Virus record (IMG/VR): IMGVR_UViG_3300014205_000194
Span: 1-64,000 of that record
DNA length: 64,000 nt
Source of the DNA: a virus
Taxonomy: Duplodnaviria; Caudoviricetes
Reading direction: 5' to 3' (one strand)
Shown: piece after piece, positions 1 through 64,000 of the stretch
Numbering within the stretch: the first letter of the stretch is position 1
How the letters are laid out: every line of letters starts with the position of its first letter
The notes under the pieces: model-generated
What the model saw: the letters and a program-made list of their open reading frames with translations, nothing else
Database searches by the model: none
What the model was told of the DNA's origin: nothing
Program-made: the position numbers and the translations under genes

Positions 1-432
1 GCCCAAGCCAATGCTGCAATTTCCGCTGCTAATAGTGCGGCGAATACTGTCGCGGTGTTTGCTAATGGTACGTTGGTATTGGCTCGATCGAATGTAAACT
101 TTAATAATACGAGCACTATCAATGTATTCGCGAGTGCTAATGGGTCGATTCAAACGAATGTTTCGTTCAGCATAAATACAAGTGCTGTTATTGCTGCACC
201 TGGTGGGTCCGATACACAGATTCAATATAACAACAGCGGCTCGTTGGGGGCGAACACTAATTTCACCTATAACGCAACATCCAGTTTATTCAGCATAGAT
301 GGCACAACAAGAGTTGCAAATACAAATAAATTGGTATTTGGTGGGTCTCAAGACAGCACAGAATTAACGGCGAATTCTAGTATTGTGTGGAATGCATCTT
401 CGCTGTCATTAGATATAACTATTTTTGGATAA
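1..432 (+). CDS. Tail fibre-like virion protein, C-terminal part (5' end outside window)
   Basis: Frame 1 is open from base 1. Asn/Ser/Thr-rich with ANGTLVLA..NVNFNNT repeats and a PGGSDTQIQYNNSG fibre motif. Confidence 0.7.
   Translation, partial: AQANAAISAANSAANTVAVFANGTLVLARSNVNFNNTSTINVFASANGSIQTNVSFSINTSAVIAAPGGSDTQIQYNNSGSLGANTNFTYNATSSLFSIDGTTRVANTNKLVFGGSQDSTELTANSSIVWNASSLSLDITIFG
43..68 (+). repeat. 26-bp exact direct repeat aatactgtcgcggtgtttgctaatgg (copy 1; copy 2 at 5011-5036)
   Basis: Identical sequence in two fibre-like genes, encoding NTVAVFANG. Confidence 0.85.
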
Positions 433-435
433 CAC

Positions 436-2307
436 ATGACGAAAAATGTAATTTATAAGATATGGAAACTCGGTGCAGCCTGGGACGGAAAAAAATATTC
501 TCATGCTGGAAATATACCACCTAACATCACCGCGTTTAGTATTTCTGCATCAGCATTTAATACAACCACGGTTCGTTACACCATTTCCGGTGGTTCAGGT
601 GCAACGAGCTGGACAGTTTACTACCGCACACCGGCAGGCTCAGGTGCATACACCTCACAAAGTGTCACTCCAGGTATCACCACGTTTGATGTGACGGTGA
701 GTGCTGGTGGTAATGCTGATCTGTATTTGGTTGCGGCTAATTCTGGGGGCAGTGTTACCAGCAATACAGTGACGGGGAGTGCTCAATCGTCTAGCGATGT
801 TTATGCATTCCCGTTGAAGGCAGGCAATGCAATTGCATCTGCAAACCTCAATATGCGTATGGTTCACCCACGCCCTGATGCTGATGGTGGTATCAATAGC
901 TGGGAACGTCATAAGCTCCAACCAGAGGGTATTCCATTACGGATTCCAGTTGGCGTCCTCGGAGGTATCCCCCCATTCCGGTATTCAGTTACATCGACTA
1001 TGTCCGGGTTGACGATTGGCGCTGATATGCCGAATGACTGGTGGGAAAACGGCCTGCAAAATTACGGCGTGTTGATGTGTGATGCGCCGACGGCTGGCAC
1101 GTACACGACGACTGTCACCGGTACGGATCAGGCCGGTACGCAGGTATCGAGTACGTTCACGACGGTCGTTATCGATAAAAATGACACCACCAAATTCCGC
1201 TGGTTCGATTCGGTCAACGGCAATAATGCCAATAGCGGCAGCTATGCATCGCCCTACAAAGACGACCTCACCAAAGCCTACGGGGCGACCTCTGGTGCTA
1301 CGACCTTTCAGGGTCATGTGATTTTCAAGGACACGGCAACGTATTCGCTGGTCGGGCACTCTGACACTACTCCGGGCATTCGCTTAAACAGCGGCCGTAT
1401 GCCGATTGTCTACTACACGATGCCGGTTTCAGGATCGGTCGGACAGCGCGCTAAGTTCGATTTCACCGGCGGCAAGTTCATCGGGATTACTGGGTTCAGC
1501 TGCCTGGTACAGGGCATGTACATCGGTGAGATTGATCACACCGGATCAACGACCGGCGTTACGAATATGCACAACTATTACATCAACGATGCGCAGGATC
1601 GGATTACGTTTTTCAATATCGACAACACGAGCATCGGCGTCGGCTCTGCGGGTACGGATAACGCCACTTTCTGTTTCTTCAGCAACGGCGCAGATTCAAC
1701 GGACGCATCCTACAACCACAACGTATTTTTCCGGCGAGTGCGCGAAACCGGGCGTCCGAGTTCCAGCAATAGCTACGGGATGACATCGGCTTACGGTCTC
1801 AAATACGCACTGTTTGAAGACTGTCACGAAATTAGTTCGTCTTCCGCCGAGGATTTTTACCTCAAAGATTCCGACCAGCAAGTAACGCTACGATACTGCT
1901 CATCCGATAACAATATGGCCGTTGGTGCGCAGAATCAGAATGGTGGCACCAGCGGGGAGATTGAATACGTGCATTGTCGTGTAAATGATGCGCTGGGCGG
2001 AACGGCAATTGGCCTTGCTACAGCTGGAGCATCCGGAACGCTTGGCAATATCTACGTCTCGCGCTGCACAACCTACGGGAAGGTTGACGTTAATAGCTTC
2101 TCGACTGCGACCGGAACCTATGCGGTTTCAGGGACGGTAATTTATACGTCGCTCTCCCCGGCGTTTAACAACGGTGGCAAATCGTCCACCAATACCGGCA
2201 ATGAGCTGCAAGGCAACACGGCTTACATCAACACCACGACGCTCAAGTTAACCGATACCTACGCGGCCTATCGTGGCACTCGCGGCGCGGAGATTTTTGA
2301 CGTATGA
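436..2307 (+). CDS. Putative virion accessory/adhesin protein (FN3/Ig-like N-terminus, probable beta-helix C-terminus)
   Basis: 623 aa. Ig-like segment VLGGIPPFRYSV...AGTYTTTVTGTD, D..NGNNANSGS...PYK motif typical of beta-helix proteins, GC-richer codon usage. Confidence 0.5.
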   Translation: MTKNVIYKIWKLGAAWDGKKYSHAGNIPPNITAFSISASAFNTTTVRYTISGGSGATSWTVYYRTPAGSGAYTSQSVTPGITTFDVTVSAGGNADLYLVAANSGGSVTSNTVTGSAQSSSDVYAFPLKAGNAIASANLNMRMVHPRPDADGGINSWERHKLQPEGIPLRIPVGVLGGIPPFRYSVTSTMSGLTIGADMPNDWWENGLQNYGVLMCDAPTAGTYTTTVTGTDQAGTQVSSTFTTVVIDKNDTTKFRWFDSVNGNNANSGSYASPYKDDLTKAYGATSGATTFQGHVIFKDTATYSLVGHSDTTPGIRLNSGRMPIVYYTMPVSGSVGQRAKFDFTGGKFIGITGFSCLVQGMYIGEIDHTGSTTGVTNMHNYYINDAQDRITFFNIDNTSIGVGSAGTDNATFCFFSNGADSTDASYNHNVFFRRVRETGRPSSSNSYGMTSAYGLKYALFEDCHEISSSSAEDFYLKDSDQQVTLRYCSSDNNMAVGAQNQNGGTSGEIEYVHCRVNDALGGTAIGLATAGASGTLGNIYVSRCTTYGKVDVNSFSTATGTYAVSGTVIYTSLSPAFNNGGKSSTNTGNELQGNTAYINTTTLKLTDTYAAYRGTRGAEIFDV

Positions 2308-3896
2308 GCTTAACTAACAAACGCTCTGCCGCTGGTGCAGCGGGTACATTCACAATTTCACTGCCTATTGCAGATGGCGCCGGGAATAGCCGAATTGTCG
2401 TTGGCTGGATGACTGTAAAGTCCGCTGCAGGTAACGGAACAGGGATGACGTATAACGGTGTAGCGGGTACAGCACTGGGGGCAATCAACAATGCAACAGG
2501 ACGTATCTTTGTCTACTACTGGGACGAAACAATAGGGCTGCCTGCTGCAGCGGGAACCTACAATTTAGTTCTTGTCGGTGCAACGGGCATCGGCATCATT
2601 GTGCAAGGCTATTCAGTCAGCAATGCACGCCAAGGTGCACCGACTAACCTGCAAACAGCAACCAGCGATGGTGGGTCTACTGGTACCAGTGTGTCCTTCA
2701 CAGCCTCTGCCCCAGTGGGTAGTGATGTGATGGCAATCCTCAATGCGGCATACACTCCATTGACTCCAGGTGGTACTCAAACTGTTATTTTGGCAGCAAC
2801 CAGTGACAACGGTGCCTATGCTGCCTCCGGCTATGCAAGTGACAGTCTAACTGCATCATATAGTTGGGGCGCCACGGTAGATTACACAGCATTGTCGTTT
2901 GCCATCGAGCCAGCAGCTGCAGCAGGCCCAACTCTCTCAGCCGGCACGCCCGCAAACGGCAGCACTGTAGGCTCCGCTGTTTCGCTGGGCTGCACTACGT
3001 CAGACGGCTCTGCTGGCACGAATACGCTGTATGGCGTGCTCGCAACCAGCAACATTTTCACGGGCGTCACAGGAGCACAGGTTAAAGCTGGGCAAAACGC
3101 AGCCGGAAATTCGACTGGTGTTACTGCAACCAACGCCGCAATCACAACAACCACGCCAAGCATTTCACAAGGGACGCTGGCATCTGGGACGTACTACGCG
3201 GCGATTGTTCAGGAAAAATCCGGCAATCTGTCGAATGTTATTAACCTGACATTCACGGTTGATGCAGACCTACCTACGTTCAGCGCAGGGCCACTTGTAT
3301 CAGCTATTGGATCAACCACGGCCAACATAACAGTCACTTCTAGTGAAACTGGAACTGTTGCTGTAATCGCAAACACGTCGAATCCAGGTAATACTGCGTT
3401 CGACGCAGCCGCAGTGGCGATTACTGCCAATGTGTCATCTAATGTGTCGTTGTCTGGTCTGACTCCAATGCAATTAACCAACTTCTGGGTTCAGATAAAA
3501 GATGCGGCTGGTAATAGAGCAACGGATAATGTATCAGGAGTAACTCTCCACGCATCGTTTACTAATATAATAGTCACCACACCCAATTCATCGAATGTAA
3601 ATATTATCGAGACAGATCCGCCAATTTCCAATACGGATATCATTTCTTATGGTAATGTACAAGGCACAGGAAATGTGGTTGTTTATTCCGATTGTTCGTT
3701 CAATAGTGAGGCGAACGTAACGTCATTCGATGTGTTTGTAGCCAACTCGTCGATGGGGTATGGAGCGAAAGGTACTCAATATGTTCCGTTGGTCTATGGA
3801 ACCAAAGAGGTTAGCGGAAATACGAACTGGAAAGGGCAGATGACCGTTGGTTCTGATGGAAGAAAATACTCACATCCAGATAAAGCACCGCACTAA
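2304..3896 (+). CDS. Putative virion structural protein, Ala/Thr/Ser-rich, multi Ig-like domain
   Basis: 530 aa, ATGA overlap with the upstream gene. C-terminal ~180 aa resemble the N-terminus of 3910-5364. Confidence 0.55.
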   Translation: MSLTNKRSAAGAAGTFTISLPIADGAGNSRIVVGWMTVKSAAGNGTGMTYNGVAGTALGAINNATGRIFVYYWDETIGLPAAAGTYNLVLVGATGIGIIVQGYSVSNARQGAPTNLQTATSDGGSTGTSVSFTASAPVGSDVMAILNAAYTPLTPGGTQTVILAATSDNGAYAASGYASDSLTASYSWGATVDYTALSFAIEPAAAAGPTLSAGTPANGSTVGSAVSLGCTTSDGSAGTNTLYGVLATSNIFTGVTGAQVKAGQNAAGNSTGVTATNAAITTTTPSISQGTLASGTYYAAIVQEKSGNLSNVINLTFTVDADLPTFSAGPLVSAIGSTTANITVTSSETGTVAVIANTSNPGNTAFDAAAVAITANVSSNVSLSGLTPMQLTNFWVQIKDAAGNRATDNVSGVTLHASFTNIIVTTPNSSNVNIIETDPPISNTDIISYGNVQGTGNVVVYSDCSFNSEANVTSFDVFVANSSMGYGAKGTQYVPLVYGTKEVSGNTNWKGQMTVGSDGRKYSHPDKAPH

Positions 3897-3909
3897 GGAT
3901 CAATAATTA

Positions 3910-5364
3910 ATGACTATTAATTTTAATACATTACCGTCAATATTATTGATCGGATCTAATACCGCTAATGTCACTGCGAATGCAAACAATAGCGGTAATG
4001 CTTATCTGGTAATTGCGGCGGCTAACTCGGCCCAACCGAATGATGCTACGTTCGACGCGAGCACATCTAACACAACAATTACGGCCAATACTGTATTCGT
4101 GGTTAATACTGCGTCTGCATCGCCAGCAACGCTATCTAGATTCTGGTTGCAAGTAAAAGATAATTCTGGTGCGAGAAATACAGATTCTGTTCTTGGCCTT
4201 ACGTCGCACACTGGTTTCCAGCAAATAACGTTGGGCACTCCGAATACAAACTCGGCTTTTAGGATTGTAACATCACCGGATGTTGTTGCTAACGATATTA
4301 TCGACTGGGGTAACGTCATCGGGTCCGGCAACGTCTACATGGCCAACGATGCTACATTCAGTGCCGATGTTGGTGTAACGGCATTTGATGTCTATGTCGG
4401 TACGCTGACTGATGGATGGGGTAATGTAGCAACACAGAACGTGGCTAGTGGTTATACGTTCAAAATGTATGCTAATGGAACACAAACTGTATATACATCA
4501 GTTTCTAATATTATTCTCACTGGTGCGGCAAATGTATCCGGTACACTGAACGTGGGTGGATATGATCTTCCGGCTAAATTGAATGCAGCATATAATGCAG
4601 CAAATTCGGCGTCTGTCAAGACATCGGCAAATGGTGGCTCTCTAATTACCTCCGGCAACATCAACTTCGTAAACACCTCCACCGTATCGGTCTCTGTCAC
4701 ATCTGGTATCAATGGAAATGCTAACGTTGCATTTACATCGACTGCAGGTGGCTCCGGCACAGTAACTTCCGTGAATACTGGATTAGGATTGACCGGCGGT
4801 CCAGTAACGACAACAGGAACTATCTCGGCTAATCTGGCGACAACATCCGTTCAGGGCATTTCCAAGTTAGTCGATTCGATTAGCTCCACAGATACTGCCA
4901 ACGCAGCCACTGCCAATGCCGTTAAGTGGGGATTCGAGTCAGCGAACGCTAATGCATTGTTAGCGTATGCAGCAGCCAATAGCGCATATATCAAGGCCAA
5001 TACTTCGGCTAATACTGTCGCGGTGTTTGCTAATGGAACTCTGACTCTAGCAAGTGCAAACGTAAACTTCAATAATACTGGAACAATTAATGTTTCTTCC
5101 ACGGCAAATGGAACCGGACAGGTCAACGTCGCATTCTCTGTTAATACTGCCGCAATGTCTGGGGGCGGTGCATATCAGGCAGATGTCTTGGCGAACGGAA
5201 CGCTCGTTCTTGCCAACGCCAACCTAAACTTTATAAATACATCTACAATGAACGTCAATATATCTGCTAACGGGTCTTCGCAGGCTAATATTGGATTCGA
5301 CTATAATCCTTCGGGTCAATTGGGCATTGCGATTGCTCTGAAGATGCAACGCTTCTTAATGTGA
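3910..5364 (+). CDS. Tail fibre-like protein
   Basis: GSGTVTSVNTGLGLTGGPVTTTGTIS and ATTSVQGISKLVDSISS...AATANAVK phage fibre repeats, plus ANGTL.LA repeats. Confidence 0.7.
   Translation: MTINFNTLPSILLIGSNTANVTANANNSGNAYLVIAAANSAQPNDATFDASTSNTTITANTVFVVNTASASPATLSRFWLQVKDNSGARNTDSVLGLTSHTGFQQITLGTPNTNSAFRIVTSPDVVANDIIDWGNVIGSGNVYMANDATFSADVGVTAFDVYVGTLTDGWGNVATQNVASGYTFKMYANGTQTVYTSVSNIILTGAANVSGTLNVGGYDLPAKLNAAYNAANSASVKTSANGGSLITSGNINFVNTSTVSVSVTSGINGNANVAFTSTAGGSGTVTSVNTGLGLTGGPVTTTGTISANLATTSVQGISKLVDSISSTDTANAATANAVKWGFESANANALLAYAAANSAYIKANTSANTVAVFANGTLTLASANVNFNNTGTINVSSTANGTGQVNVAFSVNTAAMSGGGAYQADVLANGTLVLANANLNFINTSTMNVNISANGSSQANIGFDYNPSGQLGIAIALKMQRFLM
5011..5036 (+). repeat. 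26-bp exact direct repeat (copy 2)
   Basis: Identical to 43-68. Confidence 0.85.
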
Positions 5365-5373
5365 GGTAATTCC

Positions 5374-5787
5374 ATGCCAGGTAATATCAATCCCATTTTC
5401 ACCAAAGTTGGTGATATCCAATGGTCTAATGTTAATATATTGACTGCTAATACTACTAGAGATGGCACTGGCGCGAATGTAATCTATACTGCCGACGCAA
5501 CTAATGGCGGATATGTGGATTCTTTGCGTATTAAAGCCAGAGGAACAAATACTGCGACTGTATTGAGAATTTTTATCAATAATGGTGGTGCTCTATCTAC
5601 CAATACCAATAATATTCTTTTCGGAGAAGTCGGTATTGCTGGGACGACGGCATCGGAAACTGCGCCAACAGTTGACGTGGACTATCCGATGGGGATCGCC
5701 ATGCCGCCAGGATATACCATTGCAGTGGCGATTGGAACATCAGTTGCGGCTGGTCTTTCTATCACTGTGATTGGAGGCAAGTATTAA
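5374..5787 (+). CDS. Small fibre-associated structural protein
   Basis: 137 aa, MPGNINPIF... ending ITVIGGKY. This type usually lies upstream of glycine-rich fibre genes. gagg RBS. Confidence 0.55.
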   Translation: MPGNINPIFTKVGDIQWSNVNILTANTTRDGTGANVIYTADATNGGYVDSLRIKARGTNTATVLRIFINNGGALSTNTNNILFGEVGIAGTTASETAPTVDVDYPMGIAMPPGYTIAVAIGTSVAAGLSITVIGGKY

Positions 5788-6674
5788 TGTTAGATACTTT
5801 CCACCTAGGAAGCGGTAAGTTCGACGTTCAGAAATATTACCCTTCTTACAACAACCAGATGTTTATATGGAAGAAGCCGCGTGGCGCTACGATGACGTTT
5901 ATGTTGTTGGTTGGCGCTGGTGGCGGCGGTGGTGGTGGAAATACTAGAGCGGCTGGTGTCGGCGGCGGCGGTGGTGGCGGTGGTGGTTCTGGTAGTATTC
6001 AAAAACTACTGATACCGACCATGTTCCTCCCAGACAACCTGTATGTTATTTTGAACCTAGGTGGAACTGGCGGCGCTGCTAATACGGCTGGTAATGCTGG
6101 CGGTGCTATGTCTATTATATCTACACAAACAACTGCTATTACTGGTGCAAACTATCTTGCTTCCACTTCCGGCGGCGGGGCAGCTAACGGCGGGAGCGCG
6201 GGTGCAGCTGGTGGTGGTAATGGTGGTTCCGGTACAGGCGCAACAACCGTTTCTATCAACGCGTCTGGCATTTTTGGAATACCACATTTTCAAGGTGGAA
6301 CAAGCGGAGGTAATGGTGGAGCGGTAGCTGGATCTTCTGTGGCCGCTATTGGCAACGCTCCGATTTGTGGCGGCGCGGGTGGTGGTGGAGTAGATAACGC
6401 GAATGTGGCATACAACGGTGGATCTATTACTGCTGTCGGCGCGTCTCTCGCGATTCCAGTAACAGCAAACACAGACGGTTCTGTTGGCAGAATACTGTAT
6501 GATTCTCCGTTGATCTACACAGGCGGCTGCGGTGGTTCCGGTAATTCGTTGGGCACAGGATATAGCGGTGGGAACGGAGCGCCTGGTTGTGGCGGCGGAG
6601 GCGGCGGCGCTGGGTTAACCGGCGGAACTGGCGGTGATGGTGGCTGCGCATTTTGCTACATAATTTCTTGGTAA
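5787..6674 (+). CDS. Glycine-rich (polyglycine) putative adhesin
   Basis: WKKPRGA...LVGAGGGGGGG and many GGGGGG runs, ending in the C-terminal IISW. Confidence 0.65.
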   Translation: MLDTFHLGSGKFDVQKYYPSYNNQMFIWKKPRGATMTFMLLVGAGGGGGGGNTRAAGVGGGGGGGGGSGSIQKLLIPTMFLPDNLYVILNLGGTGGAANTAGNAGGAMSIISTQTTAITGANYLASTSGGGAANGGSAGAAGGGNGGSGTGATTVSINASGIFGIPHFQGGTSGGNGGAVAGSSVAAIGNAPICGGAGGGGVDNANVAYNGGSITAVGASLAIPVTANTDGSVGRILYDSPLIYTGGCGGSGNSLGTGYSGGNGAPGCGGGGGGAGLTGGTGGDGGCAFCYIISW

Positions 6675-6710
6675 TATATACAAATACGTTAATTAATTGA
6701 GGTAACAAAC

Positions 6711-7055
6711 ATGAAATATCTATTCGCAATTCTCGCTTTTCTTTCTATCTCTGTTCAGGCGGCTACTCTTTCTTGGACTCCGGCTACTATCAGAGAAAAT
6801 GGCGATGTTCTAGATCCTTCAGAAATCGCAGCTACCAAGCTCTATTCGAAGACAACTTCTACTGGTACGTTGACTCTGGTGACTACTGTACCGGCGCCGG
6901 CGACCACATTTACAGTACCTGGCTGCAAACCGTTGTTCTACGTTGCAACGACAGTAGATACTGCTAATCTAGAATCTACGGTTCCTTCTAACAATGCACA
7001 AGTAATTCCTGTTAGCTGCAACCCAAAGGCTCCGTCGGCTCTCAAGGTGAATTGA
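6711..7055 (+). CDS. Secreted FN3-like protein with signal peptide
   Basis: MKYLFAILAFLSISVQA signal (VQA cleavage), ATLSWTP...FYVATTVDT..LES..SN, two Cys, gagg RBS. Confidence 0.6.
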   Translation: MKYLFAILAFLSISVQAATLSWTPATIRENGDVLDPSEIAATKLYSKTTSTGTLTLVTTVPAPATTFTVPGCKPLFYVATTVDTANLESTVPSNNAQVIPVSCNPKAPSALKVN

Positions 7056-7117
7056 GACCGAGCGTTAAGAATGACAAGGAAAAGAAGGCTACAACCAAGA
7101 GACACGGAGAATAATAA

Positions 7118-7864
7118 ATGAGTAGCCCCGCCAGCAGATCGCAATTGAAGGATTATTGCTTAAGAAGACTGGGATTCCCTGTCATTCAATTGAATTTGGA
7201 TGATGATCAGGTAGAAGATCGCATCGATGATGCATTGCATAAATTTCAAGAGTATCATTTCGATGGTACTCGCGATGATTTCTTCAAACATCAGATTACA
7301 CAGACAGATATAGATAATGGCTATGTCGCCATGGACGATACTGTGATTGGTGTTGCTCGTGTATTTCCATTACCAGCACAGGCAACATCTATTTCTGGTC
7401 AGTTCAACATGTTTGACATCACCTATCAGATTCGTTTGAATGAGCTATATGATTTTACATCGGCAGACTATGTGTATTTTACACTAGCACAACAACATCT
7501 ACGCACATTGGAAATGCTGTTCATCGGCGAGCAACCATTTCGATTCAATCGTTATGATGGAAAATTGTATATTGATATGAACTGGAAGACGAAGGTCACA
7601 ACCAACAATTTCATTCTGGCAGAAGTTCGTCGGGTGATTGATGGCACTGCATTCTGGGGTAGCACCTGGCTGAAGAACTATACGACCGCTTGCATTAAAG
7701 AACAATGGGGTAGCAACATAAAAAAATTCGGCGGTGTCCAATTACCGGGTGGAATTATCCTAAATGGGCAACAGATATATGATGAGGCCGTAGAAGAGAA
7801 AGAGAAGCTGAATATCGAACTGAGGGATACCTACGAGCAGCCGGTTGGCTTGCTTATTGGCTGA
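7118..7864 (+). CDS. gp13: Neck protein gp13
   Basis: LKDYCLRRLGFPVIQ...KEQWGSNIKKFGGVQLPGGIILNG, and T4 synteny. Confidence 0.92.
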   Translation: MSSPASRSQLKDYCLRRLGFPVIQLNLDDDQVEDRIDDALHKFQEYHFDGTRDDFFKHQITQTDIDNGYVAMDDTVIGVARVFPLPAQATSISGQFNMFDITYQIRLNELYDFTSADYVYFTLAQQHLRTLEMLFIGEQPFRFNRYDGKLYIDMNWKTKVTTNNFILAEVRRVIDGTAFWGSTWLKNYTTACIKEQWGSNIKKFGGVQLPGGIILNGQQIYDEAVEEKEKLNIELRDTYEQPVGLLIG

Positions 7865-7869
7865 ATCTT

Positions 7870-8730
7870 ATGGGAAAAAATCATTATTTTAATAATTTCT
7901 CGGCAAGAAACGAACAAAATCTGTTCGAGAACCTTGTCGGTGAATTGATCGGCATGTTCGGCATAACGTCATATTACATGCCAAGAACATCCGAATCCAC
8001 GTTCGACGACATTCTCGGCGACGACCCGACCAAACAGTATTCCGAATCGTATGCTGTAGATACATATATCAAAACAGTAGACGATTTCGAAGGCGGAGAC
8101 TTGTTCACCAAGTTCGGAATCGAAGTACGCAAGCAGGTTCGCCTGATTGTTGCGAACAGGGAGTTCAAAAAGAACGTACCATCTACCTATAGCAGACCCA
8201 GAGAGGGTGATCTGCTTTGGTTACCTAACTTCAAGGCCCTTTTCGAAATTAAATTCGTCAACGAAGAAACATTCTTCTATTCGTTCGGACAAGATCATAA
8301 CTATGGATATGAATTGATATGCGAAAAGTTCCGTTACAATAACGAGAAAATGGAAGTGGGTACAACTGAGATAGAAGATAAGATAGATGAGATAATCACA
8401 TCCTATGGATTTGTGATGGCCAATACCGGACTGTCATCTTTCATCAGAGGCGAAACTGTATATCAAGGAACCGATCTTCCGTCCGCCTATGTTACTGGAA
8501 CTGTCGTGGCATGGGACGTTAATACCAAGTACCTGGAGATAAAGAATATCAAAGGTGCGTTCGCAGCCAACAGTCATATCAAAGGTACTCTGTCTAATGC
8601 TGATTGGAATCTAGTTTCGCTAGATATGCAGGACGATATTAATTCTTTAATAGATAATAATTCTCTACTTGATTCAGAGGCCAATACTATTCTTAATTTC
8701 ACGGAAACTGATCCGTTTGGTGGCTTATAA
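7870..8730 (+). CDS. gp14: Neck protein gp14
   Basis: EQNLFENL...KFGIEVR...RPREGDLL...ETDPFG, and synteny. Confidence 0.9.
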   Translation: MGKNHYFNNFSARNEQNLFENLVGELIGMFGITSYYMPRTSESTFDDILGDDPTKQYSESYAVDTYIKTVDDFEGGDLFTKFGIEVRKQVRLIVANREFKKNVPSTYSRPREGDLLWLPNFKALFEIKFVNEETFFYSFGQDHNYGYELICEKFRYNNEKMEVGTTEIEDKIDEIITSYGFVMANTGLSSFIRGETVYQGTDLPSAYVTGTVVAWDVNTKYLEIKNIKGAFAANSHIKGTLSNADWNLVSLDMQDDINSLIDNNSLLDSEANTILNFTETDPFGGL

Positions 8731-9491
8731 TGTCGCTGACTAATCACTTCTATCATAGAACAATTCGGCGAAATGTGATTGCATTTGGCAATCTATTCAA
8801 CGGTATTGTTTTGATGAAATATGATTACAATACATTCACTGAGTTGGGTAGACTTACAGTTCCCCTTCAATATTCGGAGAATGAACACTTTATACAGCGT
8901 CTACAATCTCAACCAGACTTACCGGCCCCTATACAAATTAAATTACCGATGATGTCTTTCGAGATGACTTCGTTGGTTTACGACAAAGCAAGAAAGCTGT
9001 CGATGTATAATGAAGAATGTATTACGGCAAACGGAACTGCGACGTCTGTCCACGTCGGCGCACCATATAATATTGGATTTTCTCTCTATATCTACGTCCG
9101 CAACATTGAAGATGGTGCGCAAATTGTAGAGCAAATTCTACCCTACTTCAATCCAGACTATACGGTTACGATGAATTTCGTAGACGACGCGAGCGTCGTC
9201 AGAAACGTCCCCGTTATTCTAGACAATGTTTCTCAGGACACCGGCGAAGACGGACCGAGCGATACCGTTAGGCTGGTTACGTGGCGGTTGGATTTCACAA
9301 TGAAGACCTATTTCTTTGGTCCAGTGGATACAAACAGAAAACTCATCAAACACGTCACTGCCAATACTATTACTGGTAATACGACGACCGGTAAAACCTC
9401 GGTCAGTATAACAGTCGATCCAGACCCTTTAGATGCGTCGCCGGAAAGCGACTATGGATATACAGAAGTAGTTACCTATTATGACGACTGA
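8730..9491 (+). CDS. gp15: Tail terminator/sheath stabiliser gp15
   Basis: FYHRTIRRNVIAFGNLFN...LPMMSFEM...QIVEQILPYFNP. Confidence 0.92.
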   Translation: MSLTNHFYHRTIRRNVIAFGNLFNGIVLMKYDYNTFTELGRLTVPLQYSENEHFIQRLQSQPDLPAPIQIKLPMMSFEMTSLVYDKARKLSMYNEECITANGTATSVHVGAPYNIGFSLYIYVRNIEDGAQIVEQILPYFNPDYTVTMNFVDDASVVRNVPVILDNVSQDTGEDGPSDTVRLVTWRLDFTMKTYFFGPVDTNRKLIKHVTANTITGNTTTGKTSVSITVDPDPLDASPESDYGYTEVVTYYDD

Positions 9492-9906
9492 GATTGATCA
9501 AAAACTATCAGAGATGTTTGAACTATCTGCGCCAACAGAACGCCGGTCGCCTGTTGTAATTAATCAGGAGAGCGACGAGGAATCGCAGATACAAACCGAT
9601 ATAGATCACGTCAGGTCTAATTTGTATGGATTAATCGGTAACGGATCGGAAGCAATTGAAAAACTAATGCACCTAGCGTCGGAATCACAACACCCTAGAA
9701 CATATGAAGTTCTGTCTAATTTTATCAAAAACATGAGCGATGTTGGCGATAAGTTAGTAGATTTGCATAAGAAGAAGAAAGAGTTGATGGGGGCAGAACC
9801 AGCTCCAACGAGTGCTAATATCACGGTCGAAAAGGCGGTATTTGTTGGTTCTACTTCTGATCTGTTGAAGAAGATTAAAGAAGACCCAAATGTCATTGAT
9901 CAATAA
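9481..9906 (+). CDS. gp16: Terminase small subunit gp16
   Basis: RSNLYGLI...SQHPRTYEV...VFVGSTSDL. Confidence 0.9.
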   Translation: MTTEIDQKLSEMFELSAPTERRSPVVINQESDEESQIQTDIDHVRSNLYGLIGNGSEAIEKLMHLASESQHPRTYEVLSNFIKNMSDVGDKLVDLHKKKKELMGAEPAPTSANITVEKAVFVGSTSDLLKKIKEDPNVIDQ

Positions 9907-10300
9907 TTTTCCAATAAAATCCTATCTGTCTAACCCGAAATTAAAACGGGAAGGACAGATTATCAACATGACACAACATCAAGTTGAGGAATTTATAAAG
10001 TGCGCCGATGATCCGATCTATTTCATTGAACATTATATGAAAGTAGTGACTTTGGATAGGGGCCTTGTCCAGATAAAATTATATGACTATCAAAGAGATG
10101 TGGTAAATGCTTGTCATTTAGATAGAAAAGTTGTAATGAAATACCCACGCCAGAGTGGAAAATGTCATGATAAATCAACTAAATATAGATTGAGGAATAA
10201 AAAAACTGGAATTGTGGTCGAAATGACAGCCGAACAATTCCATGTTTACCAATCAATATGTAGATTGGTCGAGGAATTAAAGAATGAGGAAATTAAATAA
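9890..10300 (+). CDS. gp17: Terminase large subunit gp17 N-extein (aa 1-91) fused to split-intein N-fragment (45 aa)
   Basis: YLSNPKLK...KCADDPIYF...LYDYQ...PRQSGK followed by CHDKSTKYRLRNKKTG (intein block A), then stop. Confidence 0.9.
   Translation: MSLINNFPIKSYLSNPKLKREGQIINMTQHQVEEFIKCADDPIYFIEHYMKVVTLDRGLVQIKLYDYQRDVVNACHLDRKVVMKYPRQSGKCHDKSTKYRLRNKKTGIVVEMTAEQFHVYQSICRLVEELKNEEIK
10163..10297 (+). mobile_element. Split intein N-fragment (IntN)
   Basis: Begins with Cys directly after the Walker A Lys. Confidence 0.8.
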
Positions 10301-11231
10301 CGGACCAAAAACACCAGAAGCGATACGAGCCAGTCACGAAAAACATACTGATCCATATAAGTATGTAGAGTGTTCGTTTTGTACATTTAGAGCCAAAGAA
10401 TTATCAAATCATGTAATTATCCACGACATTACTAGGGATGAATATAAAATAAATCATGGTCCGTTAAAATCACAAGAAATGTGCGATAGGGTAAAGGGAA
10501 GCAACAATCCAGCATATCAACATGGAGGTAAGTTTTCTCCTTTCTCATATAAATTTGTCAAGGGTACCGATAAAGTACAGGAGACTAAGAGGAAAGCAGC
10601 TCAATCTAGAGTCGACAACGAAAGTAATACAGCGTCGCTTGGATATTGGTTAAAATTAACGAACGGAGACGAAGCGACGGCGAAGAAACTCCAGGCAGAA
10701 AGGCAGGCTACATTCTCTATCGAAAAATGTATTGCCAAGTATGGAGAGGACGAAGGGAAACAACGCTGGCTTGATCGACAAGAGAAATGGCAGTCTACGT
10801 TAAACTCAAAGTCAGACGAAGAAAAAGCTGAAATAAACAAAAAGAAAATCTATAAAAATGGGATGTCTTCTAAAATAGAAAAAGAACTTTATAAAGAGTT
10901 AACTAATAATAGCGAGTTGCAATTGGAACAACAACTGACAATTCGTAGAAAAGATTCAAATAGATATTACGCATATGATATTACATATCAGAATAAAATA
11001 ATCGAATTTAACGGTGATTTGTGGCACGCCAACCCAGCTAAGTTCAGCGAAGATGATGTTCCTAGATTTCCATCTAATACAAAGACCGCTAAGGAAATAT
11101 GGAATAAAGACGAATTAAAGAAACAAACTGCCATCGATCATGGATACGAATTATTCGTGGTGTGGGAAACTGACTTCAGAACGAACAAACAAAAGGTAAT
11201 ACAAGATTGTATAAACTTTCTGACAACATAG
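10284..11231 (+). CDS. Free-standing homing endonuclease, Vsr/DUF559-like, with N-terminal Zn-finger
   Basis: CSFC..H...H, KYGEDEGKQRW repeat, C-terminal YDITYQNKIIEFNGDLWH...VVWE. Lies between the intein halves. Confidence 0.8.
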   Translation: MRKLNNGPKTPEAIRASHEKHTDPYKYVECSFCTFRAKELSNHVIIHDITRDEYKINHGPLKSQEMCDRVKGSNNPAYQHGGKFSPFSYKFVKGTDKVQETKRKAAQSRVDNESNTASLGYWLKLTNGDEATAKKLQAERQATFSIEKCIAKYGEDEGKQRWLDRQEKWQSTLNSKSDEEKAEINKKKIYKNGMSSKIEKELYKELTNNSELQLEQQLTIRRKDSNRYYAYDITYQNKIIEFNGDLWHANPAKFSEDDVPRFPSNTKTAKEIWNKDELKKQTAIDHGYELFVVWETDFRTNKQKVIQDCINFLTT

Positions 11232-11572
11232 AAAGGAAATTTATAGAAGTAGTTGATGTTTCTGATTGGGAGATAGAGACGGAATCTGGCTGGGAACCAA
11301 TAACATCAACCAATAAAACCATCGAATATGAAATTTATAGGGTAATTCTATCTAACGGACTAGAACTTTTATGCGCCGACACTCATATTTTAATGCAAGA
11401 GGATTATTCAGAAATATTCGCCGTTGATTCAATTGGCTCTCTGATTAGGACTAAACAAGGTATTGCTAATGTAGTTTCAGTCGAAAAAACTGGCATATTC
11501 GACAATATGTACGATTTGTCGGTAGATTCAGTCGAACACACATATTATACGAATGATATTCTATCCCATAAC
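11207..11572 (+). mobile_element. Split intein C-fragment (IntC)
   Basis: Ends in His-Asn, +1 residue Ser at 11573. Confidence 0.85.
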
Positions 11573-12937
11573 TCAACCACGACAGTTGGATTTATCCTTT
11601 GGTACTCCATCTTCAGTGAGATGAAGACTGTCGCTATTCTCGCCAACAAAGAGCGCACCTCAAGGGAAATTCTTTCCCGGTACAAATTGGCATATGAACA
11701 TCTGCCTCTGTGGATGCAACAAGGTGTATTGGAGTGGAACAAAGGTACGATTGAGCTAGAAAATGGATGTAAGGTAATTGCTGCATCTACTTCTTCTAGT
11801 GCCATCAGGGGACAATCTATTAACCTACTCTATCTCGATGAGTTTGCGTTCGTTCCCAATAATATTGCCGATGAGTTCTTCGCTTCTGTTTATCCTACTA
11901 TTTCATCCGGCACAACCTCTAAGATTATCATATCATCTACGCCGAATGGTATGAACCATTTCTATAAGATTTGTTCTGAGGCTAAAGAGAATAGGAATGG
12001 GTTTAAGTTACTAGAAATTACCTGGAGAAATGTTCCTGGTAGAGATGAAAAATGGGAAGCGGATCAGCGTTCTACTCTAGGAGAAGATAAATTCCTCCAG
12101 GAAATGGAGGGAGAGTTCCTTGGTAGCTCTGGTACTCTGATATCAACGACTGGATTGAAGTCTCTGTCGTTCATCCCACCGCTGTTCTCTCCTATTGATG
12201 GATTGGACATCTATCATGAAGTAGAACAGGATAAAAACTATGTCATCATTGCCGATACTGCTCGCGGTAATGGCGGAGACTACTCGGCTCTGGTTGTAAT
12301 TGATATTGATGAAGTACCATACAAGATAACAGCAAAATACAGAAACAATACCATATCTCCTATGATGTTCCCGGATATTATCGTAAATGTGGCCAGACTA
12401 TACAACAGTGCATACCTATTGATAGAAAATAATGATGCCGGTGGTCAGGTAGCCGACACGGTTCTCTATGAGCTCGAATACGACAATATGTTCTATACGG
12501 AAAATATCAGGGGTTCTACACAACTGACACAAAGCGGTAACAGACGAAGAATCAATGGTATAAGGACAGATAAACGCAATAAGCGTCTTGGATGTATTGC
12601 TCTGAAATCGCTCGTAGAGGGTAGGAAACTACTCATCCAAGATTTCGAAATCATAACAGAGTTATCCACGTTCATCCATAAGAAAGATACATATATGGCA
12701 GACGACGGGCACAATGATGATTTGGTTATGTGTCTAGTCCTATTCTCCTGGATGTCTACCCAACCATTCTTCAAGGACTTATCTAATACTGATATTAGAC
12801 AGAAGTTGTTCGATGAAAAGATCAGACAAATGGAAGAATCAATGCCACCGATGCCATTCACCAACGAATCAATAGCCGAGGCCGAGTCCAGATATATAGA
12901 AGATGGGGTGGTTTGGGAGATCGGCGTATCCATGTGA
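11207..12937 (+). CDS. gp17: Split-intein C-fragment (aa 1-122) fused to terminase large subunit gp17 C-extein
   Basis: LLCADTHIL (block B), MYDLSV..HTYYTNDILSHN|STTT (blocks F/G), then AIRGQSINLLYLDEFAF, SSTPNG, ADTARG, HNDDLVM. Confidence 0.92.
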   Translation: MYKLSDNIERKFIEVVDVSDWEIETESGWEPITSTNKTIEYEIYRVILSNGLELLCADTHILMQEDYSEIFAVDSIGSLIRTKQGIANVVSVEKTGIFDNMYDLSVDSVEHTYYTNDILSHNSTTTVGFILWYSIFSEMKTVAILANKERTSREILSRYKLAYEHLPLWMQQGVLEWNKGTIELENGCKVIAASTSSSAIRGQSINLLYLDEFAFVPNNIADEFFASVYPTISSGTTSKIIISSTPNGMNHFYKICSEAKENRNGFKLLEITWRNVPGRDEKWEADQRSTLGEDKFLQEMEGEFLGSSGTLISTTGLKSLSFIPPLFSPIDGLDIYHEVEQDKNYVIIADTARGNGGDYSALVVIDIDEVPYKITAKYRNNTISPMMFPDIIVNVARLYNSAYLLIENNDAGGQVADTVLYELEYDNMFYTENIRGSTQLTQSGNRRRINGIRTDKRNKRLGCIALKSLVEGRKLLIQDFEIITELSTFIHKKDTYMADDGHNDDLVMCLVLFSWMSTQPFFKDLSNTDIRQKLFDEKIRQMEESMPPMPFTNESIAEAESRYIEDGVVWEIGVSM

Positions 12938-12951
12938 GAAAACGCTTATTA

Positions 12952-12959
12952 ACTAAATA
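12952..12959 (+). promoter_or_regulatory. T4-type late promoter (ACTAAATA) for gp18
   Basis: TATAAATA-like box in the intergenic gap, followed by aaggag RBS. Confidence 0.6.
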
Positions 12960-13008
12960 CACTTACGAGCATTGTCTCTAAAGAATATTATTAAAAAGGA
13001 GCACTAAA

Positions 13009-14694
13009 TTGTCAAATTTTCAGACCTCGCCAGGAGTTGCATTTTCCGAAATCGACGCCACTTCTGGAATTCCGGCGACCTCCGTATCTACTGGCGCATA
13101 TGCCGGTGTGTTTAACTGGGGTCCAGCAAACCAAATCGTAACTATTTCTACTGAACCACAGCTTCTGTCTACGTTCGGAGCACCCGACGATAATACCGCT
13201 GTTTCGTTCATGTCTGCTGCTAACTTCCTGGCATATTCGCAGGACTTGCGAGTAGTTCGCTCGATTAATGCGAACGGGTCTTCGCGAAATGCAACGGCAA
13301 ATGCAAACGCATCGATTGTGATTGATAATGCTGATACCTACTTCACCAATTACTATAATGGTGTTTCTGGATATGGTGCGTGGGCCGCTCGATATGCAGG
13401 AACGCTAGGCAACTCGCTTAAAGTTTCCGTGTGCGATAGCAACACAGCATATACTTCTTGGGCCTATGCTGGTCAGTTCTCTAGCGCACCCGGCACATCT
13501 GATGCAGTATCGGCATTGGGCGGTTCTGCTGATGAGTTGCACCTGGTTATCGTCGACGAAGATGGCGCGTTTACTGGTACTCCTAACACGGTCATTGAAC
13601 GTTTCAGTAACCTGTCTAAAGCATCCGATGCACAAAACAGCGACGGAACAACCAACTACTATAAAGAAGTTATTTACCGCACCTCGAAATATGTCCATTG
13701 GCTGGCTCACCCAACCAACAACACCTCCGGCTGGGGATCGGCAACGGGTAATGTGGTCTATTCGACTCAGGCTACTGCTAATACTGTTTCGCTGGCAAAC
13801 GGTGCGCTGGGTACTGTTGTTTCCGGCAACGTTATCACTGCGTTGGATAAATTCAATAACAAAGAAACTGTGGATATTTCGCTGATGTTCACTGGAGCCG
13901 GCGACACTACCGTTATTGCAGAAGGCATTTCGATTGCCGAGAGCCGCAAGGACATCGTCGTTTGTGTTAGTCCGTCGCTTACAGCTACTCAGAACACTTC
14001 TTCTGGCCCGGCAGTTGCTATTACCGATGAATTTAGTTCATTGACACACTCGACCTATGCTGTTGTAGATAGCGGATGGAAATACCAATACGATAAGTAC
14101 AATGACAAGTATCGTTGGGTTCCGCTGAATGCTGATACAGCTGGTCTGATGGCTCGTACCGATAAAGATAGAGATCCTTGGTTCTCTCCTGCCGGTACTT
14201 CTCGTGGCAACATCAAAAATGTCATTAAACTAGCATTCAATCCGACCCAGACAGATCGTGATACGCTCTACAAGAACGGTATCAACCCGGTCGTTTCGTT
14301 CCCAGGCGAAGGTACTATCCTATATGGAGATAAGACATTCCAGAACAAGCCTAGTGCGTTTGATCGAATCAACGTTCGCAGACTGTTTATTGTTCTAGAA
14401 AAAGTTATTTCTCGTGCTGCACGTTCTAGTCTGTTCGAGTTCAACGATGAGTTTACTCGTGCTCAGTTCGTGAATCTGGTAGAACCATACCTGAGAACCG
14501 TAAAAGGTCGTCGTGGTGTATATGACTTCAAAGTAGTATGTGATACGACTAACAATACGCCAGATATCATTGATCAGAACCAGTTTGTAGGCGACATCTA
14601 CATCAAACCAAGCAGAAGCATCAATTATATCCAGTTGAACTTCATCGCGGTTAGATCTGGTGTTGCATTTAGCGAAATTGTGGGCAGATTCTAA
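13009..14694 (+). CDS. gp18: Tail sheath protein gp18
   Basis: SPGVAFSEID...FNWGP...PWFSPAG..RG...GDKT...AFDRINVRRLF. TTG start. Confidence 0.95.
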   Translation: MSNFQTSPGVAFSEIDATSGIPATSVSTGAYAGVFNWGPANQIVTISTEPQLLSTFGAPDDNTAVSFMSAANFLAYSQDLRVVRSINANGSSRNATANANASIVIDNADTYFTNYYNGVSGYGAWAARYAGTLGNSLKVSVCDSNTAYTSWAYAGQFSSAPGTSDAVSALGGSADELHLVIVDEDGAFTGTPNTVIERFSNLSKASDAQNSDGTTNYYKEVIYRTSKYVHWLAHPTNNTSGWGSATGNVVYSTQATANTVSLANGALGTVVSGNVITALDKFNNKETVDISLMFTGAGDTTVIAEGISIAESRKDIVVCVSPSLTATQNTSSGPAVAITDEFSSLTHSTYAVVDSGWKYQYDKYNDKYRWVPLNADTAGLMARTDKDRDPWFSPAGTSRGNIKNVIKLAFNPTQTDRDTLYKNGINPVVSFPGEGTILYGDKTFQNKPSAFDRINVRRLFIVLEKVISRAARSSLFEFNDEFTRAQFVNLVEPYLRTVKGRRGVYDFKVVCDTTNNTPDIIDQNQFVGDIYIKPSRSINYIQLNFIAVRSGVAFSEIVGRF

Positions 14695-14708
14695 AGGATC
14701 TGTTCCAC

Positions 14709-14716
14709 AATAAATA
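14709..14716 (+). promoter_or_regulatory. T4-type late promoter (AATAAATA) for gp19
   Basis: TAAATA core upstream of aggag RBS. Confidence 0.55.
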
Positions 14717-14740
14717 ACAAAGCTAATTAGGAGAAATTAA

Positions 14741-15334
14741 ATGGCGTTTGACGTAAACCAATTCAGAGCAGCACTTACTGGAGACGGAGCAAGACCAAAC
14801 TTGTTCCAAATCCAGCTGGTGTTCCCGAATTATATTAACAATGCTAGTCTTGCCGGCGTAAAGACTACATTCATGGCATCCTCGGCTCAGCTGCCCGATT
14901 CCAATATCGGTACTGCTCCGTTGTATTATTTCGGAAGAGAATCTAAACATGCTGGCAATAGAACCTATTCGCCGTGGACGATTAACATTATAAACGACGA
15001 AGACTTCGTTTCTCGCGATGCGTTTATGCGTTGGCACGATGCAATTAACGCGCCGGTTGGAAGTATCCGTGATGTAAGAGCGGCTATTCTCGATGGTGGA
15101 TATGCTGTTGATTCGAAAGTCACTCAGTTCGGCAAGACAGGAAACGTAATCAAGACATATAACTTTGTAGGTATGTGGCCAACCAACGTTTCTCCAATCG
15201 AAATGAACTGGCAAGCAAATGATCAGATCGAAGAGTTTTCTGTTACGTTCGATTATCAGTATTGGACAGAAGCCGATAGTGCTCTTGGCACTGCTGCTGC
15301 CGCTGCTGCTACTGCTGCTGGCGCTGCCGTTTGA
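14741..15334 (+). CDS. gp19: Tail tube protein gp19
   Basis: GARPNLF...AGNRTYSPWTI...WPTNVSPI...IEEFSVTFDYQYW, with an Ala-rich C-terminal tail. Confidence 0.93.
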   Translation: MAFDVNQFRAALTGDGARPNLFQIQLVFPNYINNASLAGVKTTFMASSAQLPDSNIGTAPLYYFGRESKHAGNRTYSPWTINIINDEDFVSRDAFMRWHDAINAPVGSIRDVRAAILDGGYAVDSKVTQFGKTGNVIKTYNFVGMWPTNVSPIEMNWQANDQIEEFSVTFDYQYWTEADSALGTAAAAAATAAGAAV

Positions 15335-15380
15335 TGGTGGGCATTCGTCCACCAATTCTTTATGTTGGAGTAAATAGTTC

Positions 15381-18332
15381 GTGGCGATGAAATTCTTGGG
15401 CTTTACCATTTCCCGGGAGGAGGACAATAAACTCCCGGATACTCCTATTCCTGTTCAAAAGGAAGATGGTGCCCTCAATATTCAGACCGGTGGGCATTAT
15501 GGCATTTACGTCGATATTGATGGTTCGTATAAGAGCGAAGTAGATCTAATCACGAAATATAGAACGATGGCAATGCAACCAGAAATGGATGCTGCTATCG
15601 AAGACATCATCAACGAGTCTATTGTCCATGATGAACGCGGACAGACTGTAAAGATCGTCACAGATGAACTAAAGCAGCCAGATAGAATCAAGAACATGAT
15701 TAATGTCGAATTCGAAACATTAATCAAGATGCTCGATTTCGGTAATCAGGGTTCAGAAATCTATCGCCGTTGGTATGTAGATGGTCGCTTGTATTACAAC
15801 GTTATTATTGATCCAAAGAATACTGCTGCCGGCATTCAGTCTCTGGTCTATGTTGATCCTAGAAGAATTAGAAAGATTCGTGCTATCAATAAGAAGCGCG
15901 GAGAAAATGGCGCGGATATCGTCGGCTCTGTCGAAGAATTTTATGTCTACAACGAAAAGCTAGTAAACAATAATACACAGAATCCGCAGATTACTGGAAA
16001 CTATGCTGGTGGAATCAAACTGGCAAAGGACTCAATCGTCTACATTAACTCTGGCCTGACTGACCCGGCTAAGTCGACGGTTCTTTCGTATCTACACAAA
16101 GCCATTCGCCCGATGAACCAACTGCGTTTCATTGAAGATGCGACCGTAATTTACAAGGTATCCAGAGCACCAGAACGTCGAGTGTTCTATATTGATGTCG
16201 GTAACATGCCACGACTGAAGGCGGAACAGTATCTCAAAGATACGATGACTAAGTTCCGTAATAAGATTCAATACGATTCATCGACCGGAGAGATCAGAGA
16301 TGATCGTAGACACCAATGTCTAACGATGGATACGTTAGTTCCGTTATTAGACGGTAGAACTCTATCACTAGAAGAAATATCTAAGGAGTATGAAACCAAT
16401 CAACTGTGGGCATATTCTTGTGATCCTATTACAGGTAAGTTCTCCCCAGGCCTAATTACTTGGGCTGGTGTCTCTCGGCCAAACGCAATTGTTATGCGCA
16501 TAACTCTTGATAATGGCGAAAGTATCATATGTACACCAGACCACACATTCCCAGTATGGGGAAGGGGCTTAGTTAAAGCCGAGGATTTGGTTTCTGGTGA
16601 TTCTATGATTCCGTTGTATAGAAGAAATTCTGGCATCGAAGGCGACAAAAAGAATAAAGAATATGAACAGATTTTCGATAACGATAAAAAGGAGTGGGTA
16701 TTTACGCACAGAGCAGTTTCTGCTTGGAAAGATGAAGTTGGCATTGATAACCATTTTATTTTTGACGAAGCTAACTGTGTCGGTAAATTCAACACAATTC
16801 ACCATAAAAATATAAATCGGTTTGATAATTCGCCATTGAATTTGGTTAAAATGGCGAATAAAGATCACATCAAATATCACCAACATTCTAGTTCAAACTC
16901 TGGTAAAATTGGTGGTAGAAATTGTTATGAGATGGGAGTTGGCGTCCACAATAAACAACACCCGGATTACAGAGAATGGCACGTCAAAGCTGGTAAAGTT
17001 GGCGGAAGGAGTTCAGTCGACTCAGGGGCAGCTGGTAATAATTTATCCAAAGGAAGATCTATACTAGCGGAACGCATGAGCGACGAAGATTTTAATGAGT
17101 GGTTTAGATTGCAGCAAAAAGCTGGTTGGACGGAAGATAAGAAAAAAATAGCTTCTGGTCATGCAGTTAAAAATAATTTGAGTAAACGCGGAAATGATGC
17201 TCAAAGGGAACAGTGGAAATCTGGTAAAAAGCAAGAAAACCACAACAGGCTCTACAAAGTAGAATATTGTGATTCTATTATTTCGTTGATAGAAGATTGC
17301 GCCAAAAATGGGCTTTATGTTAAAGATGCAGTTGTTTATATAAACAATAATACATCAGTCATCAATGAATGGAGAATACTAAATTCGTGCAAAGTTACTT
17401 CAGAAAAACAAAAGGATTTTTCTGTTTTCAATAAACAAGACTTGGATAGGGCAGTTAGGGGCAAGTGGAATTGTTCGTTTCCATCATTAAAAGAACAATA
17501 CAAATATAGAAATCACAAAATAGTAAGCGTTGAATATCTGGAAGATAGATTCGATACTGGTTGTTTGACTATTGATGGAGATGAAATATACCACAACAAT
17601 CATACGTTTGCGTTGGCAGCTGGAATTTATACAAAAAATTCTATGCTAGAAGACTTCTGGCTTCCTAGGACCGGAGATGGTAAGAATACAGAAATTACCA
17701 CCCTACCAGCAGGAGAAGGTCTCGGCAATAACGAAGATATCCTGTATTTCGAGAAGAAGCTATACAGAGCACTGAACGTTCCTGTTTCTAGATTAGAGGC
17801 TCAACAGGGCTTTACCCTGGGTCGTTCTAGCGAGATTACCAGGGACGAATTGAAGTTCGATAAGTTCATTGATAGGTTACGCTCTAAATTCTCTACACTG
17901 TTCGACGAACTTCTCGCGCGCCAGTTGGCCCTGAAGGGTGTTTGTACCCTAGAAGAATGGGAAGATTTCAAACAATACATTCACTATGACTTCATTAAGG
18001 ACAATAATTTCACTGAGTTGAAGGAAGCCGAATTAATTCAGAATAGAATGAATACGCTTCAGCTGGTTGATCCATATATCGGCAGATTCTTCTCCGAGGC
18101 CTGGGTCTATAAGCACGTTCTCTGTTTACACGATGACGAAATTTCACAGATGCAAAAAGAGATGGCAGAAGACCAGAAGCGTCAGGTATTGGTAGATGCC
18201 GATAATAACACTGACGCCGGCAATGGCGACGAGCAAGACCAAGAACAACAAGGAAATCAGCAATCTTCTAATGATACATTTGCTGATATAAATAATAAAG
18301 TTAAACAATTCACAGGAGGCTCTAATGCCTAA
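15381..18332 (+). CDS. gp20: Portal protein gp20 containing an intein
   Basis: RRWYVDGR, LHKAIRPMNQLR, RAPERRVFYIDVGN, then the insert, then SMLEDFWLPR...ITRDELKF. Confidence 0.95.
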   Translation: MAMKFLGFTISREEDNKLPDTPIPVQKEDGALNIQTGGHYGIYVDIDGSYKSEVDLITKYRTMAMQPEMDAAIEDIINESIVHDERGQTVKIVTDELKQPDRIKNMINVEFETLIKMLDFGNQGSEIYRRWYVDGRLYYNVIIDPKNTAAGIQSLVYVDPRRIRKIRAINKKRGENGADIVGSVEEFYVYNEKLVNNNTQNPQITGNYAGGIKLAKDSIVYINSGLTDPAKSTVLSYLHKAIRPMNQLRFIEDATVIYKVSRAPERRVFYIDVGNMPRLKAEQYLKDTMTKFRNKIQYDSSTGEIRDDRRHQCLTMDTLVPLLDGRTLSLEEISKEYETNQLWAYSCDPITGKFSPGLITWAGVSRPNAIVMRITLDNGESIICTPDHTFPVWGRGLVKAEDLVSGDSMIPLYRRNSGIEGDKKNKEYEQIFDNDKKEWVFTHRAVSAWKDEVGIDNHFIFDEANCVGKFNTIHHKNINRFDNSPLNLVKMANKDHIKYHQHSSSNSGKIGGRNCYEMGVGVHNKQHPDYREWHVKAGKVGGRSSVDSGAAGNNLSKGRSILAERMSDEDFNEWFRLQQKAGWTEDKKKIASGHAVKNNLSKRGNDAQREQWKSGKKQENHNRLYKVEYCDSIISLIEDCAKNGLYVKDAVVYINNNTSVINEWRILNSCKVTSEKQKDFSVFNKQDLDRAVRGKWNCSFPSLKEQYKYRNHKIVSVEYLEDRFDTGCLTIDGDEIYHNNHTFALAAGIYTKNSMLEDFWLPRTGDGKNTEITTLPAGEGLGNNEDILYFEKKLYRALNVPVSRLEAQQGFTLGRSSEITRDELKFDKFIDRLRSKFSTLFDELLARQLALKGVCTLEEWEDFKQYIHYDFIKDNNFTELKEAELIQNRMNTLQLVDPYIGRFFSEAWVYKHVLCLHDDEISQMQKEMAEDQKRQVLVDADNNTDAGNGDEQDQEQQGNQQSSNDTFADINNKVKQFTGGSNA
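16317..17639 (+). mobile_element. Intein (441 aa) with HNH endonuclease domain
   Basis: Starts CLTMDTLVPLLDG, contains CTPDHTF (block B) and THRAV...IHHKNINRFDNSPLNL (HNH), ends HTFALAAGIYTKN|S. Confidence 0.9.
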
Positions 18333-18513
18333 TTTTATTGACAGTCTAGAATCGGGCGACGCAGTCGAATTCAAACAACAGTTCGAAGCGGCAGTAGAAA
18401 CCAACCTTTCTGATTTAATCGAACTCGAAAAGATCGAAGTTGCCAAGTCATTTTTCGGTCAACAGACTGAAGCTGTGATCGAAAAAGCTGCAGATAAGTT
18501 GGCCAAGGATTGA
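18325..18513 (+). CDS. Small prohead core protein (gp67-like)
   Basis: Acidic 62 aa ending K.EVAKSFF, directly after the portal. Confidence 0.55.
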   Translation: MPNFIDSLESGDAVEFKQQFEAAVETNLSDLIELEKIEVAKSFFGQQTEAVIEKAADKLAKD

Positions 18514-18517
18514 CGCA

Positions 18518-18865
18518 ATGAAAACCTTTTCTCAGTTTATTCTAGAAAATTCATATTCTGCCAAGTCGGCAGCTGCCGGTAAGGATATCGACAAGCCTGG
18601 TAAGAATTTCGAAAAAATCACAGATAAGGCAGCCAAGGAATATGGATCTAAAGAAGCCGGCGAAAAAGTTGCCGGTGCAGTTCTGTCTAAACTGAGAAAA
18701 GAAGGAACAGATCAGCTGGAAGAAACACTATCTGCTAATGCGCCTACCGGCGAATGGGTGAATGATTTCGTAAAGTCGGATAATCCTAAATTCAAAGGGA
18801 AATCCACGAAAGAACGAATCAAGATGGCACTGGGGGCGGCGTATGCCGCTAAGAAAGGTAAATGA
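18518..18865 (+). CDS. Putative internal head protein with capsid-targeting N-terminus
   Basis: MKTFSQFILE resembles the T4 CTS MKTYQEFIAE. Contains DFVKSDNPKFKGKS..RI.MA module. Confidence 0.6.
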   Translation: MKTFSQFILENSYSAKSAAAGKDIDKPGKNFEKITDKAAKEYGSKEAGEKVAGAVLSKLRKEGTDQLEETLSANAPTGEWVNDFVKSDNPKFKGKSTKERIKMALGAAYAAKKGK

Positions 18866-19350
18866 AAAAGTTTTCTGATTTTAGGCAACCAAAAGAAGTC
18901 ATAAAGGAATCGACTACGGGCGATCTTCCTATGACCATTTTGCTTGTTAGAAAGGGAATTAGAATATTTCCTACCGGCGATAGAGTGGCACTATATACAA
19001 ACTCTAAGTTGGGCGTAGATGTTTCTATTCCCTATAGTCACGGTGCGCACTCGCATATGAAAGGGTTTGGCCAGTTAACGAAAGAAGATACGGAACTCGA
19101 CGAAGACTATTCTGTTATCAGAACGCTACAGGGTTCGCTGGAAACGGGTGAACCGAAAGAAGTGATTCACGGCGGTGCATCGACAAAGGTACAACCGGCA
19201 ACTGCCAAAAACATTTTAAAATTATATTCCGTTCTGACTCAATCGAATCAGAAGAGAGTGCGCGAGATGCTGCACTCTGGACCAAAAGATTTTCTAAAGG
19301 TGGCGAAGTTTGCACAAGACTCTGCCCGTAATATAGGAACCCCTCGATGA
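18862..19350 (+). CDS. Putative internal head/prohead protein
   Basis: MKKFSDFR start and IKE/LDE cleavage-like sites, in the head operon. Confidence 0.55.
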   Translation: MKKFSDFRQPKEVIKESTTGDLPMTILLVRKGIRIFPTGDRVALYTNSKLGVDVSIPYSHGAHSHMKGFGQLTKEDTELDEDYSVIRTLQGSLETGEPKEVIHGGASTKVQPATAKNILKLYSVLTQSNQKRVREMLHSGPKDFLKVAKFAQDSARNIGTPR

Positions 19351-19781
19351 ATACGGCACCGAATGTTGTCAATACCAGAGTTCTTTTTGATAGTGCTGAA
19401 AAGTCTGTCATTCAATTCATTGGATATTATACAACAGCGACGACAGCTAATACTAAGGCTCTTACATCAAATACTCTTTCTTATGCTAATACATCGGCAC
19501 CTAATAATTTGGTTACGGTGGAGAAGATTCAATTCGCTTCTAAGTGCAATGGTTTTGTTTCTTTAGAATGGATGGGCGCAGCGGGCATCAATACAGCATT
19601 CTTTACATCTGGCTCTTCGGCTGGTGTGATAGAAGGCCCATATGCTCCTGATATCTCCGGTGCGGTCGGAGACATTAACGTTCGTACACACGGACTCAAT
19701 GCAAACGATTCGTTCAATGTAATCGTTACCTGTAAGAAAGATATTAATGGCGGATTTGCTAACGCGACGGCTTGGTACTAA
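19347..19781 (+). CDS. Hypothetical virion protein (head operon)
   Basis: 144 aa, Asn-Thr-rich beta protein, overlapping start/stop with neighbours. Confidence 0.55.
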   Translation: MNTAPNVVNTRVLFDSAEKSVIQFIGYYTTATTANTKALTSNTLSYANTSAPNNLVTVEKIQFASKCNGFVSLEWMGAAGINTAFFTSGSSAGVIEGPYAPDISGAVGDINVRTHGLNANDSFNVIVTCKKDINGGFANATAWY

Positions 19782-20053
19782 TGAAGACATTCGGCGAATT
19801 CTTAACAGAAGCCCCTAGGATTAAGATAGTCCCGGTTAGAATTCGTGGTGGAAAAGTACAAAGAAGAAAGCGCGTTTCGGCCGTAAAAGGGTTTACGATT
19901 CGCGGCGGTAAAATGATTCGTATGTCTGCCCAGGAAAGAATGCATAGAAAGATGGGTGCGAGGAAGGGCAAAGTAAAACGCAGAGCAAAATTGGCCCGCG
20001 CAATCATGGCAAGAAAAAGAACAATGCGCCGACGCCATTCTATGGGTTTGTAG
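19781..20053 (+). CDS. Basic prohead core protein (gp68-like)
   Basis: MKTFGEFLTE start, very Arg/Lys-rich (RIRGGKVQRRK), directly upstream of gp21. Confidence 0.65.
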   Translation: MKTFGEFLTEAPRIKIVPVRIRGGKVQRRKRVSAVKGFTIRGGKMIRMSAQERMHRKMGARKGKVKRRAKLARAIMARKRTMRRRHSMGL

Positions 20054-20062
20054 AGGAAAGAA

Positions 20063-20716
20063 ATGAAACTTATTACAGAAATTACAGAAGATGTCCAGCT
20101 TGTAGTAGAGGCCAACGAGAATGGCGAAAAACGCCATCACATCGAAGGCATTTTTATGCAAGCGGAACAAAAGAACCGAAATGGACGTATGTATCCTAAA
20201 TACGTTATGGAACGCGAATTAGGCAAATATCAGACAATGATTGCTAATAAGCGAGCTCTCGGTGAATTAAACCACCCAGATAATCCGACAGTATCGCTGG
20301 AACGCGCATCGCATCTTATCACTATGCTAGAGTTCCGTGGTAATGATATCTACGGTAAAGCCAAGATCATGGATACGCCGATGGGCAAGATTGCCAAGAC
20401 GCTAATCGACGAGGGAGTCAAACTCGGAGTATCTTCTCGCGGTATGGGTTCTATTAAAATGAATAACGAGGGAGTCAATGTAGTTCAGCCAGATTTTATG
20501 CTTGCTACTATTGATATCGTTTCCGATCCATCCGGTCCCAATTGCTTCGTCAATGGAATCATGGAGTCGGCAGAATGGCTGTTCGATGAAAAACGCGGTT
20601 GGTATCCTGTGGATTTGATCGAACAAACACAGAAAGAGATTAACAAAGCAGTTTCGTCGAGGCAGTTAGAAGAGCAGAAACTTGCTATTTTCCATAAGTT
20701 TCTCCGTTCCATCTAA
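20063..20716 (+). CDS. gp21: Prohead protease gp21
   Basis: MKLITE, IEGIFMQ..KNRNGR.YP, ALGELNHP, GVSSRGMGS, DIVSDPS. Confidence 0.95.
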   Translation: MKLITEITEDVQLVVEANENGEKRHHIEGIFMQAEQKNRNGRMYPKYVMERELGKYQTMIANKRALGELNHPDNPTVSLERASHLITMLEFRGNDIYGKAKIMDTPMGKIAKTLIDEGVKLGVSSRGMGSIKMNNEGVNVVQPDFMLATIDIVSDPSGPNCFVNGIMESAEWLFDEKRGWYPVDLIEQTQKEINKAVSSRQLEEQKLAIFHKFLRSI

Positions 20717-20730
20717 GAGAAATTTATTTT

Positions 20731-20738
20731 TATAAATA
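20731..20738 (+). promoter_or_regulatory. T4 late promoter TATAAATA for gp22-gp23
   Basis: Exact consensus. Confidence 0.8.
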
Positions 20739-20765
20739 CATTTATAAATGTTTAAGGAGTTACCA

Positions 20766-21815
20766 ATGACTGTTAAAACACTTAGCGAAGCTGCTGCCGA
20801 CGTACTGGCCCAATCTAAAGCTAACGCTGACAAAGAAGAGATGCATAAACTTCCTGGGACCGAAGTTCAGGATCTTGGCGGATCGACCATCGAAAAACCA
20901 GAAGGTAATGCTGTTGGACAAGAAGCTTCGGCTAAAGTTACTCAAGCAGCCAAGCCGGGCCCGGCCCCTAAGATTGGTGCTGATCCGATGAAAAAACTCG
21001 GCGAAGAAATCGAAGAGGAAGATGTTACCGTCACCCCAGAACAAATTCGCGCAATGACAATCGAAAAGATGAAAACTCTTTCTGTTGCCGAAGATGTTGC
21101 TGCTATGTTCGCCGGTCAGGAGTTGTCGGAAGACTTTATTAAGAAAGCGACTACTATTTTCGAAGCCGCTGTAATTGAGCGTGCAGTTCTTGTAGTAGAA
21201 CAGCTAGAACAAGATATCATGGAAGCCGCTCAAGAATCGGTAGATTCCATTAAACAAGAGCTAGAAGAACAAATGAGCGCATATTCCGAATATGTTGCCA
21301 AAGAATGGCTCCAGGAAAATCGCCTTGCAGTTCAGTCTGGCCTGAAGGCAGAGCTAGTAGAAGGTTTCATGGAAGGGTTGAAAGATTTGTTCGCAGAACA
21401 TTATATCGATCTTCCAGAAGACAAAGTTGATATCGTAGAGGCTCTTACACAAGAAGTCCAAGAAACTCGCGACGAACTGAACGAAGCTATTAACGCTAAT
21501 GTTCATCTGTTACAACAAATCAACGAAGCCAAGAAAGAACAACTAACGAATTCAGTTTGCGAAGGTCTTACGGCCACGCAGGCGGAAAAAGTAAAATCGC
21601 TCGCAGAGAGCATTGAGTTCAGCACAGAAGCTGAATACGTAGAAAAAGTAAAGGTCATCAAAGAAAGCTATTTCACTGGTGCCCCTGTTAAAACAGTTCA
21701 ATCCGATGTTGCTAATAAGGAATTGATTGCAGAAGAAACCGCACAATTTGAAGTTGGTTCTTCTCCGCTCATGGATCAATACGTGAACGCAATTACCAGA
21801 ACGCAAATAAAATAA
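20766..21815 (+). CDS. gp22: Prohead scaffolding protein gp22
   Basis: Glu-rich, ELSEDF.KKATTIFEAAV, EWLQENRLAV, LFAEHYI. Start at ATG 20766 after aaggag. Confidence 0.9.
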   Translation: MTVKTLSEAAADVLAQSKANADKEEMHKLPGTEVQDLGGSTIEKPEGNAVGQEASAKVTQAAKPGPAPKIGADPMKKLGEEIEEEDVTVTPEQIRAMTIEKMKTLSVAEDVAAMFAGQELSEDFIKKATTIFEAAVIERAVLVVEQLEQDIMEAAQESVDSIKQELEEQMSAYSEYVAKEWLQENRLAVQSGLKAELVEGFMEGLKDLFAEHYIDLPEDKVDIVEALTQEVQETRDELNEAINANVHLLQQINEAKKEQLTNSVCEGLTATQAEKVKSLAESIEFSTEAEYVEKVKVIKESYFTGAPVKTVQSDVANKELIAEETAQFEVGSSPLMDQYVNAITRTQIK

Positions 21816-21833
21816 TTAGGAGTCACACAAACT

Positions 21834-23162
21834 ATGTTTATGTCTGAACATTTACAAGCCAAATGGGGCAAAGTTCTGGACCATCCAGATCTCGAAGCCA
21901 TTAATGATCCACATCGCCGTGCCGTCACTGCCGTTATTCTTGAAAACCAAGAACAGGCTCTGATCCAGGAAGGTAGCATCCTTAATGAAACCGCTCCGGC
22001 TAACATCACCGGTTATACTGGCGCTTCGACTGCTACTGGTCCGGCAGCTGGTTTCGATCCAATCCTCATCAGCCTTGTTCGTCGTTCGCTACCGAACCTG
22101 ATGGCCTATGACGTTTGCGGCGTTCAACCAATGACTGGACCTACTGGTCTGATCTTTGCAATGCGCTCGAAATATGCAAACGCTACCGCTCTGCAATCCG
22201 GCGAAGCTCTGTATAACGAAGCTAACACCGCATGGACTGGTACCGGTACCCATACTCCGTTCGATACGGCTAACGTCAACCCGGCTACTGGCAATACTTC
22301 GTACTTCGGTCTGGCAAATACCGGTCACGGTGTTACCACGGCAGTTGGTGAAGATCTTGGTGGTGCTACCGCAATGGCTGCCATGGGCTTCTCGATCGAG
22401 AAGGTAACGGTAACGGCAAATACTCGTGCATTGAAAGCAGAATACACGATGGAGTTGGCGCAAGACTTGAAAGCAGTACACGGTCTGGACGCTGAAACCG
22501 AACTATCGAATATCCTTTCGACGGAAATCCTTGCCGAAATCAACCGCGAAGTTGTTCGCACCATTTATGCTACTTCCGTTGTTGGCGCGCAAACTGCTAA
22601 TACCGCTGGTGTATATAGCCTGGCTACTGGTGCTGATTCGGATGGTCGCTGGCAGGTAGAGAAGTACAAAGGTCTTATCTATCAAATCGAACGCGAATGC
22701 AACAAAATCGCAAAAGATACTCGTCGTGGTAAAGGTAACATTCTTATCGTGTCGACTGATATCGCTTCGGCCCTTGCTATGTCCGGTCTGCTGGATTACA
22801 ACTCGGCTCTGTCGAATAACACCAACCTCGCTGTAGACGATACTGGTTCTACGTTTGCTGGTACTCTGTTCGGTCGTATTAAAGTGTACGTTGATCCGTA
22901 TTCCGTTTCGGGTGCTGATTATGTCGTTGCTGGCTATAAGGGCAAAAACGTGTTCGATTCGGGACTCTTTTATTGTCCTTATATTCCGCTCCAAATGGTC
23001 CGTGCAATCGATCCTAGCACTTTCCAACCGAAAATTGGATTCAAGACACGTTATGGTCTAGTTGCTAACCCATATGCTCAGGGCGCAACACAGGGTGCCG
23101 GTGCTCTTACGAACAATACTAACCAGTATTATCGAAAGTTTATTGTCACAAATCTTAAGTGA
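21834..23162 (+). CDS. gp23: Major capsid protein gp23
   Basis: FDPILISLVRR, GVQPMTGPTGLIFAMR, ELAQDLKAVHGLDAE, FQPKIGFKTRYG. Confidence 0.97.
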   Translation: MFMSEHLQAKWGKVLDHPDLEAINDPHRRAVTAVILENQEQALIQEGSILNETAPANITGYTGASTATGPAAGFDPILISLVRRSLPNLMAYDVCGVQPMTGPTGLIFAMRSKYANATALQSGEALYNEANTAWTGTGTHTPFDTANVNPATGNTSYFGLANTGHGVTTAVGEDLGGATAMAAMGFSIEKVTVTANTRALKAEYTMELAQDLKAVHGLDAETELSNILSTEILAEINREVVRTIYATSVVGAQTANTAGVYSLATGADSDGRWQVEKYKGLIYQIERECNKIAKDTRRGKGNILIVSTDIASALAMSGLLDYNSALSNNTNLAVDDTGSTFAGTLFGRIKVYVDPYSVSGADYVVAGYKGKNVFDSGLFYCPYIPLQMVRAIDPSTFQPKIGFKTRYGLVANPYAQGATQGAGALTNNTNQYYRKFIVTNLK

Positions 23163-23180
23163 GTGGATATTAGGTAACAC

Positions 23181-23204
23181 AAAGCCCGCTTTCGCGGGCT
23201 TTTT
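23181..23204 (+). terminator. Intrinsic terminator after gp23 (probably bidirectional)
   Basis: aaagcccgc-tttc-gcgggcttttt type hairpin (AAAGCCCGCTTTCGCGGGCTTTTT). Confidence 0.85.
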
Positions 23205-24559
23205 CATGACATCACAAAAGTCAACGTACCACAATCAAATATCTTTTTATATCCAATTTCCTCCGCCAACTCGGCTTCTGTAAGATGTGGTTTGTTTAAC
23301 TGTTTTAATAGCTCTTTCTTCGTGCAGTTTTGGCGATGGAGGACTGTAGAATTATTTAAATTAACGTATCGATATCCCGGTGGATTTGTTTTAAGAAGAG
23401 TAAACCCATTAGTCCTGTATACACTTCCGTTCGAATATAATCTATCTGCATAGGATATAATTGTTCCACTATAATTCTTTCTGAAATATTTTAATAGTTT
23501 AGAAAATCCACCCACGACGGATACATTAGTTTTACTTGCGAATCGCACTAATTCCCAATCATAATGTTTATTAAACCTAGATTTAGAAAAGGTCATTACA
23601 GACACCAGAGTATCTTTATGGTATAGACCAAGTTTAATTAGACTCTTATCTCTTCCTTGTATATGATTTTCTTCTAAAAATACATTCTTTTCGTGTATCG
23701 GTACATCACGAACCACGCAGTTTCTTGCATACACCTTATTTTTAATCAAACCAAGTTTATTAGATATAAACGACTTCCATATATCTTTAGTCTGGTGCCA
23801 TGAGTTGGAAAAGATGTGTACTAATTGGATACCGCTTTCTTCACATATATTTGTTTTAGTTACATGATATTCTTTACCCTTAATAGCCGCTGATGTTTTT
23901 TCGTGTGGTCTATAAATGTGCGAATAAATGCCATTATACTCTATAGCAAAGTTATGTTCTGACATGTAGATATCGAGCTCTTGTCCATTTCCTAGCACAG
24001 ATCTATTATTGATATCGATTGGCCCGTCGTATATACTTTCAATGAAATCTATGACTTCTTGACATTCTCTGGATGTAGTAACGTGTTTTCTTGGATATGA
24101 ATTAGGCTCGTTGGTTTCTATGTTATGTTTTGCCAGCCATACCGAAATAGTTGCCTTAGATGATCCAATAACATCGGCTATTTCATCGCACGTTTTCTTT
24201 TGATTAACATGCATATCATACAGGAAGTCCTTATTTTCTAATTTTATTTTGGTGTGTGAATTAGATTCGTTATACCTAACAGAAGGTATGTTATGGGATT
24301 TTAGCCACTTATTTACCGCTGTAGTAGAGCAACCCAACTCCTCTGCAATCAGATCCTTAGATTTTCGCTGGACTATTCTTTGATCATACAACCAGTCTTT
24401 ATCTGCCATTATTATATTATAGGGTTTATCTATGTTCCTATACTTCTTTGAGCATACATCTGAGCAGAATTTAGTATAACCTCGCGTTGAATATGCCCTG
24501 TTTATGTGTAATTCTTTACCACACCTACACAGTGGAATATTTTCTGTCATTCTATCCAT
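23204..24559 (-). CDS. Free-standing Hef-like homing endonuclease with HTH repeats
   Basis: CRCG/FCSDVC, two HTH repeats, ELDIY...AIEYNG.YSH, YARNC, FLEENHIQG, IFDCG. Confidence 0.8.
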   Translation of the reverse strand: MDRMTENIPLCRCGKELHINRAYSTRGYTKFCSDVCSKKYRNIDKPYNIIMADKDWLYDQRIVQRKSKDLIAEELGCSTTAVNKWLKSHNIPSVRYNESNSHTKIKLENKDFLYDMHVNQKKTCDEIADVIGSSKATISVWLAKHNIETNEPNSYPRKHVTTSRECQEVIDFIESIYDGPIDINNRSVLGNGQELDIYMSEHNFAIEYNGIYSHIYRPHEKTSAAIKGKEYHVTKTNICEESGIQLVHIFSNSWHQTKDIWKSFISNKLGLIKNKVYARNCVVRDVPIHEKNVFLEENHIQGRDKSLIKLGLYHKDTLVSVMTFSKSRFNKHYDWELVRFASKTNVSVVGGFSKLLKYFRKNYSGTIISYADRLYSNGSVYRTNGFTLLKTNPPGYRYVNLNNSTVLHRQNCTKKELLKQLNKPHLTEAELAEEIGYKKIFDCGTLTFVMS

Positions 24560-24741
24560 CCTTCAGCCAACCATCTACGATGTATCTGCTGACTAATTAC
24601 ACATCCGCCGAGAAAATACACCCGATAGGTGTTACTGTATTCGTGATATCCTAGCACGTTAGTTCTGTGTAGATCATAATGAGGTTGGTGTATAGATGGA
24701 CAATTAATCCAATATCGCTTTAGTTCTTGTGCCATATTCAT
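24547..24741 (-). CDS. Small hypothetical protein
   Basis: ggag RBS upstream. Overlaps the HEG start. Confidence 0.45.
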   Translation of the reverse strand: MNMAQELKRYWINCPSIHQPHYDLHRTNVLGYHEYSNTYRVYFLGGCVISQQIHRRWLAEGWIE

Positions 24742-24779
24742 TCTCCATAAATAGTGTTATATCATCAGAGTATTATACT

Positions 24780-24986
24780 ATGCGAATTGCCTCTCTCACC
24801 AAACAGACGTCGCCCTATCCACCTTATATCTCTATCAATGAGAATAGCGACGGGACTGTTACTATCGCGGTTAGATCGAATCCCGATGGACACCACGAAG
24901 GCAACTATTCTATCATTACGATATCTAAAGATGAATTCATTGATCTAACCAAACAAATCGTCGCCTATTTGGATATAACTGTATGA
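24780..24986 (+). CDS. Small hypothetical protein
   Basis: MRIASLTK...YISINE...VTIAVRS. Late box CATAAATA at 24746-24753, ATGA overlap with gp3. Confidence 0.5.
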   Translation: MRIASLTKQTSPYPPYISINENSDGTVTIAVRSNPDGHHEGNYSIITISKDEFIDLTKQIVAYLDITV

Positions 24987-25519
24987 CATGCAATACTGCA
25001 AATAAAAACTATCTTCAGGCATCTAAATTTCAGTTACAATTTGATAGATTGCCCGACGTATCTTTCTTTTGCAAGAGAGCCAATATTCCTGGTATATCTG
25101 TTCCTGGAAATATGAGACCAACTCCATTCACTGATCTACAAGTGCCGGGTGATAAGGTCATATTCGAGACTTTCGATGTTTATTTTGCTATCAACGAAAC
25201 CCTTTCGCCATGGAAAGAAATATTCGAATGGATGATAGGAATGGGCTTTCCTGAGAATTTCGATCAATACGCTAATCTAAAGAATCTAAGACCACAGCAA
25301 TTAATGGCAGCATTGAAAGATAATAACATTACTCCACAATATTCTGATGGTCAACTATCAGTATATTCGAACAAGAATAATCCATTAGTCAAAGTAAAAT
25401 ATGTAGATTGTTTTCCTACATTCCTGTCTTCTATTGATCTTGATGTGGAAGCTACTGCTGATGAGATTGTTATTGGACGGGCCAGTTTCATTTATTCTTA
25501 TTATACCTTTATTATATAG
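24983..25519 (+). CDS. gp3: Tail completion/tube terminator protein gp3
   Basis: NYLQASKF...FFCKRANIPG...VPGDK...SDGQL...CFPTFLS. Confidence 0.85.
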   Translation: MTCNTANKNYLQASKFQLQFDRLPDVSFFCKRANIPGISVPGNMRPTPFTDLQVPGDKVIFETFDVYFAINETLSPWKEIFEWMIGMGFPENFDQYANLKNLRPQQLMAALKDNNITPQYSDGQLSVYSNKNNPLVKVKYVDCFPTFLSSIDLDVEATADEIVIGRASFIYSYYTFII

Positions 25520-25563
25520 TCCAATTAGGAATGGGTTTGACCTCCCCTTTACGCCAACACCTA

Positions 25564-25592
25564 ATTATAACAATAAGTAGATATCGTGTCAA
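25564..25592 (-). promoter_or_regulatory. Consensus sigma70 promoter TTGACA-N17-TATAAT with extended -10, antisense to gp3
   Basis: Reverse complement reads ttgaca cgatatctacttattgt tataat. Confidence 0.75.
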
Positions 25593-25647
25593 TAGCTGTC
25601 AAGCATTATTTTAATACATTACACAAGGTTAATGTTCACGTAATGTA

Positions 25648-25676
25648 TATACGAGTAGGTGCAGGCGTAGTATAAT
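25648..25676 (+). promoter_or_regulatory. Early promoter TATACG-N17-TATAAT upstream of uvsY
   Basis: Same -35/-10 pattern as 32325-32353 and 43245-43273. Confidence 0.65.
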
Positions 25677-25706
25677 ACATTTCTGATAATTGTCTAAAGG
25701 TGAACC

Positions 25707-26147
25707 ATGATTCCTGTACCACTCTCTACACTAGCCGAACAATGGGAAAAAGACGCCGAGATCAATATGGTAGATCCGGGCGGAGAGTTGATTCGCATCC
25801 CTATGCTGCATTCTAAATACATCGGATACTTGTCTGCCCATTCTCTTTCTTCCAAGAAATATGCTGCTGATTATAGCCGCATGAAGAAGATTAAATGGGA
25901 ATACTATAACGGAAGGATGGATGCCGATGAGCTCAATAAGTATGGATGGGCTCCATTCAAGTTTCTCCTGAAAGCGGATATCAGTGTTTATCTGGAAGCC
26001 GACGAAGATCTGATTAAGATTAACTCTAAGAAACAAATGCACGATGAAGCCGTATCGTTCTGTACTGCTGTCGTGAAGGAACTCAATAATAGAACATTTC
26101 AATTGAGAGATTACATCAGCTGGTTAAAATTTAGTTCAGGTGGATAA
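25707..26147 (+). CDS. uvsY: Recombination mediator UvsY
   Basis: WEKDAEI...IPMLHSKY...KWEYYNG...YLEADEDL...NRTFQL. Confidence 0.88.
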   Translation: MIPVPLSTLAEQWEKDAEINMVDPGGELIRIPMLHSKYIGYLSAHSLSSKKYAADYSRMKKIKWEYYNGRMDADELNKYGWAPFKFLLKADISVYLEADEDLIKINSKKQMHDEAVSFCTAVVKELNNRTFQLRDYISWLKFSSGG

Positions 26148-26149
26148 TA

Positions 26150-27643
26150 TTGGAAGACGACATAAAAATAACAATAATAAATGAATCGTTTGTCAGAGTA
26201 GATTGCGACCCTGGTATATTCGAGGAACTGACTGAATACTTTACGTTCATGTCAGATAACTACAAATTCCATCCATTATACAAGAAGAAAATATGGGATG
26301 GACGTATTTCACTCTTGAACAGGAAGACTAAGTTACTACCCAGAGGGCTGGCAATATATCTTCCCGGTATTGCTAAGGATAGGGGTTATAGCTGTTCGTT
26401 CAAGGAAGAATCTACTAATTTTAGTCTGAAGGATGCCGAATATTTCGCATCTACACTAAAGCTACAGTCCAAAGGTAATTCTATAGAGTCTAAAGACTAT
26501 CAGCTGAGTGCATTCCAAAAGGCAATTAGTAACAAGCGTAGGCTGATACTTTCTCCGACTGCGTCTGGCAAGTCTCTGCTGATATATCTGATAGTCAGAT
26601 TCCTATTAGAGCACGAATGCGAGCGCGGTATTCTTATCGTACCTTCTATATCATTAGTACATCAGATGTTCAAGGACTTCAAGGACTACTCGGTTAACAA
26701 TAAATGGGACGTGGAGGGAAAATGTCACCTAATATTCGGTGGCCAGGATAAGAAAACAAACAAAGAACTCTGCATATCAACCTGGCAGAGTCTAGCCGAA
26801 TTAAAAGATCCTGTTTATTTCCATAGATTTGATTTTGTAATAGCAGATGAGGCGCACGGAGCCGGAGCGAAGGTTCTTACCGCTATTCTGAATAACATGG
26901 TAAATGCCAGATATAGAATAGGAACGACGGGTACAGTAAAAGATACAGAGGTTCATATATTAAGCATCGAGGGGCATTTTGGTCCGAAGTATGTTGCCGC
27001 GACGACTAAGCAACTAATGGATAGGGGTGATATATCCAAACTGGCAATTAATTTCATCACTCTACAATACCCGACTCCGGTCAGAGAGATAGTATCAAAA
27101 ATGAACTATCAAGGACAGGTAGATTATATAATGGCCTGCGAGCAGCGTAATAAATTTATAATCAAACTAGCCAACTCTCTACAAGAAAATACGTTAATAT
27201 TGTTTGATAGGATTGAAGCTCATGGAGACATCCTATATAAAATGATGAAAGAGAAAGTTTCTACTGATCGTAAGGTGTTTTACGTACACGGAGCAACCGA
27301 AGTAGAAGATAGGGAATTAGTAAGACAGTTGACAGAAACGGAAAAAGGCGCTATAATTATCGCTAGTCTCGGGGTGTTCTCTACTGGTATTTCAATCAAT
27401 AATCTACATAATGTTGTATTTGCTAGGATAGGTAAATCTAAAATAAAAATAATTCAGTCTATCGGCAGAAGTCTCCGTAAACATTCTTCTAAAGAAACCG
27501 CCACTTTATACGATATATCAGACAACTTTATTTTCAACAATAAAGTCAATTATTCTATAGATCATGCCCAGGAACGATATAAATTATATTCGGATGAACA
27601 ATTTACCATTAACAAATATAAGGTGCCAATAGATGTCAAGTAA
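26150..27643 (+). CDS. uvsW: DNA helicase UvsW
   Basis: WDGRI, SPTASGKS, DEAH, QSIGRSLR. Confidence 0.93.
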   Translation: MEDDIKITIINESFVRVDCDPGIFEELTEYFTFMSDNYKFHPLYKKKIWDGRISLLNRKTKLLPRGLAIYLPGIAKDRGYSCSFKEESTNFSLKDAEYFASTLKLQSKGNSIESKDYQLSAFQKAISNKRRLILSPTASGKSLLIYLIVRFLLEHECERGILIVPSISLVHQMFKDFKDYSVNNKWDVEGKCHLIFGGQDKKTNKELCISTWQSLAELKDPVYFHRFDFVIADEAHGAGAKVLTAILNNMVNARYRIGTTGTVKDTEVHILSIEGHFGPKYVAATTKQLMDRGDISKLAINFITLQYPTPVREIVSKMNYQGQVDYIMACEQRNKFIIKLANSLQENTLILFDRIEAHGDILYKMMKEKVSTDRKVFYVHGATEVEDRELVRQLTETEKGAIIIASLGVFSTGISINNLHNVVFARIGKSKIKIIQSIGRSLRKHSSKETATLYDISDNFIFNNKVNYSIDHAQERYKLYSDEQFTINKYKVPIDVK

Positions 27644-28082
27644 AGAAGATTATACTCCGTTGATTATGTATTTTAAACTAAAGAGCGGGGATGAGGTTGT
27701 TTCTGAAGTCATGTTCTTAGATGAAGACGATGAACTTGATGTTTGTGCAGATATTCTCATGTCCAGCCCATATAAGATTTCTTCATATATCGATACCGAC
27801 GAAACACAGAATGATCGTCAAGTAATGTTCCTTTCGCCCTGGTTGCCCATTGGTATTGTTAAGCGTAATGAATGTGTGTTGCAACTGATGGATGTCATTT
27901 GTTATGCAGAAATCACCGATAAATTCCTGGAACTTTATCTAGAGGCAGCAGAACAAAATGCGAAAGAATATGAAGAGGATGCGCCGGAACCGAGCAAGAT
28001 CCCTGAGAAGCCGAAGAAAATTGGCGATAATGTATTCTCCGCAAAATTCGGAAAACAACCAGAAACAGGAACAGAACAATGA
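27633..28082 (+). CDS. Hypothetical protein (Sm-like, conserved between uvsW and gp55)
   Basis: FKLKSGDEVV...PWLP motif, and synteny. Confidence 0.55.
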   Translation: MSSKEDYTPLIMYFKLKSGDEVVSEVMFLDEDDELDVCADILMSSPYKISSYIDTDETQNDRQVMFLSPWLPIGIVKRNECVLQLMDVICYAEITDKFLELYLEAAEQNAKEYEEDAPEPSKIPEKPKKIGDNVFSAKFGKQPETGTEQ

Positions 28083-28675
28083 GCAATCACTATGTTAAGA
28101 ATGCAGACTTCTTCAAAGGAATGGTAGATCACAAGAAGAAAGTAGATGAGGCAAAGCAGAACGGAACTCCACTACCAAAGATTCCAGACTATTTGGCCAC
28201 CTGTTTGGTTCTTATTGCAAAGAATCTATCAAACAAGCCCAACTTCTATTCATATACATTCAAGGAAGAAATGATCGGGGACGCAATCGAGAATTGTATC
28301 CTCTACTTCAACAACTTCGATCCGAGTAAATCAAACAATCCGTTCGCCTATTTCACCCAGATCATTTACTATGCATTCTTGCGTCGAATTGCTAGGGAAA
28401 AGAAACAGCTCTACGTGAAGTATAAATCATATGAGAAGTTCGGTGGGCTAGATGATGCAGAGAGGGACGAACTGGAAGAGAACGGAATCAACACTGCTCA
28501 GTTCGAGATGTACGAGAATATTTCTGAATTTATCGAAACATATGAACTGACGGTTAAGAAAAATAAAGATAAAAATGCAAAGCCTTCTAAGAAAACTAAG
28601 CTAGAGCTTCTGTTTGACGAGGGCGAAGAGGTGATTGAAATTGACGAAACAATTGGTATTATCCCACAACTTTGA
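28079..28675 (+). CDS. gp55: Late transcription sigma factor gp55
   Basis: HYVKNADF...KPNFYSYTFKEEMIGDAIENC...NPFAYFTQIIYYAFLRRI. Confidence 0.93.
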   Translation: MSNHYVKNADFFKGMVDHKKKVDEAKQNGTPLPKIPDYLATCLVLIAKNLSNKPNFYSYTFKEEMIGDAIENCILYFNNFDPSKSNNPFAYFTQIIYYAFLRRIAREKKQLYVKYKSYEKFGGLDDAERDELEENGINTAQFEMYENISEFIETYELTVKKNKDKNAKPSKKTKLELLFDEGEEVIEIDETIGIIPQL

Positions 28676-28904
28676 TATCGGCGATGTCGTCTGGGACACG
28701 GTTAATCCTGGGCTATCTACTGTAATAGGTATTACATATACAATTGGGTGTCCTGGTATCGGTGATGGTAGGGAATATTGTAGAGGTAATCTAGTATATT
28801 GGGTTAATCGTGGTCCGTTCAATGGACAACGATCTCAAGATAATTTGCATTACCCAACTATACATACAGATGGTACTCCTCTACCAACTACCAACGAGGC
28901 ATGA
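28635..28904 (+). CDS. Hypothetical protein
   Basis: Fills the gap between gp55 and gp47. FDIGDVV (SH3-like) motif. Confidence 0.45.
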   Translation: MKLTKQLVLSHNFDIGDVVWDTVNPGLSTVIGITYTIGCPGIGDGREYCRGNLVYWVNRGPFNGQRSQDNLHYPTIHTDGTPLPTTNEA

Positions 28905-29972
28905 ATGAAGATTGTAATATTAGGTGATGTTCATATAGGGTGTAGAAACGATAGTATACAATTCCATAGACACCTCAGTAAATTCTACGAGCACTGTCTA
29001 TTCCCATTCATGGAAGAACATAACATCAAAGATATACTACAAACTGGCGATTTGTTTGATCGTAGAAAGTATATCAATTTTAATTCGATGTATCTCGCTA
29101 AAAAATATCTATTTGATCCGATGTATGTAAAGGATATAACTTTTCACACTCTCATCGGCAATCATGATGTGTATTTTAGAGATAAGTTAGATGTGAATTC
29201 TACTCAGCTATTGTTAGATGGATATGACAACATATTTGTCTATGATAGACCAACTACAGTATCTTTCGGTGGCGCGGCGATTGATATTATTCCTTGGATT
29301 TGCGATGATAACGAGCAACAGATAAAACAGTTCATCAATAACAGCAAATCTACTCTTTGCATAGGTCACTTCGAGCTATCCGGTTTCGAGATGTATATTG
29401 GTAGTGTATTTACCGGTGGTATGGATAGGTCGGAATTATCCAAATATGATATGGTATTTTCTGGTCACTTTCACCACAAATCTAGCACAGGAAATATCAA
29501 TTATGTCGGTACCCCGTATGAGTTGACTTGGGCAGACTACAATGATCCGCGTGGGTTTCATGTGTTTGATACCAGCACAAGAGATTTGATTTTCATTGAG
29601 AATCCATTTAAACTATTCCATAAAATAATCTACGACGGCGATCAGGAGACTAAGTTTACAATTAGATCCAAGCAGTTTTCTAGATATAACGAAACCATTG
29701 TAAAAGTTATCGCCACTAATAAAAAGAACGTCGTTCTATTCGATTCGTTTATGGATCTGCTATATAAGGTCGGTCCTTTTGATGTATCTATCGTCGAGGA
29801 CTTCGTAGATTACTCTAGTGTAGCTGTGGATGATGTTGTCGACCAGAGCGACGATGCAATAACTTCTATTGAAAAATATATTGATAATATTGGGGTTTCG
29901 TTGGATAAGCAGCGTCTTAAAAACTACATGAGAACTGTCTATACCGAATCTCAGAACTTACAAGGAATATAA
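28905..29972 (+). CDS. gp47: Recombination endonuclease gp47 (Mre11/SbcD-like)
   Basis: GDVHIG, GDLFDRRK, GNHD, GHFE, SGHFH. Confidence 0.93.
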   Translation: MKIVILGDVHIGCRNDSIQFHRHLSKFYEHCLFPFMEEHNIKDILQTGDLFDRRKYINFNSMYLAKKYLFDPMYVKDITFHTLIGNHDVYFRDKLDVNSTQLLLDGYDNIFVYDRPTTVSFGGAAIDIIPWICDDNEQQIKQFINNSKSTLCIGHFELSGFEMYIGSVFTGGMDRSELSKYDMVFSGHFHHKSSTGNINYVGTPYELTWADYNDPRGFHVFDTSTRDLIFIENPFKLFHKIIYDGDQETKFTIRSKQFSRYNETIVKVIATNKKNVVLFDSFMDLLYKVGPFDVSIVEDFVDYSSVAVDDVVDQSDDAITSIEKYIDNIGVSLDKQRLKNYMRTVYTESQNLQGI

Positions 29973-31696
29973 TGGCTCAGATCGTATTTGAAAAGGTAAG
30001 ATATAAGAACTTCTTATCTACTGGTAATATATTCCTAGAGGTGCCATTAAATCAATATAAGACTATGTTGATTGTCGGTAAGAATGGTCGCGGTAAGAGT
30101 ATTGTGACCGAGGGCATCGTATTCGCTCTTTTCGATAAGTCATTTCGTGGACTTAATAAACCGGCTCTGGTCAACTCCATTAATGGAAAAGATTGTGTGG
30201 TAGAGTTGGAATTTTCTATTGGCATCTCTAAGTATAAGATTGTTCGTGGAATCAAGCCCGCTATATTTGAGATATGGGAGAATGGATCCCTGATTGGGCA
30301 GGATGCAGCTACCAAAGATTATCAAAAATATCTCGAAGAAGTTATCCTTCGATTCAATTATAAAGCATTTACTCAGATTGTAATTCTAGGTAGTTCCTCG
30401 TATATTCCGTTCATGAAATTGAATGCTGCCGCCCGCAGGGATATCATCGAAGATTTGTTGGATATCCGGGTATTCTCTGCTATGAATGTCGTAGCCAAGG
30501 ATAAGGCTAGTCAGATTAAAAATGCTATATCGGAAACCATCGCTTCAATTGAGACTACTCTAGAGAAGTTACAGCTTCAGAAGAAGTACATCGAAGATAA
30601 AAAGAAGGACGTTAGCTCGCAGGTAGAATCAAAACAGAAAGAATGTTCTGATATTGAAGCAAATATCAACGAACACGTAACTGAGATTGGTGTCATCCAG
30701 AAGCACGTTGATATCTTAACTAATTCGATATCCGATTGTGATACAAAGAAGACCCAGTTATCCGAGTTGAATAAAATTCACACCAAGCTGATAACGAATA
30801 AAAGCAAGATCATAAAGGAAATAGAATTCTACACAGATAATACAATATGCCCTACTTGTACTCAGGACATACATGAAGAATTCAAGCGCGGCATTGTATG
30901 GAAAAAGACAGAAAAATCACAAGAACTATCGAGCGGGTTGACTGAGTTGGAGACTAGATTATCTTCGTTAACTGTTCGTTTATCCGAAATCAGCAAGGTT
31001 CAGGATAATATATCCAAACATAACGAAGAGATTTCTAGAATTAATGCTACTATTGCTCAGATGAGGAAGTATCAGAAAAAGACTCTGGGTGAGATAGAGG
31101 CACTACAGAATAAGAATGTTATCGAGGGTGACTTGGAGTCCACTGCCAAGGAACTGTATACCTCGTACCAGACAGCAAAACAAACCAAGACAGAATTGAC
31201 GATAGAGCAGGAGTACGCAAACGCCGCGCTGGCCCTACTAAAGGATTCTGGCATCAAGGCGAAGATTGTTCAGCAATATCTACCTATTATCAATAAGCTG
31301 GTCAACAAATATCTGACGACCATGGGTCTGTTTGTCTCTTTCAATTTAGATGAAGAATTCAAGGAAACAATCAAGTCCAGACACCGAGATAACTTCTCAT
31401 ACAATAACTTTTCAGAAGGACAACGTATGAGAATTGACTTGGCCCTGTTGTTTACATTTAGAGCAGTTGCCAAGATAAAGAACAGTGTCCATACCAACTT
31501 GTTGATAATGGATGAGATTTTCGATTCGTCATTCGATCAAGAAGGCAAAGAAATTCTCATTACGATGATCGATGAGCTAAGTAAGGACACAAATATTATG
31601 GTGATTTCGCATACAACCGATCAATGGGCAGATAAATTCCACGCAGTGATGAAAGTGGACATGGAAAAAAACTTTACTACTATGGTGATAGAATGA
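29972..31696 (+). CDS. gp46: Recombination ATPase gp46 (Rad50/SbcC-like)
   Basis: YKNFLSTGN, GKNGRGKS, CPTC hook, FSEGQ, LIMDE. Confidence 0.94.
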   Translation: MAQIVFEKVRYKNFLSTGNIFLEVPLNQYKTMLIVGKNGRGKSIVTEGIVFALFDKSFRGLNKPALVNSINGKDCVVELEFSIGISKYKIVRGIKPAIFEIWENGSLIGQDAATKDYQKYLEEVILRFNYKAFTQIVILGSSSYIPFMKLNAAARRDIIEDLLDIRVFSAMNVVAKDKASQIKNAISETIASIETTLEKLQLQKKYIEDKKKDVSSQVESKQKECSDIEANINEHVTEIGVIQKHVDILTNSISDCDTKKTQLSELNKIHTKLITNKSKIIKEIEFYTDNTICPTCTQDIHEEFKRGIVWKKTEKSQELSSGLTELETRLSSLTVRLSEISKVQDNISKHNEEISRINATIAQMRKYQKKTLGEIEALQNKNVIEGDLESTAKELYTSYQTAKQTKTELTIEQEYANAALALLKDSGIKAKIVQQYLPIINKLVNKYLTTMGLFVSFNLDEEFKETIKSRHRDNFSYNNFSEGQRMRIDLALLFTFRAVAKIKNSVHTNLLIMDEIFDSSFDQEGKEILITMIDELSKDTNIMVISHTTDQWADKFHAVMKVDMEKNFTTMVIE

Positions 31697-32232
31697 CACA
31701 GAAAATGTTGAAATTTGTTAATGGTATGATGGTAGAATACTACCTGTATGATCTCATTGATAAATATGATCCGATTTTGAAAACGAAGTGTACCGAATTC
31801 GATTTTGCTTATCCCCCTACTAATCCAGAAACTCTATCCATTTCCTTATTGCAGACGATGATTAAATATAAGGGGCTCGGGTTAGCCGCAAATCAAGTAG
31901 GATTAAAATATCGTGTGTTCGTGATGGGATCGGGCGATACTTGGTATTCCTGTTTCAACCCAGTAATTATCGGTATGTCCGGTGAGGAAGTAAAAGAAGA
32001 GGGTTGTCTGTCACACCCGGGGTTATTATTGCATATTAAACGAGCGAGCGTCGTTAATCTGAAATATTTCGATCACAAGGGCGTAGAGAAAACTGATACT
32101 TTCACTGGGCTAACTGCCAAGATTATACAGCATGAAATGATGCATCTGGATGGACTTTCGTTCACTGACATGGTACCGAAAGTCACGTTGCAGCGGGCAC
32201 AGGGCAAGATTAAGCGCAACCTAAAGTTATAA
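31693..32232 (+). CDS. def: Peptide deformylase
   Basis: GLGLAANQVG, EGCLS, QHEMMHLDG. Confidence 0.9.
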   Translation: MTQKMLKFVNGMMVEYYLYDLIDKYDPILKTKCTEFDFAYPPTNPETLSISLLQTMIKYKGLGLAANQVGLKYRVFVMGSGDTWYSCFNPVIIGMSGEEVKEEGCLSHPGLLLHIKRASVVNLKYFDHKGVEKTDTFTGLTAKIIQHEMMHLDGLSFTDMVPKVTLQRAQGKIKRNLKL

Positions 32233-32263
32233 CGACCACTCCTTTATAATAAAAACGTATAAA

Positions 32264-32375
32264 ACTAAACTCTAGTAGAATCAATGACTTAGCGTAAGTT
32301 GTTGTTTTTGCTGGAGTTTTACTATATACGAACCGATCCAGCGACTGTATAATGGACGCATACAGTAAGTAATCC
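32264..32375 (+). repeat. Regulatory cassette copy 1: long hairpin with inverted IHF-like sites, then TATACG-N17-TATAAT promoter and agtaagtaatcc leader
   Basis: aatcaatgactta-gcg-taagttgttgttt core, homologous to 43186-43295. Confidence 0.8.
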
Positions 32376-32391
32376 GTTGGAGTAAGATGAA

Positions 32392-32691
32392 ATGGCAAAC
32401 CTCATCAAAGACCTCACCGACCGCATCGAAGGATACCGCGCTGACACCAAAACTCCTTGCAAAAACTACGCGACCGAAGCTGCTGCCGAAAGGGCTACCG
32501 CGAAGATGGCCCAGGCTGCTGCCAATTACTTCAGCAAAGACGGTAAAGGTACTACATCAGCCAACTACGTCGTATTCTACGTAAAGCCATGGGGTCGCTG
32601 GGTTGGTTGCATTGATATGTCAGAACTGGTTAATCGTCCCGACTCAACAGGCGGATACATGGGATATTGCACTGGGTTCTTTACTTATTAA
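32392..32691 (+). CDS. Early hypothetical protein
   Basis: ggag RBS, first gene after the cassette promoter. Confidence 0.65.
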   Translation: MANLIKDLTDRIEGYRADTKTPCKNYATEAAAERATAKMAQAAANYFSKDGKGTTSANYVVFYVKPWGRWVGCIDMSELVNRPDSTGGYMGYCTGFFTY

Positions 32692-32730
32692 TCGAATCAT
32701 ATTATAATCTAATCACATCTAGTATAAAGG

Positions 32731-34767
32731 ATGCTTGAGTTGAATATTCAATCACAAAAAGCAATTCTCGCTAAACTTCTCGCGACAGAAGACGTGTTCG
32801 TTGTTCATAGCGAAATTGCTGATACTGCATCATTTGACCTAGAATCCCGAGCGCTCACTCTACCGGTATGGAAAAATATTTCACCCGAGCTCTATGACCT
32901 TTTTGTTGGTCACGAAGTGGGCCATGCCCTATATACACCAAAAGAAGAATGGTTGGCTGCAATTAATTCGCTAGGTGAATCCTCCGGGGCATTCAAGAGC
33001 TTTTTGAATGTAATAGAAGATGCTCGAATCGAAAAGCTCATTAAACGTAAATTTCCGGGAATCCGCAAATCCTTCTTTTCTGGATATTCAGAACTGCTAG
33101 ATAAAGACTTTTTTGGTATTAATGGGTACGACCAATCCAAATTGGATAGTATGTCGATTATCGATCGTATTAATGTGCATATGAAGACTGGCTCATTAAC
33201 CAATATTAATTTCAAACCAAACGAAAAGGTATATGTCGAGCGAATCGAGAATCTACCCACATTCGATGAGACAATCGCCCTTGCTAAGGAATTGTATGAA
33301 TATTCTAAGGAAGAGGCGAAGACTAACAGAGACCCGACCGATGTGTATATCGAAGAAATTGGTGCTAACACACAAGACAATTTCGACGCGCATTCGAAAG
33401 ATCTAGTGTCTACTGATAAAAGAAAACACGTCTATTTGAATCTACCAAAAGCGGATTTATCTAAGATCATCGTCCCATATAAAACCGTTCAGGAGACATT
33501 CGATAAGAGCTCGGTGTTGTCATTCGGTGTTTTTTATGAGCCGACTATGAAATCTTTGTATGCTAGGATGGTTAGTCGTACCTCTCGGCACATTCAGGTT
33601 CTAGTAAAAAATTTCGAGATGTACAAGAATGCTAAGCAATATGCACGCGAACGCATTTCCAGGAGCGGCGATCTAGATACAAAACGGTTGCACTCTTATA
33701 AGATGGTCGATGATCTATTTAAGCGTATCACGACCACGGACAAGGGTAAATCCCATGGGCTCGTTCTCTATATGGATATGTCTGGTTCTATGCACAATTG
33801 TCTAGCAGAGACTGTAGAGCAATTGTTGATTCTTACTGGATTTTGTCAGAAGGTAGGTATTAATTTTGAGGTATATGGGTTCTGTAGTGCGCCCTCCCCG
33901 GACAATCTAAACCACGATTATTCTGCTTGTTTTGAGCACGATAAGTCTAGGTATTTTTCTTTTGCGAAACATCGGGTAACCGCTACATTCCATTTACGAG
34001 AATTGTTGAGTTCTAACATGTCGCCGAATGAATATAAAAGAGCGGCGTCTATGCTACTATTGGTATCCAACTACACCCGCTCCGCAGACGACGGCTATTT
34101 CGATATTATCCACATACTTTCATCGAACCCATCGGTACCTGGTAGAATGCAACCTAATCAGAATGGTTTTTTATTACATTCTACACCACTAAGTCTCACC
34201 GCCATGGCCTCGTTCGAAGTAGTGAAGCAATTCAAACAACGTTATAAAAATGACATTGTGAATGTGGTATATCTGACCGACGGTCGAGATGATATAATCG
34301 ATATCATCGTGCCCTGTTCAGCCACATCCTATGCACAAGAGCTTATATTTAAAGATGGATGCCCAACTGGGTCAATCGTACATATAGTCCATCCACAAAC
34401 CAAGGTTTGTAGGACACGCGAAACGAATCTAACAGAAACCTTGTTATCTCTCCTAGGTGAGGTCGAGGGCGTCAATCATGTCGGGTTTTTCTTATGTTCC
34501 GATAAAAGATCATTAGACACCATAACAAAACAAAGGGGATTATCTTCTAAATGTGTTGCTGAAGCGCGGTCGAGGGGATGGATTGAGTTGAACGAATGCG
34601 GGTTTAATTCTTATTATCTAATTAATTTGGGGTTTTCTACAACAGAAGATGTCATTGGAGAATCTGATACTACCGGTCAGATTTCTAAGAAATTTATGAG
34701 AGGTCTCCAGAATAATCGAGCCACTCGTACTATTCTGGCTAATTTTGCTAAACAGATTGCAATCTAG
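32731..34767 (+). CDS. CobT-like protein: N-terminal HExxH metallopeptidase-like domain plus vWA domain
   Basis: VGHEVGH, NVIEDARIE, MIDAS DMSGSM...YLTDG. Confidence 0.8.
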   Translation: MLELNIQSQKAILAKLLATEDVFVVHSEIADTASFDLESRALTLPVWKNISPELYDLFVGHEVGHALYTPKEEWLAAINSLGESSGAFKSFLNVIEDARIEKLIKRKFPGIRKSFFSGYSELLDKDFFGINGYDQSKLDSMSIIDRINVHMKTGSLTNINFKPNEKVYVERIENLPTFDETIALAKELYEYSKEEAKTNRDPTDVYIEEIGANTQDNFDAHSKDLVSTDKRKHVYLNLPKADLSKIIVPYKTVQETFDKSSVLSFGVFYEPTMKSLYARMVSRTSRHIQVLVKNFEMYKNAKQYARERISRSGDLDTKRLHSYKMVDDLFKRITTTDKGKSHGLVLYMDMSGSMHNCLAETVEQLLILTGFCQKVGINFEVYGFCSAPSPDNLNHDYSACFEHDKSRYFSFAKHRVTATFHLRELLSSNMSPNEYKRAASMLLLVSNYTRSADDGYFDIIHILSSNPSVPGRMQPNQNGFLLHSTPLSLTAMASFEVVKQFKQRYKNDIVNVVYLTDGRDDIIDIIVPCSATSYAQELIFKDGCPTGSIVHIVHPQTKVCRTRETNLTETLLSLLGEVEGVNHVGFFLCSDKRSLDTITKQRGLSSKCVAEARSRGWIELNECGFNSYYLINLGFSTTEDVIGESDTTGQISKKFMRGLQNNRATRTILANFAKQIAI

Positions 34768-34823
34768 CCTATTATTTGTTATAATACTCCGGTAAATTGA
34801 TATTAACCTAATATAGGAACTAT

Positions 34824-35975
34824 ATGATGAGACATTTTCGTGATGAACACACCCGTGATGAGTTTATCGAGAAAGCGAAGTCTACCCTGGGTAGTAGTGC
34901 GGAACGCGACACCATCGCCAAATTTGCCGCTGATAATGGATATGCACTTCCATATTTTATTTTCGACAACTCGCGTCGGGTTAGTCGCGGCACATATAGT
35001 CTCGAGTCGAATCCGACCACAACACATCCAGTCAAGAAAGAATCTGCCCCAGATACTACAGTACAAAATGTCGTCAGGATTGATGTTCGTAAAGTGGCTA
35101 CTAACGTTACTGATTCTTTCGTGCCGGAGAAAGATCCTACCTACGAACCGTTCGGGTTCTATTCAGATTTGAAGAAAGTAATTAAATCTGGTCTGTTCTA
35201 TCCTGTCTATATCACAGGGCTTTCTGGTAATGGTAAGACTCTGATGGTCGATCAAGTCTGTGCTGATCTCAAGCGCGAATTGGTTCGCGTAAATATCACC
35301 AAAGAAACCGACGAAACCGATCTGATTGGTTCGTATGAACTGGTCGATGGTAACACGGTGCGCCGCGAAGGCCCTGTAATCACAGCTATGCGTCGCGGTG
35401 CAATTCTGCTTCTGGATGAAACAGACTATGGCTCAGAACGTCTTTTGTGTCTACAGCCGATTCTCGAAGGCAAAGGTTATTTCGATAAGAAAACCGGTGA
35501 ATTCATCCACCCAAAGACCGGGTTTAATGTAATTGCCACCGCTAACACCAAGGGCAAGGGATCGGACGATGGTCGTTTTATTGGTGCTAACGTATTGAAC
35601 GAAGCCTTCTTGGAACGGTTTGCCATTACAGTCGAACAAGAATATCCCGCCGAAAAGGTAGAGCTAGCCATTCTTAAGAATAATTTCGACCGACTGGGCA
35701 TCAAAGATGAGGAGTCTGCAATCAAGTTGGTAAAATGGGCGGCGGTAATCCGCAAATCATTCGACGAAGGCGCAGTAGACGAGATTATCTCTACGCGCCG
35801 ACTCGTACACATTGTTCGTGCATATGATATATTCTCCAATCTGAAGCGGGCGATTGAACTGTGTCTGAATCGGTTCGATAAAGATACAAAGGCCGCTTTC
35901 TACGATCTCTATGAGAAGATGCAAGCTCCTGCACAAGAAGAACCTAAAGAACCTAAAGAGCAAGTATTCTTCTAA
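34824..35975 (+). CDS. CobS-like MoxR AAA+ ATPase
   Basis: GLSGNGKT, LLLDE, ATANTKGKGSDDGRF, AFLERF, STRRL. Confidence 0.9.
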   Translation: MMRHFRDEHTRDEFIEKAKSTLGSSAERDTIAKFAADNGYALPYFIFDNSRRVSRGTYSLESNPTTTHPVKKESAPDTTVQNVVRIDVRKVATNVTDSFVPEKDPTYEPFGFYSDLKKVIKSGLFYPVYITGLSGNGKTLMVDQVCADLKRELVRVNITKETDETDLIGSYELVDGNTVRREGPVITAMRRGAILLLDETDYGSERLLCLQPILEGKGYFDKKTGEFIHPKTGFNVIATANTKGKGSDDGRFIGANVLNEAFLERFAITVEQEYPAEKVELAILKNNFDRLGIKDEESAIKLVKWAAVIRKSFDEGAVDEIISTRRLVHIVRAYDIFSNLKRAIELCLNRFDKDTKAAFYDLYEKMQAPAQEEPKEPKEQVFF

Positions 35976-36037
35976 GTATTTCTGGTAGGTCCAGAAATGC
36001 CGGGTAGAATCCGCGACTACTCGGCACAATTAGCGGA
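35976..36037 (+). promoter_or_regulatory. Structured leader: hairpin plus H-type pseudoknot upstream of the HTH gene
   Basis: tgccgggtag/ctactcggca stem, loop tccgc complementary to downstream gcgga. Confidence 0.55.
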
Positions 36038-36061
36038 ACTTAATTATGAAAGGTGAAATTT

Positions 36062-36307
36062 ATGGCAAAAACGTCAAAAGAAAAATTGTTTAAACTGCTT
36101 AGTTCTGGTAAGAGCTATACGACGCGTCAGCTGCAATCGTGGCTTGGTGTGGATCGAATTGCTGCCCGTATCCATGAGATGCGTCAGGCTGGTATGATGA
36201 TTCAAACCGAAATCAAGACTAATAGCAAGGGCGAAAAGGTCTCGACGTATCGTTTCGGTAAACCGACCTCGTCTTCTCTGGGTATGCAAGCAGCCAAGAA
36301 AGCATAA
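36062..36307 (+). CDS. Small winged helix-turn-helix protein
   Basis: KLLSSGKSYT...IAARIHEMRQAG..I......KVSTYRFG. aaggtg RBS favours ATG 36062. Confidence 0.75.
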   Translation: MAKTSKEKLFKLLSSGKSYTTRQLQSWLGVDRIAARIHEMRQAGMMIQTEIKTNSKGEKVSTYRFGKPTSSSLGMQAAKKA

Positions 36308-36353
36308 TATAAATTGCTTTCTTCGACATAACACATCATAATAATTATAAATT

Positions 36354-36377
36354 GGTAGCCCGCAACGGGCTACCTTT
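36354..36377. terminator. Hairpin terminator between convergent genes
   Basis: ggtagcccg-caa-cgggctacc-ttt. Confidence 0.75.
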
Positions 36378-37923
36378 ATTGTCTTCTCCACACAAAGCAT
36401 GACATGCCGCAGTCATATACTTTTAGCCAACCGTTATTGTAACAATTTTTGTCGGCTGTTAGAGACGGATCATAGTTTTCTAGTTCGGTTGATAGCTTAT
36501 GTTTCTGGAGCGCAATTCTGTTTTTTACTGCGCTTCCTCTGAAGTAGAAATAACCAGGTTTGGTGTCATGTGAGTGAACAAACCCAACTTTTTCGTATGA
36601 TTTGCCATCAAATAGCCTTATATCAGAGAATGTTTGCATAGATTCTATTTGGTTGTTTGATATTGTATATTTGAATAGTTTAGAGAATCCACCAACGACC
36701 GTCGTGTTTAGTTTATGACAGAATCTAAGGAGTTCGTGTGTATATTGTTTATCGAACCTAGACTTACCGGCGCCGATTACAGACACCAATTCTCCGTCAT
36801 GGAACAGGCCATATCTAATGGAGCAATTGACTGAACCTTGTATGTGGTTTTCTTCTAGGAAAGAACTTAGTTTTTTAGACGATATTGCTAAAACTGAACA
36901 GTTGCGCGCATATATACGTTTGGTTTTACCAACAATGCTCCTGACAATAGACTTTACTATTTCTTTTTTGTATAACCATTCATTGTTCCAGAATTGATAT
37001 AAACGAATGCCCTTTTCTTTGCATAGATTGTGTTTTTGAATATGACGCTCTTTATCTTCAGCATGCCAATATAGTCCATTATATTCAAAAGCAATATTTA
37101 AATCCCTGATGTAGATGTCTAGTTCTTTTGGATTAATTATTCTTCTGTCGTTGGATTGTACGTGATATTCGAATAGAGACTGCACAAATTCATGGAATTG
37201 TTTTTGTTCTTTGCCATACTCAGACGGAAATTGATTTGGTTCTATGTTGTATTTTTGGAACCACAGCCAAACGGTTCTTGGAGTAGCGCCAAGTTCTTCT
37301 GCGATCTTCAATGTGCTCTTGGTTTTATTTTCTTCGATCAACCATTCCTTGGATCGTAGAGTTGGATACGTATGATCTTTAGATGCTTGCATTTTTTGTA
37401 TAACACTGGGGGCCTGTGTGGTATGTTTAACGCCATAACGTTCTAGGCATGTCTGCATACTTTTGTCTTTATTGTTATAATATTCGTTGCCATGGCGATC
37501 TAATTTTGTTTGTTTGATCTTAGTGACAGATTCTTTTGTCGAAAAATAGTGTTCTACTCCATACTTTTCGAGATTGGTTTTCTTGACTTTTTCGTGTATA
37601 ATAGTATAATCTCTATTAGTGGCAATTTTATTATTTCTCTCTGGGCAGACATACATACAATCCTTAGAGCAATATTTTGTATAACCAACCTTGAAGCTAG
37701 AAAATTTTGATGGTTTATTGCAAACCACACAAAGACTTGGTTCATATTGGTCGTGATATATACTGTACACTTTATGAGGAATTGTATCCCCATATGACTG
37801 CATAAGTTCAGTTAGTTCTTTAGACAGGTTTTTGTTGTACCACCAAGTCTCAATACATACTCTGTTATTGAGACCACCAGTAACGGTGAGTAGGTTATTT
37901 TCTATCCAATGTTTATCTATCAT
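36376..37923 (-). CDS. Free-standing Hef-like homing endonuclease
   Basis: CVVC, YCSKDC, T.LEKYGV repeats, ELDIY..IAFEYNGLYWH, YARNC, FLEENHIQG, VYDCG. Paralogous to 23204-24559. Confidence 0.8.
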   Translation of the reverse strand: MIDKHWIENNLLTVTGGLNNRVCIETWWYNKNLSKELTELMQSYGDTIPHKVYSIYHDQYEPSLCVVCNKPSKFSSFKVGYTKYCSKDCMYVCPERNNKIATNRDYTIIHEKVKKTNLEKYGVEHYFSTKESVTKIKQTKLDRHGNEYYNNKDKSMQTCLERYGVKHTTQAPSVIQKMQASKDHTYPTLRSKEWLIEENKTKSTLKIAEELGATPRTVWLWFQKYNIEPNQFPSEYGKEQKQFHEFVQSLFEYHVQSNDRRIINPKELDIYIRDLNIAFEYNGLYWHAEDKERHIQKHNLCKEKGIRLYQFWNNEWLYKKEIVKSIVRSIVGKTKRIYARNCSVLAISSKKLSSFLEENHIQGSVNCSIRYGLFHDGELVSVIGAGKSRFDKQYTHELLRFCHKLNTTVVGGFSKLFKYTISNNQIESMQTFSDIRLFDGKSYEKVGFVHSHDTKPGYFYFRGSAVKNRIALQKHKLSTELENYDPSLTADKNCYNNGWLKVYDCGMSCFVWRRQ

Positions 37924-37971
37924 GATGATTTCCTATTTACTATTTGTTATAATTTGATTGGAGTAATGCTA

Positions 37972-38808
37972 ATGAATTTAGAAATAAAAGTGGATGATCT
38001 TAGGAAGAATAAGTTAATGATTTGCACGCCGATGTATGGGGGCATGGCCCAAGGCATGTATATGAAGTCCTGTTTGGATCTTCAGTCTGTTTGTGCCCAG
38101 TATGGCGTTGAAACTCGATTCTCTTTCATTTTCAACGAATCATTGATCACACGAGCACGTAATTATTTAGTGGATGAGTTCCTTCGGTCTGAATTTTCTC
38201 ATCTGTTGTTTATTGACTCTGATGTACATTTCGACCCGAAAGATGTCATTGCAATGTTGGCTCTGGATAAAGATGTAATCGGAGCTCCATATCCTAAGAA
38301 ATCTATTCGCTGGGGTGCAGTAAAAGAGGCAGTAATTCGCAATCCAAACATCGATCCTGCAGAATTAGAAAAAGTTACCGGTGATTATGTGTTTAATGCT
38401 GTATCGGGTACTGGTCAATTTAACATTGGCGAACCCCTACAAGTATTGGAACTTGGTACTGGTTTTATGATGATTAAGCGAGAAGTATTCCCGAAATGGA
38501 AAGAACAATATCCTGAATTTAGCTATCGCCCGGATCATGTAGGACAAGCTAACTTCGGTGGAGACAGATATATCCATGCATACTTCGATACCGTGATCGA
38601 CTCCAAACGAACCATTAATGTCGCGGGTGAGCAAAAAGAAGTCGGTGGGTCTGATCGATATTTATCAGAAGATTACCATTTCTGTCAATTCTGGCGCAAC
38701 ATGGGTGGTGAGATTTGGCTCTGTCCTTGGATGCAAACATATCATATCGGAACCTATGCGTTCCATGGTAACCTTGCTGCTGTCGCTGCAAATGTTGGTT
38801 CTCTGTGA
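37972..38808 (+). CDS. GT-A fold glycosyltransferase-like protein
   Basis: ICTPMYGG, NESLITRARN, LLFIDSD (DxD), GTGFMMI, YLSEDYHFC. Confidence 0.7.
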   Translation: MNLEIKVDDLRKNKLMICTPMYGGMAQGMYMKSCLDLQSVCAQYGVETRFSFIFNESLITRARNYLVDEFLRSEFSHLLFIDSDVHFDPKDVIAMLALDKDVIGAPYPKKSIRWGAVKEAVIRNPNIDPAELEKVTGDYVFNAVSGTGQFNIGEPLQVLELGTGFMMIKREVFPKWKEQYPEFSYRPDHVGQANFGGDRYIHAYFDTVIDSKRTINVAGEQKEVGGSDRYLSEDYHFCQFWRNMGGEIWLCPWMQTYHIGTYAFHGNLAAVAANVGSL

Positions 38809-38822
38809 AAGGAGAACCAACC

Positions 38823-39449
38823 ATGCACATAGTAGGATTGACTGGTTTTATTGGTAGCGGTAAAGATACAGTTGGTGACTTTTTCGTGGAGTGTGGGTAC
38901 GAGAAGGTCAGCTTCGCCGATAAACTGAAAGATGGGGTCGCCGTAATCTTCGGATGGGATCGAGAATTGGTCGAGGGTGACACCAAGGAATCTCGCGAGT
39001 GGCGAGAAATGAAAGATGCATATTGGTCCGACATGCTCGGGTATGAGGTTACGCCGAGGTCAATGCTACAAAGATTCGGTACCGATGCCTGTAGGAATGT
39101 AGTCGGGGTTAATATCTGGGTGGGTGCGTTAATTCGATCGTTGGATCCGACCAAGAAATATATCTGTACTGATGTTAGATTTCCTAATGAAATTGCTGCT
39201 ATTCGATCAGTTGCCGGTAAGTTGATTCGGATCCGTCGTGGCAATGATCCAATCTGGTATAACCTAGCATATTCTGAAAATCAAATACCAAGCGTCAAAT
39301 TAATGTCTAAATATCACCCAGAAGTGCATTATAGTGAGTGGGCCTGGGTAGGCACAGAGTTTGATTATGTAATCTCTAATGATTACGATATAGGCGTATT
39401 GGAAGATGATACGCTTAATATAATCAAACACATTGAAAAATCCAATTAA
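38823..39449 (+). CDS. gp1: Deoxynucleoside monophosphate kinase (gp1-like)
   Basis: GFIGSGKDT, SFADKLK, TPRSMLQRFGT, TDVRFPNE. Confidence 0.9.
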   Translation: MHIVGLTGFIGSGKDTVGDFFVECGYEKVSFADKLKDGVAVIFGWDRELVEGDTKESREWREMKDAYWSDMLGYEVTPRSMLQRFGTDACRNVVGVNIWVGALIRSLDPTKKYICTDVRFPNEIAAIRSVAGKLIRIRRGNDPIWYNLAYSENQIPSVKLMSKYHPEVHYSEWAWVGTEFDYVISNDYDIGVLEDDTLNIIKHIEKSN

Positions 39450-39489
39450 CTGTAATATAATGTAACAACACAATCAGCATGGAGTAATT

Positions 39490-40161
39490 ATGAACCTGAG
39501 CAAATCTACAGTAGAACTAATCAAGAACTTCGCGACGATCAACCAAGGCTTGGTTGTAAAGGAAGGAAAATCGCTGCGAACAATTTCAACCAACAAAGCA
39601 ATTCTTGCCGAGGCTACTATTGAGGAAGAATTTGATCGCGAATTCGGTATTTACGATCTACCCAAATTCCTCGGTCTTCTGTCAATGGCAAAGGATACTC
39701 CGTCTATTGAACTCGGCGATGAGTTCGTAACAGTCAATCACCCACTGGGTAAAATCCGCCAACGTTATAGCCCGACTAATCTTATCCTTTCTCCGCCTAA
39801 TAAGAGCATCAACGTATCTGATTACGCAGTGGAGCTCGACCTTCCTGCCGAGAAGCTGGAGTGGATCTTCAACGTAGCAAGCATCCTGAAGGCACCTAAT
39901 ATCGTTATTCGCGGCGACGAAAACGGCATCGAAATTGCTGCTATGGATGTGAAAGGCGAGATCGTAGACGACGCGTCTACTACAGTGGATGGTAAGGCTA
40001 CAACTTCGTTCCAAGCTGTGATTAAAGTGGAGAACTTGAAGTTGATCCCGGGCGATTATCAAGTAAAACTGTCTGACAAGATGGTATCTAAATTCTGTAG
40101 TGTTTCGCGTGAATTGCACTACTTCGTTGCCATTGAGAAAGATTCTTCTAAATTCCACTAA
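39490..40161 (+). CDS. gp45: Sliding clamp gp45
   Basis: MNLSKSTVELIKNFATIN...FGIYDL..FL...ENLKLIPGDY. Confidence 0.93.
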   Translation: MNLSKSTVELIKNFATINQGLVVKEGKSLRTISTNKAILAEATIEEEFDREFGIYDLPKFLGLLSMAKDTPSIELGDEFVTVNHPLGKIRQRYSPTNLILSPPNKSINVSDYAVELDLPAEKLEWIFNVASILKAPNIVIRGDENGIEIAAMDVKGEIVDDASTTVDGKATTSFQAVIKVENLKLIPGDYQVKLSDKMVSKFCSVSRELHYFVAIEKDSSKFH

Positions 40162-40178
40162 AAGAGGTTGACTATATT

Positions 40179-40436
40179 ATGTTGCATACTCTCACCCAAG
40201 AACAACGTCGTGCCCTGAAGGGTCGCTTCGAAGAACTCAGCAATTCCATGACTCGCGTAGAATCCGAACGCGATTTGATGAAAGATATCTACAATGGAAT
40301 TAAAGAGGAGTTCGAAATTCAACCAAAACTGTCTCGCAAACTGGCGAAAACTTATCATAAACGCGACATTCACGAAGTGACGGCAGAAGCCGATGAATTG
40401 GAAGAGATCTATACTGAACTGTTTCCGACTGCATAA
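40179..40436 (+). CDS. dsbA: DsbA-like dsDNA-binding protein
   Basis: ELSNSMTRVESERDL...RKLAKTYHK, 85 aa helical. Confidence 0.7.
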   Translation: MLHTLTQEQRRALKGRFEELSNSMTRVESERDLMKDIYNGIKEEFEIQPKLSRKLAKTYHKRDIHEVTAEADELEEIYTELFPTA

Positions 40437-40450
40437 GGAAAGTTTATATT

Positions 40451-41395
40451 ATGAATGATATTGTAGATCAAATCTTGTGGGTGGAGAGATATCGCCCACA
40501 TAAGATTTCTGATTGTATCCTCCCAGAAGATTTGAAGGATACTTTCCAGAAATATGTGGATAAGAAAGAAGTACCTAACATGATTTTGTGTGGTGGACCT
40601 GGTGTCGGAAAAACGACAATTGCTCGCGCCATGTGCGACGAAATTGGGTTGGATTATATTGTCATTAACGGTTCAGATGAATCTGGTATTGATACGCTCA
40701 GAACAAAGGTAAAAGGATTTGCCTCTTCTGTTTCTCTATACGGCGGTCGCAAAGTTATTGTGATTGACGAGGCAGATTATTTGACACATGCTGCACAAGC
40801 TGGTTTTCGTGGCGTAATCGAGGAATTTTCTTCCAATTGTTCTTTTATCTTCACGTGCAACTATAAGAATCGTATTATCGAACCACTCCATTCTCGTTGT
40901 GCTGTGATTGACTTCAAGATCAAATCGGCAGATAAGGCAAAGATGGCTTCTGGTTTTATGAAGCGAGTCCAGTATATTCTGGAGCAAGAGAAGGTTGAGT
41001 ATGATCCAAAGGTTATTGCCGCTCTGATTACAAAATTCTTCCCAGACAATCGTCGCATTCTAAACGAACTGCAACGTTATTCGATTCGCGGTAAGATCGA
41101 CACCGGCATCCTCGCTGCTCAGTCAGACATGAAGTTTTCTGATCTGGTTGCAGCTATGAAAGCCAAGAGTTTTGGTGAAGCGCGTAAATGGGTAACCGCC
41201 AACTATGATAATGATGCTGGTGTAATTTTCCGTCAGATTTATGATAGTCTCTATGATATCATGAAGCCCAATAGTATTCCTATTGCTGTTGTTATTATCG
41301 GAAAGTATCAATATCAGGCTGCGTTTGCTGCCGATGGCGAAATCAATCTAATGGCTGCTATCACGGAACTGTTGTGTGAGTGTGAATTCGTATGA
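40451..41395 (+). CDS. gp44: Clamp loader large subunit gp44
   Basis: LWVERYRP, GPGVGKTT, IDEAD, PLHSRC. Confidence 0.95.
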   Translation: MNDIVDQILWVERYRPHKISDCILPEDLKDTFQKYVDKKEVPNMILCGGPGVGKTTIARAMCDEIGLDYIVINGSDESGIDTLRTKVKGFASSVSLYGGRKVIVIDEADYLTHAAQAGFRGVIEEFSSNCSFIFTCNYKNRIIEPLHSRCAVIDFKIKSADKAKMASGFMKRVQYILEQEKVEYDPKVIAALITKFFPDNRRILNELQRYSIRGKIDTGILAAQSDMKFSDLVAAMKAKSFGEARKWVTANYDNDAGVIFRQIYDSLYDIMKPNSIPIAVVIIGKYQYQAAFAADGEINLMAAITELLCECEFV

Positions 41396-41775
41396 CGGAT
41401 CTCTTCAAAGACATTATCCCGAGTATTATGCAGACGAAGAAACATGTCTTGGTGGATGAGTTGTCCACCAAGACATACAACTCGTTCATGGTTAATAAAA
41501 GTCTCTCTTTTCATCCAGATTGCGTCCTACAAGCGAATGAAATGAACATCAATTGGCAGTTAGATAATAAACTCCAATATGATTATCTACTCAATAACAT
41601 TCGTCCGAAGAAAAGACCTTTCGTGAAATGGGGGAAGAAAACCGAAGATTCTGATGTTGATAGCATTTGTCTGTATTTTGGGTATTCTAAACGAGCAGCG
41701 AGGGAATTGATTCAGGCAGAAGTTCTTTCTAAATCACAATTGGAGTTTATTCGTAAACAGACGACCATTGACTAA
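41392..41775 (+). CDS. gp62: Clamp loader small subunit gp62
   Basis: YNSFMVNKSLS..DC...ANEMN...LQYDYL...YFGYS. Confidence 0.9.
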   Translation: MTDLFKDIIPSIMQTKKHVLVDELSTKTYNSFMVNKSLSFHPDCVLQANEMNINWQLDNKLQYDYLLNNIRPKKRPFVKWGKKTEDSDVDSICLYFGYSKRAARELIQAEVLSKSQLEFIRKQTTID

Positions 41776-41815
41776 ATATCGTTACGAATAATAATTAGAG
41801 GTGGGGGAATTCGTA

Positions 41816-42217
41816 ATGTTAGAAAATGAGTTGTTGGAGATTGTCTTGCGTTCACCCGACGATTTCTTAAAAGTTGCCGAGACACTTACTCGGATAGGAG
41901 TTTCGTCTAGACCACAGGATGACAGTGAATTACCGGCATTATACCAATCGTGCCATATTCTACACAAAAGACAAAAGTATTATCTGGTACATTTTAAGAC
42001 GATGTTTAGGTTAGATGGCAAGCCTTCTAGTCTTTCTGAGTCCGACCTAGCGCGTAGGAATACAATTGCTAATTTGCTGGAGGAATGGGGACTGGTAGGA
42101 TTGGTTGAGAGAGTAGGAGATAATCTCGCGCCTATTTCCCAAATCAAAATTATCCCATTCAGAGACAAGGATAAATATAAGTTGGTTTCCAAATATAGTA
42201 TCGGAAAACGTAAATAG
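41816..42217 (+). CDS. regA: Translational repressor RegA
   Basis: DDFLKVAETLTRIG...LYQSCHILHK..YYLVHFK...RRNTIA. Confidence 0.93.
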   Translation: MLENELLEIVLRSPDDFLKVAETLTRIGVSSRPQDDSELPALYQSCHILHKRQKYYLVHFKTMFRLDGKPSSLSESDLARRNTIANLLEEWGLVGLVERVGDNLAPISQIKIIPFRDKDKYKLVSKYSIGKRK

Positions 42218-42248
42218 AATATTTCTGGCGCGGATTATTCTGGTCAGA

Positions 42249-42334
42249 TTATACAGCTGGGAGTCTGTATAAACCTCCTATAGTAGACGCCTTCGGGGTC
42301 AAATAACTCGCTTTAATTAAAGGAGCATATCTAT
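42249..42334 (+). promoter_or_regulatory. Structured hsp20 leader: pseudoknot, UUCG hairpin and ROSE-like RNA thermometer
   Basis: ttatacag/ctgtataa stem with loop ggag pairing ctcc, then gacgcc-ttcg-gggtc, then CTCGCT..AGGAG anti-SD hairpin. Confidence 0.6.
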
Positions 42335-42739
42335 ATGTTTACATCTAATAGTCTTAATACATTCCATGATGCTGTTATGAAAAATCTTTCTCCAGAAAGA
42401 TTCGAGTATAATGGGTTCCCGTCATATAACATAGTGAGCCTCGATGAGAATTCATATTCTATTGAGCTTGCGGTTGCTGGGTATACCAAAGACGACATTA
42501 CTATTCAACTCCTGGAAGGTAATAAACTCAGTATAGAGGGGGCCAAGGTAGATCGTCTCGGGGATAAACGCGAATATCTTCACCACGGGCTTACTAATAA
42601 GAAGTTCAACCGGACTTTCAATTTGAACCAAAACATTGTAGTCGAATCCAGTTCGCTTGTTGATGGTATTCTTGAGATTAAATTAAAATATGTTGCACCA
42701 GAAAGCAAAAAGGCGAGGACGATTAAAATCAATGGATAA
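42335..42739 (+). CDS. hsp20: Small heat-shock protein (Hsp20/IbpA-like)
   Basis: FPSYNI...IELAVAGY...YLHHGL..KFNRTF...DGILEI. Confidence 0.92.
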   Translation: MFTSNSLNTFHDAVMKNLSPERFEYNGFPSYNIVSLDENSYSIELAVAGYTKDDITIQLLEGNKLSIEGAKVDRLGDKREYLHHGLTNKKFNRTFNLNQNIVVESSSLVDGILEIKLKYVAPESKKARTIKING

Positions 42740-43172
42740 ATTTGACTTGCTATATTATGACATCGCAGAGAGGGTCGCCACCCTCTCTCACGCCAACCGG
42801 CTCAAGGTCGGTTCGGTTATCGTAAAAGATAACCGAATCTTATCTTATGGGTACAATGGATCACCAAGAGGCTTTGATAATGCATGCGAGCACGAAGTAA
42901 ATGGGGAGATGGTAACCAAGCCGGAAGTCATTCACTCTGAGATGAATGCTCTAATGAAAGTTGCCGCTTCCCACGATAATACTCGAGGGGCTTCTATGTA
43001 TATCACTCACTCTCCTTGTGTAGAATGTGCCAAAGCCATCCTACAGTCTGGTATAAAGGAAGTTAATTATATAACTCATTATCGCTCTACCCACGTGGTC
43101 GCTTTGTTACTAGCTGGTGGCGTATCTGTCAATAGTAAAGATGGTACTGTTCTTTCGACCCAATATAACTAA
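42732..43172 (+). CDS. cd: dCMP deaminase
   Basis: KVGSVI, GYNG, HSEMNA, THSPCVEC. Confidence 0.9.
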   Translation: MDKFDLLYYDIAERVATLSHANRLKVGSVIVKDNRILSYGYNGSPRGFDNACEHEVNGEMVTKPEVIHSEMNALMKVAASHDNTRGASMYITHSPCVECAKAILQSGIKEVNYITHYRSTHVVALLLAGGVSVNSKDGTVLSTQYN

Positions 43173-43185
43173 ACTGTATAAGAAT

Positions 43186-43295
43186 GAACTCTAATAGAAT
43201 CAAGCACTTAGCGTAAGTTGTTGATTTTGTTGGAGGTTTAATACTATACTTCTGGCCCTAATAGCAATATAATGGTGGTATAGAGTAAGTAATCC
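43186..43295 (+). repeat. Regulatory cassette copy 2: hairpin with two perfect IHF-consensus sites, then TATACT-N17-TATAAT promoter
   Basis: aatcaagcactta-gcg-taagttgttgatt, followed by tataatgg and agtaagtaatcc as in copy 1. Confidence 0.8.
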
Positions 43296-43311
43296 AACAA
43301 GGACAACTGCT

Positions 43312-43536
43312 ATGAAACTGGTTGAAGTCACGAAGGAAAATATCTGGCAAGTGAGTCAAGACCAGGCATTTGAGTGGGTTAAAACTGGCGAATGGGACTT
43401 GAAAATATTCGAAGCCTGGGTTGATACTATCAAAGAGGATCAGTACCAGTGTGGTTATGACAGCGGCTTTAATTCTGGATACTACCAGGCCAGCGAAGCC
43501 ATCGCCGCCCGATGTCTCATAAGTGAGGGAATATAA
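43312..43536 (+). CDS. Early hypothetical protein
   Basis: aagga RBS after the cassette. Contains a FEWVKTGEW motif. Confidence 0.65.
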   Translation: MKLVEVTKENIWQVSQDQAFEWVKTGEWDLKIFEAWVDTIKEDQYQCGYDSGFNSGYYQASEAIAARCLISEGI

Positions 43537-43537
43537 A

Positions 43538-43714
43538 ATGTCCACTAAACCAATCAATACCAATATTGTCGAAGATTTGATTCGTCTCAGAGATGAACTT
43601 GGTGCTCGCGCATTCACAATGGGCGGTAGGGTTCAAAACGATAACCTCGCAGAAGTTGTATATAAGATAAATTCTTGTTTATATAAGGGATATCCGAAGA
43701 GAGTCGAGCGATGA
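43538..43714 (+). CDS. Small hypothetical protein
   Basis: gaggg RBS, tight packing. Confidence 0.5.
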   Translation: MSTKPINTNIVEDLIRLRDELGARAFTMGGRVQNDNLAEVVYKINSCLYKGYPKRVER

Positions 43715-43917
43715 GTAACAAGCTCGAGATAGTTGTATCTGGGTATGAGTCAGAGCTGGAAGAATTCAAGAATTCTGGCGATTTGTATAATAATTTATAT
43801 GATGTTCTCTATGAGCATTATTTAAATAATGGCGAGATGCCATATAGCATCGCCAAGGCACGCACTGGTGACCCATATACCTGGGTATGTGAGAAACTCG
43901 AACGGGATATAAGATGA
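43711..43917 (+). CDS. Small hypothetical protein (EMPY.IAKAR.GDP family)
   Basis: GEMPYSIAKARTGDPYTWV motif, recurrent in large phages. Confidence 0.6.
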   Translation: MSNKLEIVVSGYESELEEFKNSGDLYNNLYDVLYEHYLNNGEMPYSIAKARTGDPYTWVCEKLERDIR

Positions 43918-44102
43918 GAGCTAAAATTCACCGTCCTATTCCTGAGCTCGGTGATAACTGGTATGGAGACTGCCCGGTTAGGGTCGTTACTGTGGATAGG
44001 ATTATCGGTGAATGGGCTGATATATTTGTTAGTGGAATTTGTATAGAAGTTCCGCGATCTTGTCTATTTGATATTGAGTATGAAAATGAAAACGATGCTT
44101 GA
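43914..44102 (+). CDS. Small hypothetical protein
   Basis: ATGA overlap. Confidence 0.5.
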   Translation: MRAKIHRPIPELGDNWYGDCPVRVVTVDRIIGEWADIFVSGICIEVPRSCLFDIEYENENDA

Positions 44103-44202
44103 ATTTATTGTATATGCTGTTATAATTATTGCAATTGGCGGGGCAATTTCCGCCGTGGTTGATTATAAAACGAAATATGCAACATACGAGAGTCTAAAAT
44201 GA
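44086..44202 (+). CDS. Small membrane peptide (38 aa, below the ORF-track cutoff)
   Basis: MKTMLEFIVYAVIIIAIGGAISAVV..., fills the gap and overlaps the next ATG. Confidence 0.45.
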   Translation: MKTMLEFIVYAVIIIAIGGAISAVVDYKTKYATYESLK

Positions 44203-45059
44203 AAATAGCATATTGTTCTGATATCCATCTAGAATTTGGCGATATTGAACTATTCAATGATGAACAAGCGGATGTATTGATCCTCGCTGGCGATATCTGC
44301 GTCGCCAAAGACTTGCTGGAATTTATTCCAGATAGTGGTCGAATTCAAACTTGCAGAATGACCACTAAAAGTAACCTAATTCATATGTTCTTCCAGCGAT
44401 GTGCTACAAGGTTTCCGCATGTACTTTATGTCGTCGGAAACCACGAACACTATCATGGCGACCTGTCGACTACAGTTTATCATCTGAAAGAACATTTGAG
44501 CTACCTTGAAAATCTGCATATCCTGGATAAAGAGTGTATTAAGTTTAATGATATTACATTTATTGGTTCTACTCTTTGGACAGATATGAACAAAGAAGAT
44601 CCCGTTACTCTACATGCTATTAAAGATATGATGGCTGATTTCCGAGTCATTCGAAATAAAAACAAGCTGGCTGTTGATTTGGTTAATCGAGATAATTTGA
44701 CTGCCCCATTGCTGAAGCCTATTGATACGGTAGAAGAACATCGCAGAAGCCTGGATTACATTCGTCAGATTGTTGCTGAACGACACAATGAAAAATTTGT
44801 GGTAGTCGGGCACCATTCGCCAAGTTTTATGAGTGTTGCCAAGAAATACTATGATTCTGGGCTTATGAATGGCGCATATCATTCCGATTTGTCTGAGTTT
44901 ATCCTAGATAGACCACAAATTAAACTCTGGATTATGGGACACACGCACGAACCGTTTGACTATATGATTGGAGATACTAGAATTCTTTGTAATCCTCGTG
45001 GATATTGTGGCCATGAGATGCGAGCCGTGGAATTTGAATTGAAATACATTGAGGTATAA
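44199..45059 (+). CDS. Calcineurin-like metallophosphoesterase
   Basis: SDIHLE, LAGDI, GNHEHY, GHHSP, GHTH, NPRGY. Confidence 0.9.
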   Translation: MKIAYCSDIHLEFGDIELFNDEQADVLILAGDICVAKDLLEFIPDSGRIQTCRMTTKSNLIHMFFQRCATRFPHVLYVVGNHEHYHGDLSTTVYHLKEHLSYLENLHILDKECIKFNDITFIGSTLWTDMNKEDPVTLHAIKDMMADFRVIRNKNKLAVDLVNRDNLTAPLLKPIDTVEEHRRSLDYIRQIVAERHNEKFVVVGHHSPSFMSVAKKYYDSGLMNGAYHSDLSEFILDRPQIKLWIMGHTHEPFDYMIGDTRILCNPRGYCGHEMRAVEFELKYIEV

Positions 45060-45061
45060 CC

Positions 45062-45274
45062 ATGCCAATATATGAAGTTATTACCGTCGAGATGATTAAG
45101 AACGTATATTTAATCGAAGCTAAGGAAGAAGGTCACGCGAAGGATGTTGTGACAATGAAGGAGGCTCTACTCTCTGATGGAGTAGAATATTTGGATGAAG
45201 TTATTATTTCTGTTAGTGAAACTAACGAGTTCGCTGGCGATTTGGTGTATAGGATTGAATATGAAAAAGAATAA
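45062..45274 (+). CDS. Small acidic hypothetical protein
   Basis: gagg RBS. Confidence 0.55.
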   Translation: MPIYEVITVEMIKNVYLIEAKEEGHAKDVVTMKEALLSDGVEYLDEVIISVSETNEFAGDLVYRIEYEKE

Positions 45275-45458
45275 TTCATTCGAAAAAGATTTAGTTATAT
45301 ATCAAAAAGCCAAACGCATTATCGATAGCATAAAAACCCCAGCGCAGCGTCGTATAGCCGACATTTGGTTTTCCCGAGCATATAATACAGTCAATGACTA
45401 CGTTATTAAAGTTGAAATAGATTTAATGCAAACGAGCATGTGGAGATTGTTGCTGTGA
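45261..45458 (+). CDS. Small hypothetical protein
   Basis: agga RBS, fills the gap. Confidence 0.5.
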   Translation: MKKNNSFEKDLVIYQKAKRIIDSIKTPAQRRIADIWFSRAYNTVNDYVIKVEIDLMQTSMWRLLL

Positions 45459-46228
45459 ATATAAAACCGATGATAACCGTAATTACAGGAACGGTTGGGC
45501 ATCCTATGCTCACCCGGAATATTGAGAGTGTATATGATCAGGTCGGTGATTATAACATTCAACATCTAATTTTTATCGATGGACCCGAACGAACTAAGGC
45601 TACTCAGAGAGCCATTGATATGGCTCTAATCCAAGATAGCCCGACCTATCGTCAAGATATCATTCAACTCCCATATTCGGTCGGCAAAGATCGCTGGAAT
45701 GGTCATAGGATGATGGCTGCTGGTTGCTATTTGGCAGACGGCGATTATATTGTATTTTTGGATGACGATAATACTCTATTGAATTGTCATTTCCAGTCAT
45801 GTATAGAAACCCTAGAACGAACTGGTGCTGATTGGACATATTCATTCAGGAATATAGTCGATTCAGAAGAAAATTGGCTGTGTCAAGATAACTGCGAGTC
45901 TCTTGGAATTTGGCCATCTGTGTTATCCGCACCAAATAACAATGATCATTTTGTCGACGTCAATTGTTATTTCTTGAAACGAAATGTTGCTGTATCTACA
46001 TCACCGTGTTGGTTCCGAAAATTCCGAGAACCGGGTCAGGCAGAAGTGGATCGAGTCTTGTGCCAAACTTTGTTACATCATTTTCCGAAGGTTGCACCGA
46101 CACAATTATATACAGTAAACTACATGGTAGGAAATACACCAAATTCAGTACAGGCAGAATTTTTTACTGCTGGTAATGAAGAGATGTTACGTCGTTATAA
46201 TAATAAATTACCGTGGAAACTGTATTGA
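45440..46228 (+). CDS. Glycosyltransferase, GT2 family
   Basis: ITVITGT...IESVYDQ, IFIDG, GDYIVFLDDDN. Confidence 0.8.
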   Translation: MEIVAVNIKPMITVITGTVGHPMLTRNIESVYDQVGDYNIQHLIFIDGPERTKATQRAIDMALIQDSPTYRQDIIQLPYSVGKDRWNGHRMMAAGCYLADGDYIVFLDDDNTLLNCHFQSCIETLERTGADWTYSFRNIVDSEENWLCQDNCESLGIWPSVLSAPNNNDHFVDVNCYFLKRNVAVSTSPCWFRKFREPGQAEVDRVLCQTLLHHFPKVAPTQLYTVNYMVGNTPNSVQAEFFTAGNEEMLRRYNNKLPWKLY

Positions 46229-46237
46229 GGGTGTGTT

Positions 46238-47089
46238 TTGGAAAAGACTCTAGTATGTATTATTGGTCAGGCGCGTGAAGACAAGTATGTCTGGGATAAT
46301 TGGAAGCAATATCTTCTTGGTCCATTAAACGCAGACCTTGCCGTCTGTATCTCAGACGCAGGTATAGATTTATCCAACAACCTGTTTATAGAAAATTCGA
46401 CATATCAATGGATAGTGAATGAACCAACGGATTGGATTGCTGCGTTTGATGACGAGTCTCGTCGACATTATAACAATGATTCATGGAAGGATCTTCTATC
46501 AGTACCAGATAATTGGATTTCTCCGCTCAATGGTTCCCGCGGCGCTGGCGGCATTCTAATCTTTTTTAGGTGGTTGCTTCTCGAGAATCTGGAACTGTCG
46601 AATATATTTGATGAGTATGATAGAGTAATTGTTACTAGATCAGACTACATGTTCACTTGCCCACATCCGCCGATGGAACTACTAGACAAGAAATATGTTT
46701 GGGTCCCTAATGGTGAACACTATGGCGGTATTACCGATCGCTACGCTGTTCTATCCAAAGAGAACTATAGGGGATATTTGAATATCTTCAAACGTATGTG
46801 CTGCGACACACAGGATATGTTAAACTTCTGGTCTACGGTGCCATGCCATCAAAACCTAGAACAAGCGGTAAGGTATACGGTTTTATCTGAATTGGGTGAA
46901 GATTCTGTTCGAGAGTTTCCATTTATCATGTACTCGATTAGAACAGAAGGGACAGAGACAAGATGGGCACCCGGTTATTGGAATGATGAATTACAATGCT
47001 ATATCAAATATCCAACCGAACATGCTTTAGCAAAACAAATGGAGACTATATACAAAACTACAGAAGATTGGTATAATATTAAATTTTGA
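46238..47089 (+). CDS. Putative glycosyltransferase-like protein
   Basis: VCIIGQAR, YDRVIVTRSD, GEHYGGITDR. Lies inside the sugar cluster. Confidence 0.5.
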   Translation: MEKTLVCIIGQAREDKYVWDNWKQYLLGPLNADLAVCISDAGIDLSNNLFIENSTYQWIVNEPTDWIAAFDDESRRHYNNDSWKDLLSVPDNWISPLNGSRGAGGILIFFRWLLLENLELSNIFDEYDRVIVTRSDYMFTCPHPPMELLDKKYVWVPNGEHYGGITDRYAVLSKENYRGYLNIFKRMCCDTQDMLNFWSTVPCHQNLEQAVRYTVLSELGEDSVREFPFIMYSIRTEGTETRWAPGYWNDELQCYIKYPTEHALAKQMETIYKTTEDWYNIKF

Positions 47090-47096
47090 GGTTGTT

Positions 47097-48254
47097 ATGG
47101 AAAAAATTCTTGATTTAGGCATGCATCCTTATGCGGATTCGTTCATTGCAGAGGACCAATTACATCTCCCCGAACCAGTATATCCGCTAGAATTATATTT
47201 AGATAAATCGACCGGACTCATTAAAAATGGCATTATTAATAGTGCCAATGATAGATATAATCAATACAAATATAGCTATACTTCTAGCAATTCTAAAACA
47301 TCCAGGGATCACTGGGATTCTTATGCCTCTTATGTGAAAGAAAAATATCCAGAAGCGATGTTCGTCGTCGAGGTCGGTAGTAATGATGGATATTTGATTG
47401 GACAATTTGAGAATCGACTTGGCATTGATATATCGAAGGAAATGGTAAATATTGCCAATAAAAACGCCATTCCGACTGTACTTTTGGATTTTACGTTTGA
47501 CAATGTAAAACGGACCTTTTGTGAGCAGAAGGTTGACATTATTATCGCCAACAATGTTCTCAACCATGCTAATGATCCGTTCGATTTTGTTGCCGGTGTT
47601 TCCGCTCTTCTATCAGACAACGGGACATTTATATTCGAAGTTCCTTGTTGGGGCGAAATGATACGGACCTGTAATATTGACATGGTGTATCACGAACATA
47701 CCTATTATTACACGCTCACCAGCATCAACAATTTACTACAAACTGCTGGTCTTGTTATCACCGATTATTCGATTGTTAATTATCATGGTAAGAGTTTCAG
47801 GGTAGAATGTAAAAAATATCACGAAGGTATAGAACCGGCATTTAATTTGACTCTAGATTTAATGGTGGAAGATATTAGTGGGTTGTTTGATGTTAATCAT
47901 TATAAGCAAGTTCAAGAAACTATTACTAGACGACGCAATGAGTGGCTAATTAAATTCTATTCTATCTTGATGTTGGATCCAGATGCCGTTATAATTGGAG
48001 TTGGTGCAGCAGCAAAAGCAAATACCTGGTTAAACTGGCATAGATTGGATAAGACATTAATCAACTGCATTACCGATTCATCCGAATATAAATTAGGAAA
48101 ATATACGCCGCTTTCCAGGATTCCCATCGTATCAGATGAGGAATTTGCCAAGCACGAATCTCCGTATGCTTTGATAATGAGCTGGAATATCGGAGAAGAA
48201 CTGAAGAAGAAGATTTTAGAAATTAACCCAAATACGAGGTTTATTACACAATGA
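47097..48254 (+). CDS. NDP-hexose C-methyltransferase (TylCIII/EryBIII-like)
   Basis: LDLGMHP.AD.F...YPL, VEVGSNDG, NNVLNH, YHEH, HGKS, GAAAKANT, K.G.Y.P, WN. Confidence 0.85.
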   Translation: MEKILDLGMHPYADSFIAEDQLHLPEPVYPLELYLDKSTGLIKNGIINSANDRYNQYKYSYTSSNSKTSRDHWDSYASYVKEKYPEAMFVVEVGSNDGYLIGQFENRLGIDISKEMVNIANKNAIPTVLLDFTFDNVKRTFCEQKVDIIIANNVLNHANDPFDFVAGVSALLSDNGTFIFEVPCWGEMIRTCNIDMVYHEHTYYYTLTSINNLLQTAGLVITDYSIVNYHGKSFRVECKKYHEGIEPAFNLTLDLMVEDISGLFDVNHYKQVQETITRRRNEWLIKFYSILMLDPDAVIIGVGAAAKANTWLNWHRLDKTLINCITDSSEYKLGKYTPLSRIPIVSDEEFAKHESPYALIMSWNIGEELKKKILEINPNTRFITQ

Positions 48255-49237
48255 AGAAATACAACATTAAAACGGATAGCGTAGAAGGACTCGGGTCTTT
48301 CGTAGATACTCGCGGATCTATCTACGACATTTTCTCCAAAATGCCTATGGACCACGCATGTCTAATCACCTCAAATCCCAACGAAGTCCGCGGCAACCAC
48401 TATCATAAAGAAACCGTCCAATATACATTCATTATTAGTGGTAAGATGGAATATCGAACCGCCGATATCGGAGACGTTCCTGGTGCATATCATTCAGTTG
48501 AGTGTCATCCGGGCGATTTTATTATTAGTGACCCGAACGAAATTCATGCGATGAAAGCTGGGTTCGATGGGTGTACTTTTATCGCCTTCGCTGCTGGCAC
48601 TCGAGGTGGAGTGGATTACGAAAAGGACACATATCGCATCAATCGTTCATTATTCGACCCCACACCAATCCCGGTTGCCATTGTGTTTGGTGCGAATGGA
48701 TATTTAGGTAAAGGAGTTGCTGATGAATTAGAGAAGACGCATAGGGTCATTCGAGATACATTTCACTATCAAACATCACCGCTGGATTCTTGGCAATTAG
48801 TCTCAAACACGATTGATCACTACAAGCCATCATTGATCGTAAACTGTACTGGTATTTTCCTTAATAATGATTATGGGCGTTATACAGACACATTCGATGC
48901 AAACTATGGTACCAATTGGGCGATTGTTAATCACTTCATTGATTATAAAAATTCTGCTTGTAAGATTATTATGGTAGGTTCTAGTTGCTATAATCAACCA
49001 CGCCGCGATTATATGAATTATGCTGCCAGTAAAGCCGCCCTCAATAGTCTATGGGAAAGTGCATCGGAATATTTTGATGGTACCGATGTTAGTTTTAGTA
49101 TTATTAATCCACCGAAAATTAAATATAGTCCAATGGGGTCGGCTGGTGGTTCGATGGGGCGGATTGACTTAGGAGAACTTGTAAGATTTATTATGGGTCT
49201 GTCTATTAGAAAGCAACAAGAACGTCTGGATTATTGA
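48251..49237 (+). CDS. Fusion of an RmlC-like cupin (sugar epimerase/isomerase) and an SDR reductase
   Basis: DTRG...RGNHYH...EIHAM, then GANGYLG and YAASK. Confidence 0.75.
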   Translation: MKKYNIKTDSVEGLGSFVDTRGSIYDIFSKMPMDHACLITSNPNEVRGNHYHKETVQYTFIISGKMEYRTADIGDVPGAYHSVECHPGDFIISDPNEIHAMKAGFDGCTFIAFAAGTRGGVDYEKDTYRINRSLFDPTPIPVAIVFGANGYLGKGVADELEKTHRVIRDTFHYQTSPLDSWQLVSNTIDHYKPSLIVNCTGIFLNNDYGRYTDTFDANYGTNWAIVNHFIDYKNSACKIIMVGSSCYNQPRRDYMNYAASKAALNSLWESASEYFDGTDVSFSIINPPKIKYSPMGSAGGSMGRIDLGELVRFIMGLSIRKQQERLDY

Positions 49238-49246
49238 GGAGAACAT

Positions 49247-50017
49247 ATGAAAATTGGTGTAATTGGTAAGGGCGTAGTCGGTAGTGCGGTATACGACGGA
49301 CTTCGACACATTGGTCATGACGTGTCGTTCTTCGATACGAAATATCCAGAAACCAGCATTAAAGATGTGCTAGATACAGAATGTGTATTCGTGTCCGTTC
49401 CGACGGATATGAATCCGGATGGTAGTTGTGATACTACCATCGTAGAGCAGGTCGCTTCTCTGTTGTATATTGAACGATACGCTGGATTAATTGCAATTAA
49501 GAGTACGGTAGCTCCGGGTACTTGTGATGGGCTTCAGAAGTTCTACCCGAGTATGCGGTTTTGTTCTGTGCCCGAATTTCTTCGTGCAAAAACGGCATTA
49601 GCAGATTTCATTTATAATCACGATGTGTTGGTAGTTGGTAGTCGCAGAGAAGAAGATTACGAGTTGATCAAAAAAATTCATGGTAATATTCCGAAAGATT
49701 ATTCGTTCATTTCGCCGACAGAGGCTGAATTGGTAAAATATTTCAACAACGTGAATCATAGTGTACAAATTGTATTCGCGAATCTATTTTATGATATCTC
49801 CAAGAAGCTTGATAGCAATTATGATAATGTATATAATACTATCTCCAAGCGTACTTGTTTTAACCCAGCATACCTCACTTGTAATGAAAACATGCGTGGA
49901 TTTGGTGGTCACTGCCTACCAAAGGATACAGAGGCCGTTGCTGCTCTAATTAATGCCCTCGGGTTAAACTATACATTCATCGACTCTATTTTATCTGATA
50001 ATGAGGCATTGACGTGA
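49247..50017 (+). CDS. UDP-glucose/GDP-mannose dehydrogenase-like protein (no C-terminal UDP-binding domain)
   Basis: GKGVVG, SVPT, IKSTVAPG, PEFLR, AELVKY..N, GFGGHCLPKD. Only 256 aa. Confidence 0.85.
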   Translation: MKIGVIGKGVVGSAVYDGLRHIGHDVSFFDTKYPETSIKDVLDTECVFVSVPTDMNPDGSCDTTIVEQVASLLYIERYAGLIAIKSTVAPGTCDGLQKFYPSMRFCSVPEFLRAKTALADFIYNHDVLVVGSRREEDYELIKKIHGNIPKDYSFISPTEAELVKYFNNVNHSVQIVFANLFYDISKKLDSNYDNVYNTISKRTCFNPAYLTCNENMRGFGGHCLPKDTEAVAALINALGLNYTFIDSILSDNEALT

Positions 50018-50937
50018 AAAAAATTCTAGTGACTGGCGCTAGTGGATTAATTGGCACCGAATTATGTAAACAACTATATGCCGCCGGTAATATCGTGTAT
50101 GCGGTAGATAATTTTTCTAGATCCAATATAATCCCAGACTGTAGCACATTTGTGGAAATCGACCTTAGTCGAAAAGATGCATTGTGGGAACTGGATACAG
50201 ATTTTGATGAAATCTACCATTATAGTGCAATCAATGGCACCACCAATTTCTACGAATTTCCGAATAAGGTACTATCAAATAATTTCATTTCAGACGTAAA
50301 TGTATTTGAATTTGCTGCTACTTGTAAGGATCTACGTAAACTTGTGTATGCTTCTAGCAGTGAGGTTATGGCAGATTCGGACGATACAACATTGGTGCGC
50401 GGCGTGGCTAAAGATGGGTTGCATTCTGATATTTTTATTAATGATATTCACAATCCACGGTGGAGCTATCGTCTAGCCAAAATTGCTTCAGAAAACTATC
50501 TGGCTAATAGCAAACTTCCTTGGCTGATCGTTCGATACTTCAATGTATATGGATCAAACAGCAAACCTGGTCATTTTATCGGCGATCAGATTCAGAAGAT
50601 GAAACGAGGCGAATTCTCCGTTATCGGCGGCGACGAAACTCGTTCTTTCTGTCACGTATCGGATGCGGTAGATGCTACCATTTTCCTCGCCAATGCTCTG
50701 GAATCCAATGAACTGATTAATGTGGGTAATGATCGAGAGATCTATATCAACTATGCAGTCGATGTTATTGCGAAAGAGATGGGGTATGCTGACAAGACGT
50801 TTAAACACATTGACGGCAGGGCCGGTTCTGTTAAATCTCGGCGACCAGATTTAGCCAAACTGTATAATTATATACCCAATTACAATCCCATTCGGTTCGA
50901 AGACGCAATTCGTGATATTGTAAAGGAATTAAAATGA
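50014..50937 (+). CDS. NAD-dependent epimerase/dehydratase (UDP-glucuronate decarboxylase-like)
   Basis: TGASGLIG, YASSSEV, PRWSYRLAK, RYFNVYG, TRSFCHVSD, RRPD. Confidence 0.85.
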   Translation: MKKILVTGASGLIGTELCKQLYAAGNIVYAVDNFSRSNIIPDCSTFVEIDLSRKDALWELDTDFDEIYHYSAINGTTNFYEFPNKVLSNNFISDVNVFEFAATCKDLRKLVYASSSEVMADSDDTTLVRGVAKDGLHSDIFINDIHNPRWSYRLAKIASENYLANSKLPWLIVRYFNVYGSNSKPGHFIGDQIQKMKRGEFSVIGGDETRSFCHVSDAVDATIFLANALESNELINVGNDREIYINYAVDVIAKEMGYADKTFKHIDGRAGSVKSRRPDLAKLYNYIPNYNPIRFEDAIRDIVKELK

Positions 50938-51614
50938 ATCCATGCATTGTTAGTTTCTATATGAGTAATATCCACCCACTCACCGTTGACTATCAGCGGC
51001 GAGTGGTCGATAAGTTCAATGTATCCAAAGTACCGCACTATCAAATCCAGACTCAAATGCGACATGGTACGTCAATGGATATGTTCTGGTGTGCCAATGG
51101 AGTGGAGATAGAGAACGGAATCAAACCAGAAGGGTTCAACATAGATCACGATGTCGTGATGTTCCTGGATATCGATTGTGTTCCTCTAAAGGAGATGTCT
51201 ATTGATTTCTATCTGAAAGAAGCGGATGCTGGGAGATTGATCGGTAGTGTGCAGCGATCTAATCACATCGAGAACGATCAACACCTATTCGCCGCCCCGT
51301 CCTGTCTTGCTATTCGACGCGATGTGTTTCAGAATATGGGCGCTCCGACTGCATCAGAGACATTTCGTTCCGACGTCGCCGAGGAATATACCTTCTTCGC
51401 CGAGGAAAATAGAGTTCCTGTCGAGCTAATCATGCCGCTGAAATTCGACGAGGCCCCGTCAGAATGTCCTAGTTGGGCATTGAAGGACGGGATGCAACAT
51501 TATGGCAGAGGAACCACGTTCGGAGATCATTTGTTCTGGCATTCTTTCCAGATTTTCCATCCAGGACAACAAGAGAAATTCCACGCTAAATGTAAACAAC
51601 TTCTAGGAGAATGA
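50934..51614 (+). CDS. Putative GT-A glycosyltransferase
   Basis: DVVMFLDIDCVP (DxD), RSDVAEEYT. Confidence 0.6.
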   Translation: MNPCIVSFYMSNIHPLTVDYQRRVVDKFNVSKVPHYQIQTQMRHGTSMDMFWCANGVEIENGIKPEGFNIDHDVVMFLDIDCVPLKEMSIDFYLKEADAGRLIGSVQRSNHIENDQHLFAAPSCLAIRRDVFQNMGAPTASETFRSDVAEEYTFFAEENRVPVELIMPLKFDEAPSECPSWALKDGMQHYGRGTTFGDHLFWHSFQIFHPGQQEKFHAKCKQLLGE

Positions 51615-51615
51615 T

Positions 51616-51744
51616 ATGGTTAATAGAATTAGGACCCTCAGTTCTACCGAGCGAACTGTGCTGTTTTCGCGCATCGCAAACATTGCTGTTTCTGTCACCA
51701 TGCTCGCCATGTTGATCTATATCGCAGTAAACATTCCGAAATGA
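51616..51744 (+). CDS. Small membrane peptide (42 aa)
   Basis: aggag RBS, hydrophobic IAVSVTMLAMLIYIAV. Confidence 0.45.
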   Translation: MVNRIRTLSSTERTVLFSRIANIAVSVTMLAMLIYIAVNIPK

Positions 51745-51935
51745 ATTGTCTGTCAGACCTAAAAGAATTGTTCGTAGCCAACGGTTATAAAATAAAAAGA
51801 TTCGTTGGCTACGAACTTCTAGTTGGAAAAGATATTTACGGAATGTATGATGGTGAGTTCTTCAAGAACTACGAAAAAGTAAACGAAAAGGAGCTAATCG
51901 CCTCCATAAAGAATAAAAATAAGAAAAAGAAATAA
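51741..51935 (+). CDS. Small hypothetical protein
   Basis: ATGA overlap, Lys-rich tail. Confidence 0.5.
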   Translation: MNCLSDLKELFVANGYKIKRFVGYELLVGKDIYGMYDGEFFKNYEKVNEKELIASIKNKNKKKK

Positions 51936-51938
51936 TCA

Positions 51939-51967
51939 TTTACTTTTGTTCCGAATTGCGCTATACT
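51939..51967 (+). promoter_or_regulatory. Early/sigma70-type promoter TTTACT-N17-TATACT for DNA polymerase
   Basis: Spacing 17, followed by aggag RBS. Confidence 0.6.
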
Positions 51968-51994
51968 ATTTCGATGTAATAATCAGGAGCAAAG

Positions 51995-53491
51995 ATGTTC
52001 TATACAAACGCAACGTTAGTAGGAAATAATATTCTGCTGCGCCAGGTAAAAAATGGCAAGCGAATGAATTCTAAAATACCATATTCCCCTAAACTCTATA
52101 CCAAATCCAATAATAAGACTGGCTGGAAAACTATCCACGAAGAATATTTGGAAGAGTTACCATTCTCTGATATATACGAAGCAAAAGACTTCTGTAAGAA
52201 ATATGCCGACATTCCGAACTTCGAAATCTTCGGAATGACCAACTATACCTATGCCTTTATCTCTGATAACTATAAGGGCAAGATCAATTGGAATATGTCA
52301 GATATTTGTGTGGCATATACAGATATTGAAGTCGATTCTTCCAACGGATTTCCAAATCCGGACACAGCTGATTCGGAAATAACTGCCATTACAATGATCG
52401 TTGGAGACAGGACTCTCGCGTTCGGACTTCCCAATTATAAAAAACACAAGGAAAATGTCGAATACTTCAAGTGTACTAACGAAGTTGCCTTGCTAGAATC
52501 ATTTATTTCTTATTGGACTCTATTCTATCCAGACATTGTTACTGGGTGGAATTCCAAGCAGTTCGATATTCCCTATCTTGTCAATCGTATCCGTCGTCTG
52601 TTGGGCGATGAAGCAGTAAACAAACTGTCTCCGTGGGGCAAGGTTTCTCAGTATAAGACGGAGTTTCGCGGAAAAGAATCAATCAGTTACGATATCCTCG
52701 GAGTAATGCACCTAGATTATTACGAACTATATCGTAAGTTCTCGCCGGCACAGAATCAAGAAAACTTCAAACTGGACACAATCGCGGGCGTAGAGCTCGG
52801 CGACAGTAAGGTAGATTATGCTGCCCTTGGATATAAAGATCTCACCGATCTATATGAACGCAATCCACAACTATACATCGAATATAACATCAAAGATACA
52901 GAGATCGTCGTTCGGCTCGAAGAGAAGCTGAAGCTAATTGAATTGGCTCTTACTATTGCATACGATGCCAAGATCAATTATGAAGATGTATTCTCCCCCG
53001 TAAAGACCTGGGACGTTATCATCTACAACTATCTTAAGGAAAACGGCTATATTATTCCGCCGAACAATAAGCGGGCCAACAAACAAGCATATGATGGCGC
53101 GTATGTGAAGGATCCTGTTCCTGGGTTCTATAAATGGATATCGTCGTTCGACTACGAGTCTCTTTATCCAAAGCTGATCATGATGTATAACATATCACCC
53201 GAGACATTAATCGAGCCATATGATTACACAGAACAGATGTATGAAATTGTTTCGGGTCAGACAATTAACGTTGACGCAATCGTAAAGAAAACAGTAGATA
53301 CATCCAAACTAAAAGAATTGGGCGTGACTCTAACTCCCAATGGACAACTGTTCAATATTCAGAAAGATGGATTTCTTCCTGTACTAATGAAGCGCATGTT
53401 CAATGATAGAAAGATGTATAAGAATAAAATGTTGGAATGCGAAAGGGAATTGCAGGAAGTTAAGAAAGAGATGACAAAGAGGGGGTTGTAG
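51995..53491 (+). CDS. gp43: DNA polymerase B, N-terminal subunit (gp43A: exonuclease, motif A, first fingers helix)
   Basis: DIEV, TGWN...FDIPY, YNIKD, YDGAYV, SFDYESLYP. Ends at ...ELQEVKKEMTKRGL-stop. Confidence 0.93.
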   Translation: MFYTNATLVGNNILLRQVKNGKRMNSKIPYSPKLYTKSNNKTGWKTIHEEYLEELPFSDIYEAKDFCKKYADIPNFEIFGMTNYTYAFISDNYKGKINWNMSDICVAYTDIEVDSSNGFPNPDTADSEITAITMIVGDRTLAFGLPNYKKHKENVEYFKCTNEVALLESFISYWTLFYPDIVTGWNSKQFDIPYLVNRIRRLLGDEAVNKLSPWGKVSQYKTEFRGKESISYDILGVMHLDYYELYRKFSPAQNQENFKLDTIAGVELGDSKVDYAALGYKDLTDLYERNPQLYIEYNIKDTEIVVRLEEKLKLIELALTIAYDAKINYEDVFSPVKTWDVIIYNYLKENGYIIPPNNKRANKQAYDGAYVKDPVPGFYKWISSFDYESLYPKLIMMYNISPETLIEPYDYTEQMYEIVSGQTINVDAIVKKTVDTSKLKELGVTLTPNGQLFNIQKDGFLPVLMKRMFNDRKMYKNKMLECERELQEVKKEMTKRGL

Positions 53492-53503
53492 TCCCCCCCC
53501 CTC
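53479..53503 (-). terminator. G/C hairpin overlapping the gp43A stop, terminator-like for the minus-strand frame
   Basis: gaggggg-ttgtagt-ccccccccc-tc. On the minus strand it is followed by tcttt. Confidence 0.5.
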
Positions 53504-53756
53504 ATACCCACGTGTGATCTTCGTTATATTCGTAATCGGAAATTGGTATGGCGACTACTCCCAATTCTATTAGTTGTTTGGCGGCTTTTGTCTTTTTATC
53601 GTCGACACGTTTAACAGAAGATAGAGTTGCTTTGGTGGTTTCTATACCAAGATTGCGCATGTGTTCTGCAAATCTAGAAATATTAGATGAATGAGGTAAA
53701 ACATAAACGCTGTTTTTATCCCGTTTGTCGATTACAATAGGTGTATAATTTAATTC
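53502..53756 (-). pseudogene. 84-codon open frame lacking a 5' start, probable remnant of an inserted gene (e.g. homing endonuclease) at the polymerase split
   Basis: ELNYTPIVIDKRDKNSVYVLPHSSNISRFAEHMRNLG...YEYNEDHTWV*. Bounded upstream by TAG. Confidence 0.45.
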
Positions 53757-53773
53757 CTAGCGAGGTGATACAA

Positions 53774-53878
53774 TTGAGTATAGAAAGTTTAACAAACGAA
53801 GAACTAATCATTCGTCATAAAGAACTCAGTAATGACGTAAGTAAATATAATAATCTCCAAATGGCAACAAAAATCCTT
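53774..53878 (+). CDS. gp43: DNA polymerase B C-terminal subunit (gp43B), exon 1, 35 codons, missed by the ORF track
   Basis: gaggtg RBS plus TTG. MSIESLTNEELIIRHKELSNDVSKYNNLQMATKIL is the second fingers helix up to motif B. Confidence 0.88.
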
Positions 53879-54134
53879 TAATGATGGAGGCGCTTATTCG
53901 TGAGGATAGGTGGAAAACTCTGTGAATTCGGTGAAACTCCAGAACGGACGATACCGAGCCAAGCCCATTATATGGGAAGGTGTAACGACTATTCCTACGG
54001 GAAGTACAGCCAAGTGGCTGGAAGCGCAGAGCAACTGATTCAGTTGATGAGATAGTCTAATCTGTATAGGAATATACAGCAATCTATGGATAGATTTTGG
54101 TATGGTATTAACGACACCATATGAATATTAAATG
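53879..54134 (+). ncRNA. Group I intron (IA2-like, 256 nt, no ORF)
   Basis: Exon ends in U, paired U-G with IGS GAGG. P3 ctctgtg/cgcagag, P4 ttcggt/accgag, P7 gactat/atagtc, P7.1, P7.2, P8 caactga/tcagttg, P9 stems. Terminal G. Splicing restores KIL|LNSLYGG. Confidence 0.92.
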
Positions 54135-55178
54135 CTTAATAGTCTCTATGGAGGATTAGCGAACGAATGGTTCCGCTTTTTCGACGTTCGTATGGCAGAG
54201 GGCATTACATCGGCTGGTCAGGTGGCAACCAAGAATATGGAACGCTGGTTGAATGTTTATTTAAATTCCATCACGAAAACTAACAAAGACATAGCCGTTT
54301 ATGCGGATACTGACAGTCTCTATATTTCACTCGAAGACATAGTCAATGCCGTGTTTAAAGATGCGCCCGATACAAAGAAAGTTATTAAATTTATGGACAA
54401 AGTTTGCTCCGATAGAATTACACCAGAGATTAATCGTATCTGCGAAGAACTAAAAGAGTACGTCAACGCCAAGGAAAATTCTATGGTAATGAAGCGCGAG
54501 GCGTTGATTGATTCTGCAATTTGGGTGGCCAAGAAGAGATATATCCTCAGTATCCATAATAACGAGGGAGTCGAATACGCAGAGCCTAAAGTCAAGGTTA
54601 CTGGGTTGGAGTCTGTTCGATCTTCTACTCCTATGATTTGTCGCAATAAAATTAAAGAAACGTATACAATTATGCTCTCGGGCGATGAAATGGAGACTCG
54701 AAAATACATCGCTGCATTCAAAGATGAGTTTACTTCTGCACCATTAGCCGATGTATCATTCCCGCGTGGTGTAAATGGTATGGTTGATTACAAAGATAAG
54801 TCTAAACAAAACACAACAATGGGCACTCCCGATATACAGAGTGAAATTAGACGATCTCCTTATATCAAAGGTACTCCGATCCACACCAAAGGCGCCCTAA
54901 TATATAATCACCTACTCGACACCCTCAAGTTAACCAAGAAATATCCTAAGATTACTGACGGCGATAAGATTAAGTTTGTCTATTTGAAAATGCCTAATAT
55001 TATCAATAGCGAAGTGATTGCGTTTCAAGATGCATTGCCTAGAGAGTTCAAGCTAGATGATAAAGTGGACTATGCCAAGCAATATGAAAAGACCTATCTA
55101 GAGCCTATTAAGAATGTATTGAATGTATTGGGCTGGAAAGCGGAAGAAGAAAGTTCACTAGAAGATTTATTTGGTTGA
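54135..55178 (+). CDS. gp43: DNA polymerase B C-terminal subunit (gp43B), exon 2
   Basis: LNSLYGG (motif B), YADTDS (motif C), MKRE, AKKRY, GLESVRSSTP, C-terminal SLEDLFG clamp-binding motif. Confidence 0.93.
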   Translation, partial: LNSLYGGLANEWFRFFDVRMAEGITSAGQVATKNMERWLNVYLNSITKTNKDIAVYADTDSLYISLEDIVNAVFKDAPDTKKVIKFMDKVCSDRITPEINRICEELKEYVNAKENSMVMKREALIDSAIWVAKKRYILSIHNNEGVEYAEPKVKVTGLESVRSSTPMICRNKIKETYTIMLSGDEMETRKYIAAFKDEFTSAPLADVSFPRGVNGMVDYKDKSKQNTTMGTPDIQSEIRRSPYIKGTPIHTKGALIYNHLLDTLKLTKKYPKITDGDKIKFVYLKMPNIINSEVIAFQDALPREFKLDDKVDYAKQYEKTYLEPIKNVLNVLGWKAEEESSLEDLFG

Positions 55179-55188
55179 GGGCTATAGC

Positions 55189-55551
55189 ATGAACAAAGAA
55201 GTAACAATCCCGAACTATACATATTTCGGTGCCAAGATGGTTTGTCTGGAATTGCATAAATTTACAGAAAACGACGATGTGTCCTACAATGTAGTGATGA
55301 CTACCATCCTGGATGATGAAACCGAAGAGGAAAAGATGGTGTCGACGATTACTAATTTCTGGCACGAAGATCCAAAGACAGCCGCTATTGATGCTGCTGT
55401 ATTATTATTCCCGATGTTCGATTTATCTAGTCTCGTAGCGGTGATTGACGGGGCGACCGGAAATATCGTAGAGGAATTAAATCTGGATAATATCGTAGAA
55501 GAGTATAAACTAGCTAATGGAATTGCAGAAGAATCTGTGGTTTTACACTAA
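55189..55551 (+). CDS. Hypothetical acidic protein
   Basis: gaggg RBS, lies between gp43 and uvsX. Confidence 0.55.
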   Translation: MNKEVTIPNYTYFGAKMVCLELHKFTENDDVSYNVVMTTILDDETEEEKMVSTITNFWHEDPKTAAIDAAVLLFPMFDLSSLVAVIDGATGNIVEELNLDNIVEEYKLANGIAEESVVLH

Positions 55552-55562
55552 GAGGAAATAAT

Positions 55563-56633
55563 ATGAGTATTTTAGAAAAAATTAAAAAGAATAGCACAAT
55601 CAAGGATACTGCTATTCTGTCTAAGTCCAAATTTTTTACTGATAAAGATATGGTCGCGACCGAAATCCCAGCAATTAATATCGCTCTTTCTGGCAGGATT
55701 GACGGTGGGTTGACCCCGGGTCTTACTGTCTGGGCGGGACCTTCGAAACATTTTAAGACTTGTTTTTCTCTTTTAATGGCCAAGGCATATTTGGATAAGT
55801 ATCCAGAAGCTGCCCTGCTGTTTTATGATTCCGAATTCGGTACTCCACAATCGTATTTTGATACATTCGGTATCGATACTTCGCGTGTGTTGCATACACC
55901 ATTAAAGAACGTAGAAGAATTAAAATTCGATATTGTCAAGCAACTAGAGGCGGTTGATCGCGACGATAAATTAATTATCATTATTGATTCTGTTGGTAAC
56001 CTAGCATCGAAGAAAGAAGTAGATGATGCGATGGACGGTAAATCTGTAGCTGATATGTCAAGAGCAAAACAACTGAAGTCTCTGTTCAGAATGGTAACAC
56101 CATATCTTGTAATGAAGGACATTCCTATGGTAGCGGTGAACCATACCTATAAGGAGATTTCTTTGTATCCAAAAGAAATACTTGGTGGCGGTACCGGAAT
56201 TTACTATTCAGCAGACAACATCTTTATTCTAGGCAGACAGCAAGAAAAAGATGGTACAGATACAATCGGGTATAACTTCATTATTAATGTCGAGAAATCT
56301 AGATATGTTCGCGAAAAGTCGAAGATCCCGGTGACTGTTTCCTTCGATAGCGGACTGAGTAAGTGGTCTGGTCTACTTGATATTGCGATGGAAGGTGGGT
56401 TTGTAGTCAAGCCATCTAATGGTTGGTACTCTAAAGTAGATGTTTCGACCGGTGCAGTGGAGGAAAAGAAATATCGGAATAAAGATACCAATTGCGCCGA
56501 ATTCTGGGATTCCATTCTAGAATCAACCGAATTTGCCGAATACGTCAAAAAACAATATGCGCTGTCTAGTGGTCAATTAATGCAACAAGAAGAGCCTGAT
56601 ATCGATTTAGATGATGAGCGAGGAATTAGATGA
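55563..56633 (+). CDS. uvsX: RecA-like recombinase UvsX
   Basis: INIALSG, AGPSKHFKT, YDSEFG, DSVGNLASKKE, ADMSRAK, GGTG. Confidence 0.95.
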   Translation: MSILEKIKKNSTIKDTAILSKSKFFTDKDMVATEIPAINIALSGRIDGGLTPGLTVWAGPSKHFKTCFSLLMAKAYLDKYPEAALLFYDSEFGTPQSYFDTFGIDTSRVLHTPLKNVEELKFDIVKQLEAVDRDDKLIIIIDSVGNLASKKEVDDAMDGKSVADMSRAKQLKSLFRMVTPYLVMKDIPMVAVNHTYKEISLYPKEILGGGTGIYYSADNIFILGRQQEKDGTDTIGYNFIINVEKSRYVREKSKIPVTVSFDSGLSKWSGLLDIAMEGGFVVKPSNGWYSKVDVSTGAVEEKKYRNKDTNCAEFWDSILESTEFAEYVKKQYALSSGQLMQQEEPDIDLDDERGIR

Positions 56634-57022
56634 TGAATAAAATAATGCAAAGAATGATTGATTGGGTAGCTCGCGTAAAGCGGGCCCGTCAATACAAGGT
56701 CAACGAATATTTCAACTATGTGCTAGATGCCGAGATTTCAGAGACAGAAGTTCTCCCGCTTGTTATTATCAAGGGCAAGTATAAGGGCGTAATCTATGTC
56801 TATGATAACTTCCGCATCGGAGATAATATTAATCCGGATGGCAGCGCGCCGGCTTCGTATGACGTTCGAATCATCGAACAACCGAAGCATCTAAAAGATG
56901 GGTTCGAACAAGAAGATAAATTCCACAAGATTACTGGCGATATTCTATTGGCGGTTTTGTGGGAAGCATGTAAGACCGAAAAGAAACGAGCCGAGGAACT
57001 GTTATACGATGATGACGATTGA
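56630..57022 (+). CDS. Hypothetical protein at the gp40 position
   Basis: GKYKGVIY.Y...GDILL motif, lies between uvsX and gp41. Confidence 0.5.
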   Translation: MMNKIMQRMIDWVARVKRARQYKVNEYFNYVLDAEISETEVLPLVIIKGKYKGVIYVYDNFRIGDNINPDGSAPASYDVRIIEQPKHLKDGFEQEDKFHKITGDILLAVLWEACKTEKKRAEELLYDDDD

Positions 57023-58403
57023 GAAAACAATTCTAAAAAATCTTATATCTAACGAAGAATATACCCGCAAAATACTACCATTTATCAAGCCCGATTATTT
57101 CCACGATAATACAGAGCGAGTTATCCTAGACGAAATCCAATCTTTCTTGGCAAAATATAACAAGCTACCTACGATCGAATCTATCAAGATCGAACTTAGC
57201 AACAGACCAGGATTCGTTGCCGCCGAGTTCAAAACTGCCATTGAATTGATTGATGATATCTCCGGAAACGACGAAGTAAGTAACCAGGAGTGGTTGTTAG
57301 AATCTACTGAGAAATTCTGTCAAGAAAAGGCGCTTCATAATGCAATCCTGGATTCTATTCATATTCTAGATGGTTCTAGTAAAGTACACGATAAAGGAGC
57401 AATTCCTTCTTTACTTACTGAGGCTCTTTCTGTATCATTTGATCCATACATCGGGCACGACTATTTTGATAATGCCGAGACTCGATACGAATATTATCAT
57501 CGGATAGAAAAGAAAGTCCCATACGATCTAGAATTTCTCAATAAGATTACTCGAGGTGGGCTTTCTAGGAAGGCACTGGCATGTTATCTAGGTGGAACTG
57601 GCTCCGGTAAGTCATTGGTAATGTGCCATAATGCAGCCGCCAATTTGTCGTCTGGGTACAATGTTCTGTATATTACACTAGAAATGGCAGAAGAGCGGAT
57701 TGCAGAACGGATCGATGCGAATCTACTTAGGATGAAGGTAGATGAGCTAGAACAGATGCCGAGGGATACATACTTACGCAAAATTAGACACATGGAATCT
57801 AGCGTAAAGGGTAAGTTGATTATCAAGGAATATCCAACAGCATCTGCTGGCGTACTGCATTTCAGAAGTTTACTAAATGATTTGGCATTGAAACGAGGGT
57901 TCTTTCCTGATATCGTGTACGTAGATTATATCAACATCTGTTCTTCTTCTAGGCTGAAACACGGCAATAATGTCAACAGCTATTCGTACATCAAAGCAAT
58001 TGCCGAAGAGTTGCGTGGGTTGGCAGTAGAGCGCGATATCGCAATAGTCACTGCCACACAGACTACTAGAAGCGGAGCATCTAATTCGGACATGGGACTG
58101 GAAGATGTATCAGAATCATTTGGTCTACCAGCGACAGTAGACATGATGCTCGCTATTATCCGGACAGAAGAATTGGATAATATGAATATGATTATGTTCA
58201 AGCAGTTGAAGAATCGCTTCAGTGATTTGACCGAAAACAAACGGTTCATGGTAGGAATTGACAGATCCATGATGAGGCTGTATGATGTTGAGCAAGGACA
58301 AATTACCGACTCTGGGCAGGAAGAAAAGCCGAAGTTTGATGGGTATCCTAGTAACAAAAATGTCGAAGACAAATATTCTAAGTTTAAAGGGCTGAGTGTA
58401 TAA
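57009..58403 (+). CDS. gp41: Replicative helicase gp41 (DnaB-like)
   Basis: IEKTILKNL, GGTGSGKS, LEMAEERIAERID, IKEYPT, VDY, ATQTTR, SESFGLPAT, KQLKNR. Start at MMTIEK after gagga. Confidence 0.95.
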   Translation: MMTIEKTILKNLISNEEYTRKILPFIKPDYFHDNTERVILDEIQSFLAKYNKLPTIESIKIELSNRPGFVAAEFKTAIELIDDISGNDEVSNQEWLLESTEKFCQEKALHNAILDSIHILDGSSKVHDKGAIPSLLTEALSVSFDPYIGHDYFDNAETRYEYYHRIEKKVPYDLEFLNKITRGGLSRKALACYLGGTGSGKSLVMCHNAAANLSSGYNVLYITLEMAEERIAERIDANLLRMKVDELEQMPRDTYLRKIRHMESSVKGKLIIKEYPTASAGVLHFRSLLNDLALKRGFFPDIVYVDYINICSSSRLKHGNNVNSYSYIKAIAEELRGLAVERDIAIVTATQTTRSGASNSDMGLEDVSESFGLPATVDMMLAIIRTEELDNMNMIMFKQLKNRFSDLTENKRFMVGIDRSMMRLYDVEQGQITDSGQEEKPKFDGYPSNKNVEDKYSKFKGLSV

Positions 58404-59674
58404 TGAATCTACCGAAGTATGTGTATAACTGTGATGATTTTAAGCCAGGGGATCAGGTTCAATACTCTGGTCCATATTTCGACGAGACGGAAATTGAGTA
58501 TGCGATTAAGGCTCTTCGTACTGGTAAATGGCTGACCGCCGGTGAGCACGTAAACAAATTCGAGGCGCGGTTTTCCAAGAAATTTAATGTCGGATACAGT
58601 CAGATGGTAAACTCTGGATCTTCTGCCAATCTTGTTATGTTCACTGCGTTGAAGAGACATTTCAACTGGGCAGATGGCGACGAAGTTATCGTATCACCAG
58701 TCGGCTTTCCGACTACAATTTCACCAATCGTACAGAATAACCTAGTACCTGTATTCATCGATATCGAGACGGTCACTCTTAACTTCGACGTCAATCATAT
58801 TGAAGATAGTATTACGCCTAAGACTAAAGCTATTATCGTATCTCCCGTCCTAGGTAATCCACCTAATATGGATATACTCAAAGATATCTGCGAGAGACAC
58901 AATATCCTATTAATTGGAGACAACTGCGATAGTCTCGGGAGTAAATGGAATGTAAAATATATTACTGACTATTATTATGCTTGGACTTGTTCCTTTTATC
59001 CTGCTCATCATATTTCTACAGGTGAAGGTGGTATGGTTTGTTCGGACGACGAATCATTCGTTGAACGAGCGCGTAGTATTGCTTGGTGGGGTCGCGATTG
59101 TTATTGTGTCGGAGCTTCAAATGCTCTTTGCTCTGGCACATGCGGGAATAGGTTCGATAAGTGGTTAGATGGATATGATGGAATCGTCGACCACAAATAT
59201 GTGTTCACAGAAATGGGCTATAATCTTAAACCACTTGATCTACAAGGAGCAATCGGTCTCGCTCAACTAGAGAAATTCGACAAAGTAGAGGAATTGCGGC
59301 GCAAACACTTCAAACGAATTAAGGAAATCGTAGAAAGTAATCTAGTATTCATCACTATCCCAGAGAGTCTCCCGGAAGCAGATCCTTCTTGGTTCGGTGT
59401 ACCCATTCTATGTGATAATCGTTATGTTAGAGAAGATTTAACTAAGCACCTAGAGAGTAATAAGATCCAAACGAGGCCGCTGTTTGCTGGTAACATCCTA
59501 ATGCACCCAGCATACAAGCATTTAGGTGATTATCGAGAGTTTCCTAATTCTAATGCAGCATTCAGTAATGTAGTATTCTTAGGTTGCCCACCGCACTATA
59601 ATGACGCGGTATTCGATTATATCGAAGATGTGTTTTCTAGATTTCCCAACAAACTATATGATATTAGGGGATAA
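58403..59674 (+). CDS. rfbH: CDP-4-keto-6-deoxyglucose 3-dehydratase (RfbH/DdhC-like, DegT family)
   Basis: NSGSSAN, GFPTT, DNCDSLG, SFYPAHH (His in place of Lys), WGRDCYC....C..RF, DHKY, GYNLKP. Confidence 0.85.
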   Translation: MNLPKYVYNCDDFKPGDQVQYSGPYFDETEIEYAIKALRTGKWLTAGEHVNKFEARFSKKFNVGYSQMVNSGSSANLVMFTALKRHFNWADGDEVIVSPVGFPTTISPIVQNNLVPVFIDIETVTLNFDVNHIEDSITPKTKAIIVSPVLGNPPNMDILKDICERHNILLIGDNCDSLGSKWNVKYITDYYYAWTCSFYPAHHISTGEGGMVCSDDESFVERARSIAWWGRDCYCVGASNALCSGTCGNRFDKWLDGYDGIVDHKYVFTEMGYNLKPLDLQGAIGLAQLEKFDKVEELRRKHFKRIKEIVESNLVFITIPESLPEADPSWFGVPILCDNRYVREDLTKHLESNKIQTRPLFAGNILMHPAYKHLGDYREFPNSNAAFSNVVFLGCPPHYNDAVFDYIEDVFSRFPNKLYDIRG

Positions 59675-59676
59675 TT

Positions 59677-60498
59677 ATGATAACTGTATTGGGTGGGTAT
59701 GGGTTCGTCGGATCTGAGTATGTACGACATTTCTATGATTCGGCGGTAGTCAATGATAAACACGACTATAATATCTACACCAACGATGTACTATATTTTA
59801 TTTCTACCACACACAACTATCATATATTCGACCACCCACATCTAGACATTGATACTAACCTACACACATTAATCACCGTACTAGAAAACTGGCGTAGGTT
59901 TGGCGGGAATGGTACATTTACGTTTATCTCTAGCTGGTTCGTTTATGGTAATCAAGAGCACCAGCCAGTACACGAAAGCGTACATTGTAACCCGAAGGGA
60001 TTCTATTCAATCACCAAGCGAGCAGCGGAACAATTGCTTATTTCTTACTGTGAAACTTATGATCTGAAGTATAAGATTCTGCGGTTAGCTAATGTAATTG
60101 GTAAGAGGGATCCGTCTGCATCCGCCAGAAAGAATGCACTCCAATACCTAATCAATAAAATGAAGAACAACGAACCCATTGAACTCTATGACGGAGGGGA
60201 TTTTTATCGAGATTATATCCACGTGACAGATTGTGCTCGGGCGATTAATCTGTGTATAGAGAAAGGCGAAGATAATACAATCTATAATATTGGTAACGGA
60301 GTGCCCGTTCGTTTCTATGACATCATAAACGACGCATATGCACTGATTGGTAGTAAGTCTGAGATAATCAACATTGAGCAGAAAGAGTTTCACGCCAAAG
60401 TACAAACAAAATCTATGTATCTAGACAACACTAAATTGAAACTGCTAGGATATAATCAGTTATACTCTACACAGGACATGCTGAAGGGCATGATCTAA
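59677..60498 (+). CDS. NAD-dependent sugar epimerase/reductase
   Basis: GGYGFVG, ISSWFVYG, YSITK, RDYIHV.D, YNIGNG. Confidence 0.85.
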   Translation: MITVLGGYGFVGSEYVRHFYDSAVVNDKHDYNIYTNDVLYFISTTHNYHIFDHPHLDIDTNLHTLITVLENWRRFGGNGTFTFISSWFVYGNQEHQPVHESVHCNPKGFYSITKRAAEQLLISYCETYDLKYKILRLANVIGKRDPSASARKNALQYLINKMKNNEPIELYDGGDFYRDYIHVTDCARAINLCIEKGEDNTIYNIGNGVPVRFYDIINDAYALIGSKSEIINIEQKEFHAKVQTKSMYLDNTKLKLLGYNQLYSTQDMLKGMI

Positions 60499-60533
60499 GA
60501 ATACGCCACTCTTTGGGTATAGAATAAAAATAA

Positions 60534-60541
60534 TATAAATA
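60534..60541 (+). promoter_or_regulatory. T4 late promoter TATAAATA
   Basis: Exact consensus heading the 60.6-64 kb operon. Confidence 0.75.
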
Positions 60542-60571
60542 AGTATATAACAAACCCAAAGAGTGGTAATT

Positions 60572-61591
60572 ATGTCAAAACTATCAACCTTCAATTCTAG
60601 AAGGTTTTCAAAACCTTTGCTGGAAACAGCACAAAGTCACTTCAAAGCATTGTTCTTGGTCGGCGGACCGGGGTCGGGTAAAGACATCATAATCAAAGCT
60701 GGATTACAAGAATCTGGTATGATCGAAGTTAACTTAGATCGCCTATATAAGTCCATCACCAATCAAACAGAACTAGACGAATTTCGCGAGTATTCTTCCG
60801 TTTTCATCAACGGCAATGCTGATGATTATTCTAAAATAGCTACATCTAAGCTAGTTCTAGAAGCAATGGGTTATGATACCTCGATGGTATATGTCTATAC
60901 GTCCCAGGAAGAATCTAAACGTCGCAATGATGTTCGGATAGATAGCGGGGCCAAGACTATCTCAGAAGATGCTAGACATTCTAAATACAATTATTCAGTA
61001 GAAAATATGCTTAAATTTTCAACTGAATTCGTCCCGTTTATACTATATAATAACTCGGTAGACTATAATGTAGCGAGTGTGTCTGAACGTACAGAAATTG
61101 GCAAATGGACTAGAGAGCTATTCGAACAGGTATCTAATTTCATCTCCGCCCCACCACAACAACCCAAGTCGCTAGCATGGTTAGTCGAACAAAATAAGAT
61201 AGATACTACTAATATCAACCTATTATTTGAAGGGGTAATTGCTAATGAATTTTCTCAGAATGATTCTGTCCTATTTCAATCCAGTGGACTCGACGAAGCC
61301 AGTCCCTTCGGAAATAACAGTGGTGGAATCGCCAGAAGCGACAAAAATCGAGCCGAAATCGAAAACCAAGACGACGATAACGAAACCAAAGGGATCGACG
61401 ACGAGGACGACGAAGACCAAGAAAAAAACGACAAAACCAAACCGACCAAATCCAAAAACTTAACAAAGCGAGCAACTAATCCGGGTGCATATTTCGATTC
61501 TAGGATCGGAACTGTACCTTCCGGTGGTGTTGGATTGAGCGCGAACTTAGGCGAATCTAGGAAATCGTTTAAAGATTTCAGGAGCAAATAA
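60572..61591 (+). CDS. P-loop kinase-like protein, probable internal head protein
   Basis: KALFLVGGPGSGKD, GYDTSMVYV.T....RRN. LLE/LFE/LDE/LGE sites and C-terminal KSFKDFR. Confidence 0.6.
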   Translation: MSKLSTFNSRRFSKPLLETAQSHFKALFLVGGPGSGKDIIIKAGLQESGMIEVNLDRLYKSITNQTELDEFREYSSVFINGNADDYSKIATSKLVLEAMGYDTSMVYVYTSQEESKRRNDVRIDSGAKTISEDARHSKYNYSVENMLKFSTEFVPFILYNNSVDYNVASVSERTEIGKWTRELFEQVSNFISAPPQQPKSLAWLVEQNKIDTTNINLLFEGVIANEFSQNDSVLFQSSGLDEASPFGNNSGGIARSDKNRAEIENQDDDNETKGIDDEDDEDQEKNDKTKPTKSKNLTKRATNPGAYFDSRIGTVPSGGVGLSANLGESRKSFKDFRSK

Positions 61592-61592
61592 A

Positions 61593-62123
61593 ATGCAATA
61601 CGGCGATAAAATCAACAAATCGATAGCCGAAGCTGCCATGGAAGTGATGTCCGCGCCTAAGGTTACTGCACCAGACGTATCTCTTGTACTGAGTATGAAG
61701 AAAGTCCTTGGTAGTATGTTTATGTTCTACTTCAAGGCCCATAGTTTTCACTGGAATGTGGAGGGTGCTAGTTTCCCCCAATACCACTCTTTCTTCGATA
61801 CGATATACAATCAACTCCACGATTCGATTGATCCTATTGCAGAACACATTAGGATCTTGGGTGAGTATGCCCCGAGCAGCGTATCTGAACTAGCATTATA
61901 TTCGGCTATCACTGAAAATAGAACCTCGACTATGCCACCAGCAGTAATGTTCCAGTCTCTATTGGCAGACAACAATACGATAATCAATGTATTGACTATG
62001 GCGTATAATCAGGCAGAATTAGCAAAAGAGGTTGGCCTGTCTAACTTCCTTCAAGATAAAATAGATTCCCATAAAAAACTAGGTTGGATGATTACATCCA
62101 CCTCTAAAGGCACTGGAGTATAA
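61593..62123 (+). CDS. dps: Dps-like ferritin
   Basis: HSFHWNVEG..F.QYHSFF..IY......DPIAEHIR.LG, H.K..WM. Confidence 0.9.
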   Translation: MQYGDKINKSIAEAAMEVMSAPKVTAPDVSLVLSMKKVLGSMFMFYFKAHSFHWNVEGASFPQYHSFFDTIYNQLHDSIDPIAEHIRILGEYAPSSVSELALYSAITENRTSTMPPAVMFQSLLADNNTIINVLTMAYNQAELAKEVGLSNFLQDKIDSHKKLGWMITSTSKGTGV

Positions 62124-62124
62124 G

Positions 62125-63405
62125 ATGTCAAAGAAAATCGTCGATATTATCAAGGAAGCGCGTCTACCGAAGATCAAGATGCCACAACGTTCTGCCCAGG
62201 AACGTATGTATCAGCATCATCAGGAGTTGCGTAAGAAAGCAGGTCTTCCTGACGAATCTTACTATGAAAAGATGGCTGCTCAGAAGAAGAAAGAACTCGA
62301 AGATATGAAAAACGAAGAGGTTAATCTGGAAGAAGCGGTAAACGTTTCACATGAACGCTATATGAGATCGCACGGGAAACAAGCAAGCGAAGAAGATAGG
62401 GGTATGTGGGCATTTACACATAAAAGATTCGGTGGTGTAGATTATAATAACAATAAAGAATTCCACACTACAACTGGTTCATTCAAAGAGGCTAAAAAGT
62501 CTGCTAAAAAATGGGCAAAAGAACATGGTCATCAAACTGCCTATGTGATGGAAGAAGTAGAACAGATCGACGAACTTTCCAAGGATACTCTTAGTTCATA
62601 TATCAAGAAAGCTGCTCCACACGCAGTAAGTTCCACCAGAACGGCAGAGCATCTAAGGAAGGTATCTGATAGAGCAGCCAAAGAAGACGATCATAAAAAA
62701 GCCGGTGAATATCAAGGTTATAGCGATAAATTCCAGAAAGGCGTATTCAAGCGCATTGCTGGTATTCAGCGAGCAGCCGGTAAACTGGCTAAGGAAGAAG
62801 TCGATCTCAATGAAGTCTCTATGTCCGATGCTGCTAAGATGGCACATGATCTGAAGACCGCGAAAGAGAAACGCGATGTAGAAAAACACGAAAAGGATTT
62901 GACTTCTGCTCCGATCAATAAGCCAGACTACGACGTGGTTGTTCATCATAAACACGACGACGGTACGGAGAAAGATTATACATATAGAGTGACTAAGGCC
63001 AAGAACGACAAGCATGCGCAAAATATCGCTATGCTACGTCATCACGAAAAGCTCGGCGGCGGTAACTTCAAAAGCAGCCTAGATAAAGACGTGAAACGAT
63101 TGAATGAGGGCGACGAACACTTGCACAAAGATCATATCGAAAAGTCCTTGGCAGACAGTGACATCAATTCCAGCGTAGAGGGGAATACGGTTCGCGTTCA
63201 TTCTAGCAATACCAAGAAAGCGGCTAGATTGCTCAAGAATATGGGATATGAACACAAGGTTGCCGGCGGGCTGAATGAATCAATCGGTATTATTAGAGAG
63301 GTGGTAAAAAAGAAAGTGGAAGACAACCGCGGAACTAAGGGCAAGACGGCAACTGGTCAACCAATGCCCAAAGTAGAAGTTAATCCAGAGTCGAAGGTGG
63401 TATAA
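62125..63405 (+). CDS. Probable internal head polyprotein with multiple gp21 cleavage linkers
   Basis: Basic modules separated by EEVNLEE, EEVEQIDE, EEVDLNE, LNE and LNE. Confidence 0.6.
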   Translation: MSKKIVDIIKEARLPKIKMPQRSAQERMYQHHQELRKKAGLPDESYYEKMAAQKKKELEDMKNEEVNLEEAVNVSHERYMRSHGKQASEEDRGMWAFTHKRFGGVDYNNNKEFHTTTGSFKEAKKSAKKWAKEHGHQTAYVMEEVEQIDELSKDTLSSYIKKAAPHAVSSTRTAEHLRKVSDRAAKEDDHKKAGEYQGYSDKFQKGVFKRIAGIQRAAGKLAKEEVDLNEVSMSDAAKMAHDLKTAKEKRDVEKHEKDLTSAPINKPDYDVVVHHKHDDGTEKDYTYRVTKAKNDKHAQNIAMLRHHEKLGGGNFKSSLDKDVKRLNEGDEHLHKDHIEKSLADSDINSSVEGNTVRVHSSNTKKAARLLKNMGYEHKVAGGLNESIGIIREVVKKKVEDNRGTKGKTATGQPMPKVEVNPESKVV

Positions 63406-63406
63406 T

Positions 63407-63772
63407 ATGAATTCAGTCAATATGATAGATATTAGTGAGATCAATGACGGATTGGAATCACTACATGATAGGCATTTCGCTTCAATCGAAAATATTAGCA
63501 AGGAACTCGAGAGTATCCTTGCTCCTTTCGATGTCGACTTTCCGGGTATCGATGATTCGGAAGAGGACTATATCTTCAAGATAGAGACTGCAGAAGGCGA
63601 TGAAACGGAATATTACCTATACGTCATTGTTGATTCAGAACCCGTTGGTTTCTCGGTTTTCGCGCAAATCCTGGAATGGGAAGACATTATCGATATCCAG
63701 GAAGTATCGCTAGATGTTGGGTTAGATGTAACCGATTTCTTGACCAGAGTGCGCCATTCGGCAGATGATTGA
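63407..63772 (+). CDS. Acidic hypothetical protein
   Basis: aaggtgg RBS, YYLYV...FAQI motif. Confidence 0.55.
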   Translation: MNSVNMIDISEINDGLESLHDRHFASIENISKELESILAPFDVDFPGIDDSEEDYIFKIETAEGDETEYYLYVIVDSEPVGFSVFAQILEWEDIIDIQEVSLDVGLDVTDFLTRVRHSADD

Positions 63773-64000
63773 TGTTTGATCAGTTGAATGATTCTAATAT
63801 ATTATTGTATGCCATTAAGTGTTATGATACACCTAATTGTGTCATGTCAGAATTTGAAGATGATTTCAACAGAATATATCGAATCAAGAAGGCGTTTACT
63901 AAATATAAAAAAGGGAAGGAATTAAACTTCCAACTAATACTGAATCACATCGTTATTCTTTATAATGTCTTTGGGGTGGAATGCGCGACTAGATTATTGT
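63772..64000 (+). CDS. Conserved T4-like hypothetical protein (3' truncated by window)
   Basis: MFDQLNDSNILLYAIKCYDTPNC..SEFEDD..R...LILNHIVILYNVFG. Not in the ORF track. Confidence 0.7.
   Translation, partial: MFDQLNDSNILLYAIKCYDTPNCVMSEFEDDFNRIYRIKKAFTKYKKGKELNFQLILNHIVILYNVFGVECATRLL

Follow-up and report, generated by a model that had tools for sequence, protein, structure and literature searches.

Organisation of the polymerase locus

The window, a stretch of 64,000 nt, lies in a 92.9-kb IMG/VR record, a metagenomic fragment with an estimated completeness of 54% from an uncultured T4-like phage. Two cistrons on the same strand, in N-to-C order and separated by a break in the fingers domain, encode the single family-B DNA polymerase (polB, gp43) of the whole record, each with its own ribosome-binding site and start codon. 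The following features were identified:

51985 to 51989, + strand: ribosome-binding site (AGGAG) of 43A, read from the sequence
51995 to 53491, + strand: gene 43A, N-terminal subunit of 498 aa with stop codon TAG (ORF, Pfam and RB69 alignment)
53479 to 53503, + strand: G/C hairpin GAGGGGG / CCCCCUC over the 43A stop codon, terminator-like when read on the minus strand
53492 to 53773, + strand: untranslated spacer between the cistrons, 282 nt, moderately structured
53762 to 53769, + strand: ribosome-binding site of 43B, GAGGTGAT, 4 nt 5' of the TTG and called strong, read from the sequence
53774 to 53878, + strand: 43B exon 1 (micro-exon), 35 codons with TTG start, peptide ending ...NNLQMATKIL (ORF and homologue alignment)
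53879 to 54134, + strand: group I intron, 256 nt, without an endonuclease ORF (RF00028, fold, covariation and the same-site homologue in relative L225)
54135 to 55178, + strand: 43B exon 2, 347 codons plus TGA (ORF, Pfam and RB69 alignment)

The 43A product contains the exonuclease domain, motif A (DYESLYP) and the ascending finger helix, and matches PF03104 (PolB exonuclease) and the N-terminal part of PF00136 (PolB polymerase; positions 21-146). Residue 492 of gp43A pairs with residue 502 of RB69 gp43, placing the end of the protein at approximately RB69 508, the tip of the fingers. Exon 1 of 43B starts at approximately RB69 528 and encodes the descending finger helix through the K-I-L of motif B, with K33 corresponding to RB69 K560. 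Exon 2, whose first residue corresponds to RB69 563, aligns to RB69 residues 563-901; it encodes the remainder of motif B (LNSLYGG), followed by motif C (YADTDS), KKRY and the thumb. The exonuclease and polymerase motifs are thus complete across the two products, with Exo I-III and motif A in 43A and motif C and KKRY in exon 2; motif B is complete only once the intron is removed.

The peptide encoded by exon 1 shares homology with the stretch preceding motif B and aligns without gaps to intron-less split 43B proteins. It yielded 47 homologue hits, against none from 50 shuffles. No significant match was obtained in PDB, Pfam or PHROGs, for which the peptide is too short. The TTG start codon is a rarer one, which counts against the explanation favoured below, as do the negative promoter scan of the spacer and the missing clear P10 pairing described in what follows.

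Rfam searches of the spacer between the cistrons came up empty even at E 1, and its sequence is not repeated anywhere else in the record. The spacer also contained no nuclease remnant and bore no likeness to the endonucleases of Aeromonas phage 25, L005 or the DUF559 group. A minus-strand ORF of 52 aa within it (53502-53660) matched no family. No sigma-70-type site passed a promoter scan of the spacer; TATAAT occurs at 53744-53749 without a properly spaced -35 element. We rejected the reading in which the spacer would be spliced out as a further intron to connect 43A with 43B, because there was no match to an RNA family and because relatives have separate 43B starts only 2-31 nt past the 43A stop codon.

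A group I intron within motif B

The region 53869-54079 matched the Rfam group I model RF00028 over its full length (1-253) with a score of 81.3 bits (E 4.2e-19), compared with a gathering score of 50 bits. The elements of the intron are as follows:

53875 to 53890, + strand: P1 helix CCUUUA / UGGAGG, with the U53878-G53887 wobble at the 5' splice site (fold)
53918 to 54079, + strand: catalytic core P3-P9 (covariance model, fold and covariation)
53918-24 with 54025-31, + strand: P3; 53987-91 with 54053-57: P7
54032-46, + strand: P8; 54062-79: P9
53992 to 54020, + strand: hairpins P7.1 (53992-54003) and P7.2 (54007-54020), a feature of subgroup IA (fold)
54132 to 54134, + strand: false start ATG, the final three bases of the intron

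The minimum-energy fold of 53866-54145 comprised P1, P2, P3, P4-P6, P7.1, P7.2, P8 and P9 together with two more hairpins, and none of 200 shuffles folded as well (z -3.1). Comparison of five homologous phage introns revealed compensatory changes in 30 of 53 base pairs. The guide covaries with the exon sequence, as CCUU/GAGG, AUCGCU/GGUGAU and GUGU/GCAC (the homologues being L120 and L160). P7.1 and P7.2 are both present and covarying, this subgroup feature being read from the hairpins and not from a subgroup-specific model. No clear P10 pairing was observed, only C54135-G53886 lining up.

The first codon of the intron is an in-frame UAA (53879-53881), directly after exon 1, and its last base is G54134. 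Excision of the 256 nt joins AAA ATC CTT to CTT AAT AGT and yields KIL|LNSLYGG, in frame, without a gap against intron-less homologues and between the codons matching RB69 gp43 562 and 563. Chance is excluded by the covariance score, the number of compensatory pairs, the exon-1 hits set against the shuffles, and the occurrence of homologous introns at this position in further split polymerase genes.

These results agree with most of what a sequence-only reading of the locus had proposed. The end of gp43A at the finger tip was borne out by alignment and the 35-codon TTG exon by the homologue hits, its Shine-Dalgarno sequence being read at 53762-53769. The ORF-less group I intron of 256 nt passed the covariance search recommended for it and was likewise upheld by fold and covariation, its predicted U-G pair in P1 and terminal G were located at U53878-G53887 and G54134, and the KIL|LNSLYGG junction was confirmed by the gapless alignment. 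The same reading had held that the start at 54132 is really the end of the intron and that gene callers would misannotate 43B. Both points proved correct: the gene caller of the source began a 348-aa protein (P0001) at ATG 54132, and the micro-exon was missed.

That choice of start is also what might be cited in favour of an intron that no longer splices, leaving either a three-piece enzyme, in which gp43A and a gp43B initiated at ATG 54132 are joined by a free 35-residue peptide providing the lysine in trans, or a gp43B that works without the lysine. We regard this as very unlikely. The ATG is not preceded by a ribosome-binding site and is missing from the same-site introns of relatives L225 and L120, the ribozyme core exceeds the threshold by a wide margin along the whole model, and P1, the U-G pair and the terminal G are placed exactly for an in-frame, gapless junction. 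Moreover, the motif B lysine (RB69 K560) is important for catalysis in family-B polymerases.

A conserved prfB-like +1 frameshift site was observed in 20 related split 43B genes, one codon from the position of the intron in the window. In it, AAGGUG is separated by 3 nt from CUU UAA C, after which the protein is read on in the +1 frame; a DUF559-type nuclease gene is present in many of these 20 relatives. As exon 1 of the window ends in the same hexamer, CUU UAA, it could be supposed that the micro-ORF is joined to the remainder of 43B by +1 ribosomal frameshifting and not by RNA splicing. This was rejected as already contradicted by the sequence, and its probability is close to nil. The stimulatory AAGGUG is absent, the window reading ACAAAAAUC CUU UAA U, and no prfB-type +1 frameshift site was found there; the protein resumes 256 nt downstream, outside the +1 frame, while the +1 frame past 53878 closes after 7 codons, and the gap is filled by a complete ribozyme.

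Relatives and comparable systems

Pattern scans of IMG/VR recovered further split polymerases interrupted by an intron of this family, either at the identical codon boundary, K-x-x|x-N-S (L225/L189/L171 and L120/L118), or a few bases away from it (L160 and L206). The same-site relatives share with the window the finger-tip split, a short non-coding spacer and a micro-exon of approximately 36 codons, which in L225 and L120 has its own ribosome-binding site and start codon, as in the window. L225 has 36 codons in exon 1, a 250-nt intron and the junction KIL|LNSAYG; L120 has the junction KIA|INSLYG and an additional intein at the DTDS motif. These are database sequences for which no describing paper was found.

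The relatives also bear on whether the locus might be a decaying polymerase pseudogene in a defective or mis-assembled contig, with a functionless break and insert. The incompleteness of the metagenomic record and the unbroken gene of the nearest relative, L008, would be compatible with decay. Nevertheless, the architecture persists despite a protein identity between phages of only 45% (spliced 43B of the window against L225), both ORFs are intact with all catalytic motifs present, and the record has no second polB. Near-identical pieces were recovered from a separate study, among them contigs that cover 53644-53991 and so run from the spacer across exon 1 into the 5' portion of the intron. 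Decay therefore appears very improbable. The contigs of four DNA runs contained no joint skipping the intron, so that no intron-less allele was seen among them; among RNA runs, a look-up for 53400-54600 listed none with the sequence.

The combination of a split polymerase and a spliced second subunit, which the sequence-only reading had taken to be undescribed, has already been published for Aeromonas salmonicida phage 25. Its gene 43 is reported to comprise 43A, a free-standing homing endonuclease and a 43B with an endonuclease-less group I intron that self-splices, and its subunits are reported to co-purify with polymerase activity (PMC2993671, PMC2988022). Both reports cite Petrov et al. 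2010 (J Mol Biol 395:457) for the intron, and describe the cassette after Petrov et al. 2006 and 2010. GenBank NC_008208 annotates 43B of phage 25 as 'split by group IA2 intron', and the intron was confirmed here with Rfam. Common to both phages are a finger-tip split of a T4-like polB, a 43A of 498 aa, and a 43B that starts independently, its short 5' exon leading into an ORF-less group I intron (25.g43B in phage 25) in the motif B region. They differ in the site of insertion, as the phage 25 intron follows KILINSLYGAL (RB69 570/571), 8 codons downstream of that in the window (RB69 562/563). Exon 1 of phage 25 therefore holds the entire motif B, whereas the intron in the window parts the lysine from NSxYG. 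Between the cistrons, phage 25 has a 268-aa GIY-YIG-like endonuclease gene, seg43(25), in place of the 282-nt non-coding spacer of the window. The two introns show little similarity (70% over 79 nt), and their host lineages lie far apart.

Aeromonas phage 44RR2.8t and T4-like phages of Acinetobacter also have a bicistronic 43A/43B with a break in the fingers domain and untranslated intercistronic sequence, but their 43B has no intron; for this type of split polymerase, the complex of both products is reported to be the polymerase (PMC2988022). The group IA2 introns of T4 td, nrdB and nrdD resemble that of the window in possessing P7.1 and P7.2, in their location within genes of nucleotide metabolism or replication and in an in-frame stop just inside the intron, but they carry endonuclease ORFs, intact or truncated, and lie in unsplit genes.

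A further comparison is with collaborative-homing or immunity cassettes, reported examples of which are T4 mobA with the 50-nt bypass of gene 60, a T3/T7-like polymerase intron with a free-standing endonuclease and a cyanophage psbA intron (PMC5009743; PMC10448857, the latter citing Bonocora & Shub 2009 and Zeng et al. 2009). In these, as in the window, a gene split by a selfish element has a 5' coding piece of approximately 35-46 codons followed by an interruption removed or skipped in expression, and an endonuclease-less group I intron lies within a conserved catalytic motif. Such a cassette has an endonuclease gene adjacent to the intron-bearing gene, unlike the window, where no homing endonuclease adjoins the intron and the spacer has no nuclease-like ORF. 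Pfam searches of the 92.9-kb record for GIY-YIG and HNH_3 were negative, and a search for phrog_655 returned no match either in this record or in the control genomes. As the window has no endonuclease gene, mobility and immunity can be proposed only as part of its history.

Predicted expression, origin and significance

Taken together, the data suggest, with a probability of roughly 0.85, that the replicative polymerase of this phage is made from two cistrons broken at the finger tip, the second of which contains a self-splicing group I intron. All the computational tests run support the anatomy described and the mechanism proposed from it. The 498-aa gp43A would be translated from ATG 51995, while gp43B would take two steps, splicing and then translation. 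For splicing, the last bases of exon 1, CCUU, would pair with the guide GAGG (U53878-G53887); guanosine would attack after U53878, and the terminal G54134 would then occupy the G-site as the exons are ligated, the product reading ...AAAATCCTT|CTTAATAGT... Translation from TTG 53774, behind GAGGUGAU, would give a gp43B of 382 residues holding the junction peptide ILLNSLYGGLANEWFR. The micro-exon would thus provide gp43B with the descending finger helix and with the equivalent of RB69 K560, contiguous with NSxYG. Unspliced RNA would give only a 35-residue peptide, since the intron opens with the in-frame UAA and ATG 54132 has no sequence like a ribosome-binding site in front of it. The two subunits may be expected to assemble through their two antiparallel finger helices, by analogy with the split enzymes shown for Aeromonas phages.

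The split, the micro-exon and the interruption of motif B most likely remain from a homing-endonuclease cassette like that of phage 25, the nuclease gene having since been lost. With no homing endonuclease found in 92.9 kb and no nuclease remnant in the spacer, this history is drawn from the relatives only. In a broader and more tentative form, to which we would give somewhat less than an even chance, the finger-tip split, a micro-exon of 35-46 codons and the motif B interruption travel together as the footprint of such a cassette. The group I intron (in the window, L225, L120 and phage 25) and the prfB-like +1 frameshift of the 20 relatives would then be interchangeable devices shielding the cassette's own motif B DNA from cleavage, and the window a nuclease-less survivor in which splicing may now be obligatory for replication.

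That a polymerase can be both split and dependent on splicing for its second subunit is known from phage 25 onwards; the window is a further example and would not surprise a specialist. Particular to it are the site inside KxxxNSxYG, the lack of an adjacent homing endonuclease and the distant landfill/groundwater lineage. The called 348-aa "DNA polymerase" appears to be wrong, the true gp43B probably comprising 382 residues and depending on RNA splicing. As the micro-exon is invisible to gene callers, related metagenomic records are likely to share the error. The window reveals a second, distinct site of intron insertion in T4-like polymerases, and together with its relatives it shows that, in split gp43B genes, a handful of codons around motif B form a hot spot for introns, a conserved +1 frameshift and nearby inteins.

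A polymerase gene divided at the tip of the fingers

The parent IMG/VR virus record comprises 92,871 bases, with a completeness estimate of 54%, and its source is likely a landfill metagenome. Near-identical pieces of DNA are present in contigs of a different study, one of which spans 53644-53991 and so joins the spacer between the polymerase genes to exon 1 and the intron's 5' portion; none of the sequencing runs listed for 53400-54600 is of RNA. Downstream of the polymerase come a small ORF and a RecA/UvsX-type gene, a T4-like order (compare the uncultured phage locus L004 and phage JSE). The nearest cultured relatives of the polymerase are the T4-like cyanophages at approximately 47% protein identity, and the nearest in IMG/VR is locus L008 at 55%.

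Features of the split polymerase region of the window
51995-53491, plus strand: gene 43A, ORF of 498 aa with an AGGAG ribosome-binding site upstream
53474-53505: G/C hairpin overlapping the 43A stop codon, terminator-like on the minus strand
53492-53773, plus strand: spacer, 282 nt, non-coding
53774, plus strand: TTG start of 43B exon 1, 35 codons ending ...NNLQMATKIL, then TAA
53875-53890, plus strand: intron helix P1, in which U53878 pairs with G53887
53879-54134, plus strand: group I intron, 256 nt, last base G54134, no endonuclease ORF
53987-53991 (GACUA) with 54053-54057 (UAGUC), plus strand: intron helix P7, from the fold

Pfam identifies the PolB exonuclease domain in the product of 43A, together with no more than the first third of the PolB polymerase domain. 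Residue 492 of gp43A aligns with residue 502 of RB69 gp43, which brings its end close to RB69 508, within the loop that forms the fingers' tip, as the sequence-only reading had stated. The spacer is moderately structured (z -2.4), its plus strand folding as an extended, imperfect hairpin some 110 nt in length. It gave no Rfam match with the threshold relaxed to E 1, has no second copy within the record and bears no likeness to the endonucleases located between 43A and 43B of relatives. Its minus strand carries a 52-aa ORF (53502-53660) without a family match, with the terminator-like G/C hairpin next on that strand.

The 35-codon exon proposed from the sequence was recovered at TTG 53774, preceded by 4 nt by the ribosome-binding site GAGGTGAT. 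Its peptide alone matched 47 of 119 gp43B homologues using phmmer, against none for 50 shuffles of the same peptide, and aligned without gaps to the N-termini of three intron-less split gp43B proteins (P0059, P0067 and P0029). Lysine 33 of the exon is the equivalent of RB69 K560, the motif B lysine.

A group I intron within motif B

Deleting 53879-54134 from the sequence yields AAA ATC CTT/CTT AAT AGT, that is KIL/LNSLYGG, with the first residue of exon 2 aligned with RB69 residue 563; this is the colinear junction anticipated for intron removal. A covariance search, the check proposed with that prediction, matched the whole RF00028 model of Rfam at 53869-54079 (81.3 bits, E 4.2e-19). The minimum-energy fold contains P1, P2, P3, P4-P6, P7.1, P7.2, P8 and P9 in addition to two extra hairpins, in agreement with the predicted helices and the U-G pair of P1; the predicted terminal G is G54134. 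Pairing is retained through two-sided changes at 30 of 53 pairs in a five-sequence alignment. Group I introns in many cultured phages share 72-80% identity with the core; the genes that they interrupt are terminase, ribonucleotide reductase and others. Pfam searches of the 92,871-base record for GIY-YIG and HNH_3 turned up no endonuclease gene in this part of the genome.

The source gene caller chose ATG 54132 as the start of 43B (P0001, 348 aa), the misannotation that had been foreseen. This ATG is the final three bases of the intron; it lacks a ribosome-binding site and is not kept in homologous introns, whose 3' ends read AAAGG (L225) and AAAAAG (L120).

The region comprises two ORFs with ribosome-binding sites, an intact ribozyme with splice-site hallmarks and a colinear junction, and homologous arrangements occur elsewhere. 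From this anatomy, the 43B pre-mRNA is predicted to self-splice, translation from TTG 53774 would produce a gp43B of 382 residues, and gp43A and gp43B would join via paired finger helices. Unspliced RNA would yield just a 35-residue peptide, because the intron opens with UAA. All details of the sequence-only observation that could be checked were borne out, and we put the probability that this mechanism is right at roughly 85%.

Split, intron and predicted frameshift site among uncultured relatives

The finger-tip split is also present in L003, L004, L005/L006, L031 and L069. These forms are scattered on a quick tree, forcing at least five changes of state, and L008, the sister of the window on that tree, is unsplit and has no intron. 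A pattern derived from the intron core matched at least 119 IMG/VR stretches, about 10 of which lie in T4-like polB genes.

Interruptions of motif B in uncultured IMG/VR phage loci
L225/L189/L171: intron, junction KIL/LNSAYG, same site as the window
L120/L118: intron, junction KIA/INSLYG, same site as the window; P1 AUCGCU/GGUGAU; intein at the DTDS motif
L160/L200/L156: intron 2 nt upstream of the window's site; P1 GUGU/GCAC; phase 1, in the codon after K-V
L206: intron inside the leucine codon of NSLYG, phase 2
L004:3934-5035 and L091-L109: frameshift site AAA AAG GTG nnn CTT TAA C

All of these intron-bearing loci have the finger-tip split, and the splice-site assignments are supported by the guide sequence, which changes along with the exon in every case. 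In the L225 group, exon 1 has 36 codons and starts at an ATG behind a ribosome-binding site of its own, the intron is 250 nt long and the 194-nt spacer lacks a nuclease gene. This intron is 69% identical to that of the window overall, and more so in the core; the spliced proteins share only 45%. The L160 group and L206 add two further positions, both in the same stretch of roughly 10 nt that codes for motif B. An intein-like insertion follows directly after DTDS of motif C in L120, L160 and L206 (e.g. YADTDS then VAGDSVIRING...), so that a single polymerase gene unites split, intron and intein. In L003, which is split and intron-less, the gene following 43B (5129-7009) bears intein-type domains (PT-HINT, Intein_splicing). 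In another group of relatives (L018:1551-2222; proteins P0008, P0009 and P0021), gp43 is broken before the finger tip, at approximately residue 430; the insert measures about 670 nt and the C-terminal gene encodes 451 aa.

In 20 related finger-tip-split 43B genes (L004 and L091-L109), a micro-ORF of 37-55 codons ends ...AKKVxL* and the remaining protein continues in the +1 frame. These loci were collected with a degenerate search pattern, and the positions degenerate in it are fixed in all 20. Located one codon 3' of the position that the intron occupies in the window, the site has an AAGGUG resembling a Shine-Dalgarno sequence, then 3 nt of spacer, then CUU UAA C, the same layout as at the +1 site of E. 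coli prfB. Its sequence points to a prfB-like programmed +1 frameshift inside motif B. At eight of the 20 loci, a nuclease gene of the DUF559 type, about 250 aa in size and homologous from locus to locus, lies between 43A and the micro-ORF; a ninth, L104, has a 229-aa ORF in the gap with no detected similarity to these genes, and at four the gap is just 26-31 nt. Frameshifting at the window's own 43B was considered and rejected: it lacks the AAGGUG, and its +1 frame runs for 7 codons before closing.

Relation to phage 25 and a proposed origin of the arrangement

The sequence-only reading offered the combination of split and intron as one not known to be described; this is wrong, because Aeromonas phage 25 (NC_008208) already has it. 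The phage 25 annotation lists 43A (498 aa), a gene for a homing endonuclease of 268 aa and, as a join, a 43B "split by group IA2 intron", which matches Rfam at 64 bits. In two reviews (PMC2993671 and PMC2988022, both citing Petrov et al. 2010), the same arrangement is reported, the intron being without its own endonuclease and predicted to be mobilised by a free-standing one, and the split gp43 products are stated to co-purify and show polymerase activity. Since exon 1 of phage 25 ends ...KILINSLYGAL, its intron separates the codons equivalent to RB69 570 and 571, eight codons downstream of that in the window. Gene calls P0042, P0064 and P0120 open MG(S/N)(Q/E)YFRF immediately past NSAYGAx; this boundary is the phage 25 position, and this second site may thus be occupied in uncultured relatives too. 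The gene 43 intron of phage JSE is placed elsewhere, its annotation giving one CDS of 402 aa and another of 468 aa with a 527-nt gap.

A split polymerase with an intron in the second gene is therefore already known from phage 25; particular to the window are the differing insertion site inside KxxxNSxYG, the lack of an adjoining endonuclease and the distant lineage. Three unrelated kinds of nuclease gene occupy the 43A-43B gap of relatives: phage 25 has a GIY-YIG-like one, L005 an HNH-like one, and L093 and others one of the DUF559 type. In the window and its relatives motif B is interrupted 35-46 codons 3' of the split, a likeness to the T4 mobA/gene 60 cassette. Across these loci motif B is a hot spot for insertions. 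The arrangements in the window, L225 and L120 resemble such cassettes from which the nuclease gene has been lost.
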